DNA of 64,000 bases from an uncultured virus (IMG/VR IMGVR_UViG_3300031612_000002) (taxonomy: Duplodnaviria; Heunggongvirae; Uroviricota; Caudoviricetes). A model generated the notes under the pieces. The model saw only the letters and a program-made list of their open reading frames with translations. It did no database searches and was not told where the DNA came from. The stretch covers positions 1 to 64,000 of IMG/VR virus record IMGVR_UViG_3300031612_000002, one strand, 5' to 3'. The position numbers were made by a program, and so were the translations under genes. Each line of letters starts with the position of its first letter. Position 1 is the stretch's first letter. Shown here piece by piece: positions 1 through 64,000 of this stretch.

Positions 1-560
1 AGCGAACGCAGCATTGGTATCAGCAAAGGCATATGCAGATCAAGCAGAAGCAGATGCAGAATCAGCAGCAAGTTCTGATGCAACTACTAAAGCAAATAAT
101 GCAAAGTCACAAGCAATCTCAGCAGCAAGTTCTGATGCAACTACTAAAGCAAATAATGCAAAGTCACAAGCAATCTCAGCAGCAGCAAGTGATGCGACTA
201 CCAAAGCGAACGCAGCATTGGTATCAGCAAAGGCATATGCAGATCAAGCAGAAGCAGATGCAGAATCAGCAGCAAGTTCTGATGCAACTACTAAAGCAAA
301 TAATGCAAAGTCACAAGCAATCTCAGCAGCAGCAGCAGACGCAACTAGTAAAGCAAACGCAGCAAGAGCAGGTGCAGTTGCAGACGTAACTAATGGCGCA
401 GGCGCAGCATTTAATACGCTTAAAGAAATCCAAGATGCAATGGCAACTGATTCAGAACTAAGTTCAGCAATCGCAAGTGTTACATCATCAGCGGCTTCTA
501 CGGCAGCAGCAGATGCGACTACTAAAGCAAACGCAGCATTGGCATCAGCAAAGGTTTATG
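1..560 (+). repeat. Coding tandem repeats in tail fibre 1 (57-nt unit inside a 204-nt duplication)
   Basis: agcagcaagttctgatgc occurs at 64 and 121 (57 nt apart); agcgaacgcagcattggtatcagc occurs at 1 and 205. Confidence 0.9.
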
Positions 561-1729
561 CAGATGCACAGGACACCAATACTCATCGCGCAATTTCAAA
601 TAGCGTAACATCAACAAGCACATCTGTATCTGCATCATCAGCAGCAGTTAAAGCGGCTTATGACAGGTCTTGGCCTAACACTACTTATTCAGTAGGCGAT
701 GGTGGTCTTTCACAGATCAACTTTACATCAACAGATCATACTAAGTTAAACGGCATTGAGTCAGGTGCAACAGCAGATCAAACTTCGGCACAATTATTAG
801 CATCTCTTAAAACAGTTGATAGTAACGGTACTGCTGGATTGAACGCTGGAACAGTAGATGGATTGACATTGAATGGTACAACTAACAATGCTGCCAACAA
901 AGTCGTTCGCACAGATGCCAATGGTTACGCTAACTTCGGTTGGATTAACACTGCATCGGGCGCAAGTACATCAGCACCAGCTCGTATATATGCATCAAAT
1001 GATTCTTATTTGAGATATATGACGCCAGCTTCATTGGCTCCTTATATCTTGAATCAAGGATCAACTAAGAACTCACATACTCACGCATATTTGCCAACGA
1101 GTGGTGGTAATGTATCTAACAATATCACATTCGGTTCAAACTACGGACACGGTGTAACTGGATTATATTCAGCTACTAAATTCCAACAAGTTTATAGTAT
1201 GGGCGCAGCGTATACATTAGATGATAATGGTGTAGCGCCAGGCAATTTCTACGGAATAGCATGGACTCATTCTAATAACACAAACGCAAACGGACGCAAG
1301 ATCGGAGGTCATCACGCAGCATATATGTCTGCTGGTACTACTCGTTCTGCAATTGGTGATAGTATCTGGACTTCAGGTAACGTTACTGCATACTCAGACG
1401 AACGTGTTAAGGAAAATCTTGAGATAATTCCAGATGCATTGGACAAAGTATGTCAACTAAATGGTTATACGTATGATAGAACAGACCTTACTCCGGCAAC
1501 ACCGGAAGAAGTGCCTACTGTATACGCACATAATCCTACTGACAGACATGTCGGTGTTATTGCACAGGAAGTACTAAAAGTATTACCTGAAGCAGTTACT
1601 GGTGGACCAAATAGCACACCTGGATCAGAAGATGATCATTACTCGGTGGCTTACGGAAATATCGTAGCACTATTAATTGAAGCAGTCAAGGAATTGAAAG
1701 CAGAAATTGATGTATTGAAAAGTAAGTAA
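1..1729 (+). CDS. Tail fibre protein, 5'-truncated by the window edge, with C-terminal peptidase S74 intramolecular chaperone domain
   Basis: Ala-rich coiled-coil repeats (SSDATTKANNAKSQAISAA). C-terminal motifs GNVTAYSDERVKENL, GVIAQEV and SVAYGNIVALLIEAVKEL are typical of S74 chaperones. The repeats run to base 1, so the true start is upstream. Confidence 0.9.
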   Translation, partial: ANAALVSAKAYADQAEADAESAASSDATTKANNAKSQAISAASSDATTKANNAKSQAISAAASDATTKANAALVSAKAYADQAEADAESAASSDATTKANNAKSQAISAAAADATSKANAARAGAVADVTNGAGAAFNTLKEIQDAMATDSELSSAIASVTSSAASTAAADATTKANAALASAKVYADAQDTNTHRAISNSVTSTSTSVSASSAAVKAAYDRSWPNTTYSVGDGGLSQINFTSTDHTKLNGIESGATADQTSAQLLASLKTVDSNGTAGLNAGTVDGLTLNGTTNNAANKVVRTDANGYANFGWINTASGASTSAPARIYASNDSYLRYMTPASLAPYILNQGSTKNSHTHAYLPTSGGNVSNNITFGSNYGHGVTGLYSATKFQQVYSMGAAYTLDDNGVAPGNFYGIAWTHSNNTNANGRKIGGHHAAYMSAGTTRSAIGDSIWTSGNVTAYSDERVKENLEIIPDALDKVCQLNGYTYDRTDLTPATPEEVPTVYAHNPTDRHVGVIAQEVLKVLPEAVTGGPNSTPGSEDDHYSVAYGNIVALLIEAVKELKAEIDVLKSK

Positions 1730-1730
1730 A

Positions 1731-1760
1731 TTATAAAACACTTATAAAACACTTATAAAA
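1731..1760 (+). repeat. Short 11-nt tandem repeat (ttataaaacac, about 2.7 copies)
   Basis: ttataaaacacttataaaacacttataaaa lies directly after the stop codon. Confidence 0.85.
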
Positions 1761-1784
1761 GACTCCTTCGGGGGTCTTTTTTTT
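1757..1784 (+). terminator. Rho-independent terminator
   Basis: aaaagactcc-ttcg-ggggtctttttttt: stem, UUCG loop and U-tract. Confidence 0.9.
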
Positions 1785-1830
1785 GCTCTAAATAAAGGTA
1801 ACATATTAACTATGTATATAATTTAAAAAA

Positions 1831-1838
1831 GATAAATA
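1831..1838 (+). promoter_or_regulatory. T4-late-like promoter (gATAAATA)
   Basis: Resembles the T4 gp55 late element TATAAATA, lies upstream of tail fibre 2, and recurs before most structural genes. Confidence 0.65.
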
Positions 1839-1909
1839 CTAACAGTAAACAACATTCATATAGGGACAGACTAGATGTCCCATGGTAGTAAATATAAGGG
1901 AGATATAAA

Positions 1910-4900
1910 GTGGCTTTTAAAGTAGGTAATCAAACAGTAATAGATATAGACATAGGTGGTGGAACAAGAGTTGAATCTGCACTAGATAAGGATCTTGTAT
2001 TATATCCAGGCGATGGTGGAGAAATATATATTCCTGCTAACACCTCTCTTACATTTGAAGGTTCATCTCCTCCTGATGATTTTGAGGGGAGATTAAAAGC
2101 GACTACATTGACTGCCGATAGAGAGTATACGTTACCAGATCATTTGTACGAAGTATCAGGTGGTGGTGAATCGCAGGGTATGATAGCAGTACTTGATGTC
2201 ACTTTATTCCCAAGAGGTGATATTGCAACGTATGTAGATGATCTCATCGCGGCAACAACAACTGCATATATCGATGCAGATGAACTACAAACTACAGAAC
2301 TACAAGGTTATACAGATCAAGCAGAACTTGATGCAATCGCATCATCAAACTTGTATACAGATGGTCGTGAAACAGCAATAACCACGGCGTACCAATCGTA
2401 TACAGATCAAGCAGAACTTGATGCAATCGCATCATCAAACTTGTATACAGATGGTCGTGAAACAGCAATAACCACGGCGTACCAATTGTACGCAGACGAC
2501 GCAGACGTGGTTGTCACAGATGCATATGTCGCAGCAGACGTGGTTGTCACAGATGCATATATCGCAGCAGATACCGTTGTCACAGATGCATATATCGCAG
2601 CAGATACCGTTGTCACAGATGCATATATCGCAGCAGATGAACTACAAACTACAGCACTACAAGGTTATACGGATGTTGCAGAAGCAGATGCAATCAATGC
2701 ATCAAACTCATATACAGATGGTCGTGAGACAGCAATAACAACCGCGTACCAATCATATGCAGATACCGCAGAAGCAGATGCAATCAATGCATCAAACTCA
2801 TATACAGATGGTCGTGAGACAGCAATAACAACCGCGTACCAATCATATGCAGATACCGCAGAAGCAGATGCAATCACATCATCAAATTCATATACAGATG
2901 GTCGTGAAACAGCAATAACAACAGCGTACCAATCATATACAGATACAGCAGAAGCAGATGCAATCACATCATCAAATTCATATACAGATGGTCGTGAAAC
3001 AGCAATAACAACAGCGTACCAATCATATGCAGATCAAGCAGAAGCAGATGCAATCACATCATCAAATTCATATACAGATGGTCGTGAAACGGCAATAACA
3101 ACTGCTTATCAATCATATGCAGATATCTCAGAAGCAGATGCAATCAATGCATCAACCGCATACACTGATGGAAAGACAACAAAGGCATATATAGATTCAT
3201 TAAATATACAATCAGCAAGTGTTGATGCAAACAGTGTTGCATTAGGAACAGATACCACTGGTAATTATATTGCTACCGTAGCAGGAACAGTTAATGAAAT
3301 AGTCGTAACGGGAAGTGGCAGTGAAACTTCAGCAGTTACAGTAGGTCTCGCTACCGATGTAAATATAACAAACGATTTGACGGTTGGTGGAGATTTATTT
3401 GTTACCGGATCTACTGTCAGTGTTGGTTCAGCAAACTTGAGTGTTGATGATAGTTTTATTTACTTGAATCAAGGTGATGCAATTGGTGCAGCAAACACTA
3501 TATTCACTGGTGCTGGATTAGACGATGGTGTTCTTGGGGGGTACTTTGAAGGTACCACCTCAGTCACTTATTACGTACGAATAGATGCCAATAGTACTCC
3601 AGATACATTTGAATGGTCAAAGGATAACTTTGCAACAACAGTAGCAACGGGTATTGCGATCGACGGAACAGATCAAGCACTGGACAATAACATTACAATT
3701 AAGTTCTCTGCTACCACTGGTCACACAATTGGCGATGTTTGGAGTGGACTCGCTGCTCCGATAGCCATTGACAGTGGTATTTTTAGTAACATTAACACTG
3801 GCACATCAGCGCCGGGATACACTCACATTGGTGTATTTTATGATGCAAGTGCATTGACATGGAAAGTGTTTAGTGAATATGATCCAGAACCAAATGGTGA
3901 TATTAACACGGGAGATGCAAGTTTTGTATTAGGAAAAATGGAAGCAGATTGCTTCATTGCAAATGATGTTGATATCAACGGTCCTATAACAAATGCTAAT
4001 CATGCAACACATAAAGCATATGTAGATGCAGCAGAAGCAGTTGCAATTGCAACAGCAGCATTGGATGCGACCACTAAAGCAAACACAGCAGAATCTAATG
4101 CGAACTCGTATACAGATGGTCGTGAAACAGCAATTACAACAGCGTACCAATCATATGCAGATACCGCAGAAGCAGATGCAATTGCAACTGCAAGTTTAGA
4201 TGCGACTACAAAGGCAAACACAGCAGAATCTAATGCGAACTCGTATACAGATGGTCGTGAAACAGCAATAACAACAGCGTACCAATCATATGCAGACACC
4301 GCAGAAGCAGATGCAATTTCGGCAGCAGCATTAGATGCAACTAGTAAAGCAGATGCAGCGTTGTCTTCGGCATTGGCAGCAGACACTGATACGACTTATT
4401 TGGTAGGTGATGGTGGTTTAACTGAAAAGAACTTCACTACAGCAGATAATACTAAGTTAGATGGCATCGCAACGAGTGCCAATAATTATGTTCACCCGTC
4501 AAGTCACGCTATCTCGTTTATCACGGGATTGCAAACAGCATTAAATGCCAAAGTAGACGACAGTCAAGTATTGACTAATGTACCATCTGGCGCTTTATTC
4601 ACTGACACTACCTACTCAGTAGGTAATGGTGGTTTAACTCAAGTAAACTTCACTACAGCAGATAATACTAAGTTAGATGGCATCGCAACGAGTGCCAACA
4701 ATTATGTTCACCCTTCAAGTCACCCTATCTCGTTTATCACGGGATTGCAAACATCGTTAAATGGCAAGGTAGATGATAGTCAGGTATTGACTAATGTACC
4801 AGCGGCAGCAGTATTTACTGATACGACTTATTCTGTAGGTGATGGTGGTCTTTCGCAGATTAACTTTACTTCAGCAGATCACAGCAAGTTAAACGGCATT

Positions 4901-5857
4901 GAAACTGGTGCAACCGCAGATCAATCTGCGTCACAGATACTTGCTGCTATTAAGACTGTTGACATAAATGGCACAGGAGGTATCAATGCTGGTACTTTAG
5001 GAGGTGCGTTACCTAGTCAGGATCAATCTAATAGTACCATCGTAGAGAGAAGTGCCAGTGGTTACATATACGCTAACTTCTATAACGGCACAGGTACGTT
5101 TAGTACTAGTGGTACATCTAGTGGAATGGGTCTGTTCACTGGAACAAACGGAACTGATACTTTTGGTAGAAGTTACACAGCAGCAGGAGCAAGAACTCTA
5201 TTAAACGTAGAGAACGGTGCTACAGCAGACCAATCAGCAGCACAGATATTGACAGCAGTTAAAACAGTAGATGGTTCAGGTTCAGGCTTAGATGCTGACT
5301 TACTTGATGGTTTACAAGGTTCACAGTATTTAAGAAGTGATACGGCTGATAGTATTTCAGGAAACTTGACGGTAGGAGCAGGTACTTCTTCTTATATATT
5401 CATGGTCGACACCGATCACGGTAATAGGGCAATACACTGTAATTCTAACAACATTGGGTTTTTAAACTCTGCTAATGCCTGGTCGGCATATAGTACTGAC
5501 GCTGGTTTGTGGCATTGTGCCAATGGTTTAACGGTTACTGGAAGTATTGTGGCATCGGGCGATGTGACTGCATATTCCGATATTAGATTTAAGCATAATG
5601 TGGAAACAATCACTAACGCAGTAGACACTGTTAATAATCTCAGAGGTGTTATGTTTGAGAAGGACAATAGACAAAGTACTGGTGTTATTGCACAAGAAGT
5701 TGAATCAGTGTTCCCAGAAGTAGTTCATACAAATGACGAAGGATTGAAGTCAGTAGCATATGGCAACATGGTTGGATTATTAATTGAAGCAGTTAAAGAG
5801 CAACAATTACAAATAAACTCACTACAAGAAGAGATAAATATATTAAAGAAAGGATAA
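1910..5857 (+). CDS. Long tail fibre protein with C-terminal peptidase S74 chaperone
   Basis: GTG start after GGGAG; coiled-coil repeats; GSGLDADLLDG motif; GDVTAYSDIRFKHN, GVIAQEVE and SVAYGNMVGLLIEAVKE at the C-terminus. Confidence 0.9.
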   Translation: MAFKVGNQTVIDIDIGGGTRVESALDKDLVLYPGDGGEIYIPANTSLTFEGSSPPDDFEGRLKATTLTADREYTLPDHLYEVSGGGESQGMIAVLDVTLFPRGDIATYVDDLIAATTTAYIDADELQTTELQGYTDQAELDAIASSNLYTDGRETAITTAYQSYTDQAELDAIASSNLYTDGRETAITTAYQLYADDADVVVTDAYVAADVVVTDAYIAADTVVTDAYIAADTVVTDAYIAADELQTTALQGYTDVAEADAINASNSYTDGRETAITTAYQSYADTAEADAINASNSYTDGRETAITTAYQSYADTAEADAITSSNSYTDGRETAITTAYQSYTDTAEADAITSSNSYTDGRETAITTAYQSYADQAEADAITSSNSYTDGRETAITTAYQSYADISEADAINASTAYTDGKTTKAYIDSLNIQSASVDANSVALGTDTTGNYIATVAGTVNEIVVTGSGSETSAVTVGLATDVNITNDLTVGGDLFVTGSTVSVGSANLSVDDSFIYLNQGDAIGAANTIFTGAGLDDGVLGGYFEGTTSVTYYVRIDANSTPDTFEWSKDNFATTVATGIAIDGTDQALDNNITIKFSATTGHTIGDVWSGLAAPIAIDSGIFSNINTGTSAPGYTHIGVFYDASALTWKVFSEYDPEPNGDINTGDASFVLGKMEADCFIANDVDINGPITNANHATHKAYVDAAEAVAIATAALDATTKANTAESNANSYTDGRETAITTAYQSYADTAEADAIATASLDATTKANTAESNANSYTDGRETAITTAYQSYADTAEADAISAAALDATSKADAALSSALAADTDTTYLVGDGGLTEKNFTTADNTKLDGIATSANNYVHPSSHAISFITGLQTALNAKVDDSQVLTNVPSGALFTDTTYSVGNGGLTQVNFTTADNTKLDGIATSANNYVHPSSHPISFITGLQTSLNGKVDDSQVLTNVPAAAVFTDTTYSVGDGGLSQINFTSADHSKLNGIETGATADQSASQILAAIKTVDINGTGGINAGTLGGALPSQDQSNSTIVERSASGYIYANFYNGTGTFSTSGTSSGMGLFTGTNGTDTFGRSYTAAGARTLLNVENGATADQSAAQILTAVKTVDGSGSGLDADLLDGLQGSQYLRSDTADSISGNLTVGAGTSSYIFMVDTDHGNRAIHCNSNNIGFLNSANAWSAYSTDAGLWHCANGLTVTGSIVASGDVTAYSDIRFKHNVETITNAVDTVNNLRGVMFEKDNRQSTGVIAQEVESVFPEVVHTNDEGLKSVAYGNMVGLLIEAVKEQQLQINSLQEEINILKKG
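2300..3150 (+). repeat. Coding tandem repeats: 90-nt (30 aa, YTDGRETAITTAYQSYADTAEADAI...) and 33-nt (11 aa, VVTDAYIAADT) units
   Basis: About 7 near-identical 90-nt copies and about 4 33-nt copies are visible in both DNA and translation. Confidence 0.9.
4060..4960 (+). repeat. Coding duplications in tail fibre 2 (135-nt and 216-nt units)
   Basis: The DATTKANTAESNANSY block is repeated 135 nt apart; acttcactacagcagataatactaag occurs at 4431 and 4647. Confidence 0.85.
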
Positions 5858-5906
5858 TATGGTTATTGACATAGTATTAAAACTATGTTAAACTATATTA
5901 TATAAA

Positions 5907-5914
5907 GATAAATA
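5907..5914 (+). promoter_or_regulatory. T4-late-like promoter (gATAAATA)
   Basis: Motif lies upstream of the 61-aa gene, which has an AGGAG RBS. Confidence 0.6.
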
Positions 5915-5958
5915 TATAAAGCAGATACTAGTTATCAGCAAAAAAAGGAGAATAACTC

Positions 5959-6144
5959 ATGGCATTACCAGCAACAGGTGTAACCATTACAATGGGCACA
6001 GTACGTAACTATTTCGGATTATCTGGAACAGTATCATTGTCACAACTAGGTGCATTTATTTCGCCAAGTGTAACATCAAATATATCATTGTCAGCAACCT
6101 TCGGTGGTTGGCAGAACCCTAATGCGGGTGGTACGTCACCGTAA
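5959..6144 (+). CDS. Small Ser/Thr/Gly-rich tail-fibre-associated protein
   Basis: AGGAG RBS; the MALPATG.. N-terminus resembles small fibre-tip/adhesin proteins encoded after tail fibres. Confidence 0.6.
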   Translation: MALPATGVTITMGTVRNYFGLSGTVSLSQLGAFISPSVTSNISLSATFGGWQNPNAGGTSP

Positions 6145-6156
6145 CCATCTAGCATC

Positions 6157-6183
6157 AGCATGAGGATTAATAGTCCTCATGCT
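6157..6183 (+). terminator. Stable intergenic hairpin (terminator or processing/stabilising stem)
   Basis: agcatgaggatt-aat-agtcctcatgct inverted repeat, without a long U-tract. Confidence 0.55.
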
Positions 6184-6239
6184 ACTTATCACACATAAAT
6201 TTACTAAAATTTTGTAAACTCAACATGGAGAAAACAACT

Positions 6240-6659
6240 ATGAGTACAGGCATCCGCACCAGATTTGAAGTGGAAACATTTCTATTAGGATCACACCCTA
6301 CCCCAGCACGCCAAGCACAGGCATTGACAGTAGAATTATCAGCAGCAACGCAAAGTGGTCATCCTGATCAAGCAGTATTGCAAGCGGTATATGATGATTT
6401 TTCTGCAAAGCACGATGTTACTGCATTACTTGAAAACATTGAAGATTCCGAAGAGGAATATTGGATTCAACGTCTTGCTAAATTAGCAGCAATTGATATC
6501 CTTACTATCGGTAAAGTACAACCAGAGCATATGAATTATATGGTATCATTAAATGATACCGCATTTGCTGCATGTGTAAAGACAACAGCAACATTGGCAA
6601 AGACTTTGAATGAAGAATTCAAGACTGTTGAAGCCGAACTTGATGCTGGTATGATCTAA
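6240..6659 (+). CDS. Hypothetical helical protein
   Basis: Intact ORF; the ATG at 6240 follows GGAG and is preferred over the track start at 6225. Confidence 0.7.
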   Translation: MSTGIRTRFEVETFLLGSHPTPARQAQALTVELSAATQSGHPDQAVLQAVYDDFSAKHDVTALLENIEDSEEEYWIQRLAKLAAIDILTIGKVQPEHMNYMVSLNDTAFAACVKTTATLAKTLNEEFKTVEAELDAGMI

Positions 6660-6664
6660 CAACT

Positions 6665-7315
6665 ATGGTAAGTATACCCAAATTTTACTACAAAGAAAAT
6701 CTTAACGCAAAAGTAGCAATTTGTATTCCAGTTCGTGATTTAGTCACTTCCGCATTTACACATAGTCTTGCTATGTTAACTAATAAATGCGGGCGAGATA
6801 ATAAGTCAATTACGATTCATATGAATATAGGAAGCGAAGTTGCAATGCAACGACAAGAACTTGTTAACACTGCATTAGATACAGATTGTACACATATTTT
6901 ATGGCTTGACAGCGATATGATATTCCCTACAGTTATTATTGAAGCACTAATGTCGCATGATAAAGATATTATGGCGTGTAATTATAGCACACGTGTACCA
7001 CCACATCGCCCAGTCGCATTTAAGACATTTGGTGATTTAGATAAGAGAGTATTCAGTCAAACGGGCATAGAAACCGTAGATGCTGTCGGAATGGGTGCAA
7101 TGTTAGTAAAAAGATCGGTATACGAAACTATACAAAAACCTCATTTCGGAGTAGAATGGAATAATGATTATACTAGCCTAATAGGCGAAGATATGTTTTT
7201 CTGTAAAAAAGCAGCAGATAATGGCTACGAAGTGTGGGTTGACAATGATATCAGTATGCAAATAAGTCATGTTGGTACAACCGCATTTACAATAAAAGGC
7301 AATTGCAATGATTAA
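6665..7315 (+). CDS. Glycosyltransferase, GT-A fold (GT2-like)
   Basis: VAICIP N-terminal strand, HILWLDSD (DxD motif), VGMGAMLV, GEDMFFC and late H motif (ISHVG). Confidence 0.85.
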   Translation: MVSIPKFYYKENLNAKVAICIPVRDLVTSAFTHSLAMLTNKCGRDNKSITIHMNIGSEVAMQRQELVNTALDTDCTHILWLDSDMIFPTVIIEALMSHDKDIMACNYSTRVPPHRPVAFKTFGDLDKRVFSQTGIETVDAVGMGAMLVKRSVYETIQKPHFGVEWNNDYTSLIGEDMFFCKKAADNGYEVWVDNDISMQISHVGTTAFTIKGNCND

Positions 7316-8402
7316 TTTAACACAATCAACATTGTTTGATTTTAAAGGTCAGACAATTATTTCGCCTTGGGACAGATTAAAAAAACATGTATTCCAATCA
7401 TATCCAGTTCACGTAACACCTAGCACCAATGACACCGAAGATTTGTTATTAATTGCACGTGAATATGAAAACATCAGTGATATGATTTGGATAGTAGATG
7501 ATTCTAAAAATATTAATCCAGACTTCCCTTGGCACTATAAACCGAGTGACATCGCACACGATTTCATTCACTTTTTCCCTAGAATAGTAAGACGAACAGG
7601 TCGTGATACTACTTGGGGTGATATAAAATTAGTACCCACTTCTGGCATTGCACATGGTGTATTGAACAATAAAATTGTTTGTTCATATCATGATGCTGAT
7701 TTTGCAGTAGTTATGATTAGTTTCCATGAAGCAGAAGCAGACCAGAATTATCAGAAATTGAAGCAAGTATTCCCAGATGCACTACATGTAAAAAATGTAG
7801 AAGGTATTGCGAATGCACATAAAGAAGCAGCATCTATATGTAACACTGAAATGGTCTATATTGTAGACGCAGACGCAGATATACATTCAACTTTCAAATT
7901 TGATTATATACCACCTATGAGCAAGCGTAAGAATACTACGTATGTATGGTCGGCACTTAATCCTATCAATGATTTGGAGTATGGTTATGGTGCAGTTAAG
8001 TTATTCCCTCGTGAACAACTAATAGAGATGGGTCATGATTTGCCAGATTTCTCACAAGGTGTATCATTTTATCAACCAGTATCAGATGTATCTAATACTA
8101 CAATGTTTAATAAAGATCCGTTCAGAACTTGGCGTTCAGCATTTCGTGAATGTGTTAAATTGGCATCTAATGTTAGTGAAAACCCACGAGTTAATGAAGA
8201 GGCAAGTAGTCGCTTAGAGACTTGGTGTACAGTAGATAATGGCGCACGTTTTGGACGTTATTGTGTTAAAGGTGCATTAGAAGGAAAGGCGTACGGTATC
8301 GAACATAAAGATAACGTAGAATTGTTACACAAAATCAATGATTTTGAATGGTTGCGTGAGCAATTTATCGCAAGTATGAAAAAACGAATCAGCGCAGATT
8401 AA
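7308..8402 (+). CDS. Glycosyltransferase-like protein (GT-A fold, partly duplicated domain)
   Basis: VKNVEGIANAHKEAA then VYIVDADA (DxD); a degenerate N-terminal copy reads MIWIVDD. Overlaps the GT2 gene. Confidence 0.65.
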   Translation: MINLTQSTLFDFKGQTIISPWDRLKKHVFQSYPVHVTPSTNDTEDLLLIAREYENISDMIWIVDDSKNINPDFPWHYKPSDIAHDFIHFFPRIVRRTGRDTTWGDIKLVPTSGIAHGVLNNKIVCSYHDADFAVVMISFHEAEADQNYQKLKQVFPDALHVKNVEGIANAHKEAASICNTEMVYIVDADADIHSTFKFDYIPPMSKRKNTTYVWSALNPINDLEYGYGAVKLFPREQLIEMGHDLPDFSQGVSFYQPVSDVSNTTMFNKDPFRTWRSAFRECVKLASNVSENPRVNEEASSRLETWCTVDNGARFGRYCVKGALEGKAYGIEHKDNVELLHKINDFEWLREQFIASMKKRISAD

Positions 8403-8857
8403 AGCGTATCTAACCAATTAGAACCATTCATTGAACTAGTTTCGTGTATGGTTCTAATTTTCTTTACAATCTCTTTATTATATAATTGTGCTTTAGTTCC
8501 TGGATGCAAAGGACGTGGCCAGTTACCTATCTTAACCCAGCAAAACCCATCACTTTCATTATTGAGTTGTGGAATAAATTCTTCAAATACTGCAACTGCG
8601 AATGTATTATATTCAAACCTATTGTCAGGTGATATAAATTTATGCAGTGGGTATATCTTTTCAACATCGGGTAACATTCCGACCTCTTCTTCAAGTTCAC
8701 GAAGTAATGTTTCCAATGGACGCTCACCTACCTCTCCCTTGCCTCCGAAGAAGCCCCAAGTACGAGGATGACTAGATTTCTCACTACGCTGTTGTAGTAA
8801 TACTCTACCAGTATCGATACTTAAAAATATACAGCCACTCGCGTTTAATTTATCCAT
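8399..8857 (-). CDS. NUDIX hydrolase
   Basis: Nudix box GGKGEVGERPLETLLRELEEEVG; likely start MDKLNASG at 8857. Confidence 0.9.
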   Translation of the reverse strand: MDKLNASGCIFLSIDTGRVLLQQRSEKSSHPRTWGFFGGKGEVGERPLETLLRELEEEVGMLPDVEKIYPLHKFISPDNRFEYNTFAVAVFEEFIPQLNNESDGFCWVKIGNWPRPLHPGTKAQLYNKEIVKKIRTIHETSSMNGSNWLDTL

Positions 8858-8864
8858 AGATTGG

Positions 8865-10220
8865 TTACATATAAAGCCGCCAGAACCCAGCGTTATATAT
8901 CCCTTCATGGCTATTAATCCATTCTGATCCTGTCCATTCTAATTGGTCATCGGATAAGATATTTTCTACATATTGTTGAGTAGTCACAGCACTATGGTCA
9001 AATGATACTGTCCATATTGAGCCATTGTATTCAATGATGTCATTGGTATACGCATTTAACCCAGCCCATTCGCCACCATTCGGGATATCATTCGTAATAA
9101 TATATCTAGTGCCGATAACGGCAGCATCTACCGAACCATCGCCTGGATAATTCTGTAATGGGTTTAAAACACCATTAACCGCAGTCAATGTATTCGTGGG
9201 CAGAGTGCTAGTGTCTACATCTACATTTAACGCATTTACATTGCCTGTATTAAAACTAAGTCTACCAATAATATCATTATCTGTGTCGTTAGGTGCATTT
9301 GATTTTCTTATACGCATCTGACTAATACCTTCTCGTAATTCACCGAAGGGAGTCAAGAATTTAGACCAATCAAGTTGAGCGCCATTTTCATCTAGATTAG
9401 TACCAGAATCATTAAACAAGTATGCTATGTCATTTTCAAATTTAATTTTCATATCATCCAATGTAACAGTTATATATTGCAGCGATGATGTGTCAAATGG
9501 TTCCTTTGCATCAAATGCATCTAAATTGACATCATCTAAATTATATAATTGGTTGATTACGGTATAAATCAATTTTTGCTGTTTTAATTTGGCAGGGGGA
9601 TTAATAAATATCGGCATTTCAAACGTGAGTGTACTAACATCAATAATATCATCGACACTTGCGCCTACACTACGACTCGACCATTGCGAACTTTTCATTT
9701 CTACATAAGCAAGACTTGACCAATCAAGTGGATTGTCCGTTGTGTGGATATTTAATGTAGGATTGAATAATACCATAATTTGCTCAAGCAATTGCAATTT
9801 CTGATCTGTGTTTGAAGTCCAGATGTCGCAATTCATAGTTAAGTTATATGGAACTGGCATATGACGTTCAACCGTATATCGATTTCCGACCTCGTTCGTG
9901 TATTCGCCAGTTGTATCATCTATTGCTTTTTCATAAACTTGTACTTTGTCTACATGTCCTTGGTGCATCCTACGTTCTGGAGCCATTTCAAGTGCCGTAA
10001 CATAACAAGATATGAATGGAACAGTGTTTATTATATTTTCACTGTTTTCGCGAGTAATATGCGCAGCCATGCGATTTGTGTCGCCATAGCGAACTGGTAC
10101 AGTTTGGTAGATGGGCATCTTTTGGTCATTGACTCCCATTTGTACATCAAATCCACCAAACAATCTGATGAACTGTTGTATATATCGACGAACTTGTCTA
10201 TCATAAAAATATTGTGCCAT
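8865..10220 (-). CDS. Tail sheath stabiliser / tail terminator (T4 gp15-like) with C-terminal extension
   Basis: YFYDRQVRRYIQQF, VPVRYGD, PVPYNLTMNCDIW and QLLEQIMVLFNP match the gp15 family pattern. Confidence 0.8.
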   Translation of the reverse strand: MAQYFYDRQVRRYIQQFIRLFGGFDVQMGVNDQKMPIYQTVPVRYGDTNRMAAHITRENSENIINTVPFISCYVTALEMAPERRMHQGHVDKVQVYEKAIDDTTGEYTNEVGNRYTVERHMPVPYNLTMNCDIWTSNTDQKLQLLEQIMVLFNPTLNIHTTDNPLDWSSLAYVEMKSSQWSSRSVGASVDDIIDVSTLTFEMPIFINPPAKLKQQKLIYTVINQLYNLDDVNLDAFDAKEPFDTSSLQYITVTLDDMKIKFENDIAYLFNDSGTNLDENGAQLDWSKFLTPFGELREGISQMRIRKSNAPNDTDNDIIGRLSFNTGNVNALNVDVDTSTLPTNTLTAVNGVLNPLQNYPGDGSVDAAVIGTRYIITNDIPNGGEWAGLNAYTNDIIEYNGSIWTVSFDHSAVTTQQYVENILSDDQLEWTGSEWINSHEGIYNAGFWRLYM

Positions 10221-10222
10221 AA

Positions 10223-11287
10223 TTAAAAATCACTCTTTGGTTTGATTACATCTGATAATGCCTGTCTTTCGGGCACTTCTTTATTGTCTACAACAGTTGT
10301 TGCTAGGTTTTCTATGAAGCCGCTTGCGTTGAATGTTCTATCAGTCCAAGTGGTGTCATTGACATTGTCATACAATCTTTGCCAGCGACTACCTCGATAA
10401 ACGAATAAACGATTAGGAGAGAAATCTTCTCTTACGAAATAATCACCATCGTTTGGCATTTGCGGGAATTGATCACCTTTGTCTAGTACTTCGCCATGAT
10501 CGTATTCATCATCTGTTGTTGGTTGACCAAATAAATGATCTACCAATGGTATTCCTAGCGGATCGTCAAGTTCAGCACTTTGTATGATAGCATTAGAAAT
10601 ATTAATCTCTGTTTTATATGAACTTAGATCTTGTTTCAAACTATTTGGATCATCGGCTGTTCCTAGTATGTCTGCGTATTCTTGTGTATCGGTTAGCGGT
10701 GTTACTTTAACACGCCAGATATGACTATACCATGTCTGACTATATCCTTCACTACCACGGTTAGCATCTTGAACGACATAAAATTTATTAATAGCAGTTC
10801 TGTCATGATTTAGTAAAAGATCATCGCGTAAATGGGGTAATTCTAGTACATCGCCCGGCATTAGTTTTCTTCCGACCTTTGCTACCATATCGTTTGTGTG
10901 AAATGTGATGAACATTGTATCATTAGTTAAGAATAGACCAAATTGTGTTAAATCAAAGTCATTGTCTGTTACGTTGTATACACCACGTAATTCAAAAATG
11001 TCTGGATCATACTTACGATCACGGTTTTCCATAAACAACAAGTCTTGTATCTTAGTTTCATTAATAAATCCTTCAGGATTGATCTCAATGCCTAAAGTGG
11101 GATCAAGTTCAAGACCAGAACCATAATTTGGTTCAGTGGGGTCATCACTATTGATAGTTTCTTTGGGTCCAAGATATTTATGAACATGTATGGCAGTACC
11201 ACCGATATCAAACTGTTCTCTGATGGTTCTGTCATGAAAGTTAAAGTCATTGGTTTTTGTCGCACGATAGAGACTTAAACGAGGCAT
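10223..11287 (-). CDS. Neck protein (T4 gp14-like)
   Basis: DLLFMENRDRKYD, LTQFGLFL and GRKLMPGDVLELPH motifs; adjacent to the gp15-like gene. Confidence 0.7.
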   Translation of the reverse strand: MPRLSLYRATKTNDFNFHDRTIREQFDIGGTAIHVHKYLGPKETINSDDPTEPNYGSGLELDPTLGIEINPEGFINETKIQDLLFMENRDRKYDPDIFELRGVYNVTDNDFDLTQFGLFLTNDTMFITFHTNDMVAKVGRKLMPGDVLELPHLRDDLLLNHDRTAINKFYVVQDANRGSEGYSQTWYSHIWRVKVTPLTDTQEYADILGTADDPNSLKQDLSSYKTEINISNAIIQSAELDDPLGIPLVDHLFGQPTTDDEYDHGEVLDKGDQFPQMPNDGDYFVREDFSPNRLFVYRGSRWQRLYDNVNDTTWTDRTFNASGFIENLATTVVDNKEVPERQALSDVIKPKSDF

Positions 11288-11309
11288 AGATTACTCCTTA
11301 TATATAGAG

Positions 11310-11317
11310 TATTTATG
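11310..11317 (-). promoter_or_regulatory. T4-late-like promoter (cATAAATA) for the minus-strand neck/NUDIX operon
   Basis: tatttatg on + reads cataaata on -, just upstream of the AGGAG RBS of the gp14-like gene. Confidence 0.65.
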
Positions 11318-11337
11318 CAAAAAGATTTGAAAAACTC

Positions 11338-11402
11338 TTGACAATAGTAAGACATGTTGCTATAATAGTTAAGTAAGTTAATTAATCAAAGCGAGAAAAA
11401 TT
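11338..11402 (+). promoter_or_regulatory. sigma70-type early promoter with conserved leader
   Basis: TTGACA (11338) - 17 nt - TATAAT (11361), then agttaagtaagttaat..aaagcgagaaaaattATG. Confidence 0.9.
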
Positions 11403-11690
11403 ATGTCACAAGTTGCTACTATTATCAAGAACCAAATCGGTAACAAAGCATTGTATATGATGGGTGCAAAGAATTTAGCCACTGGTGGCGACGATCTTTC
11501 TTTTCGTGTTCGTGGTAGCAAGCGTGTCAACCACGTTAAGATTGCTCTTAATGCGAGCGACACATATGACATCACATTCGGTAAGATTTGGGGTATGAAA
11601 TTCAATGTAGTTGCATCGCATGATGGCATTTACTGTGATATGATGCACGATTTAATTGAAAAAGAAACTGGTTTATATTTGTCACTGTAG
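11403..11690 (+). CDS. Hypothetical early protein
   Basis: 95-aa ORF directly behind a consensus promoter. Confidence 0.8.
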   Translation: MSQVATIIKNQIGNKALYMMGAKNLATGGDDLSFRVRGSKRVNHVKIALNASDTYDITFGKIWGMKFNVVASHDGIYCDMMHDLIEKETGLYLSL

Positions 11691-11774
11691 TAGGGCTTAT
11701 ATAGTCGCTACAGTACGCTAAATGTCTCCTCTAAGCGTCGATGAAGAGGCATACAATACAATGGGAGTATAATT

Positions 11775-12086
11775 ATGGCATTTGCCGATTCGTCTGTTTA
11801 TTTCAACACTGGTGACAGTTCTATTCTTGGTTCATTTTTTGAAAAGTCAGAAGGTGGGATATTTGAATTTTCTAAGAATTTAAATGATACCCCATTTGTC
11901 GATGTTTCTGAGTATCCGCATTTAGTATGGGTTACGAGTCCGTCTGCGTTTGATAGTGGTTATCGCTATGCGAATGTCAAGAAAGGTATTGCGTACATTG
12001 TAGTTGACGAAGATGACGAGGGCAATCCTGTCATTGAGAAGTGGGATATCAAGCAAAAACGATTATATGAAGCGATTCCACTATAA
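11775..12086 (+). CDS. Hypothetical protein
   Basis: GGGAG RBS, 103-aa ORF. Confidence 0.75.
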   Translation: MAFADSSVYFNTGDSSILGSFFEKSEGGIFEFSKNLNDTPFVDVSEYPHLVWVTSPSAFDSGYRYANVKKGIAYIVVDEDDEGNPVIEKWDIKQKRLYEAIPL

Positions 12087-12089
12087 TAT

Positions 12090-12118
12090 TTGACAAAAAA
12101 CTATAAGTAGTGTATAGT
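12090..12118 (+). promoter_or_regulatory. sigma70-type promoter
   Basis: TTGACA-N17-TATAGT. Confidence 0.75.
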
Positions 12119-12143
12119 ATATTTAAATCAAAGGAAATACAAC

Positions 12144-13403
12144 ATGGCTATTAGCATAAAAGTCCCTCGCAAGAAGCCTAGGGCAAAAATTAATCGTAAA
12201 ACTGGATTTACTGATCCAGATTGGTCTTCGGCAGAAACTTGGTCTGGTGATAAATTTCATAAAGAGCGAACTGCATTTGCACGATTGTATTATCAGAATG
12301 TAAAGACGGCAGATTTGCGTGGTTATGTGTATGACTATATGAAGCAACACAAATACAGTTCAGCAGATATCAAAGCAGCAAAGGCAGTGTCGCATATTCC
12401 AGTACAAGTTGGAATTTATGCAAAATTGTTGACTACGGGTATGCCTGATTTGCATCAAAATCATGCAGACATGTGGCGCAATCTTAAAGGCACTTCATCT
12501 GAACTAAAACCTGTTAGTGAGTTTGTAACTGGTGGTATTGCAGATGTTATTGCAATTGGTTCACGCATTGTTGGAGCAGATGATACAATCGAAGAAGCGA
12601 AACCAGTAATTAGTGTCGTTCCTAGCATTCAAGATATCATGCGTAAAGCAGCCACTGCGATGTGCGAACCGATTGATGATGGAATTGAAGAATTTGTAGT
12701 ATCGCGTGATATTAAGTTGGTAGCGAATTTTGAACCCCATACAATTTTGATTGTAGCAGAAGCAAAGGCAAATCATGCTCGTATCATCAAAGGTTTTTAT
12801 AATGATGTATATGAAGAATTGTTAGAAGTTGCTGCAATCCCAAAACCAGCAGCATTTAAGAAATTAAGCGAAGAAGAGCAAGATGCATGTGAACAATTAG
12901 CAGAAGCATATTCGCATTTCAATGCAAAGCAGTTAGTGGCTATAATTGCGATGCATAAGAAGATAATTGATGCATGTGATATTGTTATCATTGAACAGAA
13001 AGCAACAAAGGCTCCTCGTAAAGTAAAGCAGAAGTCGGCAGATCAGTTAGTATCTAAATTGAAATTTAAATCAAATGATTCTTCGTATGGTATTGCGAGT
13101 GTAGCACCAAGTGGATTAATTGGAGCAGTAGCAGCAGTAGTATTTAATTGTAAGAACCGAAAACTAGGATTATATGTAGCAATTGATGCAGATGGTTTCA
13201 AAGTTAAGGGAACTACGTTATTAAACTTTAACGAAGAGGTTAGTACACAGAAGACATTACGAAAGCCAGGCGATGTGTTACCAGAATTCAAGAAGATTAC
13301 AAAGCCTAAGGCATTGAAGACATTTAATGCATTGACTACGACTGATACTAAGATGAACGGTAGATTCAATTCTGAGATTATTATTCTTGCAGTGTTCAAG
13401 TAG
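12144..13403 (+). CDS. Hypothetical protein (419 aa, basic termini)
   Basis: Long ORF with AGGA RBS; no motif recognised. Confidence 0.8.
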   Translation: MAISIKVPRKKPRAKINRKTGFTDPDWSSAETWSGDKFHKERTAFARLYYQNVKTADLRGYVYDYMKQHKYSSADIKAAKAVSHIPVQVGIYAKLLTTGMPDLHQNHADMWRNLKGTSSELKPVSEFVTGGIADVIAIGSRIVGADDTIEEAKPVISVVPSIQDIMRKAATAMCEPIDDGIEEFVVSRDIKLVANFEPHTILIVAEAKANHARIIKGFYNDVYEELLEVAAIPKPAAFKKLSEEEQDACEQLAEAYSHFNAKQLVAIIAMHKKIIDACDIVIIEQKATKAPRKVKQKSADQLVSKLKFKSNDSSYGIASVAPSGLIGAVAAVVFNCKNRKLGLYVAIDADGFKVKGTTLLNFNEEVSTQKTLRKPGDVLPEFKKITKPKALKTFNALTTTDTKMNGRFNSEIIILAVFK

Positions 13404-13434
13404 TTTTTGAACACAGACTTGCGTGCAGTAAAAG

Positions 13435-13442
13435 CATAAATA
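13435..13442 (+). promoter_or_regulatory. T4-late-like promoter (cATAAATA)
   Basis: Upstream of the gp13-like gene. Confidence 0.65.
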
Positions 13443-13464
13443 TACCTAATAGGAGAATATAATT

Positions 13465-14202
13465 ATGTCAGCACAATCTGAATTAATCAAAGAAATAGAA
13501 CTACGCTTAGGTGGTCAAATGGTGGATGTGGAATTAGATCCAGAACACTATGAATTAGCGATCAAGAAGGCAGTAGAAAAATATCGTCAACGCTCAGAAA
13601 ATTCTGTAGAAGAAAGTTTTGTTTCACTGGATTTGGTAAAAGATGTTGCAGAATATACATTACCTAGTGAAATAGATGAAGTAACTGATATATATCGCCG
13701 CACAACTGGTGTATCATCTGGAACGGGTAATGATTTTGAACCATTTCAAGCAAATTACTTGAATACTTATTTATTAGGTTCGAGTCGTAGTGGTGGTTTA
13801 GCAAGTTTCGATTTCCTACAACAGAATAGAGAAACAATGGGTCGTTTATTTGGCGCAGAGATCATGTTCACTTGGCGCAAATCTGACAACAAATTAATTT
13901 TGCATCGTATGATGAAAGCAGATGATTTATGTATTCTCCATGTGTATAATCATCGTCCATTGGAATTATTATTAAAAGATATATATGCAGGACCTTGGAT
14001 TAAGGATTTTGCATTATGTCATGCTAAATTAATGCTTGCACAAGCGCGTGGTAAGTTTGCACAAATTGCGGGTCCACAGGGTGGCACTACAATGAACGCT
14101 GGTGAACTACAAGCCTCAGCAGAAGCAGAAATTGATAAACTAGAAACAGAACTTACACTTTACAATGACGGCTCTTCGGGATTAGGTTTCGTTATTGGAT
14201 AA
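13465..14202 (+). CDS. Neck protein (T4 gp13-like)
   Basis: LRLGGQMVDVELDPEH, WIKDFALCHAKLML and KFAQIAGPQGGTTMNA match the gp13 family pattern. Confidence 0.85.
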   Translation: MSAQSELIKEIELRLGGQMVDVELDPEHYELAIKKAVEKYRQRSENSVEESFVSLDLVKDVAEYTLPSEIDEVTDIYRRTTGVSSGTGNDFEPFQANYLNTYLLGSSRSGGLASFDFLQQNRETMGRLFGAEIMFTWRKSDNKLILHRMMKADDLCILHVYNHRPLELLLKDIYAGPWIKDFALCHAKLMLAQARGKFAQIAGPQGGTTMNAGELQASAEAEIDKLETELTLYNDGSSGLGFVIG

Positions 14203-14219
14203 CATAATAAACGAAGGTA

Positions 14220-14870
14220 ATGATGACAAAGAAAGTAATAGGTATATGTGGATTAATCGGTCATGGTAAAGACACAGCAGCAGGGTTTTTAATTGAAGAG
14301 GGATTTCAGAGAGTTAGTTTCGCAGGAGTATTGAAAGATGCTGTTGCGAATATTTTTAGTTGGGATCGTACTCTATTAGAAGGTAATACGTCTGAGAGTA
14401 GGGTTTGGAGAGAGCGAGTAGACACATGGTGGTCTAATAGATTAGGAATACCTAATTTTACACCTAGATATGCATTACAGTATATCGGCACAGATGTCAT
14501 GCGAACACATTTTAATCCAGATATATGGGTAGCAGCAGCAGAACGCAAGATTCTACAAATTGATAATAATATTGTTATTTCTGATTGTCGGTTCTTCAAC
14601 GAGTTAGCCGTAATCAAGCGATTGGGTGGAACTACTGCATCTGTGTGGCGATATGATGTACCAGAATGGTGGGATGTCGCCGTTACCACGAACACTACAT
14701 CAGAAGAAGAACAATATCAAATATATGATGAAGGCAATCATATGGAAGTGAAATTCCCAGATATTCATACAAGTGAATCTAGTTGGGCGGGATGGGAATT
14801 TGACCATGCTATTGATAATAAATCGACATTAGAAGAATTCAGAAATATCACTATTAAACTGCTATGTTAA
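14220..14870 (+). CDS. Deoxynucleoside monophosphate kinase (T4 gp1-like)
   Basis: GICGLIGHGKDT P-loop, SFAGVLKD, TPRYALQYIGTD, ISDCRFFNE and HTSE. Confidence 0.9.
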   Translation: MMTKKVIGICGLIGHGKDTAAGFLIEEGFQRVSFAGVLKDAVANIFSWDRTLLEGNTSESRVWRERVDTWWSNRLGIPNFTPRYALQYIGTDVMRTHFNPDIWVAAAERKILQIDNNIVISDCRFFNELAVIKRLGGTTASVWRYDVPEWWDVAVTTNTTSEEEQYQIYDEGNHMEVKFPDIHTSESSWAGWEFDHAIDNKSTLEEFRNITIKLLC

Positions 14871-14974
14871 CGCTGTAATCAGGTCTTTTCTTTAACTTAC
14901 GCTAAATACTAACAATGATATAGATTCATAAACTAGTAATTACATGTAAAATAAAATAAAGGAGAACTCCAAAA

Positions 14975-17371
14975 ATGGCAAATCTTGTATCGCCTGGAAC
15001 ACAGGTACAAATAACAGACGAGTCGGTATACGGACCAGCGGGAGCAGGTACTGTACCAATGATTTTTATCGCGACAGGTCAAGACAAAGTTGACCCGACC
15101 GGAACAGAAGTAGATGGTATTGCAAAATATACCAAATCAGCAGCATCGGGAAGTCCGATCTTAGTAACATCACAACGTGAACTAACTCAATACTTCGGAA
15201 ACGTAGATTTCCGTTCAGTAAGTGGAACAGTACAACAAGGTGATGAAACTAATGATTACGGTCTATTAGCAGCATATTCATTCTTAGGTCAAGCATCAGC
15301 AGCATATGTTGTTCGTGCAGACGTAGATTTAACAGCACTTCGCCCACAGACAGTTGAGCCAGTTGGCTTACCAGCAAATAATACTTACTGGGTAAACCCA
15401 ACATCATCAGCGTATGGTATCTTTGAATTCACAGCAAGTGGATGGACAGCAGTAACACCTAGTGTTGAAATTGTAGCCACTCACGTTGGCGTTCCTACGA
15501 CTGTAGTTGTAGACGGAACCTATCTAGTTACTATCGAAGAGACAGTAACATCAACACACGTTCATTATTGGATTGGTGAAGGTGGTGCATGGGTTGCATT
15601 AGATCAACTATGGATAACTGGTACATCAACATTAGCACCACATTACTCAGCACCAGTTGGCGCAGAAGTAGGTGATGTTTGGATTAAGACAACAACTCCT
15701 GGCGCAGGTATTGATTATGATATTTCATTGTTCACTAGCACAGCGGGTTCATTCGTAGCACAGACAGCAATTTACGCACAGACAACAGCACCTACTGGTG
15801 TAGTTGGTGATACTTTCCAAGATGGCACAGCAGCAACAGCGCGTACATTAACAGAAGGCGATCTTTGGTTTGATATAGATGATGGTTTTGTATCTATTCA
15901 TCGTTACAATTCAACTACTCTAGCATTCGTAGACATGATTTCATCAGTACAAACAACTGCACCAACTGGCGCACCACTTACTGATACTATTTGGTTTGAT
16001 ACCGCAGTAAATGATTTGGCTATTTTTGAAGTAGCAATCGACGGTGGTGTACAGAAATGGCAGAAAGCAACTAATGTAACTTATACTTCAGCAGCACCAA
16101 CAGTTGGAGCAGACGGTGATTATTGGATTGATACAGACGCAGATAACTATCCAGTTATCTATCGTAGCAATGGAACAGCATGGGTTGTTAAAGATAACAC
16201 AGATCAAAGCACATCTAACGGTGTAGTATTTGGTGATATCACTGATTTAGACTCAGCAGCAGGCGATTACGTATTAGCAGCAAACGTATTAGCAGATGGT
16301 CCTAACCCATTATTATATGCAGTTGGTACATCAGCAGTTAACATGTGTCGTTCAACTAATACAGTACGTAAGTATGACGCATCATTGACAACTACTTGGA
16401 AATGGCGTAACCTTGCTGGTAATGCAGCAACAGGCGCAGGATCATTTGGTCGTAAGGCACAGCGTAAAGTTGTAGCAGCAGCAATGCAAGCAAGTGCATC
16501 AGGATCAGCACTTCGTGAAGAAACTATTCAGTTCCGTTTAATTACAGCACCGGGATATCCAGAGTTGATGGATGAAATGGTAACATTGAATACAGATCGC
16601 AATGAAACTGCATTTGTTATTGCAGATACCCCATTACGATTGGCTCCAGCAGATGCAGTATCTTGGGTTCAAGGAACTGGCGCAGTAGAAAATGGTGAAG
16701 ATGGACTAGTAAGCAAGAGTTCTTATGCAGCAGCATATTATCCTAGTGTATTGACGACTGATCCAGTATCAGGTGCAAGTGTAGTTGCTCCAGCATCACA
16801 CAGTGCACTTTACACATATGCATATAGTGATAGTGTTAGTTACCAGTGGTTTGCACCAGCAGGTTTGACTCGTGGTGTTGTAAGAAACGCATCAAATGTT
16901 GGTTATATCAATTCAGAAAACGAATTTGTAGCAGTAGCATTGACACAGGGACATCGCGATGCAATGTATGAAAATAAATTGAATCCGATTGTTAATTTCC
17001 CATCAGAAGGTATTATTGTATTTGGTCAGAAGACTTTGGCAGCAGGCGCAAGCGCATTAGATCGTGTTAACGTTGCTCGTTTAGTTGCATATTTACGTGA
17101 GCGTTTTGCAGTTATTTCGCGCCCATATTTGTTTGAGCCAAATGATAATTCAATTCGTGATAATGTTAAGCAAACGTTTGATGGTTTTTGTGCTAATATT
17201 CAGGCAAATCGTGGTGTGTATGACTTCAGTGTAGTATGTGATACTACTAACAATACACCAGCACGTATAGATCGTAATGAAATTTACGTTGATATTGCAA
17301 TTGAACCTACCAAATCGGCAGAATTTATTTATATTCCTGTTCGTATTGTTAATACAGGTGATTTAAGTTAA
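14975..17371 (+). CDS. Contractile tail sheath protein (T4 gp18-like)
   Basis: LVSPGTQV start, WFAPAGLTRG, NPIVNFPSEG..VFGQKT, LDRVNVARL, FEPND and EFIYIP. Confidence 0.95.
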   Translation: MANLVSPGTQVQITDESVYGPAGAGTVPMIFIATGQDKVDPTGTEVDGIAKYTKSAASGSPILVTSQRELTQYFGNVDFRSVSGTVQQGDETNDYGLLAAYSFLGQASAAYVVRADVDLTALRPQTVEPVGLPANNTYWVNPTSSAYGIFEFTASGWTAVTPSVEIVATHVGVPTTVVVDGTYLVTIEETVTSTHVHYWIGEGGAWVALDQLWITGTSTLAPHYSAPVGAEVGDVWIKTTTPGAGIDYDISLFTSTAGSFVAQTAIYAQTTAPTGVVGDTFQDGTAATARTLTEGDLWFDIDDGFVSIHRYNSTTLAFVDMISSVQTTAPTGAPLTDTIWFDTAVNDLAIFEVAIDGGVQKWQKATNVTYTSAAPTVGADGDYWIDTDADNYPVIYRSNGTAWVVKDNTDQSTSNGVVFGDITDLDSAAGDYVLAANVLADGPNPLLYAVGTSAVNMCRSTNTVRKYDASLTTTWKWRNLAGNAATGAGSFGRKAQRKVVAAAMQASASGSALREETIQFRLITAPGYPELMDEMVTLNTDRNETAFVIADTPLRLAPADAVSWVQGTGAVENGEDGLVSKSSYAAAYYPSVLTTDPVSGASVVAPASHSALYTYAYSDSVSYQWFAPAGLTRGVVRNASNVGYINSENEFVAVALTQGHRDAMYENKLNPIVNFPSEGIIVFGQKTLAAGASALDRVNVARLVAYLRERFAVISRPYLFEPNDNSIRDNVKQTFDGFCANIQANRGVYDFSVVCDTTNNTPARIDRNEIYVDIAIEPTKSAEFIYIPVRIVNTGDLS

Positions 17372-17392
17372 AAAATATTAAATTTAATATTT

Positions 17393-17421
17393 AAAAAAAA
17401 CCCACTTCGTGTGGGTTTTTT
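17393..17421 (+). terminator. Rho-independent terminator, possibly bidirectional
   Basis: aaaaaaaacccac-ttcgt-gtgggtttttt. Confidence 0.85.
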
Positions 17422-17459
17422 ATTGCAAAATATTTGCTGCAAAATAAAAATGCAAAAAG

Positions 17460-17467
17460 CATAAATA
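17460..17467 (+). promoter_or_regulatory. T4-late-like promoter (cATAAATA)
   Basis: Upstream of the tail tube gene. Confidence 0.65.
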
Positions 17468-17528
17468 CATTTATATATATAATAGTCTATCATTAGGATA
17501 GCCTATTTAAATTTTAAGGAGAGAACAA

Positions 17529-18101
17529 ATGGCTATTTTAACAAATTTCGGTATTCCAGCAGGAGATACTACCACTGCACAGACACTGATGCCAAAACTA
17601 CAATACAGATTTCGTGTAACATTTACAGGATTAGGTGACTCAAAGGGATCGTTAATTACACAGAATGTAATTAGTGCAACCAGACCTGGAGTTGATCATG
17701 ACGATATTACCATTGATGCATACAACTCAAAGATACGACTTGCAGGAAAGCACATGTGGCAAGATGTTACAGTAGCATTACGAGATGATACTAACAATGA
17801 TGTTATAAAAGCAATTCGTTCACAACTGAACAAGCAAGTAAATCATACTTCTCAAGTAAGCGCAGAAGCAGGTGAAAATTATAAATTCAATGTAAAAATC
17901 GAAACACTTGATGGAACACATGGCACATCTAGTCTAGATGGTGTTATTGACTATTGGGAACTTGAAGGCGCATTTATCCCAAGTGCTACATTCGGTGATT
18001 TGAACTATGCGACATCCGATGTTGTGCAGGTATCAATGACTATTCGTTTTGATAATGCGATATTGCGTACAATGGCTAATACTGGTTCAAGTGCTAACTA
18101 A
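17529..18101 (+). CDS. Tail tube protein (T4 gp19-like)
   Basis: PKLQYRFRV, LAGKHMWQDVTVALRDD, WELEGAF, GDLNYATSD and IRFDNA; follows the sheath gene. Confidence 0.85.
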   Translation: MAILTNFGIPAGDTTTAQTLMPKLQYRFRVTFTGLGDSKGSLITQNVISATRPGVDHDDITIDAYNSKIRLAGKHMWQDVTVALRDDTNNDVIKAIRSQLNKQVNHTSQVSAEAGENYKFNVKIETLDGTHGTSSLDGVIDYWELEGAFIPSATFGDLNYATSDVVQVSMTIRFDNAILRTMANTGSSAN

Positions 18102-18115
18102 TTTATTAGTAACTC

Positions 18116-19087
18116 ATGAGTAATATTATAAATTCGGCATCAAAAATTTACGGACAAGATCAATATGATCGGTCCGTGAATTTACTTGTTCCTAGAAATA
18201 AGTTTCAATTCCGTGTTGTTGTCTATCACATTGGTAGCAATAAGGCACTGGAGTTGACACGTATATCCGAAATACAAATGCCTAGTCATTCTATGAAGAC
18301 TCAGACATTAAATCAATATAACAAGAAGCGTACAATTCAAACTGGAATTGATTACACTCCTATATCATTGTCTGCGTATGATACCCGTGATGCAGAGATA
18401 GAAAAATTTCTAGTAGGATATAACAATCATTATTATTCAAGTCCTATGTCAGATAACTCTGATGTTATGATTGATGATGTTATTAATCAAAATTTTGCAG
18501 TTTCTGGTCAGAGTGCTAAGGGTTTTAATTTAACCAATGATCGTTATTATATTACTAAGATAGAGATAATTAGAACTTCTTCAGACGGCGATAAAAACAT
18601 TATAGAAATTTATAATCCGATAATTACCAACATACAGGGCGATACACTGAATTATTCAGAATCAGCACCAGTACAATATCGTATAGATTTCACATATGAA
18701 GGTTATAAAACAACTACCAATGGTGTAGAAGTAGAAGTGACACCAACGATAACACCAGAGCCTACTATAGTCACAGTGTCTACGCCTGTCCCCGCAGCAA
18801 TTGTTGTTCCTGGATTGAGTGCAGAAGAGACACTAGCAGCAGATGAAGCAGAAGTATATAATCTAGCAGCAGGTATGTATGGCAACCTTGGAATAAAGTT
18901 TGTGCCAGTAGGACCAACTGTGGAATATGATGCAATCAGAAACATTCACACAGTGCAGGTTTATAATCCTGATACTAATCTCAATGAAAAAATGACGAAT
19001 AATCCACCAACAGGTGTGCTTTCAGCATTATACCATACAAAAGAGCAATTTGAAAAAATCGTCAGTGACTACAATAAAGGTCAGTAA
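18116..19087 (+). CDS. Tail tube-like protein (baseplate-tube junction/initiator candidate)
   Basis: Tube-fold pattern: PRNKFQFRV, IQMPS, YTPISLSAYD, LNYSES and IDFTYE. Confidence 0.6.
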   Translation: MSNIINSASKIYGQDQYDRSVNLLVPRNKFQFRVVVYHIGSNKALELTRISEIQMPSHSMKTQTLNQYNKKRTIQTGIDYTPISLSAYDTRDAEIEKFLVGYNNHYYSSPMSDNSDVMIDDVINQNFAVSGQSAKGFNLTNDRYYITKIEIIRTSSDGDKNIIEIYNPIITNIQGDTLNYSESAPVQYRIDFTYEGYKTTTNGVEVEVTPTITPEPTIVTVSTPVPAAIVVPGLSAEETLAADEAEVYNLAAGMYGNLGIKFVPVGPTVEYDAIRNIHTVQVYNPDTNLNEKMTNNPPTGVLSALYHTKEQFEKIVSDYNKGQ

Positions 19088-19089
19088 AA

Positions 19090-19545
19090 ATGGCAAAATT
19101 TCACCAAGGCTTATACACGCCAAAAAATCCAGATAAATACTTAGGTAAGGGCTTACCACGATATCGTTCAAGTTGGGAACTAGTTGTTTTCAGAATGTGT
19201 GACAATCATCCATCCGTATTAGGTTGGGGCTCAGAAACACATCGTATCCCATACAAAAACCCACTTACTGGAAAAAATTCTAATTATGTGCCAGATTTAT
19301 TGATGGTATATCAAGATGCAAACGGTAAGCAACACGCAGAGATGGTAGAAATAAAACCAGCGGGACAAACACTCGGTGAAGCAAAAAGTCAATCACAAAA
19401 AGCAGCCGCAGTAGTTAATCACGCAAAATGGGAAGCAGCAAGACATTGGTGCAGATCAAAAGGCTTAGGTTTTCGCGTCATCACTGAGCATGAGATATTC
19501 AATAAGCCAAAGAAGCGAACAAAAGCGCAAAGGAAAAAGAAATGA
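19090..19545 (+). CDS. Head completion nuclease (T4 gp4-like, TnsA-type endonuclease fold)
   Basis: PKNPDKYLG, YRSSWE, WGSE, IPY, YVPD, EIKP, KWEAA and FRVITE. Confidence 0.9.
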   Translation: MAKFHQGLYTPKNPDKYLGKGLPRYRSSWELVVFRMCDNHPSVLGWGSETHRIPYKNPLTGKNSNYVPDLLMVYQDANGKQHAEMVEIKPAGQTLGEAKSQSQKAAAVVNHAKWEAARHWCRSKGLGFRVITEHEIFNKPKKRTKAQRKKK

Positions 19546-20099
19546 CACAGAAATTAAGCGATACATTTAATTTACCGCCTATAGACGATATATCATTTAA
19601 CTTTGATGATGATGAAAATGAAATAGAACCATCATCGGAAGAAGTGATAAAGCAACTCACAGAACAAATATCAACACAAACAGAAACTATGGATATGTCT
19701 ATGAAAGTAGACGCAGCACTACCTATGGTGTTGGGATTAGACGCGATAGATGCAGAGATGGATGAATATGCAAAAAGAGCAATTACTGCGTTTGATGATA
19801 TAGTAGATTTGGCAAAGAATGTAGACGATAGAAATGCCGCTGCATTGCTTGATAGTGCTAGTAAAATGCTATCAGCCGCGATAACCGCAAAGCAAACAAA
19901 GATGGATAAAAAAATAAAAATGATTGAGTTGCAGATGCGCAAAGAACGACTTGATATGGATAATCGAAAAGTAAACCATGTTATCAATAAAGGTTTACCA
20001 GATGACGACCCAGAATCAATTGATGGTAGATTAATAGGAAATCGTTCAGAGATGCTAGCAGAAATAATGAAAAACATGAAAGCGGAAGAAGACAAATGA
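19542..20099 (+). CDS. Putative terminase small subunit
   Basis: Helical/coiled-coil protein with a gp16-like layout (C-terminal GNRSEML), upstream of terL. Assignment is an inference. Confidence 0.45.
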   Translation: MTQKLSDTFNLPPIDDISFNFDDDENEIEPSSEEVIKQLTEQISTQTETMDMSMKVDAALPMVLGLDAIDAEMDEYAKRAITAFDDIVDLAKNVDDRNAAALLDSASKMLSAAITAKQTKMDKKIKMIELQMRKERLDMDNRKVNHVINKGLPDDDPESIDGRLIGNRSEMLAEIMKNMKAEEDK

Positions 20100-20716
20100 T
20101 AGAAGATAGATTTATTGAATTAACTGATGTCACATTCGACAGAAATAGATTAGAGCAATTGTATGAATCAGTAAAGCATGCAGCACAAGATTATTCAAAC
20201 ATACGAAATAACGCCACGAAAGGGTTGTTTAGTTCAATTCGGGTAGAAGATCTAGAAGGTAAAGAATATCTAGATTATCCAGAGATATCAGAAATTGTGA
20301 AATTATTCAATCCAGAAGTAAAACAGATAAAAAGTGGAAACATAGCAATAACAGTGTATAGGCCTGGTTTTCAATTCCACCCACATGTTGACTTTTCAAG
20401 AAAGTGTGTGATAATGATACCTATATTGCCATCAGATGGTGGCGTAGGGGTTGATTATTATGACTATGCTATACTGGGCGATAATCCGATAATAACAGGT
20501 TATTCAGCGGGCGCTGAGGCTCATGATGAAGAATTTTATTTAGGAACACATATGTATTCAACTGTTCATCCTACATTAATGGATGCCACACAGGTACATG
20601 GCGTTAGAAATGATTCTGATTGTGATAGAGTATATCTACAACTCAGTTTGTATGATGAATTTGAGAGATGTAAAGAACTGATTAAGTCGGGCGCTTTTTA
20701 CAATAAAGATAAATAG
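20096..20716 (+). CDS. 2OG-Fe(II) oxygenase-like protein
   Basis: HVD (HxD), HGV and RVYLQLS match the DSBH facial triad plus the 2OG-binding Arg. Confidence 0.65.
   Translation: MIEDRFIELTDVTFDRNRLEQLYESVKHAAQDYSNIRNNATKGLFSSIRVEDLEGKEYLDYPEISEIVKLFNPEVKQIKSGNIAITVYRPGFQFHPHVDFSRKCVIMIPILPSDGGVGVDYYDYAILGDNPIITGYSAGAEAHDEEFYLGTHMYSTVHPTLMDATQVHGVRNDSDCDRVYLQLSLYDEFERCKELIKSGAFYNKDK
20708..20715 (+). promoter_or_regulatory. T4-late-like promoter (gATAAATA) overlapping the end of the oxygenase gene
   Basis: gataaatag lies upstream of the AGGAG RBS of the 20742 gene. Confidence 0.6.
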
Positions 20717-20741
20717 TTATAATATTAGGAGAATTAAACCA

Positions 20742-21254
20742 ATGAAGTCCTTTACAGAATATTTGACAGAATCAAAAAAAACATACACATTCCGCATTAA
20801 GTTAGCAAAGGAATTATCTGGCGATGATTTAACTCGCATTGAGAATCACTTAGCTAAGTACGATGTGCAGAAAGTAAGTGCACCAACTAAGTTGATGCTA
20901 CAAAGCACACCTTATGATTTCCCACAACTACGTGGATACGAGATATATGTTGTTGAATTTGAGACAAATTTACCAGCAAGTGCATATCAGATACAAACAG
21001 AAATACAAGCCCTTATCGGAATTAGCGACGGATACATGAAAGTTCGTTCAGACCAAGAGCCGTTAGAGCAACGAGAGCAATCATTAATGGATTCAGAATC
21101 TGATGATGAAGGAGTTTCAAGTTTGTTGGCTGATAGTACCTATTCAGAAGCAGAAGATATAAATCCAGAAGATTTTTTTGGTGACAAGTATAATACTTCT
21201 TTTGTTCAAGATTTATTGAAATTAAAAAAAGATCAGGAGAAGAAAGATGCATGA
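20742..21254 (+). CDS. Hypothetical protein, probable head component
   Basis: The MKSFTEYLTES N-terminus resembles T4 capsid-targeting/prohead-protease-cleaved leaders. Confidence 0.6.
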   Translation: MKSFTEYLTESKKTYTFRIKLAKELSGDDLTRIENHLAKYDVQKVSAPTKLMLQSTPYDFPQLRGYEIYVVEFETNLPASAYQIQTEIQALIGISDGYMKVRSDQEPLEQREQSLMDSESDDEGVSSLLADSTYSEAEDINPEDFFGDKYNTSFVQDLLKLKKDQEKKDA

Positions 21255-22587
21255 AATGAGAACATTAATGGAATCATTAACTACTAATACTGAGGTATTG
21301 GTAGAAACAACCGTATTAGTAGATGGCAATGTTACATTGGACAATTTCGAAAGAACAGATGACAGTGAAGTATTCACTGCAACTGCAAATGGCTTTGGTT
21401 CAACCGAAGGATCAGAAGATTATAATGCTGATATCAAAGACATGAATGTTACCATTCAAATAGACGCATTTGGTGATATAAGCGAAGGCGAATTCAAAGT
21501 TGTTAGTATTACTAGTGATGGTGTTAAATTCGCTCCAATGGACGGATTTACGATGGGCGAAGCAATGGGCGTAGACGCAGACGATTTAGTAAGTGCATCA
21601 CAAACTGAATCAGTTGAAGAAGCAATGGGTCCGATGGCAAACATTAATGATGCTGGTGAAATAGAAATGACCAAAGCAGATTATGCTAAGATACATCGTG
21701 ATTATAAGACAAAAATAGATGACACTTATATGGCATTGCGTCTTGATCATAAAACTGGTGGCACAGTATTGACACCAGTGAAATTCATTGAGTCAATGTA
21801 CGAAGCAGACGTAAAGAAAGTATGCAGAGATTGTGGCGATGAAATGCACAAGCCTACCACAGATTGCAGTCATGATTGTAATGATATGACAGGTGAAAAC
21901 TGGGTAACAGAAGAAGCAAAACCAGACTTTGCAGATATAGACAAAGATGGCGATAAAGAAGAAGACATGAAAAAGGCGGCAAACGATATGGAAGATAAAA
22001 ATTTAGAAGAGTCTCCAACAATGGATACTACTCAATTAGTAAGTATGTTACATAGCGCAGGTCTATCGGAAGAAGCGATAGAAAAGAAGATTACCGAATG
22101 GGCAAATTCACCAGCAAATGCGGGCGAAACTGAACCTACATCACATGGCGATCCATATGAGTTTGCACAGCCTGTAAACTTGTCATTGAAGCGTTATATG
22201 GATGCAGAAGACATGAAGGTTAGCGTAACTGAGCATACTGTAGACAACATGAAATCATTATACGAAGCATCTAAGAACAAGCCAGACTTTCTGGACATTG
22301 ACAAAGATGGCGATACTGATGAAGATATGAAAGATGCAGCAGAAGATGTAAAAGAAGCAGTTGCTTGTAATGAATGTGAATGTGATCCATGTGAATGTGA
22401 TACATTAGAAGAATCACAGAGTCCAGCACAAAAAGCCGCTTTTGCGAAGATGTTAGCATCTAAGAAGAAAGAGCCTACAATGGACGATGAGCCTGAGTAC
22501 GATGGAGATAAGAAAGAGCCATCAGTGGAAGAATCATTGGAAGAATCCAAAGAATTGGCAATCTTGCTTAAAAACGCAGGACTATAA
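21247..22587 (+). CDS. Acidic low-complexity protein, probable prohead core/internal head protein
   Basis: Very acidic, many (L/V/T)xE sites, two KPDFxDIDKDGD repeats, two Cys clusters and C-terminal LLKNAGL. Confidence 0.6.
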   Translation: MHEMRTLMESLTTNTEVLVETTVLVDGNVTLDNFERTDDSEVFTATANGFGSTEGSEDYNADIKDMNVTIQIDAFGDISEGEFKVVSITSDGVKFAPMDGFTMGEAMGVDADDLVSASQTESVEEAMGPMANINDAGEIEMTKADYAKIHRDYKTKIDDTYMALRLDHKTGGTVLTPVKFIESMYEADVKKVCRDCGDEMHKPTTDCSHDCNDMTGENWVTEEAKPDFADIDKDGDKEEDMKKAANDMEDKNLEESPTMDTTQLVSMLHSAGLSEEAIEKKITEWANSPANAGETEPTSHGDPYEFAQPVNLSLKRYMDAEDMKVSVTEHTVDNMKSLYEASKNKPDFLDIDKDGDTDEDMKDAAEDVKEAVACNECECDPCECDTLEESQSPAQKAAFAKMLASKKKEPTMDDEPEYDGDKKEPSVEESLEESKELAILLKNAGL

Positions 22588-22590
22588 AGA

Positions 22591-22704
22591 ACTTAGACCT
22601 TAGGACCGTTATAATTACAGGCTTGCCCGTTTTTATTATCTAAGGAGAGAGGATGCCGTTATCCATTATATGTAATTCGCTACTATATATATAAAAAACG
22701 GCAA
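22591..22704 (+). ncRNA. Candidate structured intergenic RNA (family not recognised)
   Basis: Several complementary segments within 114 nt of non-coding DNA; detailed in findings. Confidence 0.4.
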
Positions 22705-22722
22705 TTATTTAAGGAAGAAATT

Positions 22723-23043
22723 ATGAACGATATGAGAAAATTAATAGAAGCAGTATTACAAGAATCACCTACACAAGTGGGCGATGTTATTACATATAAG
22801 AATAAATCTTATAAAGTAGTTGGTATCAATCCTAATGACTTCAATGATGTTATGATTCGTTCACAATCCGGCGATGAAAGATGGGTTAATGTTAATAAAT
22901 TAAGTACTAATGAATCAGATGTTATAGAATCATTAGACGATGATGTAGATGTTAGTGCTGACGAACTAGTAAACGAAGTAATTGACATTGATACATTTCT
23001 AGAAAATTTAGAAATATCAGTGCGCAATATAATTTCAAAATAG
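22723..23043 (+). CDS. Hypothetical protein with SH3/KOW-like beta segment
   Basis: MNDMRKLIEAV leader; QVGDVITYKNKSYKVVG beta-barrel pattern. Confidence 0.65.
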   Translation: MNDMRKLIEAVLQESPTQVGDVITYKNKSYKVVGINPNDFNDVMIRSQSGDERWVNVNKLSTNESDVIESLDDDVDVSADELVNEVIDIDTFLENLEISVRNIISK

Positions 23044-23061
23044 AGAAAATAGTTAACCTAT

Positions 23062-24618
23062 ATGGCAGCAGATACTAAATTAGTAAAAACCCCACATCAA
23101 CAAGAAAATTACACACACGAACAATTAGTAGAATTGGCAAAATGTTCTAATGATCCCAAATATTTCATGAAGACTCATTGTTGGATACAGCATCCTACCA
23201 AGGGTAGAATGAAGTTTGAGTTGTTTGACTTCCAAGAAGAATTGGTTGATGTATATCACAATTATAGAAACTCAGTAGCATTGATCTCCCGCCAAATGGG
23301 AAAATCAACGTGTGCTGCTGGCTATCTATTATGGTATGCAATGTTTGTACCAGATCAGACAATCTTAATTGCAGCACACAAATATAGTGGTGCACAAGAG
23401 ATAATGCAGCGTATTCGCTTTGCATATGAAACATTGCCTGATTATCTGAGAGCGGGCGCTACATCATACAACAAAGGTTCATTGGAATTTGATAATGGCA
23501 GTCGTATTATTGCACAAGCAACTACTGATAACACTGGTCGTGGTATGTCTATATCACTAGCATACTTAGACGAGTTTGCGTTCGTGCGCCCAAATATCGC
23601 AAGAGATTTCTGGACAGCATTGTCACCTACATTAGCAACGGGTGGTAAATGTATTATAACATCTACCCCCAACCAAGATGATGACCAATTTGCACAGATT
23701 TGGAGAGATTCACAAAAGAAGACAGATGAGTACGGTAACGAAACTGATCTAGGTATTAATAGTTTTGCCTCTTATGATGCGATATGGGATAGACATCCTG
23801 ATAGAGATGAAGAGTGGGCAAGAATAGAGCAAGGTAAGATTGGCGAAGAGAAATTCAGACGTGAGCATAAAAATGAATTCATCGCATTTGATGAGACATT
23901 GGTAAGCAGTTTGAAATTAGCCATGATGGAACCAAAAGAAGCATGGGCAATGCAAGGACAAGTACGCTGGTATAAGCCCTTGAAATCGGGTAATTTATAT
24001 CTTATTGCATTAGATCCTAGTTTAGGAACTGGTGGAGATAACGCAGCGATACAAGTGTACGAATTGCCGGGTATGAAGCAAGTTGCTGAATGGCAACATA
24101 ACAAAACAACTATACAGCAACAAGTAAGAATTTTACAGAAGATAGCGATTTACATAGATGAAGAGACAAAGCAGCAATCGGAAATATATTATAGCCTAGA
24201 AAACAATTCAATGGGCGAAGCGGGATTGGTATGTGTAGAAGAGATAGGCGAAGAATTCTTCCCAGGAACATTCTTGAGTGAGCGTAAGAAGCATGGAAAT
24301 ACAAAAGCGTATCGTAAGGGATTCACTACGACACATAAATCAAAGATAGCAGCATGTGCTAAATTGAAATATTGGGTAGAGACTGATAAGTTGGAAATAG
24401 CAAGTAATAATCTACTACGTGAATTGAAAGTATTTATTTCTCGTGGTAATAGTTACGGCGCAAAAGAAGGCGAGAACGATGATTTGGTTATGGCACTAGT
24501 ATTGATCATACGAATGGCACAAGAAGTAACCAACTACGAAGATACTGCATATGAATACCTGATGGAAGAAGGTTTGGATAATGACTACGATGATCCAATG
24601 CCAATGTCATTTTTATAA
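23062..24618 (+). CDS. terL: Terminase large subunit (T4 gp17-like)
   Basis: SRQMGKS Walker A, YLDEFAFV Walker B, IITSTPN, nuclease motifs IALDPSLGTGGD and DDLVMAL; no intein or intron seen. Confidence 0.95.
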   Translation: MAADTKLVKTPHQQENYTHEQLVELAKCSNDPKYFMKTHCWIQHPTKGRMKFELFDFQEELVDVYHNYRNSVALISRQMGKSTCAAGYLLWYAMFVPDQTILIAAHKYSGAQEIMQRIRFAYETLPDYLRAGATSYNKGSLEFDNGSRIIAQATTDNTGRGMSISLAYLDEFAFVRPNIARDFWTALSPTLATGGKCIITSTPNQDDDQFAQIWRDSQKKTDEYGNETDLGINSFASYDAIWDRHPDRDEEWARIEQGKIGEEKFRREHKNEFIAFDETLVSSLKLAMMEPKEAWAMQGQVRWYKPLKSGNLYLIALDPSLGTGGDNAAIQVYELPGMKQVAEWQHNKTTIQQQVRILQKIAIYIDEETKQQSEIYYSLENNSMGEAGLVCVEEIGEEFFPGTFLSERKKHGNTKAYRKGFTTTHKSKIAACAKLKYWVETDKLEIASNNLLRELKVFISRGNSYGAKEGENDDLVMALVLIIRMAQEVTNYEDTAYEYLMEEGLDNDYDDPMPMSFL

Positions 24619-24626
24619 CACAAAAA

Positions 24627-24634
24627 GATAAATA
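24627..24634 (+). promoter_or_regulatory. T4-late-like promoter (gATAAATA)
   Basis: Upstream of the 24662 gene. Confidence 0.6.
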
Positions 24635-24661
24635 CATATATAATTAAAAAGGAATAACCCG

Positions 24662-25933
24662 ATGAATGACATTTCAACAGAAATCTTTAACATATTAAAA
24701 GGCGCAGGCTACAAGATGCGTTTGTATACAATTGATGGTGTAGAGACACTTAATGTAGAAGAAGCAACACGACTATATGCAGTAGATCAAAACTTGATTG
24801 TTACGATAAAACAAGAAGATAATAAATTTGAAGTTATTGTAAAGATTGGGGAAAGTTACGACATACAGAGAAATAAAGATATTTTAGATGCAATCAAATC
24901 AATTGCACATGGAAAATTAGGCGAGTTCACAATGAGAAAGTTTGACAAAAAAATACAACCAAAGACAGATGCACAAGTAACAGAAGGTTTTACGAAGGCA
25001 GGCGGTTCAACAAAAACAAGTTATATCAGATTGCCAGAAGCAACTCTTATCATCAAGCACAACAAGCGTGTTAATGAAGAAATTCGTGGTTCTCGCAGTA
25101 GAAATATTCATAGTTTGTTTATTGAAAATGCATCAGGTGAAAAGTTTGCATTCCCACATAAGTACATGGCAGGTGCGAGAGCAATGACTATGCATGTTAA
25201 TGAGCAGGGAAATCCTTACGATGTTAAGGGACAAGCGATTTTGGCAATGTGTGAAGAGATTTCAGATTTGAACAAATTCACGAAATACACAAAGCAGAAC
25301 AAATTAGTTAACGAAGATAATCAAGAAATCGTAGAAACTATTAAATCAAAGATTGCTCAACTAAAAGAGTCAGTTAAGCGTATGGCTACCAAGCGTGGTT
25401 ATGATAATTTTAAAGTTGAAGTAACTGAAGATTTAATTGAAGAAACCCTTGACATCTCTGAAAAATTCAAGTATAATGCATTATCAACTGAGAGCATGCA
25501 ACAAGCACTTGCTACAGTAAATCGTGTAGTATCTGAAACTAAATTGAAAGAGGCGAAAACCGTGAGCGCAATTGAAAACTTAGAAAAATTGATCAACATC
25601 GTTAAATCTGGTGTTAAAATTCCTATTGATGCAACTGATCCAGAGCATCCTGAAAATGCAATTACTGATTTCTCAGGCGATGGTGGCGAGATTGCAGCAC
25701 TAGGACATAAAGCATCATACATTGGTATGAAGGCGATTAAAGTAAAGCAATTTGAATTGTCTAACTTACTTGATATGCTTAGCGTAGATGTTCATAAAAT
25801 GAACAAGACATTCCGCACTGCACTTGATCATTTACTTGATAAGGTAACAGAAGAAATAGTTCCAGAAGTGGCACAAGCAGCGCCATCAATGGATAGCGAA
25901 GCAGTTTCTAATTTGCGTAAGATGGTAGGTTAA
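24662..25933 (+). CDS. Hypothetical protein, probable virion/head protein
   Basis: Late promoter; C-terminal LRKMVG is a variant of the shared tail motif. Confidence 0.65.
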   Translation: MNDISTEIFNILKGAGYKMRLYTIDGVETLNVEEATRLYAVDQNLIVTIKQEDNKFEVIVKIGESYDIQRNKDILDAIKSIAHGKLGEFTMRKFDKKIQPKTDAQVTEGFTKAGGSTKTSYIRLPEATLIIKHNKRVNEEIRGSRSRNIHSLFIENASGEKFAFPHKYMAGARAMTMHVNEQGNPYDVKGQAILAMCEEISDLNKFTKYTKQNKLVNEDNQEIVETIKSKIAQLKESVKRMATKRGYDNFKVEVTEDLIEETLDISEKFKYNALSTESMQQALATVNRVVSETKLKEAKTVSAIENLEKLINIVKSGVKIPIDATDPEHPENAITDFSGDGGEIAALGHKASYIGMKAIKVKQFELSNLLDMLSVDVHKMNKTFRTALDHLLDKVTEEIVPEVAQAAPSMDSEAVSNLRKMVG

Positions 25934-25935
25934 CT

Positions 25936-26100
25936 ATGTTTACTAAATGGATGAAAGATCGCTTAACAGAACGCACATCGTTAGATGGAGCAGTATTAAT
26001 CGGCACTGGACTAGCAATTTTATTGCTAGGTCCATTGGCAAAAGTAGCAGCATGGATTGCCCTTGTATATGGTATCTGGTCTGTTATTAAAGAAGAATAA
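25936..26100 (+). CDS. Small membrane protein (54 aa; absent from the ORF track)
   Basis: MFTKWMKDRLTERTSLDGAVLIGTGLAILLLGPLAKVAAWIALVYGIWSVIKEE has two hydrophobic segments. Confidence 0.7.
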   Translation: MFTKWMKDRLTERTSLDGAVLIGTGLAILLLGPLAKVAAWIALVYGIWSVIKEE

Positions 26101-26197
26101 ATTTAAATGAAGCAGCGCCAGTTGAGAGCCTGCATTATCAATGTAATATCTTCAATTAAAGACTAAAAAATTAAATCAAATTAAAACGAAAAAGTGC

Positions 26198-26226
26198 TTG
26201 ACAGTAGGCATGAAAAGAAGTATACT
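26198..26226 (+). promoter_or_regulatory. sigma70-type promoter for ssb
   Basis: TTGACA-N17-TATACT. Confidence 0.8.
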
Positions 26227-26317
26227 GTATAGGCTAAGTAATAAAACTAAGGCAAACTTGTATTAGGTAGATACTCTACTTAATATCTAAAAAACACTAA
26301 GGCAAAAGGAAAACATC

Positions 26318-27319
26318 ATGGCTTCATTAGCAGAAATCCGAGCAAAATTACTCGAACAAGACTCTCGTTCATCTGGAACGAAATCAACAACCAAATCAGA
26401 CAATACTGTCTTCCCTCACTGGAGTATTCCAGACAACACATCAGCAACACTACGATTTTTACCTGACGGTGATACGAACAACCCATTCTTTTGGTTGAAG
26501 CGTGAAATGATTCGTTTAGAATTCCCAGGCGTAAAAGGTGGTGATGAATCACGTCCTGTAACAATTCAAGTACCATGTATTGAAATGTATGACGACGAAA
26601 AGACAACATGTCCTATTCACGCGGAATTGCGTCAATGGTTCAAAGATCCTTCATTGGAAGATGTTGCACGTAAATATTGGAAGAAAAAATCTTACTTGTT
26701 TCAAGGCTTCGTCACTGAAAGTGAACTAGTTGAAGAAGCACCTGCAAACCCAATTCGTCGTTTCATGATTTCACCTCAAATCTTTAAGGTAATCAGCGCA
26801 GCGTTGATGGATGTAGATTTCACTTCATTACCTACTGATTATGATCAAGGTACAGATTTCAAAGTAGTGAAAGGTCAGAATGGTAAGTGGGCAGATTATA
26901 GTACTTCTAACTGGGCTCGTCGCGAGCGTAGTTTAAATCAAGAAGAACTAGATGCAGTCGACACAAATGGATTATTTAATCTATCAGACTTCCTTCCTAA
27001 AAAGCCAGATCAGGCGCACTTAGATGCGATGGTTGAGATGTTTGAAGCATCTGTAGATGGTCAGTTATACGACACCGAGAAGTGGGGTAATTATTACCGT
27101 CCTTGGGGTGTAGATGCACCGACATCTAAGCCTGCTGCATCTGTTGTTCAATCAGCACCTGTTGCTGAGAAGGAGATCACGTCAGACGATATCCCTTTTA
27201 AAGCAGATCCTGCTCCTGTAGCCGCAGCGCCTGTCGCAGCAGCACCAGCGGGATCAGAGGCAAAGCCTACTGCGCAAGATATTCTTGCAGCAATTCGCAA
27301 TCGTAAAGCAGAAGCATAA
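26318..27319 (+). CDS. Single-stranded DNA-binding protein (T4 gp32-like)
   Basis: ATLRFLPDGD, PCIEMY..CPI, YWKKKSY, GTDFKVVK..WADYSTSNW and a DDIPF-containing tail. Confidence 0.9.
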   Translation: MASLAEIRAKLLEQDSRSSGTKSTTKSDNTVFPHWSIPDNTSATLRFLPDGDTNNPFFWLKREMIRLEFPGVKGGDESRPVTIQVPCIEMYDDEKTTCPIHAELRQWFKDPSLEDVARKYWKKKSYLFQGFVTESELVEEAPANPIRRFMISPQIFKVISAALMDVDFTSLPTDYDQGTDFKVVKGQNGKWADYSTSNWARRERSLNQEELDAVDTNGLFNLSDFLPKKPDQAHLDAMVEMFEASVDGQLYDTEKWGNYYRPWGVDAPTSKPAASVVQSAPVAEKEITSDDIPFKADPAPVAAAPVAAAPAGSEAKPTAQDILAAIRNRKAEA

Positions 27320-27329
27320 GTAACCAATA

Positions 27330-27355
27330 GGGAGCAAGTTCTTTGCTCCCATTTT
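27330..27355 (+). terminator. Hairpin/weak terminator after ssb
   Basis: gggagcaa-gttct-ttgctccc followed by atttt. Confidence 0.65.
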
Positions 27356-27368
27356 CAAGGAGAATAAA

Positions 27369-28469
27369 ATGGCAAGACCATTTGATGTGTCTAAGTTCCG
27401 TCGTAGTATTACCAAGGCGGTTCCTGGTCTAAGCACTGGATTTCACGATCCTGATACTTGGATTTCAACAGGTAATTTTACATTAAACAAACTTATTAGC
27501 GGAGACTTTGAAAAAGGCATTCCGCTAGGTAAAGTAACAGTATTAGCGGGCGAATCTGGAGCAGGAAAATCATACATTGCTTCGGGAAATATTATTCGTC
27601 ATGCACAAGAGCAAGATATTTATGTTGTTCTAATTGACTCGGAAAATGCACTAGACGAAGCATGGTTACATGCGTTAGGTGTAGATACGAGTGAAGATAA
27701 ATTGATGAAGTTAAACGTAGCAATGATCGACGATGTTGCAAAAATCATGTCTGACTTGATGAAAGATTACAAGACTGAGCATGGTGATAAAGAGCCAGCA
27801 GATCGTCCTAAAATCTTATTTGTAGTAGACAGTCTAGGTATGTTATTAACACCTACAGATGTCAAGCAGTTTGAAGCAGGTGACATGAAGGGCGACTTGG
27901 GTCGTAAGCCTAAAGCACTAACATCACTTGTGCGTAACACTGTAAATATGTTGGGTGAATACAACGTAGGTTTACTTGCGACGAATCATACTTATGCATC
28001 ACAAGATATGTTCGATCCAGATGATAAAATCTCTGGTGGTCAAGGATTTATCTATGCAAGTTCAATTGTAATCGCAATGCGTAAATTGAAGTTGAAAGTT
28101 GACGAAGATGGCAATAAAACGACTACTGTAAATGGTATTCGTGCAGCGTGTAAGATTATGAAGACACGTTATGCTAAACCATTTGAAAGCGTACAAGTAG
28201 AAATTCCGTATGATACTGGTATGAGTCCTTACAGTGGATTGACTGAATTTTTTGAAGCGAAAGGTGCATTGAAAAAGTCTGGTAACAGTCTTGAGTACAT
28301 TAGCCCAGTAACTGGTGAAATCATCAAGAAATTCCGTAAAGCATGGTCAAAGAATACAGACGATTGTCTAGATATTATGATGCGCGAATGGGATCAACAG
28401 CCTGAAGAGGTGATGGATTCTAGTGGTGATGAGGCAGTTATCGGGGAGATGATCAATGAGTCTGAGTGA
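27369..28469 (+). CDS. uvsX: RecA-like recombinase UvsX
   Basis: ISTG, GIPLGK..LAGESGAGKS Walker A, IDSENA, VVDSLG, NHTY and SGG. Confidence 0.95.
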   Translation: MARPFDVSKFRRSITKAVPGLSTGFHDPDTWISTGNFTLNKLISGDFEKGIPLGKVTVLAGESGAGKSYIASGNIIRHAQEQDIYVVLIDSENALDEAWLHALGVDTSEDKLMKLNVAMIDDVAKIMSDLMKDYKTEHGDKEPADRPKILFVVDSLGMLLTPTDVKQFEAGDMKGDLGRKPKALTSLVRNTVNMLGEYNVGLLATNHTYASQDMFDPDDKISGGQGFIYASSIVIAMRKLKLKVDEDGNKTTTVNGIRAACKIMKTRYAKPFESVQVEIPYDTGMSPYSGLTEFFEAKGALKKSGNSLEYISPVTGEIIKKFRKAWSKNTDDCLDIMMREWDQQPEEVMDSSGDEAVIGEMINESE

Positions 28470-28704
28470 TAATGATTTAGAATTTATCATTGCTATGTAC
28501 GATGCTGCTAGGTCTAGTGTTGTAGAAAAGGAACGTAGTAATTTTGCAGAACATTTTTTACAAGTATTAGATCAGTATGGTTTTGACATTGCTGGAAATG
28601 CAGAACAGATCAGTGAGCATGATAAATATCTTGAAACGAGTGTCGATGAATACATTGAACATGAAGAAGTAGATGACACTGACGAAGAAGAAGAGTGGGA
28701 TTAA
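28456..28704 (+). CDS. Hypothetical acidic protein
   Basis: GGGGAG RBS; fills the gap between uvsX and uvsY. Confidence 0.75.
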   Translation: MSLSDNDLEFIIAMYDAARSSVVEKERSNFAEHFLQVLDQYGFDIAGNAEQISEHDKYLETSVDEYIEHEEVDDTDEEEEWD

Positions 28705-29163
28705 ATGAGTAAATGGTATCGTAAGGTCACTGGAAACATGGCAGAAATAGTTAACGCTATTTCACACTATGAAATACAAGTTTCAGAGGCTAAGTTTGAA
28801 TGTGGTATGAAAGGTAGTTTGGAAAAGCACAGTCGTGATATTCCGGGCATCGTTGAACATCGTTTCAATCAACTACAAGAAACAGAAGCGATACTTGAAT
28901 ATTTAAATACCGAAATGCGCAAATTGCGTAGTCAGAAGTTCAGACACTTCACTGAGCATTACCAACGCGCACTAACATCAGCAGATGCGAAAGCATTTGT
29001 AGATGGTGAGCCTGATGTAGTTGATTTGCAGCATCTTATTGTTGAATTTTCAATGGTGAGAAATAAGTTCATGGGTGTTATCAAAGCACTTGAAGTTAAG
29101 CAATGGCAACTTACCAACGTAATTAAGTTACGATGTGCAGGTTTAGAAGACGCAACACTATAA
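28705..29163 (+). CDS. uvsY: Recombination mediator UvsY-like
   Basis: Helical; AKAFVDGEPDV and KALEVKQWQLTNVIKLRCAG resemble the UvsY C-terminus; next to uvsX. Confidence 0.75.
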   Translation: MSKWYRKVTGNMAEIVNAISHYEIQVSEAKFECGMKGSLEKHSRDIPGIVEHRFNQLQETEAILEYLNTEMRKLRSQKFRHFTEHYQRALTSADAKAFVDGEPDVVDLQHLIVEFSMVRNKFMGVIKALEVKQWQLTNVIKLRCAGLEDATL

Positions 29164-29176
29164 TAACAATAAAAAA

Positions 29177-29203
29177 TAAAAACCCACATTTGTGGGTTTT
29201 TTT
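29177..29203 (+). terminator. Rho-independent terminator
   Basis: aaaaacccaca-tt-tgtgggttttttt. Confidence 0.85.
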
Positions 29204-29215
29204 ATGGATGATCGC

Positions 29216-29280
29216 TTGACAAAAGTAATGATCCTTGCTATAATAGTTAAGTAAGTTAATAAAGAAGAGCGAGAAAGATT
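29216..29280 (+). promoter_or_regulatory. sigma70-type early promoter with conserved leader
   Basis: TTGACA-N17-TATAAT, then agttaagtaagttaat..agcgagaaagattATG. Confidence 0.9.
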
Positions 29281-29499
29281 ATGACACAACTTGATTCAAT
29301 ATTGCAGATGTTTGAAACATCACCTAATGAGAGCAGTTTTGCAAAGGGCATCCCAATGATGTATGTAGATGATGTACAGCGTCAATATCCTGGGAAGTTT
29401 CGTTATAAGTACCGTGGTCCTTCAAATGCAGAATATACTCGACCACAGTCGTACATCGTTAAGCAGTATGCAACATCATTTGCATTATATTTTAAATAA
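29281..29499 (+). CDS. Hypothetical early protein
   Basis: 72-aa ORF behind a consensus promoter. Confidence 0.75.
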   Translation: MTQLDSILQMFETSPNESSFAKGIPMMYVDDVQRQYPGKFRYKYRGPSNAEYTRPQSYIVKQYATSFALYFK

Positions 29500-29502
29500 C
29501 CC

Positions 29503-29532
29503 TTGACACACCAATGTATATTACTGTATAAT
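29503..29532 (+). promoter_or_regulatory. sigma70-type promoter
   Basis: TTGACA-N18-TATAAT. Confidence 0.75.
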
Positions 29533-29568
29533 AAAACTTCATTAATTAATTAGATAGGAATCTAAGCC

Positions 29569-30456
29569 ATGACTACTCAAACTATTCAACTAACTACTAC
29601 TACTAAACGCAAAGCGGGTCGCCCACGTAAGAGTACAGCAGCATCTATCATCGAAATAGATACTACTGAAACTGTGACTACTGAAACTGATGAACAGATT
29701 GTTGAGCGTTTGCGCGAACGGTTTGGTATCTTAGATGAAATGACACAGATGTCAGTTGATGGCGATATTCGTGGTATGGTAGTGACAGGTCCTCCAGGAG
29801 TGGGCAAGTCATTCGGTGTTGAGAATATTATTGAAAAGAATTCATTGTTTGATAAGTTGCGCGGTGCGGTATCACGATTTGGTATTGAGAAGGGCGCAGC
29901 TTCTGCAATTGGTCTATATAAGTTATTATATCGTTATGCAGACTCTAACAATGTACTTGTATTAGATGATTGTGATTCGGTGCTGTATGATGAATTATCA
30001 TTAAACCTATTAAAAGCAGCGTTAGATAGTTCAAAGAAGCGTAGGATTTCTTGGAACACTGAAAGTTCAGCATTACGTCGTGAAGGAATTCCAGAGTCAT
30101 TTGAATTTAAAGGATCTGTAATTTTCATCACTAACTTAAAATTTGATAAAGTTCGCGGGAAGATCAAAGATCACTTAGATGCAATTATGTCTCGTTGTCA
30201 CTACCTTGATTTGACTATGAATAGCACTCGTGAGCGTCTACTACGCTGTCGTCAGGTCGTCAAGGATGGCATGCTAGAAGAGTATGGATTCACAACAGCA
30301 GAGCAAAACGAAATCGTTGATTTTGTAGATGCCAATCAATTACGTATGCGCGAGATTAGTTTGCGTATGGTTGGTAAAATTGCAGACTTGCGTAAAACAA
30401 AGAGTGATAAATGGCAGCGTATGGCAGAAATCACTTGTATGAAATCAGAGGTATAA
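29569..30456 (+). CDS. AAA+ family ATPase with N-terminal AT-hook-like motif
   Basis: GPPGVGKS Walker A, VLVLDDCD Walker B, IFITN sensor and SRC arginine finger; N-terminal KRKAGRPRK. Confidence 0.85.
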   Translation: MTTQTIQLTTTTKRKAGRPRKSTAASIIEIDTTETVTTETDEQIVERLRERFGILDEMTQMSVDGDIRGMVVTGPPGVGKSFGVENIIEKNSLFDKLRGAVSRFGIEKGAASAIGLYKLLYRYADSNNVLVLDDCDSVLYDELSLNLLKAALDSSKKRRISWNTESSALRREGIPESFEFKGSVIFITNLKFDKVRGKIKDHLDAIMSRCHYLDLTMNSTRERLLRCRQVVKDGMLEEYGFTTAEQNEIVDFVDANQLRMREISLRMVGKIADLRKTKSDKWQRMAEITCMKSEV

Positions 30457-30507
30457 TATATTATTGACTGTTGTATATAACGCAGTTATGTTATACGATT
30501 TAATCGA

Positions 30508-30536
30508 TTGACATAACTGTAGTTTAATGCTATAAT
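30508..30536 (+). promoter_or_regulatory. sigma70-type promoter for uvsW
   Basis: TTGACA-N17-TATAAT. Confidence 0.85.
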
Positions 30537-30561
30537 AAGTAAATCACATTGGAGAACAACA

Positions 30562-32019
30562 ATTAAAACTGCAACAATCATATTGAAAGACGAAGTCAAT
30601 GCAAAGATAGAGGGTCTTGAACTTACTACTAGGAAAAAACTAGAAGCAAAGTTTAAGTTTTTCTTACCATATGCACGACACGTTCCTTCCTATAAATTAG
30701 GAAGATGGGATGGATGTGAGCGATATTTCACTATCGGTGGTATTACATTTGTCAGTCTATTAGAAACAGCGATTCCTATTATCATTGAAGATGGTTATCA
30801 GATTGAACTTGATGATCTTCGAACTCATAACAAACTTGAGTTTGATTTGGTAGATGAATCTACATTTCAACATAAAGCATGGCCCGCAAAGCATCGATTT
30901 GAAGGTAAGCCCGTAACATTGCGCGATTATCAAATCGATATCGTAAACAAGTTTATAGAAACACCCCAATGTATACAAGAGATTGCAACAGGCGCTGGTA
31001 AGACATTGATCACAGCAGCATTGAGTTACAAAGCAGAAAAGTACGGTCGCTCTATTGTTATTGTACCAAACAAAGATTTGGTGAATCAGACATATGCAGA
31101 TTATGTTAACTTAGGATTAGATGTTGGCGTATATTTTGGTGATAAGAAAGATTTCGGTCGTACTCATACTATTTGTACATGGCAGAGTCTTAACGTTATT
31201 CGTAAACGATTCAAGAATGGCGAACAAGATTGGGGACTACAAGATTTTGCAGAAGATGTAGTTTGTATCATAGTTGACGAAGTTCACCAAGCGAAAGCAG
31301 ATGTTCTAAAAGATATGCTCACTAAAGAATTTGCAAATGTGCCTCTACGATGGGGACTAACTGGTACAATACCAAAAGCAGAACATGAACAGATGACATT
31401 GCAGGTTAGTTTGGGCAATGTGGTAAATCGTCTAGCAGCATCCGAATTGCAAGACATGGGCGTACTGAGTAATTGTCATGTAAATATTGTACAAATGAAA
31501 GAAATTACAGACTATACTAATTATCAAAGTGAATTGACGTTCTTAACAACGAATTCACATAGAATCGGTTACATGGGTGATTTGATAAAGAAGATTTCGC
31601 AATCGGGTAATACTCTAGTATTGGTTGATCGTATCAAAGCAGGTGAAATGTTAGTAGAGCATATTGGTGGTGACACTACTTTCGTAAAAGGTGCAATGAA
31701 ATCATCTGATCGTAAAGACGCATATGATGAAATTAATGAAGCGACTAATAGTATTACTATTGCGACATATGGTGTTGCAGCAGTAGGACTTAACATACCG
31801 CGTATATTTAACATGGTGTTAATTGAGCCTGGGAAGAGTTTCGTACGAGTAATACAATCAATTGGTCGTGGTGTGCGTAAGGCAGATGACAAGGATCATG
31901 TTGAGATATATGATTTCACTAGTACAGCAAAATTCAGTAAGCGACATTTAACTGAACGTAAAAAGTTCTATCGTGAGGCAAACTATCCATTCTCAATAGA
32001 GAAAGTAGATTACAAGTAA
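30562..32019 (+). CDS. uvsW: SF2 DNA helicase UvsW-like
   Basis: LRDYQ, ATGAGKT, DEVH, GLTGT and QSIGRGVR. Start proposed at ATT 30562 (track: TTG 30583). Confidence 0.9.
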   Translation: MKTATIILKDEVNAKIEGLELTTRKKLEAKFKFFLPYARHVPSYKLGRWDGCERYFTIGGITFVSLLETAIPIIIEDGYQIELDDLRTHNKLEFDLVDESTFQHKAWPAKHRFEGKPVTLRDYQIDIVNKFIETPQCIQEIATGAGKTLITAALSYKAEKYGRSIVIVPNKDLVNQTYADYVNLGLDVGVYFGDKKDFGRTHTICTWQSLNVIRKRFKNGEQDWGLQDFAEDVVCIIVDEVHQAKADVLKDMLTKEFANVPLRWGLTGTIPKAEHEQMTLQVSLGNVVNRLAASELQDMGVLSNCHVNIVQMKEITDYTNYQSELTFLTTNSHRIGYMGDLIKKISQSGNTLVLVDRIKAGEMLVEHIGGDTTFVKGAMKSSDRKDAYDEINEATNSITIATYGVAAVGLNIPRIFNMVLIEPGKSFVRVIQSIGRGVRKADDKDHVEIYDFTSTAKFSKRHLTERKKFYREANYPFSIEKVDYK

Positions 32020-32044
32020 AACAGAGTAAAACAGAGAACAAAAT

Positions 32045-32545
32045 ATGAAAATTTTAACAGTAGAGAACAAAACATATGAATTGGATGATGTACCAGAATT
32101 GGTAGATGATCTACGATATGGCGTATTAGATTACAGCGACCCAAAGAACGTGGATTACTTTTTTATTCCATTGATCTTTTTGGAAAGTTTTTATAGTCCA
32201 GCGGCAGTGCTACAAGTGGGTGAATATACAATCAATGTTCCATTAGATTGGAGTATTGTTATTTGTGATCCGGAAGTGGGCAATCCAGAAGTGATTAGTT
32301 TAATGGGATTAAACGACAGAGGTTTCACTACGCTCGCAATGAATCCAATGACTGGTTACAGTCCAAAGTATCTTGATGTTAACATTGTCAATGTATTCAC
32401 AGATGTAAAATGGCACGCACCGAAACTAAAATTTGGTCATATCCTGTCAGTGCCGTTGACTGATGGAGACAATCCAGAGTGTATCTATCTGATTAAAGAA
32501 GTAAACAAGATCCCAGAAGTGTTGGACATTAGTGAATTGATCTAG
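32045..32545 (+). CDS. Hypothetical protein
   Basis: Intact 166-aa ORF in the replication block. Confidence 0.8.
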   Translation: MKILTVENKTYELDDVPELVDDLRYGVLDYSDPKNVDYFFIPLIFLESFYSPAAVLQVGEYTINVPLDWSIVICDPEVGNPEVISLMGLNDRGFTTLAMNPMTGYSPKYLDVNIVNVFTDVKWHAPKLKFGHILSVPLTDGDNPECIYLIKEVNKIPEVLDISELI

Positions 32546-32553
32546 GAGTAGGT

Positions 32554-33228
32554 ATGAACAAAGAATTTTTAAAACATCGTACATGGAAGATGCAGACTAA
32601 ATTATGTTATGGTTTTGATTCAGTTGCTTTTATTTCTACAACTAAATCATCTGATCGTAGCACTGCGGCATCAGTGTATGGTAGATGTCAAGCATTGAAA
32701 TCTGTACTTAATAAAACTATGAAAAACGTCAAAGTAGTTAACCAGCACAGTTATCATGAAGGTAGTAGTTTGCGTGTATATTTCAATGTATCTGATAAAG
32801 AATCATGTGATGCATTATTAAACATCACTTCTAAGAATACGCATAACTTTGAATTGCTTGAAGTAAAGACTCCTAAAAATCAAGCTCATTTAGATATGAT
32901 TAAAAATAAAGAAATTACACAGGTAATTAGAAAAAAAATTTACTATAACAAGTATGTATATAGTGTGAAGATTATTTTGGATGATGCAGTTTCACGTATT
33001 ACCGAAAGAATGGATCTGGTTTGGGATATGCAATCATGGATTGATAATGCAATACCAGATAATTCATCAAGTGTGTGGTGGGATGAAATTCAATTATTCA
33101 CTAATGATGTAACTGCGTTGATGATGTTTAGGTTGACATTTGATGTTAAGTCGTGTACTATTAAAGAAGCAATTCTTCTTGAAAACGAAGACAGCGATCC
33201 AGAACATGAAATGGGAATTTTGATTTGA
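32554..33228 (+). CDS. Hypothetical protein
   Basis: AGGAG RBS, 224 aa. Confidence 0.75.
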   Translation: MNKEFLKHRTWKMQTKLCYGFDSVAFISTTKSSDRSTAASVYGRCQALKSVLNKTMKNVKVVNQHSYHEGSSLRVYFNVSDKESCDALLNITSKNTHNFELLEVKTPKNQAHLDMIKNKEITQVIRKKIYYNKYVYSVKIILDDAVSRITERMDLVWDMQSWIDNAIPDNSSSVWWDEIQLFTNDVTALMMFRLTFDVKSCTIKEAILLENEDSDPEHEMGILI

Positions 33229-33683
33229 GTAAGTTAAATATTAAAAGTGAAATGCGTGCAATAGACACACGTGATCGTAATTGGTACGATAGTCTAACTG
33301 ATGAAGAGACTGTAAAATACAATAAGAATATGTGGACACAGCAACGTTTCATAAGTTCATGCGAGGGACAATTCGCAGAGCATTATTTAGAATGGACAAA
33401 TGAATTAGTCAATGTTCACTTTAATACTCTGCGACATCATCCTAAGTTGCAGTTTCAGTTATTGCAAGCACTGTCATTAGGGTCTAGTCAATATCACGAG
33501 TGGATTTCTCCGGGCAAGAAAGGAACGGATACAAAGATATTTAAATTTATTAAAGAACACTATCTTAACTTAAACGACGATGAAGTAGAATTGTTTATCG
33601 GAATGCATGATAAGACTGATCTAAGAGAACTGTTAGGTGATTTTGGATTAAGTAAAAAAGAAGCAACGGCTCTTCTAAAATAA
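33225..33683 (+). CDS. Putative clamp loader small subunit (T4 gp62-like)
   Basis: RFISS, TNELVN, HPKLQFQLL and EWI pattern plus C-terminal helices are reminiscent of gp62. Inference. Confidence 0.5.
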   Translation: MSKLNIKSEMRAIDTRDRNWYDSLTDEETVKYNKNMWTQQRFISSCEGQFAEHYLEWTNELVNVHFNTLRHHPKLQFQLLQALSLGSSQYHEWISPGKKGTDTKIFKFIKEHYLNLNDDEVELFIGMHDKTDLRELLGDFGLSKKEATALLK

Positions 33684-33752
33684 AGACTATGCAAGTCATT
33701 TGATATAGTGTATAATAGTACACCGACAGAAGAAAATAAAAGTATATAGATT

Positions 33753-34445
33753 ATGCAACAAATATTGTACAAGTGCGAATACTGTAATAAAGACTTTAAG
33801 CGTGAGAATACGCTTATTGTGCATTTATGTGTGCAAAAGAAGCGACATATGCAAGAGACTGATAAAGATGTTCAATTGGGATATCGTGCATATCAGTTAT
33901 TTTACCGTATTGGAACAAATTCAAAGAAAGATAAATCTTACACTGAATTTGCAAAAAGTTCATATTATGCTGCGTTCATAAAGTTTGGTAAATATTGTAT
34001 TGAAGTTAAGATAGACGATGTTACTGGATTCACCACATGGTTATTAAAAAATCAAGTAAAATTAGATCATTGGACACATGATGCAAGATTTAGTGGTTGG
34101 GTAAAAGAGCGATTGAAAGTAGAAAGTGTTGATCGTGCAGTTGAGCGCACGATATTATCAATGCAAGACTGGGCAGAAGATAGAGAAAATGATTGGAATA
34201 CATATTTCAAAACGGTAGCACCTAGTCTAGCGGTATTTCATATATGTTCTGGTAGAATTAGTCCATGGGTTATATATGCTAGTAATGATGCACAGAGTTT
34301 GTTGGATATGTTGAATAACAAGCAGATTGAAATGATCGTAGATTATATTGATCCGCAATATTGGCAGATACGATTAAAGCGTAAGAACGAAGTTAAAGAT
34401 TTACAATGGGTGGAAACTATTTTGAAACAAGCGAGTATAGGATAA
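33753..34445 (+). CDS. C2H2-type zinc finger protein
   Basis: YKCEYCNKDFKRENTLIVHLC at the N-terminus. Confidence 0.7.
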   Translation: MQQILYKCEYCNKDFKRENTLIVHLCVQKKRHMQETDKDVQLGYRAYQLFYRIGTNSKKDKSYTEFAKSSYYAAFIKFGKYCIEVKIDDVTGFTTWLLKNQVKLDHWTHDARFSGWVKERLKVESVDRAVERTILSMQDWAEDRENDWNTYFKTVAPSLAVFHICSGRISPWVIYASNDAQSLLDMLNNKQIEMIVDYIDPQYWQIRLKRKNEVKDLQWVETILKQASIG

Positions 34446-35074
34446 TGAAAATCAATTTATGTGGGGTGGATATCCCTTTACCAGATGGAAAATATGCAAT
34501 CAATGTCAGTGGTGGAGCAGATAGTGCATTATTGCTTTATATATTAATGACGTATACGCAACATGATGTTATTGTAACAACTATGGCGGATGATGAACTC
34601 GCTTTGATCAATTCAATTTCAGCATCGCGAGTTGTTAATAAAGTAATAAAATTAACTGGTAACTTTAATGTAGAGCATAGTATAACATATGTACAGCAAT
34701 ATAGACATCTCGATCAATCACTTATTGACGATGAAACTATTAAAGTATATTATACTGGTGTCACTAGCAATCCGCCAGATGATATATCTATTGGATTTGG
34801 TGATGAAGATGTTGGTTCAGGCGAGACTCTTGGACTAGGTCTGCCTGATAGATCTCCTAATGTAGTGCGAGATATATGGGCGGCTGAAGGCGCTATATGT
34901 TTACCATTCTTCAATGTTGATAAGACGAAAATTGCTGAAATATATGATTATTTAGGAATAACTGAAACACTATTTCCAATGACAGTTAGTTGCACAGTTA
35001 ATACAGATGATACACACTGTGGTGAGTGTTGGTGGTGTGAAGAGCGTAAATGGGCATTTGGTAGATTGGTATGA
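34445..35074 (+). CDS. QueC-like PP-loop ATPase (divergent)
   Basis: SGGADS PP-loop; PFFNVDK; TVSC..HCGECWWCEER Zn motif. ATG 34445 overlaps the previous stop. Confidence 0.8.
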   Translation: MKINLCGVDIPLPDGKYAINVSGGADSALLLYILMTYTQHDVIVTTMADDELALINSISASRVVNKVIKLTGNFNVEHSITYVQQYRHLDQSLIDDETIKVYYTGVTSNPPDDISIGFGDEDVGSGETLGLGLPDRSPNVVRDIWAAEGAICLPFFNVDKTKIAEIYDYLGITETLFPMTVSCTVNTDDTHCGECWWCEERKWAFGRLV

Positions 35075-35649
35075 TAGTTAATACAGATATTGATATAGAT
35101 ATTGCAAACAGAGATAAATTGCTTGCTTTAATCAAAAACACACCTGCAATGATCAAGCGAGACACCACTGAAAAAAAGCACAACACAGGTGTATATTTTC
35201 ACGAGATGCCGACTAATCCATATAATGGCATGGCAACCATAGATCATAAAGAAGCCGAGAAGATGGGTTACTTTAAAATGGATTTGTTGAATGTGTCAGT
35301 TTATAATGATATTAATAATAAAGCAGAACTGGATGAATTACTTGAGATGGAACCTATGTGGGATCTATTGGAACATAGAGAGATTGTAGAGCAGTGTTTC
35401 CATATCCATTCGCATTATGGAATTGTTCAGCAGATGAAGCCCAAAAGTGTTGAACAATTGGCAGCAGTGTTAGCAATGATACGACCAGCAAAGAGTTATC
35501 TAATAGGAAAAGATTGGGATACTGTGATGAATGATATTTGGGTAAAGCCAGAAGACGGTGGTTATTTCTTTAAAAAGTCGCATTCGTATAGTTACGCGAT
35601 GGTAATTGTAATGCAATTGAATAAGATTGTTAAAGAGTCTTTTTCATAA
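35071..35649 (+). CDS. Minimal DNA polymerase III alpha (DnaE)-like catalytic core
   Basis: TDIDID, KHNTGVY, GYFKMDLL, KPKSVEQLAAVLAMIRP and YFFKKSHSYSY in DnaE motif order, in only 192 aa. Confidence 0.85.
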   Translation: MIVNTDIDIDIANRDKLLALIKNTPAMIKRDTTEKKHNTGVYFHEMPTNPYNGMATIDHKEAEKMGYFKMDLLNVSVYNDINNKAELDELLEMEPMWDLLEHREIVEQCFHIHSHYGIVQQMKPKSVEQLAAVLAMIRPAKSYLIGKDWDTVMNDIWVKPEDGGYFFKKSHSYSYAMVIVMQLNKIVKESFS

Positions 35650-36001
35650 GATTAATACTTCGACGTTTTATTCGTTTTGTAATAGAATTGCTGAGTCTAA
35701 CTTCTGGTCCAGCAATTATGGTCATCTGTTTTACATTAAAACTTTGTACACAATGTTGAAAATGCCACCTATTTATCAATGCAATATTGATTGGTAACTG
35801 TCTATTAGTTTCCCACCACCATTCCTCTCCTAACATGAGAAATAAATGTTTTTCATCTACATTGTCCAGTCGTTCAAACATGTACATACTTGCGATTTGA
35901 GTGTCTATGTTTTGCATGACACCGACGTATTCGTTTCCAGCGTAAGATAGCACTGTTAGGAATGGATATTGGTCGAGTAATTCTTCATATTGTTTTTGCA
36001 T
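35630..36001 (-). CDS. Hypothetical protein
   Basis: 123-aa minus-strand ORF with its own late-type TATAAATA motif at 36008-36015. Confidence 0.75.
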   Translation of the reverse strand: MQKQYEELLDQYPFLTVLSYAGNEYVGVMQNIDTQIASMYMFERLDNVDEKHLFLMLGEEWWWETNRQLPINIALINRWHFQHCVQSFNVKQMTIIAGPEVRLSNSITKRIKRRSINLMKKTL

Positions 36002-36007
36002 TACTAT

Positions 36008-36046
36008 TATTTATACTAAAATATTTTGATCATTTCTGCATAAATA
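36008..36046. promoter_or_regulatory. Back-to-back T4-late-like promoters
   Basis: TATAAATA on - (36008-36015) and cATAAATA on + (36039-36046). Confidence 0.65.
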
Positions 36047-36071
36047 TAAGTATAATCAGGGACTTATAAAA

Positions 36072-36893
36072 ATGAGCAATTACAGCACAAGTTACAATAT
36101 AAACCAAACTGGCGATCTATACATCTTACAGGATCACGGCACATCAACAGGCGCATCACAGTACAATAGTACACGTGGCACAACGGTCAATGCACCCGTT
36201 AATTTCAATCGTCTTAAATTATTTAAGGGACTTGATAACGAGTTGCATTTCTTTATAAAGAATCAAGATCGTAAGCCTATTAAATTATTTAATATGGAAA
36301 TTAATGCATCATTGGTGTACAGAGAGACTAACAGTACTATATTAAGTACAAAATGTTCTATCACCGATTACGAATTAGGAAGCGTGAAATTAGTAGTTCG
36401 TGCATCCCATTTGTCGAATATAGACATGGGGCTATGTGATTTAGTATTAACATATACTAATGATCTGGGTCTTGTATTGCCTATGTTCGTAGATCAGAAT
36501 ATGCGTCCAAATTTCACAGTAGAGATATCAGATGAAGCACATGCAATACCGTTGACTTCGCAGTCTGTGACAGCATTCGCATCAGATGGTGCATTTGATT
36601 ATAGTTCAATTATTGCGGGACCGTCGTATTACAACAAGCCAAATGGATTGATTACATTTGGTGTATATTGTACTGACTACACGGGTGATTTTTATATGCA
36701 GGGAACAACTGCACAATCGCCAGGACCGGGAGATTGGTTTGATTTAGATTTGACACCATTCTACGATTACCATGAGTTTAATAATTTTACTGGTATTGAG
36801 CCATTTTCGATCGTATCTAATTTATCATATCTACGAGCAAAAATTGATAATACATTATCTGGAACTGTAGATAGAATCGTAATAAGAGTATAA
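36072..36893 (+). CDS. Hypothetical beta-rich protein, probable virion structural protein
   Basis: Late promoter; Ig-like beta-strand pattern (LFKGLDNELHFFIKNQDRKP). Confidence 0.6.
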   Translation: MSNYSTSYNINQTGDLYILQDHGTSTGASQYNSTRGTTVNAPVNFNRLKLFKGLDNELHFFIKNQDRKPIKLFNMEINASLVYRETNSTILSTKCSITDYELGSVKLVVRASHLSNIDMGLCDLVLTYTNDLGLVLPMFVDQNMRPNFTVEISDEAHAIPLTSQSVTAFASDGAFDYSSIIAGPSYYNKPNGLITFGVYCTDYTGDFYMQGTTAQSPGPGDWFDLDLTPFYDYHEFNNFTGIEPFSIVSNLSYLRAKIDNTLSGTVDRIVIRV

Positions 36894-36900
36894 AAATCTA

Positions 36901-36929
36901 TTGACAAGATCGTATTAATCGTGTAGAAT
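36901..36929 (+). promoter_or_regulatory. sigma70-type promoter immediately before the primase ATG
   Basis: TTGACA-N17-TAGAAT; ATG at 36936. Confidence 0.75.
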
Positions 36930-36935
36930 GTATAC

Positions 36936-37943
36936 ATGAGATTAATAATAGATTTTACAAGAACGTTAGTGCCTTCCAATTGGAAGTCTTCGCCGGGCGG
37001 TTGGGTTTCTGGTAATTGTCCTGTGTGTGTTCTTAACGGACATTCGCATGACACCAAAGGTCGCGGTGGTTTTCTTATCACTGATGAAAAATTCCAATAC
37101 AATTGTTTCAATTGTAATTACGCTACTGGCTGGTCTGTCGACAAGCGCATAGATGATCGATTAAGGAAGTTATATAAAGCATTCGGTGCCGATGATAGTG
37201 ACATTCAACGATTGCAACTACAGTTGCTTGAAGATCGTGATATTGATGCTATTCTTATCAAGCAACGAGATAAAGATGCTCCTATAAATATCACATGGAA
37301 AGCGCAAGAATTACCAGAAGGTGCAAAGCCTATATCTGAGTATACTGAAGTAACCCCCGAACTTGAAAGAGTATTAGAATACATGGTATCAAGAGGATTA
37401 GATCCTACTGATCCGCGTTTCTATTATTCACCATCTATGTCACCAGCCCGAATGAAGAATAGATTTATTCATGTATTCACTTATCAAGGTGTGATAGTAG
37501 GATATACTGCTAGATGGGTAGGTACTCCTTCAAAAGAAATTCCAAAATACTTTACTAAGCAACCTAAAGTCGACTTCGTATATGGATTAGATAGACAAAC
37601 TAATAAAAAGATTGTTATCGTGACAGAGGGACAACTGGATGCATACTTTACAGATGGAATAGCAGTTGGTTCGAATAACATAAACATGCAACAAGGTAAC
37701 ATAATCGATAATTTGAATAAGAAAATTATATTGTTGCCTGATGCAGATGCTGCAAGTAAATCATTGGTATCTACCGCAATTGAACGAGGCTGGTATGTGG
37801 CATTCCCAGAATGGGATGACTGTAAAGATGCAGCAGACGCAGCATTGAAGTATGGTGAATTATTCACTATACAAACTATATTAGATAGTGCGATACACGG
37901 CAATTTAAAAATACAAGTAATGATGAAAAATTACTGCAAATAA
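36936..37943 (+). CDS. DNA primase (DnaG/gp61-like)
   Basis: CPVC..CFNC Zn domain; TOPRIM motifs VTEGQLDA, PDAD and KDAAD. Confidence 0.9.
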   Translation: MRLIIDFTRTLVPSNWKSSPGGWVSGNCPVCVLNGHSHDTKGRGGFLITDEKFQYNCFNCNYATGWSVDKRIDDRLRKLYKAFGADDSDIQRLQLQLLEDRDIDAILIKQRDKDAPINITWKAQELPEGAKPISEYTEVTPELERVLEYMVSRGLDPTDPRFYYSPSMSPARMKNRFIHVFTYQGVIVGYTARWVGTPSKEIPKYFTKQPKVDFVYGLDRQTNKKIVIVTEGQLDAYFTDGIAVGSNNINMQQGNIIDNLNKKIILLPDADAASKSLVSTAIERGWYVAFPEWDDCKDAADAALKYGELFTIQTILDSAIHGNLKIQVMMKNYCK

Positions 37944-37955
37944 ACGGAATATAAT

Positions 37956-38708
37956 ATGTTAGATGTAATCAAATATAAACAAACAGCAGTCGATGAATCA
38001 CTAAGATGTGAGTTACGGGGCTTCACGATTTTTGTGTCAGACGTACTAGAAGCAGCACAGCAACAGCAGCCTATAAAGAGTTTATGTGAAATAGGAGTAT
38101 CGCAGGGATCTAAGCATCGTATGTGGTGTGAAGTTACAACAGATGATTGCGACATTGTGGGAGTTGACGTATATGATCCAGACAGGGCTGAGCATTATGC
38201 ACTACGACACGAAATAATTCATATTGATAATTTAATACGTGCTAGAGAAGTACTCGAAGATTATCCAAAATTGTCGTATGTTTTAGGCGAAGACGGATAT
38301 CTTGTAGAAACAGTAGATAGAGCATTATCAGCAATATCATCTGACAAATTTGATATTGTACTGGATGACGGTGCAACATGCTGGCCAGATATGCGTAACT
38401 CTCTGCCATCGTGGAGTCGTGCAATAACTGCTACAGGATGTTATATTACAGAAACTCCAACAGGTAATGGTGACACACAGAAAGAAGTTGATCTAGAACA
38501 GAACAAAATTTGGTTTGAAGAATTAGTCGTTCATGGAATGGTAATATTTGATTTATCTGAATTTAATCAGGATGGAGATGAGCATGATAATTATGGAAAT
38601 TTTGTGGGCATCTGGGCACCCAATATTGATTTGTATGTAACAGTTGTTAAAAAATACGAAGAGTACATTGTGGCAGGCAAGCAACACATAGATCATCTGT
38701 TACAGTAG
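37956..38708 (+). CDS. Class I SAM-dependent methyltransferase-like protein
   Basis: LCEIGVSQGS motif I, IVGVD, FDIVLDDG and GCYITE. Confidence 0.75.
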   Translation: MLDVIKYKQTAVDESLRCELRGFTIFVSDVLEAAQQQQPIKSLCEIGVSQGSKHRMWCEVTTDDCDIVGVDVYDPDRAEHYALRHEIIHIDNLIRAREVLEDYPKLSYVLGEDGYLVETVDRALSAISSDKFDIVLDDGATCWPDMRNSLPSWSRAITATGCYITETPTGNGDTQKEVDLEQNKIWFEELVVHGMVIFDLSEFNQDGDEHDNYGNFVGIWAPNIDLYVTVVKKYEEYIVAGKQHIDHLLQ

Positions 38709-38783
38709 AATCACTGCAAATAGGTAGTGACAACATAGTATAACTATGTTATAATACATCATGTTAATCAAGTAGGAAACCAA

Positions 38784-40178
38784 ATGAGCGAAACAAAAGA
38801 ATATACAGTGGAACTACAGCAACTTTTTATTGAGTTCCTGGCACAAGATAAAGATCTATTCCTACGAGTGAATAATATTTTAGAAGCAAGTTACTTCGAT
38901 AGAACACTCAGGAAGACAGTGCAGTTTCTTCAAGATCATGTATCATCGTATGGTGCATTGCCCACGACAGATCAGATCAAAGCACTCACTAGCATTAAAC
39001 TGGCTGGAATTGGCGATACTGTCGATGATAGGCATAAGAGTTGGTTTATTGATGAATTTGAAACATTCTGCAAGCATAAAGCATTGGAAGCAGCAATTCT
39101 TCAAAGTGCAGATCTTGTAGAAAAAGGTGAATTTGGCGAAGTAGAGCGCATCATTAAAGAAGCAGTGCAAGTAGGTCTTGCGAAGCATATGGGTATCAAC
39201 TATTGGGATGATCCTAAAGAGCGTATTGAAGCAGCAAGGCATTCGCGAGCAGGTACAAGCACTGGTTGGAAGTCGGTTGATTATAAATTGTTTGGTGGAT
39301 TTAACCCAGGCGAGTTGAATATCTTCGCAGCAGCATCAGGTGGTGGTAAAAGTTTATTCTTACAAAACTTGGCACTTAATTGGTCATTGATGGGTAAGAA
39401 TGTTTTATATGTTTCACTAGAATTAAGTGAGTCATTGTCAGGTTTACGACTTGATGGTATGTTAACTGGTATGAATACAAAAGCGATCTTCAACGATGTA
39501 GAAGGTACAGCGTTGAAAGTAGGTATGCAAGGCAAGTCTGCGGGCAAACTACAGATAATTCAAGTACCCAACGGTATCACTACAAATGATTTGACAAGTT
39601 ACATGAGAGAATTTGAAGTTCAGAATGGTGTACGCATCGATGCTATGTTGGTTGACTACTTAGATCTAATGACTCCCGCAGGACGAAAGATCAATGCGAG
39701 TGACTTGTTTATTAAAGATAAGTATGTTTCTGAAGAATTGCGTAACTTCGCAGTAGAGAATAATGTATTGTTTGCAACTGCGTCACAGTTGAATAGATCG
39801 GCAGTTGAAGAAGTAGAATTCGATCATAGTCATATCTCTGGTGGTTTAAGTAAGATTCAAACAGCAGATAACGTAATTGGTATCTTTACAAGTCAAGCGA
39901 TGAGAGAGCGTGGTAGGTATCAAATTCAATTTATGAAGACACGTAGTTCATCTGGTGTAGGACAGAAAGTTGATTTAGCGTTTGATATAGAAGGGTTGCG
40001 AATTACCGACTTGCCTGATGATGAGCAAGATACTATAACGAATCAATCTAGTACAATATATGATAAATTAAAGAAGAAAAACACGATAGTTCAAAGTCCC
40101 AATGAGGCAGCGCCTGAGCCTACTAGTACAGAAGACCAATCAGCGCGTCTACGTAGTATTTTAAGAAAACAAGATTAA
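38784..40178 (+). CDS. Replicative DNA helicase (T4 gp41/DnaB family)
   Basis: STGW, AASGGGKS, YVSLELSE, VDYLDLM, TASQLNR and MKTR. Confidence 0.95.
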   Translation: MSETKEYTVELQQLFIEFLAQDKDLFLRVNNILEASYFDRTLRKTVQFLQDHVSSYGALPTTDQIKALTSIKLAGIGDTVDDRHKSWFIDEFETFCKHKALEAAILQSADLVEKGEFGEVERIIKEAVQVGLAKHMGINYWDDPKERIEAARHSRAGTSTGWKSVDYKLFGGFNPGELNIFAAASGGGKSLFLQNLALNWSLMGKNVLYVSLELSESLSGLRLDGMLTGMNTKAIFNDVEGTALKVGMQGKSAGKLQIIQVPNGITTNDLTSYMREFEVQNGVRIDAMLVDYLDLMTPAGRKINASDLFIKDKYVSEELRNFAVENNVLFATASQLNRSAVEEVEFDHSHISGGLSKIQTADNVIGIFTSQAMRERGRYQIQFMKTRSSSGVGQKVDLAFDIEGLRITDLPDDEQDTITNQSSTIYDKLKKKNTIVQSPNEAAPEPTSTEDQSARLRSILRKQD

Positions 40179-40181
40179 ATG

Positions 40182-40189
40182 CATAAATA
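40182..40189 (+). promoter_or_regulatory. T4-late-like promoter (cATAAATA)
   Basis: Heads the 40213-47136 gene block. Confidence 0.65.
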
Positions 40190-40212
40190 CACATAAGCAT
40201 GGAGACATTGAC

Positions 40213-40461
40213 GTGAAGAAACGAACTACATCATTATTAGAAGAAATTAATAATATTGCACCAGCCAGAGATACCGCACAATTAATAGAAAGCCGTGGTA
40301 TTAATGTATTGAGTAGTATGATCAATCTTCTTGAAATGATAGAACAGAATTATGATGCTGATATCGCGCAAGATTTACAAAAGCGTATGATATTAGATCT
40401 TAAAAATAGAGAACCAAGTCGTTTTGTGCGCGGTGTAAAAAAACTACGAGACAAAAAATGA
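40213..40461 (+). CDS. Hypothetical protein
   Basis: GTG start after GGAG, 82 aa. Confidence 0.75.
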   Translation: MKKRTTSLLEEINNIAPARDTAQLIESRGINVLSSMINLLEMIEQNYDADIAQDLQKRMILDLKNREPSRFVRGVKKLRDKK

Positions 40462-41690
40462 AAATTTCAGAAATTATTAATATTACAGGCAAGAAGAAGC
40501 GTGAAGCAAGAGATGCAAGAAATCGCAGATTGAAGTCTGGATCAGATTTATACGATGTTGATGTATCCGAGTTGGGAGAATCAGTACTATCAGAAAGTCG
40601 CATACAGCACGTAGAAGACTTGATATTTTTCCAAGGCAGCAATGGTGCTATGAGAGCAGTTGAAGCACTTCGCAGTATGTCAGGAGATGATCATAAAGCA
40701 GTAACACTTAAATGGGATGGAAGTCCTGCAATGGTATTTGGTCGCGATCAAGACGGTGAGTTTATATTCACAGACAAGTCAGGATTTTCAGCAGTTAAAA
40801 CAGATGGTAAGGCAAAGAGTCCAGAACAACTACAAGATATTATGCTTAGTCGTAGTGGTGGTAAGTTCCGTGAAGACCCAAAGCGCATGGCATTTGCAAA
40901 ACAGTTATCAAATTTGTTTACTATATATGAAAAAGCAGTACCGACTGACTATAGAGGATTCTTTAAAGGCGATCTATTATATCAATCAACGCCTCAAGTT
41001 GTCGAAAAGAACTATGTGTTCAAGCCAAACGTAGTTGAGTATGCAGTAGATGTAGAAAGCGATTTAGGTAAGCGCATTGGTGCAAGTACATCTGGTATTG
41101 TGATACATAGAGAAGAAGATGCCAATGGTAACGAAGGACCTTTGAGTAACATCGACTTGTTTAACAACCAAAAAGATGTATTGGTAGTACCAAGTGTAAC
41201 CACAGAACAACCTGTCGAAGTTGATACAGGTGCAATTGACCAACTTGAACAAATAATTAAAAAGAATGCAGCAGGCGTTGATGAACTATTAAATGACAAC
41301 ACGCTAACCACACAGAAAATGAAAGTATTGCCCGAATTACTATACGCATATATGAATAGTAAGGTAGACACGGGTCTAACTAAGTTAGGTGCAGATTTCC
41401 CAACTTGGTTAGAGAATAGAAAACAAGTTTCAGATAAAATGAAAGTCAAAGTATTAGAATATATTGGTCAACATAAAGTTGCATTCGTTGCATTATGGAA
41501 TGTAGTAGCAGCAGTTATGGCTACTAAAGACGATATCATTGGTAAATTTGATAGTCAAGGTGGACAAGTGAAGCAAAGCATTAACGGTCAGCCAGGCGGA
41601 GAAGGTTACGTACTCGCTCATCCCAAAGGTGATATGAAGTTAGTTCCAAGAGCAACGTTTAGTGCAGCAAATAGAGGAGTGGTAAGATAA
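40458..41690 (+). CDS. Ligase/nucleotidyltransferase-fold protein (RNA ligase-like), probably virion-associated
   Basis: TLKWDGS (motif I KxDG), FKGDLLY (III), GEGYVL (IV) and MKLV (V); N-terminal MKISEII leader. Confidence 0.6.
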   Translation: MKISEIINITGKKKREARDARNRRLKSGSDLYDVDVSELGESVLSESRIQHVEDLIFFQGSNGAMRAVEALRSMSGDDHKAVTLKWDGSPAMVFGRDQDGEFIFTDKSGFSAVKTDGKAKSPEQLQDIMLSRSGGKFREDPKRMAFAKQLSNLFTIYEKAVPTDYRGFFKGDLLYQSTPQVVEKNYVFKPNVVEYAVDVESDLGKRIGASTSGIVIHREEDANGNEGPLSNIDLFNNQKDVLVVPSVTTEQPVEVDTGAIDQLEQIIKKNAAGVDELLNDNTLTTQKMKVLPELLYAYMNSKVDTGLTKLGADFPTWLENRKQVSDKMKVKVLEYIGQHKVAFVALWNVVAAVMATKDDIIGKFDSQGGQVKQSINGQPGGEGYVLAHPKGDMKLVPRATFSAANRGVVR

Positions 41691-42382
41691 TGTCAGATGA
41701 ATTAGAATTTATGCAAACTCTGGGCGAAGCAAGAATGTTCAGAACAAGAAATCAAATTGCTAGTGCAGGAGCGAGGGGTTTAACTGATCATTTGTTCGTT
41801 AGTCTTATGAGTCTATATGCAATGAGCAATGATTACAATTATGCACCTGTTGCAAAGGCATATGCACAACGAACCACTGCGATGGGCAATTTCAATCGTC
41901 CAAGTCCAAGCAGTCCAGATTTATATCAAACAATTTTTAGTATTCAGCGTCCAAGTGAAATGTTTAGTGACGAGAAAGACACTATGTTGATGGGCAAAGT
42001 AAAGATTGATACTCCGAAGATAAAGCAATTCTTACAAAAGATCAAAACTGGTAATATGAGTCCAGCAGTGGCTCAGCAGTTCTTTTTTAAGTTAGAAAAA
42101 GATTTAAAGATTCAAGATCCTAAGTTGCGTGCAGCACGTCGACTAACACAAGATTGGACTAAATTGTCAACACAGCAACAGCAATTGGTTACAACTCAAT
42201 TAATGAGATATTTCAGAATGAATGCTCGTCGTAGTGACTTGATGCCATTATATTCAAAGTTTGCAAAAGACAAAGGTCTTGAGATTAACGATGCTAAGAA
42301 ATCAAGCATTGGTAACACATTGGCAAAGGGCGCCGCTGCATTTGCAGTTGGTTACGCCGCTGGTAAAGCGTTAGAACTTTAA
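41690..42382 (+). CDS. Hypothetical protein
   Basis: Translationally coupled; C-terminal GAAAFAVGYAAG glycine-zipper-like helix. Confidence 0.75.
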   Translation: MSDELEFMQTLGEARMFRTRNQIASAGARGLTDHLFVSLMSLYAMSNDYNYAPVAKAYAQRTTAMGNFNRPSPSSPDLYQTIFSIQRPSEMFSDEKDTMLMGKVKIDTPKIKQFLQKIKTGNMSPAVAQQFFFKLEKDLKIQDPKLRAARRLTQDWTKLSTQQQQLVTTQLMRYFRMNARRSDLMPLYSKFAKDKGLEINDAKKSSIGNTLAKGAAAFAVGYAAGKALEL

Positions 42383-42383
42383 C

Positions 42384-42791
42384 ATGCGCATTGAGCATGT
42401 ATTATACACGCTGGTTGATATTACTGATACTGGCGTTAATAATCCTAAAGGTTCCACTATGGAATTCCGTCAAGCCCAAAATTTAAATTCATTGATACAG
42501 GTGTTGAGTATGCGTACCCAGCCATTAAACCTAATTGTGACGAAACTTGAAAATGCGTCAATGAGTGAATATAAATTTGGTTCAAAATTCAAAGATACTC
42601 ATTCTGTATGGAAATTAATATTCACGACAGATTCACAAGATGCATATCGTTCAGGTGATGGTAAATACACACATTTAATAAATGACTGCAATAATGTTCC
42701 TATGCACACTGAATTAACTGAAACCATTAAATTCAATCCGAGTAGTATGTCCACACAGAATAAAAAAATCAAAAACATCTATTTTATATAA
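42384..42791 (+). CDS. Hypothetical protein
   Basis: YTLVDITDTG start, 135 aa. Confidence 0.75.
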   Translation: MRIEHVLYTLVDITDTGVNNPKGSTMEFRQAQNLNSLIQVLSMRTQPLNLIVTKLENASMSEYKFGSKFKDTHSVWKLIFTTDSQDAYRSGDGKYTHLINDCNNVPMHTELTETIKFNPSSMSTQNKKIKNIYFI

Positions 42792-42884
42792 TAAGCGTCT
42801 TTGCATAAATACTTAGAAGAGACGCAGAGCGTCCCAAGAATGAAAATCAGCTCTTTTGAAGACGCAGATAGTATGGAATCAATT

Positions 42885-43238
42885 ATGTCAATACGTCAGT
42901 CAAGATTAGAGCGTGAAAATCTCGAAGCCCATGTGGATTTATGTGCAGAGAGGTATCGCGTGTTAGAAGAAAAATTTACTAATTTGGAAGCGAAAGTTAA
43001 CGATTCCAATAAACGAATAGAAGAAAAGTTAGATGATAGTACTGAACGATTAGAAAAGAAAGTCGATCAAATATCAGATAATATGTCTGATATGATTGAG
43101 AGAAATCGTTTAGGCAAAGATAGCAATATGAGATTGATTGTAGCAGCAGCAGGAACGGTTATTGTAGGTTTAATATCAGTTGTTGGTATGTTGATGATAA
43201 ATTTACAGTCAATGACTCCAATAGCAGGGATCGGATAG
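42885..43238 (+). CDS. Coiled-coil protein with C-terminal transmembrane helix
   Basis: LEAHVDLCAERY coiled coil then IVAAAGTVIVGLISVVGMLMI. The late motif at 42804-42811 argues against the track start at 42801. Confidence 0.7.
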   Translation: MSIRQSRLERENLEAHVDLCAERYRVLEEKFTNLEAKVNDSNKRIEEKLDDSTERLEKKVDQISDNMSDMIERNRLGKDSNMRLIVAAAGTVIVGLISVVGMLMINLQSMTPIAGIG

Positions 43239-43241
43239 AAG

Positions 43242-43529
43242 ATGATACTTAATGAAGCATACAATACAGTTATTTCCGAATCAAAGGTAGTCTTTGCTAA
43301 GAGAGGAAATAAGGTTGTTAAGAAATTTAGATGTACCGTAGGGAAGCGTAAAGGTAGAGTTGTATCAAGTCCTCAGCAATGTGCCGCACCAATTGATATT
43401 AAAAAACGATTCTTAATGAAAAAGACAAAAGCATCTAAGGGTGCTAGGATGACGAAAAAAGCGCAAAAGACAAAGCGCGTCAATCCAACGAGTAAAATCG
43501 TAAAACAATTAAACAAATCGAGACGATAA
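43242..43529 (+). CDS. Small basic hypothetical protein
   Basis: Lys/Arg-rich; FRCTVGKRKGRVVSSPQQC. Confidence 0.75.
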   Translation: MILNEAYNTVISESKVVFAKRGNKVVKKFRCTVGKRKGRVVSSPQQCAAPIDIKKRFLMKKTKASKGARMTKKAQKTKRVNPTSKIVKQLNKSRR

Positions 43530-44449
43530 TGGAAATCAAGAACAATAGTATTATACATACAGTGCGCGATTATGCACTAGAGCAGTTTGGTGTAGAATTA
43601 ACTGATGAACAGATCAGTGCAGATCTAAGAGACTTGAATTTCTCTGGTACATTGCAATTAACTACAGCACTAAAGACAAATGACAATGATCTATTTACTA
43701 AGTATATCACTCTAGATCTCGATGAAGGGTATACAGTGCTTCCATCAATGGATAAAGAGCGTTATCAAGAGCGCAATGGTTTAGAAGGTCCGTTTATGTT
43801 GCGATCTGGTAAAGTAGTATATTATGATGCAACAGAAGGTCTATACTATGATCCAGATACTGATTACTATATGTCGTATGAAGAGTACGCACAGCATGAC
43901 AAAGATAGCAGAATGCAAGAGATGCAATCTCCTGGCGTTGTAGCAAATTTAAAAAATGAGCGCGACGATGAAGAACAATTAGACGAAATGTTACCGATTA
44001 TCGGAGCAATTGGCAGAGTCGCGCTAGGTTTGACTGTAAGAAGTTTGGCGGGCAAATCAACTCCTGCAACAACAACTACGTCACCAAAGGCGGGTCATCC
44101 CAGCGCACTGTCAAAGACTTCATCAGATAGGTATGACGAATCAAAGAAGTTCGTATCTCAAATGACTCCTGCTGAAAAGAAAGAACATGATGCTCGTCGT
44201 AAAGAGTATAATGCTCATCAGAAATCTCAGCGCAACGAAGAGACTATTGAAGAGCGTAAGGTAGCAGGTGCACCCGGCGGAAACGCAGCATACGGCAGTG
44301 ACACGGTATCTACTGGTCGTACGACATCTACTGATCCTGATGATGTACAGCAAGACGCAAACTCAGATGCATCAGCAAGCAATGCAGGCGCAGTTGGTGA
44401 TAATGCAAGTGCTATTGAAAAATTAAAGAAACTCGCAGGTCTAAAGTAA
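43529..44449 (+). CDS. Hypothetical modular protein, probable internal head protein
   Basis: Segments separated by xxE sites; C-terminal IEKLKKLAGLK. Confidence 0.65.
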   Translation: MEIKNNSIIHTVRDYALEQFGVELTDEQISADLRDLNFSGTLQLTTALKTNDNDLFTKYITLDLDEGYTVLPSMDKERYQERNGLEGPFMLRSGKVVYYDATEGLYYDPDTDYYMSYEEYAQHDKDSRMQEMQSPGVVANLKNERDDEEQLDEMLPIIGAIGRVALGLTVRSLAGKSTPATTTTSPKAGHPSALSKTSSDRYDESKKFVSQMTPAEKKEHDARRKEYNAHQKSQRNEETIEERKVAGAPGGNAAYGSDTVSTGRTTSTDPDDVQQDANSDASASNAGAVGDNASAIEKLKKLAGLK

Positions 44450-44658
44450 TGAAACTTGTCGAGTGTCCTGGAGGAATCTCAATCATATTATCAAATACTG
44501 AATATAAAGTATATGATAAGATTGTTGAAGAAACATGTAAATCAGATTTTACTGAGCGTGAAGCATTTGTTGCTAAATCATTAGTATCGAAAGGCGTTCT
44601 TACTAGAGTAGTAAGAGAAGGTAAGGTATATTTTAAGAGACTTAGAGGCAGTTTATAA
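44449..44658 (+). CDS. Small protein, winged-helix-like
   Basis: TEREAFVAKSLVSKGVLTR..GKVYF pattern. Confidence 0.6.
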   Translation: MKLVECPGGISIILSNTEYKVYDKIVEETCKSDFTEREAFVAKSLVSKGVLTRVVREGKVYFKRLRGSL

Positions 44659-45242
44659 TGAATCAAGAATCGCAGGACATGCTTAAAATATTGCAAAATT
44701 TAGAGAATGCTACGAATAACAAATCAGCACCTGTAATTGATGCAACTGGCAATTCAGTACCAACTAATATTAGTCAAGATGCTACAGAGATGTATAATAT
44801 TTTGGCTAAGTTACATAAAGTACAAGATGCAACTGAATCAGCAGCAAGTAATATTGTAACTGAATCGGTTAAGAAAGTATCACCAGAGAGTGTGGGCATT
44901 GATAAGTTCAATGTTGTATTAGAGAAGCACAATATATCTGGTTATGCAAAGACTTATTATACGGTTACAGAGAATGGTATTCGTAAATATGAAAATTTAG
45001 CATTATTTGAGTCAGCAATGGCAATCATCAAGAATGAATTATTCAAGAATGATACAAGCAAATCTAAATCCATTATTGATTATGATGCACGATATGCATC
45101 TGCACTAGAAGAAGCAGCATTGCAAAAAAGACGACAGAAAACATTGACTGAAAGTATTGAATCAGACATAGCAGCCGCAAAGCATAGTGTTGCAACTGAT
45201 AAGATGCATAAGATGAAGATTGCAATCAAAAAATTATTATAA
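44658..45242 (+). CDS. Hypothetical protein
   Basis: Coupled 194-aa ORF. Confidence 0.75.
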   Translation: MNQESQDMLKILQNLENATNNKSAPVIDATGNSVPTNISQDATEMYNILAKLHKVQDATESAASNIVTESVKKVSPESVGIDKFNVVLEKHNISGYAKTYYTVTENGIRKYENLALFESAMAIIKNELFKNDTSKSKSIIDYDARYASALEEAALQKRRQKTLTESIESDIAAAKHSVATDKMHKMKIAIKKLL

Positions 45243-45359
45243 ATAACAACTGCAACACCAATATATCGCCCAAGGGCACACCTCAATTCACATAAATATA
45301 TTTTAATTCAATTATACTGAGTTACAACTTAATTAAGTTAAGTTGTAATTTAGTTTTTG

Positions 45360-45367
45360 TATAAATA
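45360..45367 (+). promoter_or_regulatory. T4-late promoter (TATAAATA)
   Basis: Exact T4 late consensus; a second cATAAATA lies at 45291. Confidence 0.7.
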
Positions 45368-45400
45368 CATTATAATATATAATTTTAATGGAGCACTAAA

Positions 45401-46198
45401 ATGATTTTACACGATTTGCAAGAAGACAAATTTTCCAAGTTAACTAAAGCCTTGAACGAAGTTTTTGATATTAAATTCAATTTCGGAATGCAGCCAGCAA
45501 AACTGGTTAAGATTCAAGAAACAACTAATACTCGTATCACATTATTACGCGAATCTGGCGTAGATGTTAGTGCGAAAGATTTTCAAAAGTTACTTCTAAT
45601 ATCAGAAGGTATCAATATGGTACTAAGCGAAGTAGCAAAAACAACCCAAGGTACTAAAATGAAATTACAAGAATCACAAGATTTAGATCAAGCAGAAGTA
45701 TTACTTGCTGCTAAGCAAATGGCAGATGACTTACAAAAAATGGCTGAAAACTTAGCAAGTATGCAAGTTGAAGACCTTATGTCCATCACCAATGCTATGA
45801 AAGAAGAAGTAGGCACAGCAGAAGCAGAAGCATTCACTATGGCATCAGAAGCAGCAATTGGTGCAGCACTAGAAGCGGTTAAATCTGCTAACAGTGAAGT
45901 TACTAACGCATTACTAGTTGCACAGGGACAGCCAGTTGAATCTGGTGGATCAATGGATACACTTGATACTGATTTCGGTGACGAGTTAGACATGGGCGAC
46001 GAGTTCGCTGATGATGAATTAGAAATTGGCGATGACTTTGAAGGCGTTGATGCAGCATCTGGTGCAGAGAATCCAATTGGTCGCGAAATGAAAGAAGATA
46101 AGTATATTTCTGCAATGCGCATGGTTAAAGAAGCACAACAAGATGGACAAGTCAGCAAAGAATTGCTAAAGCAAGCATTTGCTACGTTGAGAAACTAA
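45401..46198 (+). CDS. Acidic coiled-coil protein, probable prohead core/scaffold
   Basis: LQESQDLDQAEVLLAAKQMADDLQKM helices; Asp/Glu-rich linker; GREMKE. Confidence 0.6.
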   Translation: MILHDLQEDKFSKLTKALNEVFDIKFNFGMQPAKLVKIQETTNTRITLLRESGVDVSAKDFQKLLLISEGINMVLSEVAKTTQGTKMKLQESQDLDQAEVLLAAKQMADDLQKMAENLASMQVEDLMSITNAMKEEVGTAEAEAFTMASEAAIGAALEAVKSANSEVTNALLVAQGQPVESGGSMDTLDTDFGDELDMGDEFADDELEIGDDFEGVDAASGAENPIGREMKEDKYISAMRMVKEAQQDGQVSKELLKQAFATLRN

Positions 46199-46199
46199 A

Positions 46200-46517
46200 A
46201 TGCGTTTTTCTGAAATCGTAGTTGAAGATACCAGTGATGTTAAATCAATTATCATTGATATTATTTCAGTTGCAGCAGCAGAAGGTATGTCTAGTTTGAG
46301 TATCGACACATTGGCAAAATCTCTTGCCAATATGGGGAATGAGATCGATCATTCAGTATTGTTTGATTTATTGGATACCATTCCTATAATTGATAATATC
46401 AAAGATGATGTTGTATTCTTTGGCAGAGATGGTAAAACATCATCCGAACCAAGTAAAGATCAACAAGACAAGCACATAGATAAAATGGCAAGAAAGCAAG
46501 TTAAAAAGGACATATAA
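46200..46517 (+). CDS. Hypothetical protein
   Basis: MRFSEIVVED leader. Confidence 0.7.
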   Translation: MRFSEIVVEDTSDVKSIIIDIISVAAAEGMSSLSIDTLAKSLANMGNEIDHSVLFDLLDTIPIIDNIKDDVVFFGRDGKTSSEPSKDQQDKHIDKMARKQVKKDI

Positions 46518-46518
46518 C

Positions 46519-47136
46519 ATGAGTGTAGGATTAAATGCATCCCAGGCAAGAGCAAACAGCAATCAAGATTTAACTATCTTCAATGAGACTGAATCAATAA
46601 TGAAAGCAATTATTGCAGATTCGGTTTCTGGGCTATATGAAACAACTGTGTCTGATGGGACAGTTATGACAGAATCTACACCAGATGTAGTTGTGTCGGG
46701 AACAGTTACGACTCCCACAATTGTTAATTCTACTACTGTCATCATTGAGGGAGTAACTGTTGTATTAGGTACAACTGGTACAAGTCTGAATGCGGTAATT
46801 GCAGACATAAATGATGCAGCAATTCCAAATGTTCTTGCATATAAAGAAAGCGATCAACTGCGATTAAAGATAACTGTTTCTGGTACTACCGATTGGCAAT
46901 ATACAATTGGTGCAGGTACTGCCAATACTAGTTTGGGATTAGCAGCAGGTACGTCAACAGCAACTAATCCATCAAGTGTTAGTTACTTTAATGTATGGCA
47001 AGGTACTGAAACGAATCGCGCAACATACTCAGATATGGATTCAGTCATCAAGCATTTCAGCAACCTCGGTTATAAGATCGAGCGTATCACAAATACGGTA
47101 ACAAGTAACACATTTTCGTGGTATATTTACTGGTAA
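46519..47136 (+). CDS. Hypothetical Thr-rich virion protein
   Basis: Thr/Ser/Gly-rich; LNAVIADINDAAIP segment; C-terminal W. Confidence 0.65.
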   Translation: MSVGLNASQARANSNQDLTIFNETESIMKAIIADSVSGLYETTVSDGTVMTESTPDVVVSGTVTTPTIVNSTTVIIEGVTVVLGTTGTSLNAVIADINDAAIPNVLAYKESDQLRLKITVSGTTDWQYTIGAGTANTSLGLAAGTSTATNPSSVSYFNVWQGTETNRATYSDMDSVIKHFSNLGYKIERITNTVTSNTFSWYIYW

Positions 47137-47150
47137 TCAGTAAATAACAC

Positions 47151-47179
47151 TTGACATAGGGGTATTATGATAGTATAAT
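47151..47179 (+). promoter_or_regulatory. sigma70-type promoter immediately before the nuclease ATG
   Basis: TTGACA-N17-TATAAT; ATG at 47186. Confidence 0.85.
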
Positions 47180-47185
47180 ATCTCT

Positions 47186-47875
47186 ATGGTAAATATTAAA
47201 ACCCCTTACGCTTATAGCGAATTAATCCGAACTTCTGTAAACGGTCAACGTTTATATAAGAACCCCTATGGTGAACCTGTCCCCAGTGTCACTACAGTCT
47301 TGTCTGCAACAAAACCAGCACGCGATCGAAAGATGTTATCTGATTGGAAAAAACGTGTAGGTGATGAAGCCGCCCAACAAATAGTGACTGAAGCATCAAT
47401 GGTGGGCACTCAGATGCACGCTATGCTAGAATCATATGTTAAAAATGAAGAATACGTGGGTAATGAAGAAACTGGTAAAACATTACTTCAATCTCGTATG
47501 ATGGCTGATGTTGTAATCAAGAATATTGATGCTGAACTGGATGAAGTATGGGGAGCAGAAGTTAGTCTATGCTATCCCCAATTATATGCAGGATCAGCAG
47601 ATTTATTAGGCGTGTGGAAAGGTAAGCCTACTGTAATGGATTTTAAGCAGACTAATAAGCCTAAGAGACGTGAATGGATTGGTGATTATTTTCTACAATG
47701 TACTGCGTATGCGTTGGCACACAATGAAATGTATGGAACTGACATAAAAGACGTTGCTATCTTCATGTGTAGCAGAGAAGGTCAATGGCAATTGTTTGAA
47801 ATGCAGATTGGTGAGTTCGCAGAATGGGAACTCAAATGGGCAAAAAGATTGGAAGAATACTACAATTTCTTATGA
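47186..47875 (+). CDS. PD-(D/E)XK exonuclease (phage Cas4-like family)
   Basis: PSVTTVL, GTQMH, EVSL..YAGSAD, MDFKQT and QCTAYA. Confidence 0.85.
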   Translation: MVNIKTPYAYSELIRTSVNGQRLYKNPYGEPVPSVTTVLSATKPARDRKMLSDWKKRVGDEAAQQIVTEASMVGTQMHAMLESYVKNEEYVGNEETGKTLLQSRMMADVVIKNIDAELDEVWGAEVSLCYPQLYAGSADLLGVWKGKPTVMDFKQTNKPKRREWIGDYFLQCTAYALAHNEMYGTDIKDVAIFMCSREGQWQLFEMQIGEFAEWELKWAKRLEEYYNFL

Positions 47876-47924
47876 TTTGGCGATCGTATTTTAATAAATA
47901 CATATACTAAAAAAGGTTAATACA

Positions 47925-48617
47925 ATGACAACTGAAACAAAATTACAGCAACAACGAAAAGGAAATCTAGCAGATCTTCCTATATTACTGGCTGGTGAAT
48001 TAGGATATGCATTAGATGCAAAACGATTATTCATTGGTAATACAGTATCATCTCTTAATGGTGACGGCTCGACAGTCGGACACGATTTTGGTGTTGATTT
48101 AGATGAGGCGCATGGTACTTCATACAAAATATATGTAGATGGTGTGGAGACAACTAATTACACCACAAATAATTTTCTAGTTACGTTTACAGTTGCACCA
48201 CCTGTCGGAACAGGTAATATTCAATTATATCATAATTCAGAAATCTTTCTATTTGAACCAGACGTAGGCTTAGATATTCCTGGTCTTGTGGGCATTACTG
48301 GTCCAGCAACCGATGCGAATATTGCTACTATCTCATTTGATGTAACTAGATATGATAACGTAGACATACGATATTCATTGCGGAATGCCGTAGGACATAT
48401 TCGTAAAGGTGTATTGAGTATTGCAGTTAATGCAGCAAACAACGCAAGCACAATTTCAGATAATTACACAACTGATGCAACTACTGTAGGTAATTTATTA
48501 GATCACGCATTCACTGGTATCATTGATAATGGTATATATACACTTCAATATACTACAACTGATACTGAAATTGCAAACTTATCATGGTTAACTGACAACT
48601 TCAAAGCGACAGTATAA
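47925..48617 (+). CDS. Hypothetical virion structural protein
   Basis: QRKG..LPILLAGELGYALDAKRLFIGN motif is common in tail/baseplate proteins; late motif at 47894. Confidence 0.65.
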   Translation: MTTETKLQQQRKGNLADLPILLAGELGYALDAKRLFIGNTVSSLNGDGSTVGHDFGVDLDEAHGTSYKIYVDGVETTNYTTNNFLVTFTVAPPVGTGNIQLYHNSEIFLFEPDVGLDIPGLVGITGPATDANIATISFDVTRYDNVDIRYSLRNAVGHIRKGVLSIAVNAANNASTISDNYTTDATTVGNLLDHAFTGIIDNGIYTLQYTTTDTEIANLSWLTDNFKATV

Positions 48618-48619
48618 GT

Positions 48620-49066
48620 ATGAGTGTAAATACAATATGGCAATTAATGCCAAAAGAAAGACTCACGGAGTGGAAAGCATTTCGTACCGAGTTGAACAAG
48701 TTAGATGATACATCTAATGAAGAATTTTTACAAACTCTAGTAGATTGGTGGCGTTTAGCACCACTGTCTAATAGAGTAATAGACCCATACAATTCAGAAG
48801 AATGGCCCAACCCTTGGGATTTATTATGGAATGGTCTATATGATGAAAATGTGATTGCGCTTGGAATGGCATACACACTAGAGTTATGTGATTGGTCTTG
48901 TGATATACTATTAGTACAGGATGCAGGAAAATCGCGAGTGGGACTAGTAATACGGTTAAACGACGAATATATACTAAATCATAATTATGGTATAGTAGAT
49001 AAAGTGTCCGTATTAGATAAATGTGAAATTTTGAATACATGGTATTCAGACGACTTAGTAAAATAA
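48620..49066 (+). CDS. Hypothetical protein
   Basis: 148-aa ORF; WPNPWDLL. Confidence 0.75.
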   Translation: MSVNTIWQLMPKERLTEWKAFRTELNKLDDTSNEEFLQTLVDWWRLAPLSNRVIDPYNSEEWPNPWDLLWNGLYDENVIALGMAYTLELCDWSCDILLVQDAGKSRVGLVIRLNDEYILNHNYGIVDKVSVLDKCEILNTWYSDDLVK

Positions 49067-49100
49067 TAGTAATATTGAAACCAAACGGGTAAGGATATAA

Positions 49101-51398
49101 ATGAAGGAAATCATGGTACAAAAGCGCAACGGCGCTAGAGAACCACTTGACTTGGATAAATTACACAAGGTTGTGTTTTATGCTTGCAACGATATTGCAG
49201 GTGTTAGTCCGTCGGAAGTGGAAATCAAAAGTAGTATTCAGTTTTTTAACGGAATCACAACTAACGAAATTCAAGAAACATTAATTAAAGCAGCAGCAGA
49301 TTTAATCACCGAAGAAACACCAAACTATCAATGGGTAGCAGGACGATTAATCAATTATCATTTGCGCAAGCAAGTGTACAATGACTTTAAACCTGCACAC
49401 TTGATTAATGTTATAGAAGATAATATTGAACGTGGGTATTATGATGATGAAATTCTTTCATTATATTCGTCAGACGAGATTGACCAACTAAACAATTACA
49501 TCAAGCATTATCGTGACGAAGATATCGCATATGTAGGCATGGAACAATTCCGTGGCAAATACTTAGTGCAAAATCGAGTGACAGGTCAACTCTTTGAAAC
49601 TCCTCAAATCGCATACATGATGATTGCAGCGACATTATTTGGTAGTTATACGAATAATCGCATGAAATGGGTTAAAGATTACTATGATGCAATCAGTACA
49701 TTTGATATTTCACTTCCTACGCCTGTTATGGCTGGTGTTCGCACTAATGTACGTCAGTTCAGTTCATGTGTACTAATTGAATCAGATGATAGTCTAGATA
49801 GTATTAATGCAACAGCAAACGCCGTTGTAAAGTATGTATCTCAAAAGGCAGGCATTGGAATTGGCGCAGGGCGCATTCGTGCGATCAACTCTCCTATTCG
49901 AAATGGAGACGCAGCACACACAGGTGTTATCCCATTCTATAAGATGTTTCAATCATCAGTTAAAAGCTGTTCACAGGGCGGCGTACGCGGCGGAGCAGCG
50001 ACATTGTACTATCCATTATGGCATCTAGAAGTAGAAGACATGTTGGTGTTAAAGAACAACAAAGGTACTGAAGATAATCGAGTAAGGCATTTGGATTACG
50101 GGGTACAAGTTAATAAACTTATGTACGAACGTTTGATTACTGGTGGCAACATTACATTATTCAGTCCTAGTGATGTCCCTGGATTATATGATTCATACTT
50201 CGAAGATCAAGAAAAATTTAAAGAATTGTACGAGAAGGCTGAACGTAATTCAAAAATTCGCAAGAAGGTAATTACTGCAATTGAATTATTTTCTATCTTT
50301 ATGCAAGAGCGAAAGAATACTGGTCGAATCTATTTGATGAATGTAGACAATGTAAATGAGCATAGTTCATTCAAGCAAGAATTAGCACCTGTTCGTCAGA
50401 GTAATTTATGTGCAGAGATTACATTACCTACCTCTCCTATGACAGATATATTTAAAGGTGATGGAGAAGTTGCTACTTGTACATTATCAGCAATAAATTG
50501 GGGTAATATCAAATCATTAGCAGATTTTCAGAAGCCGTGTGAATTGGCAGTACGAGGACTTGATGCATTATTGAGTTATCAGAATTACCCAGTACTAGCA
50601 GCAGAATTAGGAACACAAAAGCGTCGACCGCTTGGAGTTGGTATTATCAACTTCGCATATTGGCTTGCAAAGCATGACACCAATTACACAGATCCTGATC
50701 TTGAATTAGTAGACGAATGGACAGAAGCATGGTCATACTACTTGATTAAAGCATCAGCCGATTTAGCGATTGAACAAGGACAGTGTCCAGGATTCAATGA
50801 AACTAAATATAGCGATGGTATTTTGCCAATAGATACTCGTAAAAAAGAAGTAGACGAATTGGTAGCACACAAAGAGCGTATGCCATGGGATGCGTTACGA
50901 GCGCAAATAAAAGAAACTGGTATTCGCAATAGTACATTGATGGCATTGATGCCAGCAGAGACATCGGCACAGATAAGTAACAGTACGAATGGAATTGAAC
51001 CACCACGATCTTTGGTAAGTATTAAGCAATCAAAGCATGGTGTATTAAAGCAAGTAGTTCCTGGCATACATCGATTAAAGAATAAGTATGAATTATTATG
51101 GGATCAACAGTCACCAGAAGGTTATTTAAAGATTGTATCGATATTACAGAAATATATTGATCAAGCGATCAGTGTAAATACTAGTTACAATCCTATATAT
51201 TTTGAAGATGAAAAGATTCCGATGAGTGTCATGATGAAGCACTTGTTAATGTTCTACCGTTATGGTGGTAAGAATCTTTATTACTTTAATACATATGATG
51301 GACAGGGTGAGGTTGATATTAATAAAATGAATGCAGATCCTTTAGCACAAGCGGATCTAAGTGAGATAGACGACGACTGCGATAGTTGCACGATATAA
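49101..51398 (+). CDS. nrdA: Ribonucleotide reductase class Ia alpha subunit
   Basis: ATP-cone VQKRNG, RQFSSC, SCSQGGVRGG, SNLCAEI, MPAETS, LYY and C-terminal CDSC. Confidence 0.97.
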   Translation: MKEIMVQKRNGAREPLDLDKLHKVVFYACNDIAGVSPSEVEIKSSIQFFNGITTNEIQETLIKAAADLITEETPNYQWVAGRLINYHLRKQVYNDFKPAHLINVIEDNIERGYYDDEILSLYSSDEIDQLNNYIKHYRDEDIAYVGMEQFRGKYLVQNRVTGQLFETPQIAYMMIAATLFGSYTNNRMKWVKDYYDAISTFDISLPTPVMAGVRTNVRQFSSCVLIESDDSLDSINATANAVVKYVSQKAGIGIGAGRIRAINSPIRNGDAAHTGVIPFYKMFQSSVKSCSQGGVRGGAATLYYPLWHLEVEDMLVLKNNKGTEDNRVRHLDYGVQVNKLMYERLITGGNITLFSPSDVPGLYDSYFEDQEKFKELYEKAERNSKIRKKVITAIELFSIFMQERKNTGRIYLMNVDNVNEHSSFKQELAPVRQSNLCAEITLPTSPMTDIFKGDGEVATCTLSAINWGNIKSLADFQKPCELAVRGLDALLSYQNYPVLAAELGTQKRRPLGVGIINFAYWLAKHDTNYTDPDLELVDEWTEAWSYYLIKASADLAIEQGQCPGFNETKYSDGILPIDTRKKEVDELVAHKERMPWDALRAQIKETGIRNSTLMALMPAETSAQISNSTNGIEPPRSLVSIKQSKHGVLKQVVPGIHRLKNKYELLWDQQSPEGYLKIVSILQKYIDQAISVNTSYNPIYFEDEKIPMSVMMKHLLMFYRYGGKNLYYFNTYDGQGEVDINKMNADPLAQADLSEIDDDCDSCTI

Positions 51399-51416
51399 CG
51401 GAATATAAATATAGAT

Positions 51417-52547
51417 ATGAGCATTTTTAATATAACAAAAAAAGCGGATTACACGAAATCATTAGCATTTCTTGATCCAGGTGGGAGAGTAAGTTTACAA
51501 CGGTACGATGTTCTCAAATACAAGCAATTTGATAAATTAACCGAAAAGCAATTGGGATTCTTTTGGATCCCTGATGAAGTTGATGTTACAAAAGATTCTA
51601 ATGATTTCAAGCAATTAACTGCAAATGAACAGCATATATTCACATCTAATCTAAAGCGTCAAATCCTTTTAGATAGTGTACAAGGTCGTGCACCTAGTGA
51701 AGCATTCGGTTCTATCGTTAGTCTACCAGAATTAGAAACATGGATTCAAACATGGACGTTTAACGAGACGATACATAGTAAATCATATACGCATATTATT
51801 CGTAATATATATTCTGATCCGTCTATTATCTTTGATGAAATCTTAGACATTAAAGAAATCGTTGATTGTGCATCTGCCATTTCGGTAAATTATGATGCTC
51901 TAATTGATCAAGCCGCTTGGTACAATTTACTAGGCGAAGGCGTACATAAGGTTAATGGCAGAGAAATCACTGTTGACCTGTACGAGTTAAAGAAGTCGTT
52001 ATACAAGGCAGTAATGGGTGTAAACATACTAGAAGGTGTTCGCTTCTATGTATCGTTTGCATGTAGTTGGGCGTTTGCAGAACTTAAAAAGATGGAAGGT
52101 AATGCAAAAATTATCAAGTTTATTGCGCGTGATGAGAATCTACATTTAGCGTTCACACAATCATTATTAAAGATCTTACCAAAAGACGACCCAGATTATA
52201 TTAAGATCGCAAAAGAAACTGAAGAAGAATGTATTCAGATGTTTGTAGATGCAATTGAACAAGAGAAGCAATGGGCAGAATATCTATTTAAAGATGGTTC
52301 AATGATTGGGTTAAATGCTCAACTATTGGGTGAATATGTAGAATGGATTGGGTGTAAGCGAATGGTGGCAGTGGGATTATCTTGTCCATATAAAGTACCG
52401 CAAGCAAACCCACTACCTTGGACACAAAAATGGATTGCTGGTGCAGAAGTACAAGTGGCACCACAAGAAGTACAACTATCGTCATATATTATAGGCGGTG
52501 TAACATCGGACGTTACTAAAGATACCTTTACGGGTATGTCATTATAA
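51417..52547 (+). CDS. nrdB: Ribonucleotide reductase class Ia beta subunit
   Basis: FFWIPDEV, LDSVQGR, ETIHSKSY, LEGVRFYVSF, RDENLH and VAPQE. Confidence 0.97.
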   Translation: MSIFNITKKADYTKSLAFLDPGGRVSLQRYDVLKYKQFDKLTEKQLGFFWIPDEVDVTKDSNDFKQLTANEQHIFTSNLKRQILLDSVQGRAPSEAFGSIVSLPELETWIQTWTFNETIHSKSYTHIIRNIYSDPSIIFDEILDIKEIVDCASAISVNYDALIDQAAWYNLLGEGVHKVNGREITVDLYELKKSLYKAVMGVNILEGVRFYVSFACSWAFAELKKMEGNAKIIKFIARDENLHLAFTQSLLKILPKDDPDYIKIAKETEEECIQMFVDAIEQEKQWAEYLFKDGSMIGLNAQLLGEYVEWIGCKRMVAVGLSCPYKVPQANPLPWTQKWIAGAEVQVAPQEVQLSSYIIGGVTSDVTKDTFTGMSL

Positions 52548-52574
52548 TAAAATAACAATTATGGAGAAGAAAGT

Positions 52575-52808
52575 ATGGTAGAAGTTTATTCAAAAGATAA
52601 TTGTGCATTTTGCACTAAAGCGAAAGTATTGCTTGAAACTCAGCATATGGAGTTTGTAGAAAAGAAGATCGGTATTGATGTAACACGTGAGCAATTATTA
52701 GCAATTGCACCACTTGCACGCACTGTACCACAAATAGTAATTGATGGAACCGTCATTGGCGGATATGATCAATTAGCCCAATACCTTAAAGGAAGTGAAG
52801 AATGTTAA
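52575..52808 (+). CDS. Glutaredoxin
   Basis: CAFC, TVPQI and IGGY. Confidence 0.92.
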   Translation: MVEVYSKDNCAFCTKAKVLLETQHMEFVEKKIGIDVTREQLLAIAPLARTVPQIVIDGTVIGGYDQLAQYLKGSEEC

Positions 52809-53098
52809 TAGAAGTACCTTACAGAGATGGCGATGTCATCAGTATTAAACTAGCCAGCGGTGAAGAAATGGTAGCACGTCTTGATAAAGAGACTACTGAT
52901 ACATTGGTTTTATCTAAGCCTACGATGTTGATTGCAACAGATGGTGGAATGGGAATGGCTCCATTCATGTTTACCTCGTCGATTGACGCAAAATACACAA
53001 TGAGACTTAACGGTGTTATTTGTATCGTTAAAACAGAAGAAGAAACTGCTAAGATGTATAGCGAGAAAACTTCTGGTATTGTGATGGCAGGCGCATAA
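52802..53098 (+). CDS. Small beta-barrel (Sm-like) hypothetical protein
   Basis: ISIKLASGEEMVARL..LSKP pattern. Confidence 0.6.
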   Translation: MLIEVPYRDGDVISIKLASGEEMVARLDKETTDTLVLSKPTMLIATDGGMGMAPFMFTSSIDAKYTMRLNGVICIVKTEEETAKMYSEKTSGIVMAGA

Positions 53099-53099
53099 T

Positions 53100-53402
53100 A
53101 TGGCTAAGGGCGTAGCGAGAGTAGGAGATCGTACATTCGGCACTTGTACTGCGCATTTAACCACTATAACGACCGGAGGTACAATTACTTCTGGTTCGTC
53201 GACAATTGTTGTCAATGACAAGCCTTGTGCAAGATTGGGCGATACTGTTACAGCGGATTGTGGTCACACTAGTGTGATTACGTCTGCTAGCGGTGATGTC
53301 ATTGGTGATAACCCAGCAGTAGCAAGAATCGGTGATTCAGTAGGTAACGGACCGTATACTGCAACAATCATATCAGCGTCGACTGATGTGTTCGCAAATT
53401 AA
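53100..53402 (+). CDS. PAAR-repeat baseplate spike tip protein (T4 gp5.4-like)
   Basis: VARVGD, PCARLGD and VARIGD repeats with Cys/His metal ligands. Confidence 0.88.
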   Translation: MAKGVARVGDRTFGTCTAHLTTITTGGTITSGSSTIVVNDKPCARLGDTVTADCGHTSVITSASGDVIGDNPAVARIGDSVGNGPYTATIISASTDVFAN

Positions 53403-53425
53403 ATAAAAAACATTCATAAAAAGCC

Positions 53426-53487
53426 TTGACAAGTAAGGCTCTTCACGCTATAATAGTTAAGTAAGTTAATCAAAGCGAGCAACTATT
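53426..53487 (+). promoter_or_regulatory. sigma70-type early promoter with conserved leader
   Basis: TTGACA-N17-TATAAT, then agttaagtaagttaatcaaagcgagcaactattATG. Confidence 0.9.
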
Positions 53488-53688
53488 ATGAACAACAAAA
53501 CTGAAACATTTATCTCATACCTTCTTGATTTTTACGGTAAAGGCGGAATCTACGATTTCGGTGCTACACGTGACGATATTCTGTTGGCGCTAGGAATGCG
53601 TCTATCTAAGTTTCCTGATATGGATTTTGATGGCGATTCAATGGATCGTGAATACGTTCGTGATATCATGCTAGCAAATCGCCCATAG
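53488..53688 (+). CDS. Hypothetical early protein
   Basis: 66 aa; FDGDSMDREYVRD. Confidence 0.75.
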   Translation: MNNKTETFISYLLDFYGKGGIYDFGATRDDILLALGMRLSKFPDMDFDGDSMDREYVRDIMLANRP

Positions 53689-53698
53689 GAGAAATCAA

Positions 53699-53842
53699 TT
53701 GAAGACATCAAGATTAGACTGGATTATTGTTAAAAGTGGCAGTTCATGGACTGCTACCTATAAACCAGATGGAACTGTATTAACTGCAAAAACCAAATCG
53801 GCACTAATGCCAGAAATTATTAAATTTGAACAACAACTATAG
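53699..53842 (+). CDS. Small hypothetical protein (47 aa; absent from the track)
   Basis: AGGAG RBS then TTG: MKTSRLDWIIVKSGSSWTATYKPDG...; fills the gap. Confidence 0.6.
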   Translation: MKTSRLDWIIVKSGSSWTATYKPDGTVLTAKTKSALMPEIIKFEQQL

Positions 53843-53854
53843 GAAGTAACATAT

Positions 53855-54142
53855 ATGCGAGCTGAATTATACGAAGATGGAATTAAGCGAATCAATACGA
53901 AAATTGTAGTACCAATGGATATCACCGATGTAGCAGATTATATTCTAAGTGCGGTACAATCGGGAACTGTGCGACCGTATATGGTGACTAGTCTCAACAA
54001 GCGACAATTATTACAAGTAGCGAAATTTGCAGTCGAGAGTGATGGAATCCATCGACCTAAAGAGAGTCTTATTGACATTGATGCACTAGTAGAAGCAAGA
54101 GTACGAACCTATGTTGGGGATATGTTCCCAGAGTTGATGTAG
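53855..54142 (+). CDS. Hypothetical protein
   Basis: AGGA RBS, 95 aa. Confidence 0.7.
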   Translation: MRAELYEDGIKRINTKIVVPMDITDVADYILSAVQSGTVRPYMVTSLNKRQLLQVAKFAVESDGIHRPKESLIDIDALVEARVRTYVGDMFPELM

Positions 54143-54157
54143 GTAGGGGATTAATAT

Positions 54158-54325
54158 ATGGAAGACTATGATTATGCTAAATATGATGAAATAATTGAAG
54201 AATATAAATCACTTACAGACCGCCGTTATGTCAGCAAATTAAACAAAAAAGGCAAATTGAAGATAAAGTCAGGCGTACTTGGCGTTGATGTATTACAGCA
54301 TATTAATAAACTGGGAGAACAATAA
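54158..54325 (+). CDS. Small hypothetical protein (55 aa; absent from the track)
   Basis: GGGGA RBS; MEDYDYAKYDEII...; stop overlaps the next ATG (TAATG). Confidence 0.6.
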   Translation: MEDYDYAKYDEIIEEYKSLTDRRYVSKLNKKGKLKIKSGVLGVDVLQHINKLGEQ

Positions 54326-54846
54326 TGAAAAATTATAAAAGAGCAATCGTATTAGGTGGTGTATTACTATTATCCACCGTGGTGACTACAGTAGCGTCGG
54401 CAGAGACATATATGCAGACCGCAGTGGTAAAATCTATACAGACAGTATACAGTAATGTCATTGTACAAAAACCCGTAGAAGTATGTACAAATGTTAATGT
54501 GCCTATCTATGGGGAGACGAATGATGCAAGTACAGCCGATGTCCTCGCAGGCGCGATTTTTGGAGGTCTGATAGGTAACAGCGTTGGTGGTGGTAAAGGC
54601 AAAGATGCAGCGACATTGCTTGGTGCAATTGCTGGTGCAGATATTGCGAAGAAGAAGTCGTCTAATAAGATTATTGGTTATCAGAATCAACGTCAATGTA
54701 ACACTAGTTACACTACAGAAACTATCAAGCAATATGATGGTAGTGTAGTTGTTGCTGAATATAACAAAATGAAGTTATCATTCAAAACGAATAAACTATT
54801 CAAGGTTGGTGATTATATTTCTGTTAGAGTTTCCATTGAATTCTAA
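54325..54846 (+). CDS. Exported glycine-zipper 2TM protein (YcfJ-like)
   Basis: Signal peptide (ASA/E); GAIFGGLIGNSVGGGKGKDAATLLGAIAG flanked by two Cys. Confidence 0.85.
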   Translation: MKNYKRAIVLGGVLLLSTVVTTVASAETYMQTAVVKSIQTVYSNVIVQKPVEVCTNVNVPIYGETNDASTADVLAGAIFGGLIGNSVGGGKGKDAATLLGAIAGADIAKKKSSNKIIGYQNQRQCNTSYTTETIKQYDGSVVVAEYNKMKLSFKTNKLFKVGDYISVRVSIEF

Positions 54847-54902
54847 TGAGTAATCCAATTATTGTAATCAATGTGAATATGACATTGAAAAGTGATAACT
54901 AA
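54846..54902 (+). pseudogene. Truncated duplicate of the 5' end of gene 56431
   Basis: MSNPIIVINVNMTLKSDN* versus MNPIIVINVNMASKGHQ. Confidence 0.75.
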
Positions 54903-54947
54903 ATAAAGATATTACAACACAATCAACCAATTTACAAGGAACAAGAC

Positions 54948-56387
54948 ATGAAAGAATATTATGCGGATTTATATGCGAATAATCCAACTCACACTTTACG
55001 AAATGACGATGCTATTGCATTATCTGCTAACGGCAATGAAATCACATATGCTGAATTTAATAAGAGGATGAAAGAAGTTGCGTCTAATCTAGCAGATGCT
55101 GGTATCACCGATAAACATCGCGTCTTGGTAATCGCAGAGGAATCAGATATGATATCCTCTGTGGTACTAGCATGGGCTGCGATGTATCTGGATGCTAGTC
55201 CGGCTAATACAACAAGTTTACAGAGTAATAGGGAAATTGATATAAAGCGACGATCAGCTAATTGTAGTGCTGTGTTATGGGTCGATGGTACTATCGATAT
55301 ATGCGCAGATCTGAAAAATATTACTAAATCACATACAGGAGAGAAATCTGTATATTTTAGTAGTGGTACCACTAGAACAGACGGCGATCTGTATTCAATG
55401 GTACCCGGCAGATATACATACCAGACTGACTACGAACGAGGTGCCGCAATAATAGATGAAATTATTTTAGCAAATAATATGCTTGGCGACGAGTATACAC
55501 AACTTGTAACAGTATGTAGTTCATCATGGGACGTAGCATGGACGCCTCAGATAGTAACCAAATGCTTATTAACTGGAGGATCCTTTCATTGGGTACAGAC
55601 TGATAAAGAAGTTCCTGCCGCACATGCGAAATACAAGGCAAATATGATGTCTGTCTATCCGAGTCAAGCTCATCGACTATGCGAATTTGAATATGATTCT
55701 CCAATAGATTACATTGATATCTCTGGTGGTGTAGTATCGAGCGATTTAGTTGAAAGTATACAACGAACAATGAAACCCCATACAATATGCGACTGGTTCG
55801 GGACTGTAGGTACAGGCGTTATGCTTTGTAATGTAATCAAAGAGGGTGCTACTCGTGGTGATTGGTTTACTCCATTCACGGACACAAACTTGAAAATGAG
55901 ATTAACAGACAGCGGTGTAATTTGGTCGTGTCGAGGAACTGAATGGCATTCTGATAATGATGTATTTGAAGAAAAAGATGGAAAATATAGATATACCGGA
56001 CGCACGAGTGAAGAATTTATATCGTTTGGAGGAGGGAAGATCTATCCTTGGGAAGTTGAAACTTACATACGAGAGTTATCTATAGCAGAAGCGACCACTA
56101 CTGATCAGGTATACGTATTTCCCATGAACGGATTGAACGACTACGACAGACATGGATTGGTATATAGCGGCGATCTAAGCATCGATATGGTAGGAGATAT
56201 GGTCACACAACTAACCAAATACAAGCGTCCAGAGCAAATATTCCAAGTGTCGCATGAATTTTGGGGACTGTATCTTAAAGTCGGAAGAAATAGTATGGCA
56301 AGTCGTTTAAAAGCACACCCTGATCATATATTGCATACAATTCATACGCACATGCTCGTCAACAAGATAATTAATAATGGCGACTGA
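54948..56387 (+). CDS. AMP-binding (ANL superfamily) acyl-CoA synthetase-like enzyme, divergent
   Basis: ITYAEF, YFSSGTT (A3 loop), ISGG, WFGT, YTGR and GGKIYPWEVE. Confidence 0.75.
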   Translation: MKEYYADLYANNPTHTLRNDDAIALSANGNEITYAEFNKRMKEVASNLADAGITDKHRVLVIAEESDMISSVVLAWAAMYLDASPANTTSLQSNREIDIKRRSANCSAVLWVDGTIDICADLKNITKSHTGEKSVYFSSGTTRTDGDLYSMVPGRYTYQTDYERGAAIIDEIILANNMLGDEYTQLVTVCSSSWDVAWTPQIVTKCLLTGGSFHWVQTDKEVPAAHAKYKANMMSVYPSQAHRLCEFEYDSPIDYIDISGGVVSSDLVESIQRTMKPHTICDWFGTVGTGVMLCNVIKEGATRGDWFTPFTDTNLKMRLTDSGVIWSCRGTEWHSDNDVFEEKDGKYRYTGRTSEEFISFGGGKIYPWEVETYIRELSIAEATTTDQVYVFPMNGLNDYDRHGLVYSGDLSIDMVGDMVTQLTKYKRPEQIFQVSHEFWGLYLKVGRNSMASRLKAHPDHILHTIHTHMLVNKIINNGD

Positions 56388-56403
56388 TATTTAATATCAG
56401 TCG
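56381..56403. repeat. Perfect 11-bp inverted repeat at the end of the ANL gene
   Basis: cgactgatatt-t-aatatcagtcg. Confidence 0.8.
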
Positions 56404-56430
56404 TAATATTACACACAAACAGAGAACCAC

Positions 56431-57063
56431 ATGAACCCAATTATCGTAATCAATGTGAATATGGCATCGAAAGGTCATCAAATTGGCAGACTAATTGCAA
56501 GTTGTTCTAATGTCGTATGGTACAACCACAAGGACAACGGAAGTAATCCATGGGACCCATGCAATGGAATATTAAATTCAGAACTTAGTGGATTTCATTT
56601 TGATAGAAGATTTGCAGACTCAACAACTATTCCTCCTGTATTGGATTATGCAACGCGTAGTGGATTACCAGAAAGACCAGAATTATCATTTGATAGATGT
56701 AATGATGGACAGTTTATGATATACGTGACACATAGTGACTTAGATAAATCAAGAAATTATTTTAAAGGACAGCACCTAGTTGTATTAGACACGGATTTTG
56801 AAAGATTCATGAGTACATCATGGAATTTTAGAGTTGGTAAAACAAAAAAACTCATTAGCGAGTTGTACACTATCGATGAGGCGGAAAATATGCTAGCAAA
56901 CACATTAAAAAATTATGAAACGAATGTAAATTCGAATGATTTCGTAATAGATACGATTGACGACTTACTTGATATAGATAATTTTAAATTGTTATGTGAA
57001 AAATTTAGTCTTGAATTCAACGAAGATAGATATAATAAAGTAAGAATATTTTTAAGAAAATAA
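56431..57063 (+). CDS. Hypothetical protein (weak P-loop/sulfotransferase-like N-terminus)
   Basis: IIVINVNMASKGHQIGRLI strand-loop-helix pattern; function unsure. Confidence 0.65.
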   Translation: MNPIIVINVNMASKGHQIGRLIASCSNVVWYNHKDNGSNPWDPCNGILNSELSGFHFDRRFADSTTIPPVLDYATRSGLPERPELSFDRCNDGQFMIYVTHSDLDKSRNYFKGQHLVVLDTDFERFMSTSWNFRVGKTKKLISELYTIDEAENMLANTLKNYETNVNSNDFVIDTIDDLLDIDNFKLLCEKFSLEFNEDRYNKVRIFLRK

Positions 57064-57084
57064 AACATTAATTCAAATAAACGT

Positions 57085-57149
57085 TTGACAAGCAATACTT
57101 ATTGTTGTATAATATTTAAGTAAATTAATAAAGTCAAGCGAGAAAGATT
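57085..57149 (+). promoter_or_regulatory. sigma70-type early promoter with conserved leader
   Basis: TTGACA-N17-TATAAT, then atttaagtaaattaat..aagcgagaaagattATG. Confidence 0.88.
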
Positions 57150-57362
57150 ATGAATGCTGTACAAATTGCAAAGATGGTCATTGATAATGGTTATTTGAAT
57201 GATGGAGAAAATCGATATGAAGACAATTCTATTAACTGGAATTTCGTGTCTGCTGATTTGCACATCGATTCTCCGTTAGAATTTTCACATGACGCAGAAG
57301 AAGAAGCGTTCGATTTATTACAAGACTGTATAAATCAGTTTCGCATGAAGGCGCTACACTAA
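57150..57362 (+). CDS. Hypothetical early protein
   Basis: 70 aa; INWNFVSAD. Confidence 0.75.
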   Translation: MNAVQIAKMVIDNGYLNDGENRYEDNSINWNFVSADLHIDSPLEFSHDAEEEAFDLLQDCINQFRMKALH

Positions 57363-57910
57363 TGAATTTATTCATACTTGATAACGACCCTACCAAGGCA
57401 GCCCAACTACAATGTGATAAGCATGTAGTCAAAATGATTTTAGAGTCAGCACAGATGTTGTCTACAGTTCATCGTATGTTAGATGGTAAGTTGTACACAG
57501 CCCCATCTAATTCTGGCAAGCGCATGGTAAAGAAATGGTCACATCCCATCCATGACGATGTATTGTATAAAGCGGTACATATGTATCATCCGTGTACTGA
57601 GTGGACACTTGAATCGGACAGCAACTATCAATGGCATTATGCTCATTTCATTGCATTATGTGACGAATACACGCATCGCTATGGAAAAGTACATGCATCA
57701 GATACTAAACTACGTACAGTACTTAAATCAATTCCTACCAATATCGTAAGCAAATCAAAGACTGAATTCAGGCTTGCGATGCAATCTAATCCAGAATGTA
57801 TACATCCTGGCGATGCGGTTAGATCGTATCGCGAGTACTATATGACTAAGCAATCTAGATTTAAAATGACATGGACAGGTCGTTCAATGCCTACATGGTT
57901 TATATCTTAA
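57362..57910 (+). CDS. Pyrimidine dimer DNA glycosylase / endonuclease V family protein
   Basis: MNLFILD..DKHVVKMILESAQML, YK..HMYHPCTEW, EYTHRYGKVH and SYREYY. Confidence 0.8.
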   Translation: MNLFILDNDPTKAAQLQCDKHVVKMILESAQMLSTVHRMLDGKLYTAPSNSGKRMVKKWSHPIHDDVLYKAVHMYHPCTEWTLESDSNYQWHYAHFIALCDEYTHRYGKVHASDTKLRTVLKSIPTNIVSKSKTEFRLAMQSNPECIHPGDAVRSYREYYMTKQSRFKMTWTGRSMPTWFIS

Positions 57911-57928
57911 TTAATATGGAACACACTA

Positions 57929-58321
57929 ATGATAATTTCTGATACGTTGATGGATGCAGTACAATCATTTTATGCATCTTGCAAGACTGAACTTGGTGAC
58001 GAGTTTGGTGGCGATCAAGCATTGTCGATGTTTGACGCATTAGATCCATCTATACGAGGATCTATGTTAATGACTATGTTCTCTGGAGACAGTACAAAAC
58101 ATGCGACATTAAAATATGATAATACGCGAGGTGACGAAGATACTTATATTTCTTCAATCAAGGCACTTCGCATGGTATTTGGCTGGGAATTGAGAACCGC
58201 CAAATCCGCAGTTGATACAGCAAGAGATTATGGTCAATATGATTTGGGTATAACAGATCGTGCCCAGCGAACGAAATTATCTACCGCGTTATCGTCATCA
58301 GCATGGCATATTAGGGATTGA
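57929..58321 (+). CDS. Protein with ribosomal L7/L12 C-terminal-like domain
   Basis: ISSIKALRMVFGWELRTAKSAVD matches the bL12 CTD pattern IxxIKxxRxxxGxxLxxAKxxV(D/E). Confidence 0.6.
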   Translation: MIISDTLMDAVQSFYASCKTELGDEFGGDQALSMFDALDPSIRGSMLMTMFSGDSTKHATLKYDNTRGDEDTYISSIKALRMVFGWELRTAKSAVDTARDYGQYDLGITDRAQRTKLSTALSSSAWHIRD

Positions 58322-58346
58322 CAAACACGCATAATCATAGTATAAT
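58318..58346 (+). promoter_or_regulatory. sigma70-type promoter for queC
   Basis: TTGACA-N17-TATAAT. Confidence 0.85.
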
Positions 58347-58369
58347 GATTTAACAATTAAGAGGCATTT

Positions 58370-59110
58370 ATGAAATTAAACGAAGTACTGAATACATTAC
58401 CTGATACGGACAAAGTCGTTATTACACACAGTGGTGGACTTGATAGTTCAACTGCTGTTATTATTGCTGCACACAAATACGGCGCTGAAAATGTATTCTC
58501 AGTTGGTTATGATTACGGACAAAAGCAGCGAGTAGAATTAGATCGCGCAGCACAGTTATGTGAGAAACTTGGTGTTCATCGTCAATTGTTTGATCTTTCT
58601 ATTCTAGGTGAAATTGCAAAACCTATGAGTGCAAACATTGCGGGCACTGATGTAGTAATGCCGACTATTCAAGATGTATTAGGTGAACCACAGCCTTCGA
58701 CATATGTGCCATATCGTAATATGATCTTATTTTCATTGACTGCTGCATATGCAGAAGCGATGGGTGCAGAATATGTATTTGCTGGTATTCAAGCAACTGA
58801 TGCATATGGTTATTGGGATACTACGCCTAGTTTTGCAGACGCATTGAATAATGTAATGAGTATGAATCGTAATTGTCCTGTACAATTGGTAGCACCATTT
58901 AATACATTGACCAAAGATGAAGAGATTGCATTATTAGAGGAACTTGACTTAGTACATTTATACGAGTATACATTGACATGTTACGATCCTGATATTGATG
59001 GTAAGTCATGTGGTGTATGTCCTAGTTGTGCAGAACGTATCAAAGCATTCATGGATAGGTCTATTGCAGATCCTATTGAATACCAAATACAGATTCCTTG
59101 GAATGTGTAG
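58370..59110 (+). CDS. queC: 7-cyano-7-deazaguanine synthase QueC
   Basis: SGGLDS, YDYGQK, STYVPYRN, APF..LTK and TLTCY..SCGVCPSCAER. Confidence 0.92.
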   Translation: MKLNEVLNTLPDTDKVVITHSGGLDSSTAVIIAAHKYGAENVFSVGYDYGQKQRVELDRAAQLCEKLGVHRQLFDLSILGEIAKPMSANIAGTDVVMPTIQDVLGEPQPSTYVPYRNMILFSLTAAYAEAMGAEYVFAGIQATDAYGYWDTTPSFADALNNVMSMNRNCPVQLVAPFNTLTKDEEIALLEELDLVHLYEYTLTCYDPDIDGKSCGVCPSCAERIKAFMDRSIADPIEYQIQIPWNV

Positions 59111-59702
59111 TATTTTTGGTAGTTATAATGTAGCAGAGTTTAACGAGTTAGCGAACTTAAATTCACATCGTGGGCAACATTCGTTTTCTACTGCTACATA
59201 CGATGGTGAAGTGCTAGATGTAATTGAGAAGAGTTTAGGTAAATTTAAGTCACAAGAACTTGATACAGGTAATTTGTATATTGGTCATGTGCAGTCGCCT
59301 ACAACTAATGCACGATCAATTGCATCAGTGCATCCGTCAGTGATTGATGGTACGTTGTTATGGCACAATGGTATTATCAAAGAGACACAAATGAGGAAAT
59401 GGAATTATCATGATAAATGGGACACTGCGTGTTTGCATAAGTATATTTCCAGTGGGTTAGATAAGTTGGGTGATGTAGATGGTTCATTTGCTTGTGTCTA
59501 TTATAAAGAAGGTAAGTTGTATATTTGGCGAAATGAGAATTGTCCGATGTTTGTAAATGGTAGTAGTTTTTCGTCAGTAAAATTTAAGAACGCTGTACGC
59601 ATAGAAGCGAATATTGTATATAAGTTAGATGGTAAAAACTGGGTAAAAACTGATAAAGCATTTACAACGAAAAATACATTTTATTGGTCGCCAGCAGCGT
59701 AA
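59103..59702 (+). CDS. Class II (Ntn) glutamine amidotransferase domain protein
   Basis: The true start MCSIFG gives the N-terminal catalytic Cys; HRG, GHVQSPT, HP, LWHNGII, DT and GSFA. Overlaps queC. Confidence 0.85.
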   Translation: MCSIFGSYNVAEFNELANLNSHRGQHSFSTATYDGEVLDVIEKSLGKFKSQELDTGNLYIGHVQSPTTNARSIASVHPSVIDGTLLWHNGIIKETQMRKWNYHDKWDTACLHKYISSGLDKLGDVDGSFACVYYKEGKLYIWRNENCPMFVNGSSFSSVKFKNAVRIEANIVYKLDGKNWVKTDKAFTTKNTFYWSPAA

Positions 59703-59730
59703 GGATAAATAAACAGCATAGTTTATATTT

Positions 59731-59764
59731 AAAGCCTCTTAATTCGCGTTAAGGGGCTTTTTTT
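59731..59764 (+). terminator. Rho-independent terminator
   Basis: aaagcctcttaa-ttcgcg-ttaaggggcttttttt. Confidence 0.85.
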
Positions 59765-59786
59765 ACTATTAAATAGTAAATAGTTC

Positions 59787-59815
59787 TTGACAAGCAAGGA
59801 GTATTATTATATAAT
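59787..59815 (+). promoter_or_regulatory. sigma70-type promoter
   Basis: TTGACA-N17-TATAAT. Confidence 0.85.
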
Positions 59816-59847
59816 TAGTATAGTTAATGAGTTAAGGAGAGTATGAA

Positions 59848-60042
59848 ATGAAAGCAGTACATTTGATGAAGACAAAGAATGCACGATCACCGAAGAATGT
59901 AGTCATGGCGCTGAATGCAGTAGCAAAGAATCTAAAGGTTGCTAACAAGAGTGTAGTGATGAAGGATCGCAAGAAAGCGGCAAAGAGTGGTGCAGTTAAG
60001 CACAAGAACAAGCGGTTTGATAATTATAAGATTGCCGCATAA
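59848..60042 (+). CDS. Small very basic protein
   Basis: AAGGAG RBS; NAVAK..NK..VMKDRKK..KHK. Confidence 0.75.
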   Translation: MKAVHLMKTKNARSPKNVVMALNAVAKNLKVANKSVVMKDRKKAAKSGAVKHKNKRFDNYKIAA

Positions 60043-60077
60043 TTTTATAATTATCAGACTTAGAGAAGGAGAGAATT

Positions 60078-60329
60078 ATGTACCAAATTAAAGATTTTAC
60101 AACTAAAAGTAATATGATTAATGGTGTAGATAAAATTAATTTATGTATTGGTGATAAAGTTCTAAGAACTATGGACCTTAATTCTTTTGTTGTACTGTTT
60201 AAAGCCGATCATCAAAAGTGGGCAGAATTTTATATGAGCGAACGTCAATCTCGTATTGATTGTAATATAGCTCAAATTAATCGTTTAGAACGTGCTAATG
60301 AAGAAATTGAAGAAGAAATGGGAAATTAA
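60078..60329 (+). CDS. Hypothetical protein
   Basis: AAGGAG RBS, 83 aa. Confidence 0.7.
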   Translation: MYQIKDFTTKSNMINGVDKINLCIGDKVLRTMDLNSFVVLFKADHQKWAEFYMSERQSRIDCNIAQINRLERANEEIEEEMGN

Positions 60330-60330
60330 A

Positions 60331-60453
60331 ATGAAAGTTTTTACTATTGGTCGTTTAACATATTCAAATTGTGAATATCGTCATAATATTATGATTTATA
60401 ATTACCCACATAAGCATTTATTCTGGCGCTTTTGGTGGAAAATAACTTTATAA
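60331..60453 (+). CDS. Possible 40-aa protein (absent from the track)
   Basis: MKVFTIGRLTYSNCEYRHNIMIYNYPHKHLFWRFWWKITL; GGGA upstream; fills the gap. Confidence 0.4.
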   Translation: MKVFTIGRLTYSNCEYRHNIMIYNYPHKHLFWRFWWKITL

Positions 60454-60487
60454 TTATCAGATTGTAAATAAAAGAGAGAGAAGTAAA

Positions 60488-61705
60488 ATGAAGTATCGTA
60501 ATATAGAATCAAAAGGTGTACCAATAAAAGCGTGGATAGACGGCGTTAATTTGGAAGATCAAGCAAAAGAGCAATTGCAAAACATAGCACAATTGCCGAT
60601 CATACACAGTCACATAGCAGTGATGCCAGACGTTCACTTAGGTAAAGGAGCAACGATAGGTAGTGTTATACCTACGTTAAAAGCAATCATACCTAATGCG
60701 GTTGGAGTTGATCTAGGTTGTGGAATGATGGCTGCAATGACAACATTGTATGCTAAAGATTTACCAGATAATTTACTCGCTGTTCGTACTGCTATAGAAA
60801 AAGCAGTACCACACGGACGTACAAATAACGGCAAAGCAGTTAATGACAAAGGTGCTTGGAATGATATACCAAAACTTGCATCTGATTTATGGAAAATGCA
60901 CCTTGAGCAACAGTTCAATAAAATGGTTGATAAGTATCCAGAGATAGGTCAGTGTAACCACATTGTACACCTTGGAACATTGGGAACTGGTAATCATTTT
61001 ATAGAGTTATGTCTTGATGAAAATCAGCAAGTATGGATAATGTTACACTCTGGTTCACGTGGTGTTGGTAATCGTATTGCGTCAACTTTCATAGCGAAAG
61101 CGAAGCAAGATATGATAAATCAGCAGACACATTTGCCAGATAAAGAGTTGGCATATTTGCAAGAAGGATCGCCATACTTTGACGACTATGTAGAAGGTGT
61201 TACATGGGCGCAAGAGTTTGCCAAGATCAATCGTCAAGTGATGATGCAACTAACCATAGAAGCATTGGAATCAGTATTGCCACCATTTAAGGCTAACGTG
61301 TTGGCGGTTAATTGTCACCACAACTACGTGAGTAAAGAGCATCACTTCGGTGAAGATGTTTACTTGACACGTAAAGGTGCGGTTTCTGCTAAGGCTGGTG
61401 AGTTGGGTATAATCCCAGGATCAATGGGTGCTAAAAGTTTCATTGTGCGTGGTTTAGGTAATCCTGAATCATTTTCATCATGTAGTCACGGCGCAGGTCG
61501 TACAATGTCACGTACTGCGGCACGTAAGCAGTTCACCGTAGATGACCACATCAAGGCGACAGCAGGAGTAGAGTGTCGTAAAGACGAAGATGTGATTGAT
61601 GAAACCCCAATGGCATATAAAGACATCGAAGCGGTAATGAAAGCACAGGATGATTTAGTTGAAGTTGTTCACACATTAAAGCAAGTTGTTTGCGTAAAGG
61701 GTTGA
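60488..61705 (+). CDS. rtcB: RtcB 3'-phosphate RNA ligase
   Basis: MPDVHLGKG, VGVDLGCG, LGTLGTGNHF, LHSGSRG, HHNY, RKGA, PGSMG, SHGAGR, DETP.AYK and VCVKG. Confidence 0.97.
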   Translation: MKYRNIESKGVPIKAWIDGVNLEDQAKEQLQNIAQLPIIHSHIAVMPDVHLGKGATIGSVIPTLKAIIPNAVGVDLGCGMMAAMTTLYAKDLPDNLLAVRTAIEKAVPHGRTNNGKAVNDKGAWNDIPKLASDLWKMHLEQQFNKMVDKYPEIGQCNHIVHLGTLGTGNHFIELCLDENQQVWIMLHSGSRGVGNRIASTFIAKAKQDMINQQTHLPDKELAYLQEGSPYFDDYVEGVTWAQEFAKINRQVMMQLTIEALESVLPPFKANVLAVNCHHNYVSKEHHFGEDVYLTRKGAVSAKAGELGIIPGSMGAKSFIVRGLGNPESFSSCSHGAGRTMSRTAARKQFTVDDHIKATAGVECRKDEDVIDETPMAYKDIEAVMKAQDDLVEVVHTLKQVVCVKG

Positions 61706-61764
61706 CAAGTAAGGCTTATTACGTTATAATAGTTATATAAGTTAATCAAAGCAAGGAAAGTATT
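61702..61764 (+). promoter_or_regulatory. sigma70-type early promoter with conserved leader
   Basis: TTGACAagtaaggct..TATAAT, then agttatataagttaatcaaagcaaggaaagtattATG. Confidence 0.88.
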
Positions 61765-61926
61765 ATGTTTCAAGCATTATTGGGAGTTTGGATAGTTTGG
61801 ATAGTCGCAGCGTGGTTCACCCATGTGTTTACGTGTTTCGCTAGTGCATCATGGGGTTTCCTCGTTGCTGGTGCAATAGCATTTCCAGTAGCGTGGGCGC
61901 ATGGAACTTGGTTGTGGTTTCAATAA
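61765..61926 (+). CDS. Small Trp-rich membrane protein (53 aa; absent from the track)
   Basis: MFQALLGVWIVWIVAAWFTHVFTCFASASWGFLVAGAIAFPVAWAHGTWLWFQ, directly behind the promoter and leader. Confidence 0.75.
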   Translation: MFQALLGVWIVWIVAAWFTHVFTCFASASWGFLVAGAIAFPVAWAHGTWLWFQ

Positions 61927-61945
61927 ATTAATAAAGCAGAGTAAT

Positions 61946-62176
61946 ATGATTATGGAAGGTTTAGTAGAAATCACAGGTGAGGAATTCCCACCACATACAT
62001 ATTTTTTGAATCCCGAAGGTAAGTTGTTTGCATACATTCGGGTTAATGATGGTAAGTTGATTGAGTTCAAAAAGCCGTTATCATTTTACAAGTCTCGTCG
62101 CAAGTTTAAAAAAGTGACGCACGATACGTTTACAGATAATTATTCAGACAACTTTCGTAAAAAGGAAAAGGTATGA
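61946..62176 (+). CDS. Hypothetical protein
   Basis: PHTYFLN..AYI..FKKPLSFYKSRRKF; start at 61946 or 61952 rather than 61901. Confidence 0.7.
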   Translation: MIMEGLVEITGEEFPPHTYFLNPEGKLFAYIRVNDGKLIEFKKPLSFYKSRRKFKKVTHDTFTDNYSDNFRKKEKV

Positions 62177-62388
62177 TCTTATTCAGTGGTCGCTCGAAAA
62201 AGAATGTCGGGTGGGAATTATTAGCATTACGCAAAGATAAGAACTTCTCAGAAGGTTTATCATTGGTAGATTTCAAGGTAAACATCTTGCGAGGCGACTT
62301 TACGCTACATACTCCCATATTTCAATTGTACATTGAATTGTTAAACATAACACTATTAGATTTCAGCATTGTAAAAGTTGAACATTAG
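62173..62388 (+). CDS. Hypothetical protein
   Basis: Coupled 71-aa ORF (ATGA overlap). Confidence 0.65.
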   Translation: MILFSGRSKKNVGWELLALRKDKNFSEGLSLVDFKVNILRGDFTLHTPIFQLYIELLNITLLDFSIVKVEH

Positions 62389-62396
62389 AGAGAATT

Positions 62397-63200
62397 ATGT
62401 CTACCGCAATTTTTAACCCACAAGTCACATTAAATACTCTACTAAAACATGATGAAATTGAAGACATGCACAGTAATTTTGAAAATAATGTCTCGCCAAA
62501 AAAGTTATCAGTTAGCATAGAAGGTGCATTGGCTGTATTACTCTATATGAATAGAACTCGTTCAATCAAGGAGGCAATGAATCTTTTCATTAACTGCTTA
62601 GAAGGCAATACACTTAACGCAACAGTTCCTCTTGCAGAAGATTGCGCAAACGCTGCTGATATATTTTCATATTGGGAAAAAAAGTTCTTCATGGCGAAAT
62701 TAAGTGATGATATTACACTTACGTCTTGGCGAAAAAAACTGCTTCATATGTGTAGTAATCGAAATACACCAATGATGGAATCGTACAAGAAGATGTTAAT
62801 TACGTTGCCGCGAATCACTTCGTATGAAAAACGCACTGATGCTATTGCTGACAAATATGTGTCTCATGATTATAATCATCACTCTCATTGTGAATTTGAG
62901 GGATTACAGTTACGTCTTATCGAAAAATATAGACATGACACAGTACGTGAGAAGTCATTCATATATAGGTTGGCAGATAATCATAATAAGGTATATGAAT
63001 TATCTATTTCAAAAAGACGCGATGGTGATTCTACTGTGTCTGACATGATTAGTACGGCATCCGCATTTGATGCATTGTTTGGTATGACAGGTAGTGTGAG
63101 ATTAGATGGTAGAGGACAATTAAAACCACTTAACAATGTGCTTCACGATAAGTTTCTGTATAAGACGCTAAAGAATATTACTTCAATTACTCCTATTTAA
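62397..63200 (+). CDS. Hypothetical protein
   Basis: 267-aa ORF with GAGAG leader. Confidence 0.75.
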   Translation: MSTAIFNPQVTLNTLLKHDEIEDMHSNFENNVSPKKLSVSIEGALAVLLYMNRTRSIKEAMNLFINCLEGNTLNATVPLAEDCANAADIFSYWEKKFFMAKLSDDITLTSWRKKLLHMCSNRNTPMMESYKKMLITLPRITSYEKRTDAIADKYVSHDYNHHSHCEFEGLQLRLIEKYRHDTVREKSFIYRLADNHNKVYELSISKRRDGDSTVSDMISTASAFDALFGMTGSVRLDGRGQLKPLNNVLHDKFLYKTLKNITSITPI

Positions 63201-63203
63201 GTG

Positions 63204-63263
63204 TTGACAAGTAAGGCTCATTGTTATATAATAGTTACATAAGTTAATAAAGAGAGCAAGACT
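63204..63263 (+). promoter_or_regulatory. sigma70-type early promoter with conserved leader
   Basis: TTGACAagtaaggct..TATAAT, then agttacataagttaataaagagagcaagactATG. Confidence 0.88.
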
Positions 63264-63536
63264 ATGATTAAAACAGCAAAGGGCGCAAAGGTTTACGAGC
63301 AATGGTCTAAAGCATACGTGCGTGACCACGACGGTGTCGTATTATGGAAGTCTAATGATCGTAGTCCGTTTGAGGATGTGTTAGGTGATTTCCTAGCATT
63401 CGGTTACATTAGTCAGTTATCGTATGATAACACTGTTGTAGCAAAAGCAGCACAAGATAACGAAGCGTTAGAAAGTTTCTTTAGTAGCAAGCCTACGCGT
63501 GAGCAGTTATTTGAACGCAACGCTAATCGGTTTTAA
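63264..63536 (+). CDS. Hypothetical early protein
   Basis: 90 aa; WKSNDRSPFED. Confidence 0.75.
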   Translation: MIKTAKGAKVYEQWSKAYVRDHDGVVLWKSNDRSPFEDVLGDFLAFGYISQLSYDNTVVAKAAQDNEALESFFSSKPTREQLFERNANRF

Positions 63537-63539
63537 ATC

Positions 63540-63752
63540 ATGATTAACTCTAATCATTTCAAAGAATCCATTGTAGTAGATATCACTGGTGAAGGTGGTA
63601 CACCTGCTAACTTAATCGCATTGGCAACTAGCCTCGCTCGTCCTGATCATGCAGATATCGTAAGAGATATGAATAGTGGTGATTACGAGCATTTAGTTAA
63701 TGTATTTGACGAACACTTTAGTGATATCGTTACGTTAACTGCGCCCACCTAA
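63540..63752 (+). CDS. Hypothetical protein
   Basis: VDITGEGG..MNSGDYEHLVNVFDEHF. Confidence 0.7.
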   Translation: MINSNHFKESIVVDITGEGGTPANLIALATSLARPDHADIVRDMNSGDYEHLVNVFDEHFSDIVTLTAPT

Positions 63753-63766
63753 ACGGAAAAATATTA

Positions 63767-64000
63767 ATGACCAACGAACATCCCGCTATATTAATTGCAC
63801 CAATTGATGTACAATCCAAAGTAGAAGCAGGTGCTAAATTACTAGATATACGTAATGAAGCAGATTTCAATCAATCTAAAATCAAGAATAGTCACCATCT
63901 TGATAAAGATAACATGTCGTCATATTTCAATAATATTGACAAAACCCTTCCAATCATCGTGTGTTGTTACAAAGGTATTAGTGCACGTCAAGTAGCATCC
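63767..64000 (+). CDS. Rhodanese / thiosulfate sulfurtransferase, GlpE-like (3'-truncated; absent from the track)
   Basis: MTNEHP..AKLLDIRNEADFNQSKIKNSHHL..TLPIIVCCYKGISARQVAS; LxDIR and the CYxGxS active-site loop match GlpE. Confidence 0.8.
   Translation, partial: MTNEHPAILIAPIDVQSKVEAGAKLLDIRNEADFNQSKIKNSHHLDKDNMSSYFNNIDKTLPIIVCCYKGISARQVAS

Follow-up and report, generated by a model that had tools for sequence, protein, structure and literature searches.

What can a protein of 192 amino acids do that carries the motifs of the bacterial replicase DnaE and is encoded among the replication genes of a phage with its own family B DNA polymerase (PolB)? The question is raised by an open reading frame (ORF) of an uncultured tailed virus (IMG/VR IMGVR_UViG_3300031612_000002), located in the 64,000-nucleotide stretch of DNA analyzed here (the window). 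The initial annotation of this window had described the product either as a stripped-down DnaE core or as one subunit of a split polymerase, placed in a T4-type replisome. The latter setting is borne out by genes for a gp32-like SSB, UvsX, UvsY, UvsW, primase and DnaB, all of which are present in the window.

A short ORF with the motifs of DNA polymerase III alpha

The ORF (35071..35649, plus strand) runs from an ATG start, which overlaps the stop of ORF 34406-35074, to a TAA stop, and its 3' end shares 20 nt with that of the convergent ORF 35630-36001. Its product, hereafter the C-unit, contains in order D6-D8-D10, H37..G40V, K69.D71LL, P124.S126, R138P139, F167.K169S170H171 and Y175. The order of DnaE motifs reported initially is therefore correct, but two of the patterns given for them, P.S..L......RP and H..Y, were off by one residue (the Tyr belongs to H...Y). 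The corrected ordered pattern matches the C-unit and E. coli DnaE; it occurs in one of the 239 ORFs of G000, the contig containing the window, in none of the 183 ORFs of the related contig G018, and in none of 50,000 shuffles. The residues correspond to those of E. coli DnaE as follows: D6/D8/D10 to D401/D403/D405, K69 to K553, D71 to D555, R138 to R639, H171 to H760 and Y175 to Y764.

Over its full length the C-unit matches PHROG 11778 (E 5e-65), and it matches the DnaE family PHROG 405 with an E value of 6e-10. No polymerase came up when the PDB was searched by sequence. An AlphaFold model of the C-unit (47 sequences, pLDDT 77, pTM 0.65) was superposed on known structures as the initial annotation had suggested, and family C came out on top: Pol III/PolC structures occupy ranks 1-7 in VIA-align (Z 7.7-4.8, rmsd of about 5 Å), residues 1-192 being aligned with E. 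coli 399-781 in the comparison with 5m1s. Foldseek also placed Pol III/PolC structures on top, with PDB E values never down to 0.001. The structural Z values are modest taken alone, and the family assignment rests on the motifs. On these grounds, the product is identified as the C-terminal part of a family-C polymerase core that is divided between two genes, and contributes the Asp/Mg site and the steric gate. The proposed descent from DnaE holds, but the core encoded by the ORF is incomplete, as it lacks the part of the palm that binds the nucleotide and carries the GRGS motif.

A conserved family of split polymerases

For jumbo phages of group 2.2, a minimal form of Pol III alpha has been described that is divided between distant genes and occurs alongside PolB (Iyer et al., 2021, PMC7824862). 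In the parts of that paper drawn on here, an N-terminal NTP-binding unit is distinguished from a C-terminal unit binding Mg and the DNA template, and the split enzyme is suggested to aid the synthesis of one strand, or repair. As judged from its sequence, the C-unit belongs to this family, which has been known at the same level since 2021. Shared features are the standalone C-unit, a distant N-unit gene and PolB in one genome, and no PHP domain was found in the records searched here (see below). The gene is homologous to (37-50% identity among the 60 matches listed) and syntenic with those of Phosso, PA5oct, RaK2 and Atu_ph07, the last being a phage of the group named in that paper. The group 2 traits PolB, gp32-type SSB, UvsW, phage sigma factor and clamp loader are all present. 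Compared with other members of group 2.2, a QueC-like ORF is inserted upstream of the C-unit gene in the present lineage, and nothing essential differs.

Among 8,000 scored candidates (105-336 aa), 7,949 proved to be homologues of the C-unit, and 119 of the best 120 are 189-206 aa long. The 150 listed representatives include only one exceeding 250 aa, which is a fusion of both units (P0303, see below), and 55 shorter than 180 aa, which are probably contig-end fragments. In a close set of 158 distinct sequences, D8, D10, K69 and D71 are invariant, and D6 and H171 are each found in 157. A diverse set of 94 rows was made up of the query, P0303 and those 92 representatives that measure 180-220 aa, 57 more on the list being excluded by their length. 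Here, K69 and D71 are kept in all rows, R138 in 93, D6 and D8 in 92, H171 in 91 and D10 in 90. The three catalytic Asp residues noted initially are present and conserved. Values of dN/dS were 0.063, 0.077 and 0.064 for three of five pairs, dS being saturated in the other two.

These data bear on the idea that the C-unit is a decayed fragment of DnaE or a catalytically dead scaffold. The loss of several nucleotide-binding Arg residues from the pair and the 55 short representatives would fit such an idea, which is nevertheless opposed by the thousands of homologues of similar length, by the low dN/dS (0.06-0.08) with near-invariant catalytic Asp, and by the single long representative being a fusion of N- and C-unit. 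The initial annotation had proposed checking length conservation and dN/dS and had named full-length homologues beside a decayed copy as evidence against its view; short homologues under purifying selection were found instead, and decay or a dead scaffold appears highly improbable.

The C-unit is found in 96 GenBank phage records, including PA5oct, Paride, Atu_ph07, RaK2 and PBECO4. It also occurs at six loci of cellular genomes, all on MAG contigs, which are assumed to represent phage DNA binned into MAGs. The pair of C-unit and N-unit is near universal among jumbo phages of group 2.2.

The partner gene lies elsewhere in the genome

The initial annotation had sought possible partners of a split polymerase among the neighboring genes at 32045, 33225, 33753 and 35630. 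The notion of a split polymerase stands, but the partner is encoded near the clamp loader gene instead, and none of these neighbors resembles a DnaE segment in the (weak) comparisons described below. The cognate N-unit (168-172 aa, PHROG 11127), which contains the GRGSS motif, is encoded outside the 64-kb window at G018:170578-171084 (L150:10578-11084, plus strand). It corresponds to E. coli 320-393 without any extension beyond 393, and its GRGSS motif is kept in all 127 aligned rows. The gene is part of a conserved block (L150:10325-14682, plus strand for the N-unit) with the order small helical ORF, N-unit, PHROG 14844 ORF, GroES-like, ClpP and clamp loader genes. A separate N-unit was recovered with Pfam PF07733 from all four complete cultured phages searched; in three cultured phages it has 169-177 aa and ends just past GRGSS. 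Downstream come a small ORF, then a GroES-like gene and, in PA5oct and RaK2, next the clamp loader. The cognate N-unit matches 87 GenBank phage records, as compared to 96 for the C-unit.

The contig of the window itself, G000, has 117 kb and is 31% complete. The N-unit is absent from it and from five close contigs, and is present in one of five larger relatives; among 12 records with an N-unit, most of which are fragments, two also contain the C-unit. A further contig, G001, shares 48,252 bp with G000 (99.94-100% identity) and about 91.5 kb with G018 (99.93-100% identity). By these overlaps, G000 and G018, bridged by G001 (with about 8 kb present in neither), make up a putative near-complete genome of roughly 315 kb. 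The outer ends of G018 and G000 overlap as well, at 89-93% and where IscS-like ORFs were recognized by eye, which suggests a circle of this size; N-unit and C-unit would be about 214 kb apart on it in one direction and about 100 kb in the other. The verified overlap of G001 and G018 does not extend to the N-unit, which may therefore be the allele of a close variant. G001 also contains about 580 bp of extra sequence near window position 8850-8869.

The search of the rest of the genome proposed initially yielded PolB at G000:85440-88082, on the same contig as the C-unit. PHP genes were sought in four records, G000, G001, G018 and the complete relative G020, with no match in any of them (the virus's own genome being in pieces), and a search model for the fingers matched only the C-unit ORF and its orthologues.

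Predicted assembly of the two units and a fused form

The cut between the units falls within the palm: the N-unit ends at E. coli position 393, and the C-unit starts at about 396-399. This leaves no room for intein halves, and a split-intein arrangement was rejected on the basis of lengths and alignment, as the N-unit has no extension and only five C-unit residues precede D6. Co-folding of N- and C-unit gave an ipSAE of 0.86 in all three runs, as compared to 0.44 for the best of three controls, with contacts agreeing among runs to at least 95% and a partner pLDDT of at least 90. In a benchmark, 116 of 157 solved complexes attained the mark applied, as did 2 of 215 mismatched pairs. The predicted interface involves C-unit residues 5-13, 71-75 and 168-174 against N-unit residues 129-142 (GRGSS), so that the GRGSS loop faces the strands with the Asp residues and the helix with KKSH. 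Because the two proteins are halves of a split gene, the co-fold may have passed through its likeness to solved DnaE structures. Taken together, it is considered very probable that N-unit and C-unit form a heterodimer.

A possible natural form of both halves on one chain is represented by P0303 (375 aa), in which the N-unit (residues 1-180, hhalign 99.6%) and the C-unit (residues 190-373, E 1e-42) follow each other in DnaE order, connected by a linker of about 10 residues. P0303 is a singleton on a contig of only 2,415 bp, and its single-sequence fold has a pLDDT of 36. Used as a query, it gave matches at 186 places in 96 GenBank phage records, all of them unjoined, and no relatives were found in viral or metagenome contigs. 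Longer or fused forms were likewise absent among 505 candidates from a word-indexed search, which missed P0303 itself, and a search for the DNA pattern of the junction gave at least 118 stretches, with no fused form among the 80 examined. As it was not found again in these further searches, P0303 may be an error or a one-off. Its C part is placed among the split forms without strong support in a poorly resolved, unrooted tree calculated in quick mode, and P0303 may have arisen by re-fusion or may reflect the ancestral state.

Active-site residues kept and lost

Compared with E. coli DnaE, the pair retains D401, D403, D405, D555, K553, R639, H760 and Y764, and in addition R362-G363-S364, which are supplied in trans. 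Published accounts, as far as they are cited here, regard D401/D403/D555 as the active site and H760 as a modeled steric gate (PMC8485763), and list G363/S364, R362, R390, R709 and R710 as nucleotide contacts of E. coli DnaE (PMC4374717). Only R362 of these four dNTP-contacting arginines is kept. The position of R390 is occupied by Glu in 126 of 127 N-units, and R709 and R710 fall within a deleted part, as the spacing between R639 and H760 is reduced from 121 aa in E. coli to a median of 34 in the C-unit family. Similarly, D405 and H511 are 106 aa apart in E. coli and a median of 27 in the family. From the domain boundaries, these two deleted segments presumably represent the index finger (R639-H760) and the thumb (D405-H511). 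Equivalents of R396, Y686 and E688, which we take to be among the functional residues of DnaE, are gone as well. The whole pair comprises about 360 residues and is devoid of PHP domain, thumb, index finger and anything past about E. coli position 781. Two family-specific Lys residues, K141 (85 of 94 rows) and K168 (86 of 94 rows), might conceivably compensate for the lost arginines.

The catalytic core of family C has been defined, in the part of the source considered here, as including a thumb, complete fingers and a duplex-binding domain (PMC8373059), all of which are absent from the pair. Because of these missing parts, the pair should be regarded as a family C-like core by its residues, yet as no canonical DnaE.

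The same pattern of losses feeds the main rival to a polymerase function, namely that the heterodimer is a template-independent or otherwise specialized nucleotidyltransferase, which would add 3' tails of a few dNMPs or make a short oligonucleotide without copying a template. The deletion of thumb and index finger, the exchange of R390 for a conserved Glu, the loss of R709/R710 and the presence of PolB in the same phage all point in this direction. The Pol-beta fold moreover includes many template-independent enzymes. Against such a transferase stand the retention of the K553 and R639 equivalents, of the steric-gate His and of the first fingers helices, and the location of the C-unit in a replication block; in the relevant part of PMC7824862, this type of unit is also called a Mg- and DNA-template-binding subdomain. 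A transferase of this kind is accordingly judged unlikely, and a template-directed reaction remains the preferred reading.

Gene neighborhood and possible further partners

As judged from the organization of 83 loci with a complete C-unit, the counts below referring to those with sufficiently long flanks, the C-unit has UvsW on one side and primase/DnaB on the other wherever the flanks are long. The block begins with the UvsW helicase (30583..32019, plus strand, 69 of 69 loci) and continues on the same strand with a conserved 166-aa protein (32045..32545, PHROG 11279, 72 of 72), a conserved 152-aa protein (33225..33683, PHROG 11758, 74 of 74) and a conserved C2H2 zinc-finger protein of 230 aa (33753..34445, PHROG 11058, 76 of 76). 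A QueC-like/PP-loop ORF (34406..35074, plus strand) is found in 8 of 78 loci and is a lineage-specific insertion outside the module; the neighbors at 32554 (9 of 72) and 37956 (7 of 68) are lineage-specific as well. The C-unit is followed by the convergent gene of a conserved 123-aa protein (35630..36001, minus strand, PHROG 11637), which is present in all 83 loci, including all 72 with long flanks, is under purifying selection and overlaps the C-unit stop in 82 of the 83, four cultured phages included. Further downstream are a gene at 36072, which like the other conserved genes is kept in all loci whose flanks suffice (64-76 loci per gene), a T4 gp61-like DNA primase (36936..37943, plus strand, 69 of 69) and a DnaB-like replicative helicase (38784..40178, plus strand, 64 of 64). 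Gene order is conserved across long blocks in such phages, and this context does not point to one function.

A match to the sigma-70-type promoter consensus (30508..30536, plus strand, 12 of 12 positions, a consensus match only) precedes UvsW and likely marks the start of a transcript including the C-unit. G000 contains 16 near-perfect promoters of this type, all on the plus strand and none on the minus strand: those at window positions 11338, 29216, 29503, 30508, 47151, 53426, 57085, 59787, 61702 and 63204, and six more elsewhere in the contig. An A/T-rich motif behind the -10 box is common to the eight copies inspected, and the set probably represents an early promoter. Genes for a class I ribonucleotide reductase and an RtcB RNA ligase were also noted in the window (49101-52547 and 60488-61705, respectively).

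The lack of DNA-gripping parts in the pair raises the possibility that a third protein, most plausibly that encoded at 33753 or 35630, replaces thumb and finger and converts the pair to a processive second replicase, e.g., for the lagging strand. Both genes are conserved in all long-flank loci under purifying selection, and the suggestion of one-strand synthesis or repair in the cited part of PMC7824862 would agree with such a role. The zinc-finger gene at 33753 is the best candidate for a putative third partner. It is located directly 5' of the C-unit in many relatives and shows dN/dS values of 0.02-0.04 in close pairs, indicative of strong purifying selection. C2H2 zinc-finger proteins are, to our knowledge, rare in phages. 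Nevertheless, adjacency is of little predictive value here, because the known partner, the N-unit, is not adjacent, and no PHP was found in the four records mentioned above. Comparing the products of 32045, 32554, 33225, 33753, 35630 and 36072 with 11 segments of E. coli DnaE and 11 T4 proteins by hhalign gave 3.6% as the best probability, in a weak profile-versus-single-sequence test, and the zinc finger was the only Pfam domain in 30 homologues representing four neighbors. A third subunit with this task seems improbable, even more so than a template-independent transferase. The ESM Atlas contains unnamed clusters for 33753 and gives a weak acetyltransferase lead but no firm family for 35630; the idea, formed by eye, that 33225 encodes a T4 gp62-like small subunit of the clamp loader received no support from hhalign or Pfam.

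The initial annotation had suggested a role of the C-unit in incorporating or repairing modified bases, and a QueC-like ORF abuts the gene. Genes for deazaguanine precursors are present at several places, namely the QueC-like ORF (34406-35074), QueC (58370-59110), GTP cyclohydrolase (L147:16934-17620), QueE (L148:3094-3981) and QueD (L150:6981-7427), and no transglycosylase was identified beside these pathway genes. A pair dedicated to modified bases would fit this gene set, but the QueC-like neighbor is restricted to the few loci given above, and the gene pair is near universal in the group, whereas modification systems are patchy among jumbo phages and the insertion of deazaguanine is the task of a transglycosylase (PMC7824862, section 3.4.7). 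The proposal retains little support and is regarded as very unlikely.

Comparison with other polymerase systems

The pair shares with DnaE and PolC (NP_414726; structures 5m1s, 2hnh, 5lew and 3f2b) the Pol-beta-type palm, the order of parts, K553, the RP motif and the steric-gate H760, with the GS motif provided in trans. It differs in consisting of two chains with about 360 aa rather than 1160, without PHP, thumb, index finger, duplex-binding, OB and C-terminal regions, and in having Glu in place of R390 and lacking R396, R709 and R710. Split-intein DnaE of cyanobacteria and some phage loci is likewise a family-C polymerase made from two genes, but yields a full-length enzyme; here, intein halves would not fit, as the N-unit stops at the equivalent of FERFLN. 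A full-type phage DnaE unrelated to the pair (L172:3-1553), whose N part ends soon after FERFL and is followed by endonuclease-like ORFs (seen by eye), is possibly a fractured intein locus. Secondary polymerases that extend primers are known from Bacillus subtilis, where DnaE hands over to PolC, and from eukaryotes (Pol alpha). The parallel is one of function only, a non-proofreading polymerase beside the main replicase and a primase; those enzymes are large single-chain or multi-domain proteins with shown activity, whereas the role of the pair is only predicted.

No bench study of split Pol III alpha was found in the open-licence literature. Sections 3.4.1 and 3.4.7 of PMC7824862 contain no residue-level account, co-fold or fused form. 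As far as the parts of these sources considered here extend, PMC11895373 (Sharanji) only lists a gene 'DNA polymerase III DnaE', a preprint on a chimallivirus split polymerase (PMC13648687) is silent on Pol III and family C, and the polymerase survey of Yutin (PMC11348598) contains nothing on this family.

Proposed function and implications

N-unit and C-unit are predicted to bind each other without splicing and to rebuild a palm, in which the N-unit would give the Gly-Ser/Arg362 nucleotide pocket and the C-unit the metal site with its three Asp, the Lys at the primer end (K553) and the helix of the steric gate. Because about 360 residues without PHP/exonuclease, thumb, index finger, duplex-binding, OB and C-terminal regions are available, the pair would act as a dNTP-selective, non-proofreading accessory polymerase of low processivity (distributive). 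It may extend 3' ends by short stretches of DNA, at primers made by the primase or at invading ends and gaps generated by UvsX/UvsW, after which PolB and its clamp would take over. Activity of the pair on a nucleic-acid 3' end is probable, and an accessory template-directed role in the primosome or in recombination-dependent replication is slightly favored. The exchange of R390 for Glu and the absence of R396, R709 and R710 would argue against a simple DnaE-like activity, as would the lack of a thumb to bind the duplex. Moreover, T4 PolB uses primase-made primers directly, so the need for a primer extender is not evident.

Beyond the published description of the family, the present analysis identifies the gene of the cognate partner, gives a co-fold of the pair with confident scores, records which active-site residues are kept or lost, and points to a single chain that may be a natural form. 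These data should ease the testing of function, all the more as the family is present in the cultured and tractable phages Paride, PA5oct, RaK2 and PBECO4. In a bolder and more doubtful version, the pair would be an active family-C polymerase that, at about 360 residues, works without a thumb and has its triphosphate pocket rewired (Glu for R390 and family-specific Lys for the finger Arg), serving as a Pol-alpha-like extender between a T4-type primase and PolB. If true, this would mean a two-polymerase phage replisome mixing bacterial and archaeo-eukaryotic polymerase types, and P0303 would be a ready-made minimal family-C enzyme. If the pair is active at all, it would represent the smallest working family-C core, with a bearing on the ancestor of the bacterial replicase.
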